This document shows positions 1 through 15,440 of a DNA stretch of 15,440 nucleotides, piece by piece. The notes beneath the pieces are model-generated. The model was not told where the DNA came from, did not search any database, and saw only the letters and a program-made list of their open reading frames with translations. The DNA comes from Hormoscilla sp. Its GTDB lineage: Bacteria > Cyanobacteriota > Cyanobacteriia > Cyanobacteriales > Desertifilaceae. A program made the translations under genes and the position numbers. The stretch is taken from assembly GCA_051439505.1 (NCBI GenBank), contig JBFRWI010000003.1, positions 1 through 15,440 of the forward strand, given 5' to 3'. Positions within the stretch are counted from its first letter, which is position 1. Every line of letters starts with the position of its first letter.

Positions 1-2025
1 GTGCCCATCTTCCTAGGAGAAACACTCTGGGGCTTGCTAGCAGCTTATCAAAACTCCGGTCCCCGTGCTTGGCAAGTCGATGAAGTAGAGTTGCTAGCCC
101 AGATTGGCGGTCAACTGGGGGTGGCCCTACAGCAAGGGGAGTACCTCAAGCAAATGCGGGCCCAAGCAGCAGAACTGGCCCAAGCAGCAGAACGGGAAAA
201 GGCGGCTTCCCGGCAGAAAGCCTTGACCAAAACAGTGGATAAAATTCGCCAGTCCCTGGACATCGACATTATCTTTGCTACCACGACTGGAGAAGTCCGG
301 CAACTGCTAGAGGCCGATCGGGTAGCGATCTACCGTTTTTATCCTGATTGGAGTGGAGAGTTTGTCGCCGAATCTCTGGAGTCGGGGTGGACGCCCTTGT
401 TAGGGATGCAGGTGACAGATACCCACTTCCAAGAAACCTCCGGAGGCAGGTATGTCCGCAATGAATCCTTGGCAGTTAACGACATCTACCAGGTAGGTCA
501 TGCGGACTGTCATGTAGAACTATTAGAGACGTTTGAAGCCAAAGCCTATATAATTGCGCCGATTTTACAAGGAAAACAACTCTGGGGTTTATTGGCAGCT
601 TATCAAAACTCCGGTCCCCGGGATTGGGAAGCCGAGGAGGTAGACTTGCTAGCTCAAATTGGCACGCAACTGGGGGTCGCCATCCAGCAAGCGGAGTATC
701 TCAAGCAAGTTGAGGCCCAAGCAGCCCAACTGGCTAAAGCTGCCGAACGTCAGCGGGCCCTGGCTACTACAGTAGAGAAAATTCGCCAGTCCCTCGATAT
801 TGATGCGATCTTTGAGACCACCACTCAAGAAGTGCGGCGACTGTTGCAAGTGGAACGAGTAGCCATTTATCGCTTCTATTCGGATTGGAGTGGCGAGTTT
901 GTAGCAGATTCTCTTGTCGATGATTGGACTCCCGTGGTCAAGAAACAGTCCGCGATCGACCAGACTGTGCTCAAAACAGCCAAGGGAAGTAAATATCCGC
1001 GCAACGAAACCTTTGTACCTATTTTACAGGGGACTGAACTCTGGGGCTTGCTAATGGCGTCTCAGACCTCCCAGCCCCGTTATTGGCAAGATGAGGAGAT
1101 TAACTTGCTGACCCAGGTGGGAGTACAATTGGGAGTGGCACTCCAACAAGCGGAGTTACTCGACCAAACTCGACAGCAAGCTCAAGAACTGGTCCATGCA
1201 TTAGAGGATTTGCAGCAAACCCAAAGCCAGATGATTCAAAATGAAAAAATGGCCAGTTTGGGGCAGTTGGTTGCAGGTGTCGCCCATGAAATTAATAACC
1301 CGGTCAGCTTTATCTACGGCAACCTGGTCCATGTCAGCGAGTACACCCAAGATTTACTCTCTTTTGTGCAACTATACCAGAAACATTATCCTGACCCAAC
1401 AGCAGAAATTCAAGAACTTGCTGAAACCATCGACCTTGACTTTATGATTGAAGACTTGCCCAAAACTCTCGCCTCCATGCAGGTGGGGGCCGATCGCATT
1501 CGTCAGATCGTGTTATCCTTACGTAACTTCTCCCGCCTGGACGAGGCGGAAATGAAGCCAGTCAATATCCATGAAGGCATGGAAAGTACGCTGTTAATCT
1601 TACAAAATCGGTTGAAAGGCAATGGTAATTCTCCTGATATTGCCCTCCTTAAGGAATACGGGGAATTGCCGGAGGTGCCCTGTCATGCTGCTCAACTGAA
1701 TCAGGTGTTTATGAATATTATCAGTAATGCGATCGATGCTTTGTCAGAGTCGGCCACCAATAACCCGCAAATTATCATTCGCACGGAAGTCGCGGGCGAT
1801 CGGGTTCTCCTCCGCATTGCCGACAATGGTCCGGGGATGCCTCAAGAAGTGCGATCGCGCATATTCGACCCGTTTTTCACCACAAAGCCTGTGGGTAAGG
1901 GAACGGGTTTAGGACTTTCCATCAGCTACAAAATTGTGGTAGAAAAGCATAAGGGTAAACTTAAATGTACCTCTAAACCAGGTGAGGGGACTGAGTTCGC
2001 GATCGAGATTCCCATCAAGGAATGA
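1..2025 (+). CDS. Multi-GAF (cyanobacteriochrome-type) sensor histidine kinase, 5'-truncated by the window edge
   Basis: Repeated GAF modules (DKIRQSLDI...ADRVAIYRFYPDWSGEFVAES...LWGLLAAYQNSGPR.W). One has DTHFQETSGGRY...DIYQVGHADCH, the bilin-binding Cys-His. C-terminal H box HEINNP, N box NQVFMNIISNAIDA, DNGPGM, FDPFFTTK, GTGLGL. The frame is open from base 1. Confidence 0.93.
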   Translation: MPIFLGETLWGLLAAYQNSGPRAWQVDEVELLAQIGGQLGVALQQGEYLKQMRAQAAELAQAAEREKAASRQKALTKTVDKIRQSLDIDIIFATTTGEVRQLLEADRVAIYRFYPDWSGEFVAESLESGWTPLLGMQVTDTHFQETSGGRYVRNESLAVNDIYQVGHADCHVELLETFEAKAYIIAPILQGKQLWGLLAAYQNSGPRDWEAEEVDLLAQIGTQLGVAIQQAEYLKQVEAQAAQLAKAAERQRALATTVEKIRQSLDIDAIFETTTQEVRRLLQVERVAIYRFYSDWSGEFVADSLVDDWTPVVKKQSAIDQTVLKTAKGSKYPRNETFVPILQGTELWGLLMASQTSQPRYWQDEEINLLTQVGVQLGVALQQAELLDQTRQQAQELVHALEDLQQTQSQMIQNEKMASLGQLVAGVAHEINNPVSFIYGNLVHVSEYTQDLLSFVQLYQKHYPDPTAEIQELAETIDLDFMIEDLPKTLASMQVGADRIRQIVLSLRNFSRLDEAEMKPVNIHEGMESTLLILQNRLKGNGNSPDIALLKEYGELPEVPCHAAQLNQVFMNIISNAIDALSESATNNPQIIIRTEVAGDRVLLRIADNGPGMPQEVRSRIFDPFFTTKPVGKGTGLGLSISYKIVVEKHKGKLKCTSKPGEGTEFAIEIPIKE

Positions 2026-2030
2026 ATTGA

Positions 2031-2068
2031 TGAAAATTGAAAATTGAAAATTGAAAATTGAAAATTGA
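2031..2068. repeat. Heptamer tandem repeat (TGAAAAT)x5, STRR-like
   Basis: Five exact TGAAAAT units plus TGA directly after the kinase stop codon. Confidence 0.9.
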
Positions 2069-2130
2069 GCAGCGTTAATTCAAAATTTATCCATTTTATA
2101 TTTTCCATTCGCAATTAGCCACTCATCAAG

Positions 2131-2233
2131 ATAGCTCAAAGCATCAAAGACCTGTGCTATATTTAAATGAGGTAATCCCTGGGGAATCTCTTCTGGCGAT
2201 ACTCCTAACCGCCAGGTCGATGGCGATCGCCCG
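2131..2233 (-). pseudogene. Internal fragment of a second DUF433 gene
   Basis: Aligns by eye to 2856-2957 of the intact DUF433 gene (6 mismatches in the first 88 bp). The minus strand reads WRLGVSPEEIPQGLPHLNIAQVFDALSY. No start codon. Confidence 0.85.
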
Positions 2234-2235
2234 AC

Positions 2236-2267
2236 CGTTGGGTTTCCCCAGGTTGCCCAACCTACAA
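2236..2267 (-). repeat. REP-like palindrome of the GTAGGTTGGG...CCCAAC type
   Basis: Reverse complement reads TTGTAGGTTGGGCAACCTGGGGAAACCCAACG; related copies at 2314-2343 and 3093-3126. Confidence 0.65.
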
Positions 2268-2270
2268 CTC

Positions 2271-2422
2271 ATATCATGTCGGGTTGAATGCCCATAATAA
2301 AAATTGTATCATCTGTAGGTTGGGTTTCCGCTACTTACCCAACACCCACTTGACTTTCGCGGTCAACTCACAGGTGAAAGTCAGAGGTGAAAATGTTGTG
2401 GGTGATTACCCTGACTTGATAT
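2271..2422. mobile_element. MITE-like element (~150 bp) with imperfect ~27-bp terminal inverted repeats and an internal REP-like hairpin
   Basis: Left end ATATCATGTCGGGTTGAATGCCCATAA. Right end reverse complement ATATCAAGTCAGGGTAATCACCCACAA. Internal TGTAGGTTGGGT...ACCCAAC at 2314-2343. No ORF. Confidence 0.6.
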
Positions 2423-2769
2423 CAGATATAGCGTAACTGATTTTCCATTTCATCAGCCGTCACTTGGTTCAAAATTAGTAGGAGTCTGCGCATAATTTCC
2501 TGGGGTGGGTTGCGGACAGCTATGATAATGCCATAGTGCCTTTGCCCTTTTGCGAAATAACTCTGAGCGAGGGCTTCAAAGTCGGCCCGATTGTGAGTTA
2601 GTATAGCTTGGTGTTGGCTGATAGCATATGCTAACTGCTCAGCATCGCTTTTTTGCAATTGATTAGCTTCTCGCGCAGTAGTTGCGTCAAAGCCTCTTGC
2701 CCGCACTAAGTCTGCCACAAGTACATTGACATCCTCATCGAGATAAAGTTCAATAAACAATCTATTCAC
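2422..2769 (-). CDS. DUF5615 family PIN-like protein (putative toxin)
   Basis: LYLDEDV...SDAEQLAYA...AILTHNRADF...HYGIII motif pattern; ATGA overlap with the upstream DUF433 gene. Confidence 0.88.
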   Translation of the reverse strand: MNRLFIELYLDEDVNVLVADLVRARGFDATTAREANQLQKSDAEQLAYAISQHQAILTHNRADFEALAQSYFAKGQRHYGIIIAVRNPPQEIMRRLLLILNQVTADEMENQLRYI

Positions 2770-3047
2770 GAGTCTCTTACCAACGGATCGATTAACTCAT
2801 CGGGAATTCGGTTGCGCTCAATGTAGTCGTTAATCTCACTCTGATAATCGCTATAATAGCTCAAAGCATCAAATATCTGTGCTAGATTTAAGTGAGGTAA
2901 TCCCTGGGGAATCTCTTCTGGCAATACTCCTAACCTCCAGGTCTCAACGATCGCCCGTACTGGGGTGCGCGTTCCCTTGATAATTGGTTCCCCACTGAGA
3001 ATTTCACTATCCTTGACAATGTAACAATGTTCTGTTGCTTGGATCAT
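2766..3047 (-). CDS. DUF433 domain protein (putative antitoxin)
   Basis: ILSGEPIIKGTRTPVRAIVE...EEI...PHLNLAQIFDALSYY signature; ATG at 3047 (MIQATEH) preceded by an AGAGGTG RBS. Confidence 0.9.
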   Translation of the reverse strand: MIQATEHCYIVKDSEILSGEPIIKGTRTPVRAIVETWRLGVLPEEIPQGLPHLNLAQIFDALSYYSDYQSEINDYIERNRIPDELIDPLVRDS

Positions 3048-3092
3048 AATCACCTCTATCTGTTTGACATTACCCCGATCGCCCGAAATGCC

Positions 3093-3126
3093 TGTTGAGG
3101 TTTGCGGGCCTCTACCCAACCGACAA
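3093..3126 (-). repeat. REP-like palindrome (third GT[A/C]GGTTGGG-type copy)
   Basis: Reverse complement reads TTGTCGGTTGGGTAGAGGCCCGCAAACCTCAACA. Confidence 0.55.
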
Positions 3127-3211
3127 TTCCTTTACCCCCTCTGACATGCCCCTTACTCCCGGTATGGGCAGCTGTGCAGGACAGCAGCGGCATGAAGATA
3201 ATATAGCTGCA

Positions 3212-3352
3212 CTGTAGGGCGGACTACCCCGTGGCCCCATCGGTTGTCAACACTAGGCATTCTTGACAGTCGCGGTTTATGCTAGCGAATGTACGGCACT
3301 CAGACCGATGTAAGATAAGACACCTGTGGCATTACCCCAGGGTAAGACAAGA
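3212..3352 (+). promoter_or_regulatory. Structured 5' leader of the ATPase, possibly yybP-ykoY riboswitch-like
   Basis: Nested pairings CATCGGT(3238-44)/ACCGATG(3304-10), TGTC/GGCA, GCATTC/GAATGT around GTCAACAC; GGACTACCC near the 5' end and GGGTAAGAC near the 3' end. P1 pairing is weak. Confidence 0.3.
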
Positions 3353-3359
3353 AAATAGC

Positions 3360-6323
3360 ATGACAGTAACTGTAGAACGCAATCCCAAAATCTTCCAAGG
3401 TCTCACGGCGGCGGAAGTGGAGTCCTCTAGACAAAAATATGGCTCCAACCTCCTGACACCACCAGAACGAGACCCTTGGTGGCAACTGTTTCTGGAAAAA
3501 TTTGAAGACCCGATCATCCGCATCCTCATGGTCGCCGCTTTCCTGGCGATCGTGGTCGGGATTTTCGATGGTAATATTACCGAAGGTATAGGTATTGTCA
3601 TCGCCATCCTGCTGGCAACCACCGTGGCCTTCTTTAACGAATACAAGGCCAACCAGGAATTCGAGATCCTCAACCAAGTTAACGATGAGGTGCCCATCAA
3701 GGTGGTTCGGGATGGTAACTTTACCACGGTCCCCAAGAAAGACCTGGTGGTGGGAGATATCGTCTTTCTGGAAATTGGTGAAGAAGTCCCCGCAGACGGT
3801 CAAGTCCTGGAAGCGGTTTCCCTGCAAGTAAATGAAGCTAGCTTAACTGGGGAAGGGGTTCCCGTCACCAAGGTGGCCACAGAAATGGCGGAAAAATATG
3901 CCGCCGAACACGAAACGGCCTATCCCCCCGATCGAGCCCTGCGAGGCACCATTATTGCCGACGGACATGGCACGATCGAACTGACGGCAGTGGGGGACGG
4001 CACGGAAATTGGTAAAACCTCCCAGGCGGCGACCATCGAGTCGGACCAAGATACGCCCCTGAATATCCAACTGGACCGCCTCAGCCGACTGATCGGTGTT
4101 CTGGGCTTTGGGGTCGCAGTCCTGATCGACATTGCCCTGGTAGTACGGGGGATCCTGACCGGAGATCTGAACCTGACTCCGGGACAATGGTATTTTACAG
4201 GACTGTTGGTCGTGAGCGCGATCGTCATCGGGTTAGTGCGGGTTTGGTTACCCATTGTCTACGATGCGATCGAACTAACGGGTGGAGAGGCGGAACCCCC
4301 AGAATGGCTGGAAAATGAAAGCCTGGTAGGATGGGCGATCAATATCGGTTTAGCATTAGCGGTCTTTGGTGCGGGCATAGGTCTGGGTTATGCTTTTAAC
4401 TGGATACCCCAGTCTCCCAGCGATTGGATCCCCACTGATGTGGCCACGGAATTCCTCACCTACTTTATGATCGCGGTGACGATCATCGTAGTCGCCGTCC
4501 CGGAAGGTTTAGCCCTAAGCGTGACCCTTTCTCTCGCCTATAGCATGCGCAAGATGACCCAGCAGAATAACCTGGTGCGGCGGATGAATGCTTGCGAAAC
4601 CATCGGCGCAGCGACGGTCATCTGTTCTGATAAAACGGGCACCCTCACCCAGAATGCCATGCAGGTAAGTGACATCAAGTTTCCCTACCTGACCGGAGAA
4701 ATTACCGCAGATACTCTCAAGGATGGGGGCAAGCTAGTAGTAGAAGCCATTACTGTCAACACGACCGCTAATTTAGAGAAAAAACCGGACGCTGCACCAA
4801 CAGTCCTGGGAAACCCCACGGAAGGGGCCCTGCTGTTATGGTTGGATACTCGGCAAGTCCCCTACTTTGAAAAGCGGGAAGAGTTTCCCATTACCTATCA
4901 ATGGACTTTCTCCACGGAACGCAAGTACATGGCCACCCTGGGAAATTCCCTGGTTACGGATAACAGCATCCTCCATATTAAAGGTGCCCCGGAAATTATC
5001 CTCGATCGCTGCAACTCCATTCTCACCCCGGACGGCATTCAGCCCCTAGAAGACAAACAGTCCATTGTCGCAGAACTTAAATCCTATCAAGAACGGGGAA
5101 TGCGGACCTTGGGGCTTGCCTATCGGGAAAATGTGGAGTATGTTGAAGGTGCCGAGATCGATAATCTAGCACAAGATCTGATCTGGCTGGGGTTTGCCGC
5201 GATCGCGGATCCGGTGCGTCCGGACGTACCTGCTGCTGTGGCTGTTTGCCAAGAGGCCGGGGTGATGGTAAAGGTAGTCACTGGAGATATCTTACCCACA
5301 GCCAAGGAAATTGCTCGGGAGATCGGTTTGGCAAAGGAAAACGATCCTGAAGAATGCTTCCTGACCGGTCCCGAATTTGCCGCGATGGACGACCAAACTG
5401 CTAAAGAAGCGGCCATGAAATTAAAGGTCTTAGCCCGATCGCGTCCGTTAGACAAGCTGCGGTTAGTGAAGCTGCTGCAAGATAGCGGTCAAGTGGTAGC
5501 AGTGACTGGAGACGGCACCAACGACGCCCCAGCATTAAATCAAGCCCAAGTTGGTTTAGCCATGGGTAAAACTGGCACTTCCGTGGCCAAGGAAGCCAGC
5601 GATATCATTATTCTGGACGACTCCTTCGGCAGTATCGAAAATGCCGTCATGTGGGGGCGATCGCTGTACCAGAACATCCAGAAATTCATCCTATTCCAGT
5701 CTACCATCAACGTAGCGGCCTGTTTCATCGCCTTGCTAGGGCCCTTCATTGGCATCAACTTGCCGTTAACGGTGGTGCAGTTATTATGGGTAAACTTGAT
5801 CATGGATACCTTTGCGGCCTTAGCCCTAGCAACGGAACCACCCAGTGAAAAAGTGATGAACAAGCCCCCACGGGATCCAGAAGCCTTTATCATCTCCAAA
5901 CCGATGGCCGTGAGGATCTTCACTGTGGGTATCATCTTTCTGGTGTTTCTAGTTGGCTTCCTGCTGAAGATCCAGCAAGATGGAGAAGTAAATCCCTACG
6001 AACTATCCCTGTTCTTCAGCACCTTCGTCATGTTACAATTCTGGAATATGTTCAATGCCAAATGCTTTGGCCTGAACAATTCCGCCTTCTCCCAGGTATG
6101 GGAAAACCGAGGGTTTATCACCATTGCCTTACTGATTTTCGTCGGGCAAATATTGATGGTACAAGTTGGGGGCGACTTTTTCCGCACCGTACCAATATCC
6201 TTGCATGATTGGTTGGTAATTATCGGCGGCACTTCCGTAGTGCTGTGGATAGGAGAAATCGGGCGGTTGCTTTCTCGCCTGACTAAAAAGTCAGATGCTG
6301 CGACTGCGGCGGCGACAAGTTAA
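3360..6323 (+). CDS. Calcium-translocating P-type ATPase, PMCA-like
   Basis: NEASLTGE actuator motif, VAVPEGL, DKTGTLT phosphorylation site, KGAPE, TGD, VTGDGTNDAPAL, QLLWVNLIMDTFAALALATEPP. Likely start ATG 3360 (MTVTVERN). Confidence 0.95.
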   Translation: MTVTVERNPKIFQGLTAAEVESSRQKYGSNLLTPPERDPWWQLFLEKFEDPIIRILMVAAFLAIVVGIFDGNITEGIGIVIAILLATTVAFFNEYKANQEFEILNQVNDEVPIKVVRDGNFTTVPKKDLVVGDIVFLEIGEEVPADGQVLEAVSLQVNEASLTGEGVPVTKVATEMAEKYAAEHETAYPPDRALRGTIIADGHGTIELTAVGDGTEIGKTSQAATIESDQDTPLNIQLDRLSRLIGVLGFGVAVLIDIALVVRGILTGDLNLTPGQWYFTGLLVVSAIVIGLVRVWLPIVYDAIELTGGEAEPPEWLENESLVGWAINIGLALAVFGAGIGLGYAFNWIPQSPSDWIPTDVATEFLTYFMIAVTIIVVAVPEGLALSVTLSLAYSMRKMTQQNNLVRRMNACETIGAATVICSDKTGTLTQNAMQVSDIKFPYLTGEITADTLKDGGKLVVEAITVNTTANLEKKPDAAPTVLGNPTEGALLLWLDTRQVPYFEKREEFPITYQWTFSTERKYMATLGNSLVTDNSILHIKGAPEIILDRCNSILTPDGIQPLEDKQSIVAELKSYQERGMRTLGLAYRENVEYVEGAEIDNLAQDLIWLGFAAIADPVRPDVPAAVAVCQEAGVMVKVVTGDILPTAKEIAREIGLAKENDPEECFLTGPEFAAMDDQTAKEAAMKLKVLARSRPLDKLRLVKLLQDSGQVVAVTGDGTNDAPALNQAQVGLAMGKTGTSVAKEASDIIILDDSFGSIENAVMWGRSLYQNIQKFILFQSTINVAACFIALLGPFIGINLPLTVVQLLWVNLIMDTFAALALATEPPSEKVMNKPPRDPEAFIISKPMAVRIFTVGIIFLVFLVGFLLKIQQDGEVNPYELSLFFSTFVMLQFWNMFNAKCFGLNNSAFSQVWENRGFITIALLIFVGQILMVQVGGDFFRTVPISLHDWLVIIGGTSVVLWIGEIGRLLSRLTKKSDAATAAATS

Positions 6324-6328
6324 AACTC

Positions 6329-6418
6329 AAATATTCGCTGTTAGCCCGCCGGGGGTTGAAAATATTCGCTGTTAGCCCGCCGGGGGTTGAAAATATTCGC
6401 TGTTAGCCCGCCGGGGGT
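6329..6418 (+). repeat. 31-bp tandem direct repeat, ~3 copies
   Basis: AAATATTCGCTGTTAGCCCGCCGGGGGTTGA at 6329, 6360 and 6391 (last copy matches for 28 bp); no spacers. Confidence 0.95.
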
Positions 6419-6460
6419 ATCCCACCCCCGGCTAATAGCTAAAGTCGGTTAAAACCGACT
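6397..6460 (+). repeat. Two-hairpin REP-like dispersed repeat, copy 1
   Basis: GCCGGGGG-TATCCCA-CCCCCGGC, TAATAGCTAA, AGTCGGTT-AA-AACCGACT. Confidence 0.85.
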
Positions 6461-6496
6461 AAGAGGATGATAAGAGGATGATAAGAGGATGATAAG
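6460..6496 (+). repeat. 11-bp tandem repeat (TAAGAGGATGA)x3 overlapping the Uma2 start
   Basis: Three exact units plus TAAG; the third unit supplies ATG 6489. Confidence 0.9.
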
Positions 6497-7142
6497 TGCT
6501 ATAAACGTGACTTGCCAAACAACATCCGATCGGGTAATATTGAAAAACATCAGCTGGCAGACATATGTAGCCATGCTGGCAGAAATGGGAGAAGATCGGG
6601 TCACTAGAGTTGCATACGATCGAGGAATGTTAGAAATAATGAGTCCTTCTTTACGTCACGAAAATTGGAAAAGAGTGATTGAAAACCTGATAGTGATATT
6701 AGCGACAGAATTAAAGCTCAACCTGAAAAGCGTAGGTTCCGTAACCTGTAATCGTCCAGACTTAAGGCGGGGGGCGGAACCAGACTCGGGATTTTACATT
6801 CAAAACGAACCGCTGATGAGAAACAAAAAAGAACTTGATTTGACCAAAGACCCCCCTCCTGACTTAGTGCTAGAAGTAGATTATACCAGCTCATCTGTTG
6901 ACAGACAGCTAATTTATGCTGCTTTGGGAGTTCCCGAACTGTGGCGCTACGAGGAACAAGTGATGCAAATTTACCAACTGCAAGCAGGACGATATGTACC
7001 CTGCACGGGATCTCCTACCTTTGCGAATCTGCCCCTAAGAGAAATACCCAGGTTTCTAGAAAAAAGTTGGGAAATAGGAGAACTGCCCATGATGGAGTCT
7101 TTCAAAGTTTGGGTGAGACAGCAGTTAGCAGAACTTCCATAA
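6489..7142 (+). CDS. Uma2 family (DUF820) putative endonuclease
   Basis: ISWQTY...YDRGMLEIMSP...HE...EPDSGFYIQN...PPPDLVLEVD...YAALGVPELWRY. Confidence 0.93.
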   Translation: MISAINVTCQTTSDRVILKNISWQTYVAMLAEMGEDRVTRVAYDRGMLEIMSPSLRHENWKRVIENLIVILATELKLNLKSVGSVTCNRPDLRRGAEPDSGFYIQNEPLMRNKKELDLTKDPPPDLVLEVDYTSSSVDRQLIYAALGVPELWRYEEQVMQIYQLQAGRYVPCTGSPTFANLPLREIPRFLEKSWEIGELPMMESFKVWVRQQLAELP

Positions 7143-7256
7143 AATGTAGCCTCTGGGTGGAATGGCAATTTTTAATGGGTGCATTTTTAATTGGGATTGC
7201 TTATGCTTTATACCATTTTGCCAAAAAATGCTAAAATTACTTGAAGTTAGATTATT

Positions 7257-7320
7257 AGTCGGTTTCAACCGACAAGAGGCTGTTAGCCGGGGGTTTGAAC
7301 CCCCGGCGGGCTGACAGCGA
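7257..7320 (-). repeat. Two-hairpin REP-like dispersed repeat, copy 2 (inverted relative to copy 1)
   Basis: Reverse complement reads TCGCTGTCAGCCCGCCGGGGGTTCAAACCCCCGGCTAACAGCCTCTTGTCGGTTGAAACCGACT. Confidence 0.85.
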
Positions 7321-7416
7321 AGTGAGAAAACTTTCGCGGAAGAAGTATGGGAACATTTGCCGACATTTAGTATTATACTTGAGGTGTTCTCAGGCTGGGC
7401 AAGAGACTAGCACTCG

Positions 7417-8883
7417 ATGGCAAATCAGGAACATCTGGCGAAGCTCAAGCTTGGGGTGGACGCTTGGAATGACTGGAGAAAGCAAAACCCCCAGATCGAG
7501 CCAGACTTATTTAGGGCTAACCTTTTGGGGGCCAATCTTGCTGGGGCCAACCTCAGGGGGGTCAATCTCAACGAGGCCAACCTCAGCGGGGCGGACTTCA
7601 GCGGGGCCAATCTGCAATCAGCAGAGTTGATCGGGGCTAACCTCAGCAGGACAAATCTGAGTGGGGCCATCCTCAGCGAGGCCACGCTCAGCGAGGCCAT
7701 TCTCAGCAAGGCAAATCTGACCGGGGCGTACCTGAGTGGGGCAGACTTCATTAAGGCAGACCTGAATTCCGCAGACCTGAACTCTGCCGATCTCAGCAGG
7801 GCGGACTTGAGTAAGGCCGACCTGAGTAAGGCCGACCTGAGTGGGGCGGACCTGTTCGGGGCCGACCTGTTCGGGGCCGACCTGTTGGAGACGAACCTCA
7901 GCAGGACGGACCTGAGTTCGGCAGACCTCAGGGGGGCATTCCTGACCAGAACCCATGCATTGGGTGCTAACTTTAAGGAGGCATTTTTGACTGGAGCCTG
8001 TTTGGAAGATTGGCAGATTAACAGCGCTACTGAACTTGATGGGGTGATTTGCGAATATTTTTATTTACAGTATCCCGATCGCGAACGTCGCCCCGAGAGC
8101 GGTTCTTTGGCTCCAGGAGAATTTAGACAGATGTTTGGGGGGGAGTCGGAAATTGTCGAGTTGATTTTTGCCCAGGGGATTGATTGGAAAGCTTTTTTTT
8201 CTTCATTTAACAAGGTCCAAACTCGGCGAGACGCCGCACTATCTATTCAGGCCCTTGAGAAAAAGCGCGATGGTGCTCTCGCTATTCGGGTGTATGTTCC
8301 TGCTGATGCTAATAAAGCAAGGGTGCAACAATATTTGCAACGCGAATACGAACTGGAATTGAAAGCCTCCGATCGCGCCATTGGGTTAATGGATGTAGAT
8401 GAGGAGACTGCGGAGGATCCCGATCGCAGTACGGACCTGAGAGAAATTGCTCATATATTGGCCAGCAGTCACATTACGGTTGAAGGGGTAACTCAAGCGG
8501 AAAATGGAGCGGGGACCGCAGGGATAACCGCACAGGAAAATGGACTGGCAACTGTGCAAGATCTTCGGGAACAGTTGCAGGATAACTTGATAGATGATGG
8601 GTCCGACCCGACGGAGTGCGATCGCCCCTCGGAAACGATACCCCTAGCATCGACAGCAGGTGAAATTCAGCAAGTCCTCTGCCAGATGTCCCAGACTTAC
8701 CCGACCAGTACCCCGGTGGAGAAGCTGATGGCAGTCGCCGAGGCCGTGAGGGCGATCGAATCAGATCGCACGCGCCTGCAACGGGTTGTGGATATCCTGA
8801 AGGCAGGGGGTACGGCGGCCTTGCAACAGGCGATCGACCATCCCTTGGCTCAGATCTTACTGGCGGCCCTGTCGGAAACGTAA
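7417..8883 (+). CDS. Pentapeptide repeat protein with C-terminal helical domains
   Basis: MANQEHL...GVDAWNDWR start, long A(D/N)Lxx repeat run, LTGACLEDWQIN, C-terminal EIQQVL.QMSQTYPT...LKAGGTAALQQAIDHPL module. Confidence 0.92.
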   Translation: MANQEHLAKLKLGVDAWNDWRKQNPQIEPDLFRANLLGANLAGANLRGVNLNEANLSGADFSGANLQSAELIGANLSRTNLSGAILSEATLSEAILSKANLTGAYLSGADFIKADLNSADLNSADLSRADLSKADLSKADLSGADLFGADLFGADLLETNLSRTDLSSADLRGAFLTRTHALGANFKEAFLTGACLEDWQINSATELDGVICEYFYLQYPDRERRPESGSLAPGEFRQMFGGESEIVELIFAQGIDWKAFFSSFNKVQTRRDAALSIQALEKKRDGALAIRVYVPADANKARVQQYLQREYELELKASDRAIGLMDVDEETAEDPDRSTDLREIAHILASSHITVEGVTQAENGAGTAGITAQENGLATVQDLREQLQDNLIDDGSDPTECDRPSETIPLASTAGEIQQVLCQMSQTYPTSTPVEKLMAVAEAVRAIESDRTRLQRVVDILKAGGTAALQQAIDHPLAQILLAALSET

Positions 8884-8935
8884 CGCTACATCTTATGTTA
8901 AGCTATAGTATAAAGCAATTCGGAGCCCTTAAGTG

Positions 8936-9229
8936 ATGCCAACAAGTCAACAGAACACAACGCAAGTCACATTTTATTATGACAATGGAGAGTCAGAAGC
9001 CTTTAATCTACCAGTTCCGCCAGCAGAATTCAAGAAGCAAGTCAATCTGCTGTTGGAAAGACCCTGGTTGACATTCCATCTGTTCGATCAAACAGTATTT
9101 GTCTGCATGGCCCGGGTGGTGAAGGTGGAGGTGAAGCCTCCCCTGTCGGAAATAGTGGGAGTCGGGGTGTTCCCGAATGCCGATCGGGTGACGAATATGC
9201 AGCGGGGTGCTACTGGCAGGTTTGTTTAG
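8936..9229 (+). CDS. Small hypothetical protein
   Basis: ~97 aa ORF filling the gap between two genes on the same strand, with plausible globular composition; start GTG 8933 or ATG 8936. Confidence 0.75.
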   Translation: MPTSQQNTTQVTFYYDNGESEAFNLPVPPAEFKKQVNLLLERPWLTFHLFDQTVFVCMARVVKVEVKPPLSEIVGVGVFPNADRVTNMQRGATGRFV

Positions 9230-9260
9230 TTTGTTGTTAATTATTGTAGGAGTAACATTG

Positions 9261-10220
9261 ATGTCTACTGTCAGTTTAATTCGGGCCTCCTCCTATGAGT
9301 TGCAAGAACTGCGGCAGTCTGTGTTAAAGCTGCTGGAACCCTTGGGGGGGATAGAGGCCATTGTCAAACCGGGCGATCGGGTGTTGCTGAAACCCAATTT
9401 TTTGACGGCGTCTCGTCCGCAGAATGAATGCGTGACGCGGAAAGAACTGGTGTACTGCGTTGCCGAACTGGTGCAAGCAGCAGGAGGCAAGCCGTTTTTG
9501 GGAGATAGTCCCGCATTTGGCAGTGCTAAAGGGGTGGCGAAGGCAAATGGTTATCTGGAATTGATAGCAGAATTGAATTTGCCAATTGTGGAATTTCACG
9601 GCCAGCGCTACGAGACTGTCAGCGAGGAATTCAATCATCTGCGCCTATGCAAAGAGGCGATGGATGCTGATGTGGTGATTAACTTGCCGAAGGTCAAATC
9701 TCACGTGCAGTTGACCATGACCATGGGGGTGAAAAACCTTTTCGGTTGCGTGCCTGGGAAGATGAAAGCTTGGTGGCACCTGGAAGCAGGTAAAGATAGT
9801 GCCCGCTTTGGGGAAATGTTGGTGGAAACGGCCCGGGCAATTAACCCAAATTTGACCATTATTGATGGGATAATTGGTCATGAAGGGAATGGTCCGAGTA
9901 ATGGGGAACCCCGTCATTTGGGAATTTTGGGCGCTTCTACTAACGTATTTGCCATCGATAGCTCAATGCTGGCAATTCTGCAGGTAGACCCCACAACTGT
10001 GCCCACGGCAGCAGCTTCCCAGCGACTCGGACTATGGCAGGCGATCGCAGATATTAATTTTCCCCTGCTGCACCCCGAAGAACTGCTGGTTGATGACTGG
10101 AAATTGCCCGCATCTCTCGTCCCGATCGATTTTGCCATGCCGAGGGTAATCAAATCTACCTTCAAGCATCTCTATATCCGCTTTATCAAAGAGCCGATCG
10201 GTGCTTATGCTAGTCGCTAA
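9261..10220 (+). CDS. DUF362 domain protein (putative Fe-S protein)
   Basis: VKPGDRVLLKPN, ADVVINLPKVKSH, TMGVKNLFGCVPG, IIDGIIGHEGNGP; AGGAG RBS before ATG 9261. Confidence 0.9.
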   Translation: MSTVSLIRASSYELQELRQSVLKLLEPLGGIEAIVKPGDRVLLKPNFLTASRPQNECVTRKELVYCVAELVQAAGGKPFLGDSPAFGSAKGVAKANGYLELIAELNLPIVEFHGQRYETVSEEFNHLRLCKEAMDADVVINLPKVKSHVQLTMTMGVKNLFGCVPGKMKAWWHLEAGKDSARFGEMLVETARAINPNLTIIDGIIGHEGNGPSNGEPRHLGILGASTNVFAIDSSMLAILQVDPTTVPTAAASQRLGLWQAIADINFPLLHPEELLVDDWKLPASLVPIDFAMPRVIKSTFKHLYIRFIKEPIGAYASR

Positions 10221-10298
10221 CGTCATCGTTGCATAAATCCGACCCATCGGCCAAAAGGTTAAAACTGACCGGAATGCACCATTCTCAGGAACGTCTCC

Positions 10299-10354
10299 TG
10301 GCCCGCCCGGGGTTCAAACCCCGGGCTAATAGCTCAAGTGGGTTAAAACCCACT
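10299..10354 (+). repeat. Two-hairpin REP-like dispersed repeat, copy 3
   Basis: GCCCGGGG-TTCAAA-CCCCGGGC, TAATAGCTCA, AGTGGGTT-AA-AACCCACT. Confidence 0.85.
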
Positions 10355-10523
10355 CTCCAGTCTTATATAGAAAGGGTAAGGTCCAGGTTTTTCTCTCGTT
10401 TTCTTCTCCTTCCCCGGCGGGAACCTGAGAAGGAGTTATCGAGGCGGGAGTCTCTAGTTTAAAATGGTGCAATATCTGAGTTAAAATAGAAAGAAGTCTT
10501 TGTTCAGTTACAATCATTGAATT

Positions 10524-12008
10524 ATGACTAATGCTGCAGCTGTAACAACTGAGTACGAAGCCATTATTGGTTTGGAAACTCACTGTCAACTGAGTACCAA
10601 AACGAAAATTTTCTCCAATTCTTCGACGGAATTTGGTGGTACTCCTAACACCAATATCGACCCCATATGTATGGGAATGCCCGGAGTCCTTCCCGTCCTC
10701 AACGAAAAGGTTCTGGAATATGCGGTGAAGGCGGGTTTGGCCCTCAATTGCGAGATTGCTAAATACAGCAAGTTCGATCGCAAGCAATATTTCTATCCAG
10801 ATCTGCCGAAGAATTACCAGATTTCTCAGTACGATCTCCCGATCGCGGAACATGGTTGGCTGGAAATTGAACTGATGGATGCTGATGGCAACCCCGTGCG
10901 GAAAAAGATTGGCATTACTCGCCTCCATATGGAGGAAGATGCCGGAAAGTTGGTCCATGGCGGCAGCGATCGCCTCTCGGGTTCGACCTATTCTCTGGTA
11001 GACTATAACCGCGCGGGAGTGGCCCTGGTAGAAATAGTCTCGGAACCGGATATGCGATCGGGACAGGAAGCTGCTGAGTACGCCCAAGAACTGCGTCGGA
11101 TTATGCGTTACCTGGGGGTTAGCGATGGTAACATGCAAGAAGGTTCCCTCCGCTGCGATGTGAATATCTCCGTTCGTCCTGTGGGTCAAGAGGAATTTGG
11201 CACGAAGGTGGAAATTAAAAATATGAACTCCTTTAATGCCATCGGACGGGCGATCGACTATGAAATTGATCGGCAAATTGCGGCGGTGGAAGCAGGGGAG
11301 AAGATCGTCCAAGAAACGCGCCTCTGGGAAGAAGGTTCTCAACGGACTATTAGCATGCGCAGCAAGGAAGGTTCTAGCGACTATCGCTACTTCCCGGAAC
11401 CGGATTTACCGCCGATTGAAGTATCGAAAGAACAGCGGGAAACATGGAAATCTCAATTGCCGGAACTGCCCGCCCAAAAGCGCGATCGCTATGAAAGTAA
11501 ACTGGAACTTTCTGCTTACGACGCCCGGGTGCTGACGGACGATCGGGCGGTGGCGGAATATTTTGAAGCTGCCGTCGCGGCAAATGCCAATCCCAAGCAA
11601 GCAGCAAACTGGGTGATGGGGGACATTGCGGCCTATTTGAATGCGAACAAACTCGGCATTACCGACATTGCCATTACCCCCGAGGCCCTAGCGGAGATGG
11701 TAAACTTGATTGAAGATAAAACCATCAGCAGCAAAATTGCCAAAGACATCTTGCCCGAGCTATTATCAAAAGGAGGGTCGCCGAAGGAGTTGGTGGAAAG
11801 TAAGGGTTTAATCCAAATTTCCGACCAAAGCGCTCTGGAAGCTATAATAGATGAAGTGATTGCCGCTCATCCCAAGGAACTGGAACAGTATCGCAAGGGT
11901 AAAACTAAGCTGCAAGGTTTCTTTGTCGGACAGGTGATGAAGAAAACTAGCGGTCGCGCCGATCCCAAGTTGACAAATCAGTTGTTGGGTAAAAAACTTA
12001 AGGGTTAG
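10524..12008 (+). CDS. gatB: Asp-tRNA(Asn)/Glu-tRNA(Gln) amidotransferase subunit B
   Basis: [85 protein letters not shown]. Confidence 0.98.
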
Positions 12009-12019
12009 AATAAGGTAAC

Positions 12020-12133
12020 CTGGTTCCTAGGCTCAGCCTGGGAACCGTCAACAGAGGCTCTGCCTCCTGTTGGTTAATGACACGGGAGGCAGAGCCTCAA
12101 AAACAGCATTGGCAGGTTCTACCTGCCAACGAG
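12020..12133. repeat. Three-hairpin palindromic element downstream of gatB (possible terminator/RNA stabiliser)
   Basis: GGTTCCTAGGC-TCA-GCCTGGGAACC (12022-46); GAGGCTCTGCCTCCTGT...ACGGGAGGCAGAGCCTC (12054-98); TTGGCAGGT-TCT-ACCTGCCAA (12109-29). Confidence 0.85.
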
Positions 12134-12230
12134 ATCTATCCTACTATTCTACCTGGGATACTTCTGGTGAATGAGTTCGATCGCCTGCCACGGGTGCCGA
12201 TAATTCTTCGCCGAGAAGGGACTTTCCCCA

Positions 12231-12260
12231 TTTTGAATTCTGAATTTTGAATTTTGAATT
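12231..12260. repeat. Heptamer tandem repeat (TTTTGAA)x4, STRR-like
   Basis: TTTTGAA TTCTGAA TTTTGAA TTTTGAA TT. Confidence 0.85.
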
Positions 12261-12264
12261 GCTT

Positions 12265-12477
12265 AGTGGTACATTCATCCTTCAGACAGCTTGCGATTTG
12301 CCTGAAGGCATTCAAGTTGAACTTTTTGTAAAATTACCTCAAGTCATTCCCCCCAAGATCGCCGATCTTGGTGCTAGACAGGATTTTTTAAGGCGACTTG
12401 TCGAACGAATGCAACAAAACCCTATTCCCTCAAATGCTCCTCTGTTTACGCGAGATATGTTCCATGAACGCAGTTGA
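12265..12477 (+). pseudogene. Probably 5'-truncated antitoxin (DUF104/AF2212-like)
   Basis: SGTFIL...DLPEGIQVELFV pattern and FTRDMFHER C-terminus typical of antitoxins upstream of PIN genes. The heptamer repeat sits where the start codon and RBS should be. Confidence 0.6.
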
Positions 12478-12544
12478 CACGAACATTTGAATTGACGTTA
12501 ATGATTCGCGAGATCCTGGCAAGCAGGCAATTGCAGCTTCTTTT
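12464..12544 (+). pseudogene. PIN-domain toxin remnant
   Basis: ATG 12464 reads MNAVDTNI*IDVNDSRDPGKQAIAASF: PIN N-terminal xDTN motif, in-frame TGA at 12488-12490, homology lost at about 12545. Confidence 0.8.
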
Positions 12545-12568
12545 GCACGCGAGCGTGTTATACTAGGC
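12545..12568 (+). repeat. Isolated 3' end of the long recombination-site-like element, with core GTTATAC (12557-12563)
   Basis: GCACGCGAGCGTGTTATACTAGGC matches 13617-13640 at 22/24. Confidence 0.75.
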
Positions 12569-12634
12569 ATAGCCTCTGAAACGGACGAGCAGCGGTGTGG
12601 ATTAAAATAGAAAAAGTTACTGCCCATTTCCTGC

Positions 12635-13102
12635 ATGAGTGAAACTGTCTACATTGAAACGAGTATCTTAGGCTATCTTACTGCTCGATCCAGCAGAGAT
12701 CTTGTCGTGGCTGCCAATATAGAGATTACGAGGGAGTGGTGGGATACGCGCCGTGGTTACTTCCAACTCTACTCTTCGCAAGCCGTCGTCAAAGAAACGT
12801 CACAAGGAGATGCTCAAATAGCATCTCAACGACTCGCAATCATTCGCGATCTGGCGTTACTCGATTTGAACCAATCTGTGATCGATCTAGCAGAGCAGTT
12901 GCTGGGACGCAGTAACCTGCCTGCCAAAGCTGATGTTGATGCTATTCATATCGCAGCCGCAACTGTTCATGGCATGGATTACCTGCTGACGTGGAACTGC
13001 AAGCATATTGCTAATGCTCAAATTCAGATAAAATTTGCAGAAATAAGTCTTGATTTTGTACCCCATACGAACTGCTTGGAGGTTAATTATGTATCCCGAT
13101 GA
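12635..13102 (+). CDS. PIN-domain (VapC-like) toxin with a frameshifted C-terminus
   Basis: VYIETSILGYLTAR...REWW...DAIHIAAATVHGMDYLLTWNCKHIANA. The family-type ending CTPYELLGG* lies in another frame (13057-13086). Confidence 0.85.
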   Translation: MSETVYIETSILGYLTARSSRDLVVAANIEITREWWDTRRGYFQLYSSQAVVKETSQGDAQIASQRLAIIRDLALLDLNQSVIDLAEQLLGRSNLPAKADVDAIHIAAATVHGMDYLLTWNCKHIANAQIQIKFAEISLDFVPHTNCLEVNYVSR

Positions 13103-13298
13103 GATTGTCGAAGAAATTCACAGAATCCGTGAAGAGTACTCTCGTTCATTCAATCACGATCTAAAAGCCATATTTGCTGATTTACAAAAGCAGCAAGCGG
13201 CAAGCGGCAAGGAAGTTGTGAATTTATCTCGAAAGCCCGGTAGAACAAGACGTTGGAGCGGACGGGCGCGAGATATTGGTGGAGATGCTCCCGAATAA
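13089..13298 (+). CDS. Small protein downstream of the PIN gene (putative antitoxin)
   Basis: MYPDEIVEEIHRIREEYSRSFNHDLKAIFADL; GGAGG RBS at 13078-13082; the 3' end reads into the attC-like site. Confidence 0.8.
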   Translation: MYPDEIVEEIHRIREEYSRSFNHDLKAIFADLQKQQAASGKEVVNLSRKPGRTRRWSGRARDIGGDAPE

Positions 13299-13326
13299 TC
13301 TCCGCCGCTCAATTTAGCCGTTGTTA
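13240..13326 (+). mobile_element. attC-like integron cassette recombination site
   Basis: R'' GTAGAAC (13240-46), 5 nt, left arm GTTGGAGCGGACGG, right arm CCGCCGCTCAAT (pairs with two extrahelical bases), 6 nt, GTT at 13320. Confidence 0.75.
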
Positions 13327-13333
13327 TGATGCC

Positions 13334-13640
13334 GAATTAACTCTGTAAAAACTTAAGGCCGATCGCCCCCACTGTCTCGGCATATTCTTCATGCAGACCG
13401 GTGGTTACCGTACAGTTCTGTACGGGTTGCATCCCTTGCGCCACCACGGGATATCGATATATGAGAACAGAAAGGGGTCGTCGGGGCGATCGGTACAAGA
13501 TCGGCAGGTAGGCAGAAAGAGGCACAGCCGTGCGAAATTTCAAAGAGCTGAATCTCTTTATGGGAGAGGCTTTCAGGCAAGTTAACAAAAATTAACTTGC
13601 CTTATAGGCTACCTTGGCACGGGAGCGTGTTATGCTAGGC
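13334..13640 (+). repeat. Long non-coding repeated element ending in GTTATGC (attI-like or atypical att site); left boundary uncertain
   Basis: 13425-13512 is homologous to 14784-14881, and 13617-13640 to 12545-12568. Internal inverted repeats at 13408-13425, 13548-13576 and 13575-13602. Confidence 0.6.
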
Positions 13641-13741
13641 TCAGGAAATAGGTCCAGAGCGATTTGGACCACCTCCGGCGGCGGCATACTGTTCGCCCAC
13701 AAGATATCCACCGGCAATAGGCTTGGGCAGCTATTTGCCGT

Positions 13742-13805
13742 GCCGAACCATTCAGTGGAGGCGGATGTGGGGTATAAAGCACCGCTAGCATCAAGGTCGT
13801 TATTG
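13742..13805 (+). mobile_element. Short degenerate attC-like site
   Basis: GCCGAAC-CATTC-AGTGGAGGCGGATGT...GCACCGC...GTT at 13799, directly upstream of the methyltransferase. Confidence 0.5.
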
Positions 13806-13844
13806 ACAACAAATGAAATTCAATTAGGCAAATCAGAGAAGAAA

Positions 13845-14708
13845 ATGAAACTAAGCAAATCTGAGTATAACAAATCGAGGGATTTCTATGATGAGATTTT
13901 TAATGAATTCAAAATGGATTTTTCTCTCTATGAGGATTTGGTTGAAATATTGAAGCCGAAATCTGTATTAGAGCTGGGTTGCGGAATGGGTCGATTGTTC
14001 GGGATATTTATGAAAGAAGCAAAGGAGATAACCGGGATTGATTTAAGTGATGAAATGATATCTCAAGGAAGGAAGTATTATGCCGAACATAAGGTAGAGA
14101 ACGCAATTGTTGAATTTGTGAATACAGATATGTGTTCATTCCAACTCAATAAAAAATATGATTTAATTGTGTTTGCCTTGTCCGTATTAAAACATTTAAG
14201 TACGGATAAAGATCGACTTACCGCTTTGAAAAATGCCAAAGAACATTTAAGTGAAGAAGGATTTATTGTTATTGACCAAGCACCTTTGCTGTACGCTTCG
14301 AGACCCACGGATTGGATTGATGCCAAAAACTCACTGGTAGCGGACTGGTTGCCAGCTACCAGTGTTCTTGACGGTTACCAATGGAAGAAATCTCTAGAAG
14401 GGAACATAGACATTCTGCAATGGAGGTATAAGAATTCAGAAGAAATCCAATTTGAGGCTCAGTTTACAACTTACCGATATGATATCGATCGACTGATTGA
14501 GCATCTCAGTCAACTGGAGATGAGTCACGAGCAGATGCTCACGGAATGGGGTGTTAATGGTTTAGGCAATAAAGGAAAACGATTTATTGGTTTAGCTTGT
14601 CATCCAGGGAAAAAATACAGCCCGAAACGCGAACTCATAGAGAAGGTGAAAAAGCGTAATGAAAGATTATGGTCCGATTTCGATCTGTATCTTGAAGACA
14701 AAAAGTAA
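13845..14708 (+). CDS. Class I SAM-dependent methyltransferase
   Basis: VLELGCGMGR motif I, TGIDLSDEMI, TDMCSFQLNKKYDLIV, HLSEEGFIVID. Start ATG 13845 (MKLSKSEY). Visibly more AT-rich than the core genes. Confidence 0.9.
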   Translation: MKLSKSEYNKSRDFYDEIFNEFKMDFSLYEDLVEILKPKSVLELGCGMGRLFGIFMKEAKEITGIDLSDEMISQGRKYYAEHKVENAIVEFVNTDMCSFQLNKKYDLIVFALSVLKHLSTDKDRLTALKNAKEHLSEEGFIVIDQAPLLYASRPTDWIDAKNSLVADWLPATSVLDGYQWKKSLEGNIDILQWRYKNSEEIQFEAQFTTYRYDIDRLIEHLSQLEMSHEQMLTEWGVNGLGNKGKRFIGLACHPGKKYSPKRELIEKVKKRNERLWSDFDLYLEDKK

Positions 14709-14723
14709 ATGAAAATGTAAAGA

Positions 14724-14885
14724 TGCCAACATCCTGAATACCTTCTCAGGTTTCCCGTGACTTGATGGCGATCGCCAGCTACTGGTTGCCATCCCTGGCG
14801 CCACCACACCGATACAGACTGGATATCGATATATGAAAACAGAAAGGGGGATGGGCGATCGGGACAAGATAGGTAGGTAGGTAAC
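14724..14885 (+). repeat. Second, 3'-truncated copy of the long element
   Basis: GGATATCGATATATGAAAACAGAAAGGGG (14821-49) matches 13449-77 at 28/29 with flanking homology. TGCCAAC at 14724-30 lies just after the methyltransferase stop. Confidence 0.75.
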
Positions 14886-14911
14886 TGACGAGGAAAAATA
14901 TGGTCAAGATT

Positions 14912-14940
14912 TGCTATACTCAAGCAGAGGGTCTAGGAGG
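14912..14940 (+). promoter_or_regulatory. Extended -10 element and RBS of the UPF0175/DUF3368 operon
   Basis: TGCTATACT at 14912-14920 and AGGAGG at 14935-14940. Confidence 0.5.
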
Positions 14941-14947
14941 TTATGCC

Positions 14948-15211
14948 ATGAAAATCGCGATTGAAATACCTGACAAAATCGCCAAGTATATGGAAGAGAA
15001 ATGGGGTAATCTGGAACAGCGGGTGTTGGAAATTACCGCTGCCGAAGCCTATCGAGATGAGGCAATTACTCATGCTGAGGTGGGGCGGATACTTGGCTTG
15101 GGCCGCTATGAAGTTGATGGGTTTCTCAAGAAAGAAGGCGCTTATCTAAACTACACCCTAGCAGATCTAGAGCAAGATGTCCAGAATATTCGCAAAGTGA
15201 GGGGAAAATGA
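14948..15211 (+). CDS. UPF0175 family protein (putative antitoxin)
   Basis: MKIAIEIPD...EAYRDEAITHAEVGRILGLGRYEVDGFLKKEGAYLNYTLADLEQD; RBS before ATG 14948. Confidence 0.88.
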   Translation: MKIAIEIPDKIAKYMEEKWGNLEQRVLEITAAEAYRDEAITHAEVGRILGLGRYEVDGFLKKEGAYLNYTLADLEQDVQNIRKVRGK

Positions 15212-15440
15212 CTGTTATTTCTAATACGTCACCTTTGCGTTATTTGATACTGATTGACCAATTTGAACTATTGCCACAATTATTCGATCGCGTGTTCGTT
15301 CCCCAAGCAGTGTGCGATGAACTGGGGGCTTCCGTTGCCCCAACAATAGTGAGAAACTGGATTTCCAGCCCGCCAGACTGGCTGGAAATCCAATCGGTAT
15401 CTACGCCCCCGGACGTCCCACTGCAACGATTGGGTGCTGG
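15208..15440 (+). CDS. DUF3368 family PIN-domain toxin, truncated by the window edge
   Basis: ATGA overlap with UPF0175; reads MTVISNTSPLRYLILIDQFELLPQLFDRVFVPQAVCDEL...PPDWLEI. Confidence 0.88.
   Translation, partial: MTVISNTSPLRYLILIDQFELLPQLFDRVFVPQAVCDELGASVAPTIVRNWISSPPDWLEIQSVSTPPDVPLQRLGA

Follow-up and report, generated by a model that had tools for sequence, protein, structure and literature searches.

Results

Gene content of the locus behind gatB

We analysed a stretch of 15,440 nucleotides (the window), which is the entire contig C3 of the Hormoscilla sp. genome G000 (6.47 Mb, 93% complete), and compared it with four congeners, G001 to G004, the five genus genomes being 93–97% complete. 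The anchor gene, gatB (10524–12008, +), carries the Pfam domains GatB_N and GatB_Yqey and has orthologs that are 96% identical. Locus maps place a variable locus downstream of gatB in all five genomes, arranged differently in every one; the congeners' loci are rearranged and hold a long repeated element in multiple copies, and many of the genes at the locus are broken. An initial annotation had described the series behind gatB as co-oriented, and every ORF in it does lie on the + strand.

The series opens with the remnant of an AF2212-like antitoxin gene (12264–12477, +), whose 5′ end has been replaced; from 12264 onwards the sequence matches more complete copies of G002 and G003 at 96%, and the ortholog matches AF2212-like weakly (E 0.003). 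Overlapping it is the 5′ stub of a VapC/PIN gene (12464–12543, +), which has an early stop and is cut at 12543. G003 has the whole gene with its own attC site and G002 a frameshifted copy with attC; the G003 VapC protein matches PIN (E 1.5e-5), and the attC behind the gene scores 57–58 bits in both genomes. Fused to the stub is a 26-bp fragment of the repeated element (12544–12569, +), followed by the ORF of a PIN-like toxin (12635–13102, +), which near 13054 has 22 nt less than its counterpart in run X5, and by the ORF of a small partner gene (13089–13298, +), which runs into an attC site and in other genera, too, is linked with the PIN gene. The PIN label is carried by the G002 ortholog, which matches PIN weakly (E 0.0035), the window protein itself having no Pfam or NCBIfam match; the partner matches no Pfam or NCBIfam family and, from its position, would be the antitoxin.

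Further on lies a class I SAM-dependent methyltransferase gene (13848–14708, +; Pfam Methyltransf_25), present at this locus in three of the five genomes and AT-rich as first described (GC 37.7%, versus 49.5% for gatB). It has no downstream attC of its own here, and none of six homologous loci elsewhere has an attC match. The series ends with a UPF0175 gene, followed by the beginning of a DUF3368-type PIN gene that the contig end cuts (together 14948–15440, +). UPF0175 was confirmed by Pfam; the cut ORF itself has no Pfam match, but the 3′ part of its ortholog matches DUF3368. Because the contig end falls inside this last gene, the array may continue beyond the window. An Rfam scan of 12000–15440 gave chance-level matches only.

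Other repeats and insertions were seen around these genes. The gatB 3′ end with its downstream repeat (window 11833–12134) recurs, 78–82% alike, in G001, G002 and G004 (L032, L034 and L037), where the diverged copy sits 12–14 kb further on, so that the variable locus is flanked on both sides. Just 3′ of gatB, G002 has a group II intron domain match without a long ORF (L032:16575–16651). The G003 DUF3368-type gene carries an insertion with inverted ends at a TA (window 15241–15242; end of L035, start of L036), which splits the contig. Upstream in the window, an 88-nt direct repeat (2131–2218 and 2856–2943, 93%) surrounds a DUF433/DUF5615 pair on the − strand and has no notable attC match, and a dispersed palindromic repeat (6329–6460, 7255–7321 and 10301–10354) flanks a Uma2 gene in inverted order, with three tandem 31-nt copies at 6329.

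One genuine attC site and one doubtful one

The attC sites were scored with a home-made model, built from intI-bearing cyanobacterial loci (22 of 351 phylum genomes matched TIGR02249). Eleven flanking stretches gave 54 heuristic candidates, from which 23 were chosen by eye; these training sites come from seven genomes, 14 of them from one, and include a single short-type site, which makes the model weak on short attCs. With this model rather than that of IntegronFinder, the gatB locus has one attC in the window, two each in G002 and G003, and none in G001 and G004.

The two places at which attC-like sites had been annotated fared differently. The site at 13240–13326 (attC1, +; crossover G at 13320), annotated as 13240–13322, is a true attC by model score (44.2 bits, E 1e-9 in the window) and by L-box pairing (7 of 7), while its fold taken alone is no better than that of shuffles (z −1.39). 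DNA homology to attC1 and the PIN module stops at 13319–13322 in three other genera (G015, G029 and G033) with differing flanks, which places the 3′ boundary of the PIN-pair cassette at the attC1 crossover in unrelated contexts. Homologous attC sites were matched by the model in L011, L013, L014 and L016, and of the 13 PIN loci examined, 11 of them scanned for attC, four have an attC match. By sequence comparison, attC1 forms the end of a PIN-partner module that is widespread.

The place at 13742–13805 (attC2, +), annotated as 13742–13801, retains AAC and GTT cores between which the arms are broken; it gave no model match at E ≤ 5 with filters off, its L-box pairs at three of seven positions, and its fold has z +0.27. 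Among 301 genomes the attC2 sequence was found only in G000, G001 and G002, and no intact relative of it was present. Homology to the metagenome locus L193, a distant methyltransferase homologue, starts at 13800, directly after the G of attC2, in AT-rich sequence where the match is weak. We regard attC2 as, at best, a decayed attC-like sequence.

A composite repeated unit

The long element is, by its sequence, a composite of about 90 bp of obscure origin, a truncated MITE, integrase-side attI repeats lacking the crossover end, and a piece of about 140 bp. The full unit, of about 480 bp, occurs in tandem in G001 to G004 and consists of block A1, the truncated MITE, up to three attI-type repeats and block C; the whole unit was found only in Hormoscilla among 301 genomes of the order. 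In the window the part map runs from blocks A0 and A1 (13330–13505, +), both of obscure origin, through the MITE-like repeat, which lacks its right end (13506–13620, +), and the left part of the first, integrase-side attI repeat (13621–13649, +) to an internally deleted block C (13654–13737, +). The subsequent attI repeats, retained in most congener copies, are deleted here. Block C is what had been set apart as a piece of about 110 bp, and is perhaps the remnant of a first cassette. The 26-bp fragment fused to the VapC stub comprises the MITE tail and the left half of the first attI repeat, and holds a possible extended −10 box.

A further copy of the element had been annotated at 14724–14885. 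Within it, 14780–14881 (+) is 75% alike over 105 nt with 13421–13512, but 14724–14779 aligns poorly, and this partial second copy consists of A1 and the MITE left end only, with neither MITE body nor GTT motif. In G001 a second place, behind carB-like sequence (L038; G001:C2:2867000–2870000), has two more copies together with the 3′ half of the DUF3368-type gene; G001 has 7% contamination, and strain mixing may therefore account for them.

A profile of the MITE built from seven other copies matches 13531–13596 (E 1.3e-7) and 48 genome places. Seven of nine right-end matches have a left end upstream, against none in the reversed control, and the family is dispersed and non-coding with inverted ends, as MITEs are; its TA ends suggest that it may be related to IS630. 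Blocks C and A1 gave no convincing tblastx match in G000 and no plasmid match, and among the 301 genomes they occur outside Hormoscilla as short pieces only; the unit motif has no exact match in metagenome contigs. A CRISPR leader was considered for the middle of the element and rejected, the matching genome copies being MITE-like with no arrays after them; a dif/Xer-type site was likewise dropped, as no match to the consensus was visible by eye.

Twelve of the 19 unit copies are complete enough for comparison. They are 74–87% alike within genomes, 40% of their informative site pairs are incompatible, and incompatibility is lower between neighbouring sites than in permuted data (p 0.004). On this sequence evidence the copies are old and mosaic, although the mosaic signal could also come from gene conversion with the genome-wide MITE.

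The GTT motifs are probably not cassette boundaries

The motifs GTTATAC at 12557 and GTTATGC at 13629 do lie in a direct repeat of 33 nt, 85% alike, and these GTTRRRY-like motifs resemble IntI binding cores, as had been pointed out. A further proposal was that the long element bounds cassettes as a recombination site of a second kind. With only the upstream half of the motif as the query, 18 copies were found in the five genomes (1, 5, 7, 3 and 2), of which 16 were assigned to the gatB-downstream locus, three of them on a short G003 contig by way of the gene that it continues, and two lie at the second G001 place. In all 18 the same element persists past the GTT, which argues that these GTTs are not crossovers.

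Gene-content differences between the loci likewise have boundaries that do not fall at the GTTs. The 88 alignment ends between the window and relatives' loci, a set that is not independent, include one that falls no more than 3 nt from a named GTT; it is an alignment artefact, the element continuing there. The VapC-stub fusion is 13 nt before the GTT at 12557, and the unit match extends 12 nt past that GTT. A contig of run X5 (a run that looks identical to X6; X1 is possibly the source of the assembly) lacks 13481–14852, that is, the MITE, block C, attC2 and the methyltransferase, and its joint, 13480/14853, lies inside a block shared by two copies. The proposal of a second recombination site is thus contradicted both by the continuing copies and by a joint within the shared repeat.

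The motif at 12557 has a further property. GTTATAC exactly complements the inverse core of attC1 in its G002, G003 and X5 form, as would be expected of the start of the PIN cassette, yet it belongs to the repeat unit: the same core is present in three of the 18 unit copies, and the unit match there runs 5 nt beyond it. In addition, a perfect GTTAGGC core arises at one G002 junction, within the methyltransferase. The best explanation of the GTTs at 12557 and 13629 is that they are left half-sites of an accessory attI repeat.

attI-type repeats

The part of the unit that starts at the GTT motif aligns with DNA lying between intI and the crossover in other cyanobacteria. The intI-adjacent DNA of G029 is 82% identical over 55 nt and 75% over 68 nt; local alignment scores are 94 for G029 and 91.5 for G296, against shuffle maxima of 70 and 64.5, and the region of G113 scores no better than shuffles. 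Among 21 intI-adjacent regions, ten contain two to five repeats of about 30 bp, mostly about 40 bp apart, with a GTT 33–35 nt after the start of the last repeat; one more has a single repeat and the other ten have none. A matrix trained on 12 of the 21, including all ten that show the layout, finds an attI-type repeat at 22–30 bits in 12 of the 19 unit copies, and none at 20 bits in the reversed genome. When the two most similar training loci are omitted, three tested repeats score 24, 28 and 16 bits. The 13 repeats carried by these 12 unit copies all lack a GTT at offset 31–37.

The attI assignment is made by position next to intI and through paralogous congener copies, the scoring repeats of the window itself being deleted. 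Taken through those copies, the homology with repeats between intI and the crossover identifies these sequences as probable accessory attI repeats, at which IntI binding is predicted. Alignments of the unit with intact or stub platforms begin on their intI-start side; in an alignment with another cyanobacterial stretch, the GTT motif is placed on that side, more than 100 nt from the expected crossover. That stretch is one of nine from other cyanobacteria recovered with a repeat-family pattern in 185,579 genomes, which returned 21 stretches in all (six Hormoscilla, nine other cyanobacterial, one from another bacterium and five judged to be chance). The nine contain intI fragments in five cases and no whole intI within the fetched flank; seven keep the terminal GTT, judged by eye. 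An intI remnant inside the unit itself was considered and set aside, the best tblastn match with cyanobacterial IntI in these loci having E 0.016.

Orphan clusters of attI-type repeats are common in filamentous cyanobacteria (L021, L026, L104:2150–2360, L109, L118 and L156–L175), often with an intI 5′ stub of 20–50 codons. In G296 a second whole attI region lies 17 kb from that genome's own integron and faces it.

Integrase search and a second array

No integrase had been visible near the array, and a genome search bore this out, with TIGR02249 above its cut-off in none of the five genus genomes (93–97% complete). PF00589 matched nothing in G000, G001, G002 and G004 and two generic tyrosine recombinases in G003. 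The same four genomes (93–96% complete) gave no XerC/XerD-like gene, PF00589 being positive in 14 of 14 control genomes. The gene recA is present in all five. With cyanobacterial IntI proteins as tblastn queries, G000 yielded a single intI stub of 72 bp, on contig C174.

This stub belongs to a second integrase-less array, behind thrS (L177; G000:C174:19200–37800), which has three attC matches of 53–62 bits and two attI copies that keep the crossover. Each attI copy is preceded by a repeated end of a membrane-protein gene and by a short 5′ stub of intI, and is joined to the next block at or next to the crossover. A pattern search for this type of terminal attI was negative in all five genomes searched (G001–G004 and G008). 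The same sequence follows an attI crossover in L171 and an attC crossover at G000:C174:30600, which points to IntI having been active in this family in the past.

Discussion

Comparison with known systems

The picture of an integron-derived, TA-rich locus with no integrase is supported by these results. With respect to a complete integron, the window has at least one attC, and it has neither an intI near the array nor an attI with a crossover. CALINs, in the part of PMC4889954 drawn on here (Cury et al. 2016), resemble the locus in having attC sites with TA and methylase genes in one orientation and no intI nearby, as is the case here; that part lists loss of intI among CALIN origins, records cyanobacterial integrons, and states that attI is unknown for most integrons, for which reason attI is not searched for. 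In the Hormoscilla locus, by contrast, attI remnants are present and multiplied. By attC number, the locus is a CALIN only in G002 and G003 (two attC each, home-made model); the window, with one, stops at a contig end.

The delta-attI cassettes of class 1 and 2 integrons, as covered in a portion of PMC12901181, likewise hold attI-derived sequence within the array beside attC; those sites keep the crossover end (14–244 nt) and recombine with IntI1, whereas the unit keeps the opposite end, has neither crossover nor integrase, and has no role as a cassette boundary. Sedentary integrons with a deleted or truncated intI, for example in Xanthomonas (parts of 10.1101/2025.06.18.660453), share a fixed position behind a housekeeping gene and integrase loss within a lineage, but those arrays are described there as stable afterwards, whereas the Hormoscilla locus is different in each of the five genomes and repeats break it up. 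The CALIN of Shewanella prophage M16-3 (PMC9892861, in part) also has an attI without intI heading its cassettes, and differs in having one whole attI and an intact intI within the same element. Accessory repeats vary among attI sites, as one section of PMC3146285 notes. Among titles and abstract openings in the open-licence literature, we found no description of a cyanobacterial attI layout or of multiple attI. The gatB-downstream locus works like a decayed sedentary integron and is neither a complete integron nor a delta-attI cassette site.

Proposed history and alternatives

We consider it probable, from the sequence comparisons, that the locus is the relic of an integron that lost intI and the attI crossover, amplified the resulting unit, and had its copies reshuffled by RecA and short-patch deletion. 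A chromosomal integron downstream of gatB would have captured cassettes through IntI, including the two TA pairs that still have attC sites. The integrase gene would then have been lost, a MITE would have taken the place of its 5′ end, and attI would have lost its crossover end by deletion; the composition and the missing crossover are read directly from the unit, and the order of events is our suggestion. The unit of about 480 bp, with its obscure blocks, MITE and integrase-side attI repeats, is duplicated in tandem and across the locus. The joints and the mosaicism suggest that modules between copies were gained, lost and reordered by homologous recombination between the copies, and that deletions at 1–3 nt of microhomology also reshape the locus. 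IntI may have made some past junctions, given the complementary core at 12557, the G002 core, the start of L193 homology at 13800 and the C174 copies that kept their crossover; the unit would not thereby become a cassette boundary.

That the long element is a second site-specific recombination site beside attC, with crossover at the GTT, draws on the resemblance of all its core variants (GTTATAC, GTTATGC, GTTAGAC and GTTATCC) to IntI cores, on the complementarity of 12557 to the ancestral attC1 inverse core, and on the recombination of attI-derived sites within class 1 and 2 arrays reported in that portion of PMC12901181. We think it highly improbable, since the sequence to either side of the GTT is shared by all 18 copies, none of the 88 alignment ends is a genuine one at a named GTT, four of the five genomes have no recombinase, and the delta-attI sites published there keep the crossover end that these copies lack. 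Rather unlikely, too, is that IntI itself made the duplications, by recombining attI with a secondary GWT site and reinserting the product before the integrase was lost, or through an integrase supplied in trans, with later decay erasing the crossovers. IntI does use GWT secondary sites, as a part of 10.1101/2022.09.11.507474 reports, two attI copies on C174 still have their crossover and meet a repeated gene end at or beside it, and that array has the 72-bp intI stub; but the same part of that source finds attI by genome-site recombination not to reach a significant rate, every C174 copy carries the same intI 5′ stub, and every gatB copy has both the MITE fusion and the crossover loss, which must therefore predate the amplification.

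There may also never have been an integron platform, the locus being an island behind gatB, rich in repeats and TA modules, where attC sites are merely passengers of those modules. The PIN module does occur with a solo attC in unrelated contexts of other genera, just one attC of the window passes, none was matched at the locus in G001 and G004, and the diverged gatB 3′ end is repeated 12–14 kb away in three genomes; we nevertheless find this reading improbable, because attI-type repeats are present at this locus, oriented as the attC sites are, and are rare elsewhere. Retention of the unit as a cassette promoter (through the extended −10 box TG-N-TAnnCT) and as homology, with RecA swapping of expressed TA and restriction modules standing in for the integrase, is compatible with the integrase-less relic and adds selection to it. 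The TAnnCT hexamer is in all 19 of the listed copies, preceded by TG in 18; the 26-bp fragment before the PIN gene is just this box; different copies precede different genes (the PIN pair, XisH/XisI, an antitoxin, a C5 methylase and AIPR); and copies persisted through species divergence. The same letters are, however, expected of an IntI half-site, the copies share descent, a sigma-70 scan that requires a −35 box found no site here, and many genes of the locus are broken, so that we hold selection for the promoter to be somewhat unlikely.

Implications

The locus requires no new recombination model. If the integrase-less relic is the right reading, an integron that has lost its integrase would be left not as a frozen array but as one that is reshuffled by way of its own duplicated docking region. 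Tentatively, an attI fragment with a cassette promoter may have become a repeated spacer after the loss of all tyrosine recombinases, RecA replacing the integrase for expressed TA and restriction modules; we see this as possible rather than likely, and, if true, cyanobacterial integrons would have duplicated orphan attI blocks as a late stage in general. In filamentous cyanobacteria the attI layout, with a repeat period of about 40 bp and the crossover 33–35 nt after the start of the last repeat, finds orphan platforms that attC-based tools miss.

Follow-up and report, generated by a model that had tools for sequence, protein, structure and literature searches.

The window, the 15,440-nucleotide stretch analysed here, corresponds to contig C3 in a Hormoscilla genome of 6.47 Mb with 48% G+C. 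From gatB onward, the parts mapped below lie on its forward strand. The gatB gene (10524-12008; NCBIfam GatB, E 6e-222) is the left anchor of an island of toxin-antitoxin and restriction genes. Behind it follow, in order, a truncated gene pair, a PIN-like gene pair, an attC site, a non-coding element of about 300 bp, a methyltransferase gene, a partial copy of the element and a UPF0175 pair. The truncated pair (12264-12543) is a second, partly broken toxin-antitoxin pair, whose version in the congeneric genome G002 is longer and ends in an attC site of its own. The gene lying between copies encodes a SAM-dependent methyltransferase (13848-14708; Pfam Methyltransf_25, E 1e-15). The last feature is a UPF0175 gene with the beginning of its likely partner toxin gene (14948-15440; Pfam UPF0175); the contig stops at 15440, where two congeners, G001 and G003, continue into further tandem repeats. 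In the congeneric arrays, the genes between copies include XisH/XisI, DUF433/DUF5615, AIPR, DNA methylases and a Z1 protein, the content varying by genome. In G001, G002 and G004 the island is closed on its far side by a worn copy (78-82%) of the gatB 3' end (11831-12138), as might result from integration into the gene or from a duplication; the G002 copy matches C123:1213-1562 of the window's genome. Just behind gatB in G002, an ORF-less group II intron (L030:12575-13490; Rfam RF00029, 44 bits) lies inside a short dispersed repeat. Elsewhere in the window, an 88-bp direct repeat (2131-2218 and 2856-2943, 93%) flanks a DUF433/DUF5615 pair, and dispersed palindromic repeats are found at gene ends (6329-6421, 7255-7321 and 10301-10354), with three tandem 31-bp copies at 6329.

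The PIN-like gene (12635-13102) and its small partner (13089-13298) form an integron gene cassette (12558-13320, the 5' limit being inferred). Homologues of the pair occur in 113 of 301 genomes. The window protein itself gave no match; its G002 orthologue gives a weak PIN hit that stays below the cut-off (E 0.0035). At 13054 the window gene lacks 22 bases present in its relatives, which shifts the C-terminal frame. The pair ends in a true attC site (13240-13326; HMM E 1e-13), just upstream of the element, which the first-pass annotation of this DNA had missed. Its crossover falls between the G and the TT of a GTT, at 13320/13321. The inverted boxes, the position behind a gene and the unrelated sequence after the crossover are those of an attC, and the same site often ends homologues of the pair in many cyanobacteria, again with unrelated sequence beyond the crossover (30 loci); the fold of the whole site as DNA was no better than that of shuffled sequences (z -0.15). 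A CALIN, which needs at least two attC sites within 4 kb in the absence of intI, was rejected, since the window has one attC and the two in the G002 island lie about 6 kb apart.

The first-pass annotation had described the element as present in three pieces, and direct comparison bears out both recurrences that it reported: 13449-13477 matches 14821-14849 at 28 of 29 positions, and 13617-13640 matches 12545-12568 at 22 of 24. Two motifs that it cited are likewise present in the window as written. In a search against the whole genome, 13421-13512 matched 14780-14881 at E 1.9e-13, and with as many as 4 mismatches allowed for the 24-mer and 5 for the 29-mer, each was found in two places and nowhere else in the 6.47 Mb, so these repeats are not due to chance. 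The repeat is real; the boundaries first drawn for it are wrong. It had been called dispersed and was taken to end at a GTT, the supposed core. Apart from one part, considered below, it is restricted to the gatB island, and the homology resumes beyond the GTT at 13654-13737.

The element was matched in all four congeneric genomes and in none of 96 others, and the matches were clustered. From ten stretches retrieved around the congeneric matches we defined a non-coding unit of about 475 bp, repeated head to tail in the island, of which the element is one worn, deleted copy. Six full units of 374-487 bp are 84-91% identical and carry frame-breaking indels. Two Hormoscilla records, L247 and L253, have the same repeat, and searches of plasmids with the unit and with the element gave no match. 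The genomes are 93-97% complete; G001 is 7% contaminated, so that its second array may reflect a mix of strains. A protein-coding origin of the unit was rejected because its open frames differ between copies and are broken by the indels, and a dif/Xer site seems unlikely because, judged by eye, its left arm did not fit the consensus.

The unit is a mosaic of an island-specific stretch, a dispersed MITE that lacks its right tip, and the integrase-proximal boxes of a six-box attI region. In the window copy, a variant 5' arm (13331-13445), weakly similar by alignment to unit positions ~95-148, contains the CCGTACAG hairpin; its first part, 13331-13406, recurs at 89% in G001, G003 and G004, in G001 and G004 behind a restriction-modification operon. 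The island-specific stretch follows at 13446-13500 (unit ~292-343) and is found only in arrays, as is the whole of unit 97-337 (about 240 bp), for which no source was matched. The MITE remnant then occupies approximately 13501-13622 (unit 344-467) and is joined to a relic of an attI box (13627-13653), after which a deletion of about 80 bp precedes the resumed unit at 13654-13737 (positions 105-183; 83% identity, E 1e-17). The partial copy at 14780-14881 covers unit ~255/273-355 and ends inside the left end of the MITE. The smallest piece, at 12545-12569, runs from unit 462 to 12 (96%) and consists of the right part of the MITE and the left arm of attI box 1, with the truncated gene fused on its left and the cassette leader on its right; G002 has the same junction. 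In G002 and G003 the R'' box of the attC (GTATAAC) is the complement of GTTATAC, and the PIN-like cassette may therefore begin at the GTT of this fragment. This match is the single hint of a possible integrase action at the unit.

Twenty copies with the GTT motif were compared in the five genomes (our own and the four congeners). In 14, the next 16 bases match the unit at 13 or more positions; four share a variant continuation that is still within the unit; and two, the 12558 site and its G002 orthologue, which represent one event, leave it. Homology thus runs on past the GTT in 18 of the 20, an outcome that the first-pass annotation had itself held to speak against its reading. It had also been asked whether copies end at the GTT with variable genes downstream; we found no shared boundary and no variable sequence after the GTT. 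Points of entry into the unit (255, 273, 292, 317, 373, 404, 453 and 462) and of exit from it (12, 26, 62, 92, 142-165, 183, 218, 244 and 355) are scattered. Some empty units follow one another head to tail without an intervening gene. The junction of tandem units lies inside the third box, not at a GTT, and so gives no evidence of a duplication made by an integrase.

The MITE part derives from a family of 125-133 bp with ends TAAGYAGGT...ACCTACTTA, dispersed among unrelated flanks; as a short dispersed family with terminal inverted repeats, it has the characters of a MITE. An nhmmer profile of seven copies found the window copy (13504-13601, E 2e-14) and 12 other places in the same genome. 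The left end occurs 50 times in the five genomes versus once in the control, and 12 of 28 loci retrieved were full length. Copies begin and end with TA, which as a target duplication cannot be told from the element ends themselves. Neither the 25 end pairs in the same genome nor the 28 loci yielded a parent transposase. Within the unit the MITE is not intact: its right tip is replaced by the attI junction and, in the window copy, its left end is mutated. The nested inverted repeats reported in the first-pass annotation lie in this remnant, so part of the element does map to a mobile element family, a result that the annotation had counted against itself.

These hairpins bear on the proposal that the element is a structured non-coding RNA associated with cassettes. 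The single window copy does fold well (z -3.06; 2 of 100 shuffles as good), and across 12 copies two short inner helices are paired in 87-90% of cells, but the hairpins belong to the MITE part. The outer stem proposed earlier, CCGTGCGAA with TTGGCACGG, is present in sequence and is not conserved: it is copy-specific, is paired in 44-45% of cells and, among the 12 copies, shows no change on both sides. The covariation score for these copies (0.027) was reached by 145 of 500 shuffles, and RNAalifold found compensatory change at 0 of 19 pairs. An Rfam search of the window gave nothing on the element and two sub-threshold hits elsewhere; on three array loci it gave nothing on the unit, returning instead the group II intron and, over a short tandem repeat, a 24-nt match to CRISPR-DR28. 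In the sole RNA run, which contains 5% of the sequence words, contigs cover 13108-13415 at a depth of about 4, together with MITE-like pieces; strand and ends are not given. We regard a structured RNA tied to cassettes as very improbable. Nor was any attC detected by HMM or pattern at 13331-13640, where the stem is not conserved; the first attC pattern used missed the attC sites of contig C174 (see below).

The third part of the mosaic was recognized from intact integrons. An IntI-family search placed 22 of 401 genomes over the cut-off, and repeated inverted boxes of 25 bp lie upstream of many cyanobacterial intI genes, the series ending in a box, five bases and the crossover GTT; loci of the picocyanobacterial type and f54 have no repeated boxes within the stretch inspected. 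In the L205-L284 set, cyanobacterial attI regions have up to six inverted boxes; complete sites have six, spaced about 40-32-41-39-73 bp. When the full unit was searched against 251 genomes, eight weak matches fell outside the genus; six of them are on unit ~12-72, and four of these six lie just upstream of the 5' end of intI. The attI region L069, found via its integrase alone, matches the unit at E 1.5e-5. A matrix of 41 boxes (12 regions given, 11 contributing, with some circularity in that 3 of the 12 had been found by likeness to the unit) detected 13 forward sites at 20-27 bits in the congeneric arrays. Over both strands of the window's whole genome it detected six sites of at least 18 bits, and only the C174 relics exceed 20. 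An HMM of the six-box region, built from seven sites, gave 12 forward-strand hits in the arrays at E <=0.03, 11 of them within model positions 20-118; five shuffles gave none. The last copy in G001 is collinear with boxes 1-4 of the six-box attI L267. Judged by homology to these boxes, the congeneric copies are attI-derived. Taken alone, the window copy has no matrix site of 7 bits or more and no HMM hit, so its attI assignment rests on its identity to the congeneric copies.

In the window copy, box 1 retains its left arm, GTTATGC (13629-13635), and boxes 2-4 are deleted; the relic also reads as an extended -10 sequence (TG-n-TATGCT, 13628-13636). By this alignment, what was formerly taken for a core at 13629 is the left arm of box 1. 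The true crossover, absent from the unit, would lie about 255 bp away. In intact loci this arm adjoins the position of the intI start codon. No box in the arrays, including L247 and L253, is followed by N4-6-GTT. Most copies have a well-preserved box 2, which may reflect selection or simply recent copying.

An exact 21-base box pattern, written to fit both the unit and intact sites and to that extent circular, found 105 stretches in the species collection; among the 80 listed, 50 are cyanobacterial by title. Several boxes are present at 38 of these 50 loci, and 35 end in the N4-6-GTT core. Since that core is absent from the search pattern, its presence argues that the box is a real mark of attI. 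Remains of intI lie within 4 kb at 17 of the 50 and not at the other 33, and 4 are near full-length genes. Among the 30 listed non-cyanobacterial stretches, one has several boxes, four a GTT core and one intI remains. Three records (L218, L239 and L264), titled Anaerolineae or uncultured bacterium, have the same box with a GTT core, and one adjoins an intI 5' end; given these, this type of site may reach beyond the cyanobacteria. We found no published description of the cyanobacterial attI structure or of the unit in a search confined largely to non-subscription journals and to main texts without supplements.

It had been asked whether a copy lies next to an integrase gene. None of the five genomes has an IntI over the TIGR02249 cut-off, and no scrap of intI was found in the gatB arrays. 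Weak hits on G003 C359 reach 51 bits, against a cut-off of 265, and include a 279-aa ORF that by eye resembles an ordinary tyrosine recombinase. The window's genome does contain a second amplified attI unit, of about 300 bp, at C174 27335-37781 (minus strand), among toxin-antitoxin and methylase genes. It begins from host DNA, the 3' part of a gene, to which are added what by eye is a scrap from the 5' end of intI, a pair of boxes and a core that is intact; attC sites lie near 23460 and ~30650, and a 21-aa intI scrap at 19824-19886. Its core continues into host membrane-protein gene sequence, starting at a GTTAG that lies in the unduplicated gene of G001. Such a junction appears compatible with recombination between attI and a secondary site, as reported for class 1 integrons in the accessible part of PMC3518468. 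The two units differ in that the junction of the gatB unit is inside a box, whereas that of the C174 unit is at an intact attI core.

Of the integron interpretation offered by the first-pass annotation, the origin holds: there is an attI half-site, an attC upstream and, in the congeners, a series of boxes. The idea of a working attI-like site or of an atypical long att site does not, for lack of a core, a common boundary, variable sequence after the GTT and an integrase. The element is thus not a working attI, an attC, an intact MITE or part of a CALIN; it is derived from attI and a MITE. We consider it probable that it is the fossil of a tandemly amplified integron platform, lacking integrase and crossover and presumably inactive today, in which a MITE is joined to the integrase-proximal boxes of attI. 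An integron behind gatB would have taken up cassettes, of which the attC cassette remains. A MITE would then have inserted next to intI. The integrase gene was likely lost in a deletion reaching from within the right end of the MITE to box 1, because the MITE occupies the position of the intI start codon of intact loci. Duplication of the fused segment likely followed, and unequal exchange between chromosome copies likely spread it through the island, which would have carried toxin-antitoxin and restriction genes between copies of the unit, and scattered deletions may later have worn the copies down.

Two other accounts give the copies a present function. The unit might have been kept and multiplied as a promoter module, its attI-derived -10-like hexamers driving the toxin-antitoxin and restriction genes behind it. 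TG-n-TATACT is found 70 nt ahead of the PIN-like gene and TG-n-TATGCT about 210 nt ahead of the methyltransferase gene, the majority of copies stop just short of a same-strand gene, and integron platforms have a cassette promoter (PMC4889954, accessible part). However, the element has no sigma-70 -35/-10 pair, the region 12400-15000 has 1 such site against 5.5 in shuffles, and neither the scattered break-off points nor the empty units without a gene between them favor a promoter module, which we consider unlikely. The copies might instead be incomplete but working attI sites on which an integrase acts in trans, with cassettes entering at or near the boxes and growth by recombination of attI with secondary sites. 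The start of the 12558 cassette at the box 1 GTT, the complementary R'' box in G002 and G003 and the C174 junction, in which an intact attI core is joined to the GTTAG of a host gene, point this way, and truncated attI sites do work in class 1 integrons (accessible part of PMC12901181). The unit, however, retains the crossover-distal end of the attI region and no core; nearly all of the compared copies continue inside the repeat after the GTT, breakpoints are scattered, and the five genomes have no integrase over the cut-off. We therefore doubt strongly that the copies serve in this way. A further reading, which we rate as quite improbable, is an integrase-free, self-amplifying defence island, whose crossover-less clusters of IntI boxes would be multiplied as landing pads, attracting a visiting integrase, directing cassettes to GTT sites close by and providing promoters; if so, this would be an array built of attI pieces, not of attC sites.

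If the fossil-platform reading is correct, it describes a route of integron decay, the loss of intI followed by tandem amplification of attI pieces in a defence island, taken twice in one genome. This route would be invisible to tools based on attC and intI; IntegronFinder, according to the accessible part of PMC4889954, searches attI for classes 1-3 alone. A by-product outweighs the element itself: the 21-base pattern is a marker for the cyanobacterial attI with six boxes and picks up many sites that have no integrase close by, and it makes the role of the accessory boxes directly testable.

Delta-attI-type cassettes of mobile integrons reportedly keep the crossover end of attI. The unit differs from them in lacking that end and in having no integrase present. 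It resembles them as a set of partial attI copies between genes inside an array; Delta-attI-type cassettes, however, recombine with IntI1 (accessible part of PMC12901181). CALIN and isolated cassettes (PMC4889954; 10.1101/2022.09.11.507474; accessible parts) are similar in having attC cassettes with no nearby integrase, but in this island attI remnants outnumber attC sites and the unit, rather than attC, marks the limits of the array. Like bacterial MITEs (review PMC10969869), the family found here is short (125-133 bp), with terminal inverted repeats and dispersed among unrelated flanks; it differs in that the copy in the unit is without its right tip and no parent transposase was found. In attI1 of class 1 integrons (L and R boxes, DR1 and DR2; accessible part of PMC8946536), GTT-type half-sites are likewise repeated upstream of the crossover, and the intact cyanobacterial attI, like attI1, sits between intI and the first cassette. 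In contrast to attI1, the inverted boxes of the cyanobacterial site number up to six, at the 40-32-41-39-73 bp spacing, and the unit keeps the crossover-distal boxes alone, coreless, fused to a MITE and tandemly repeated.
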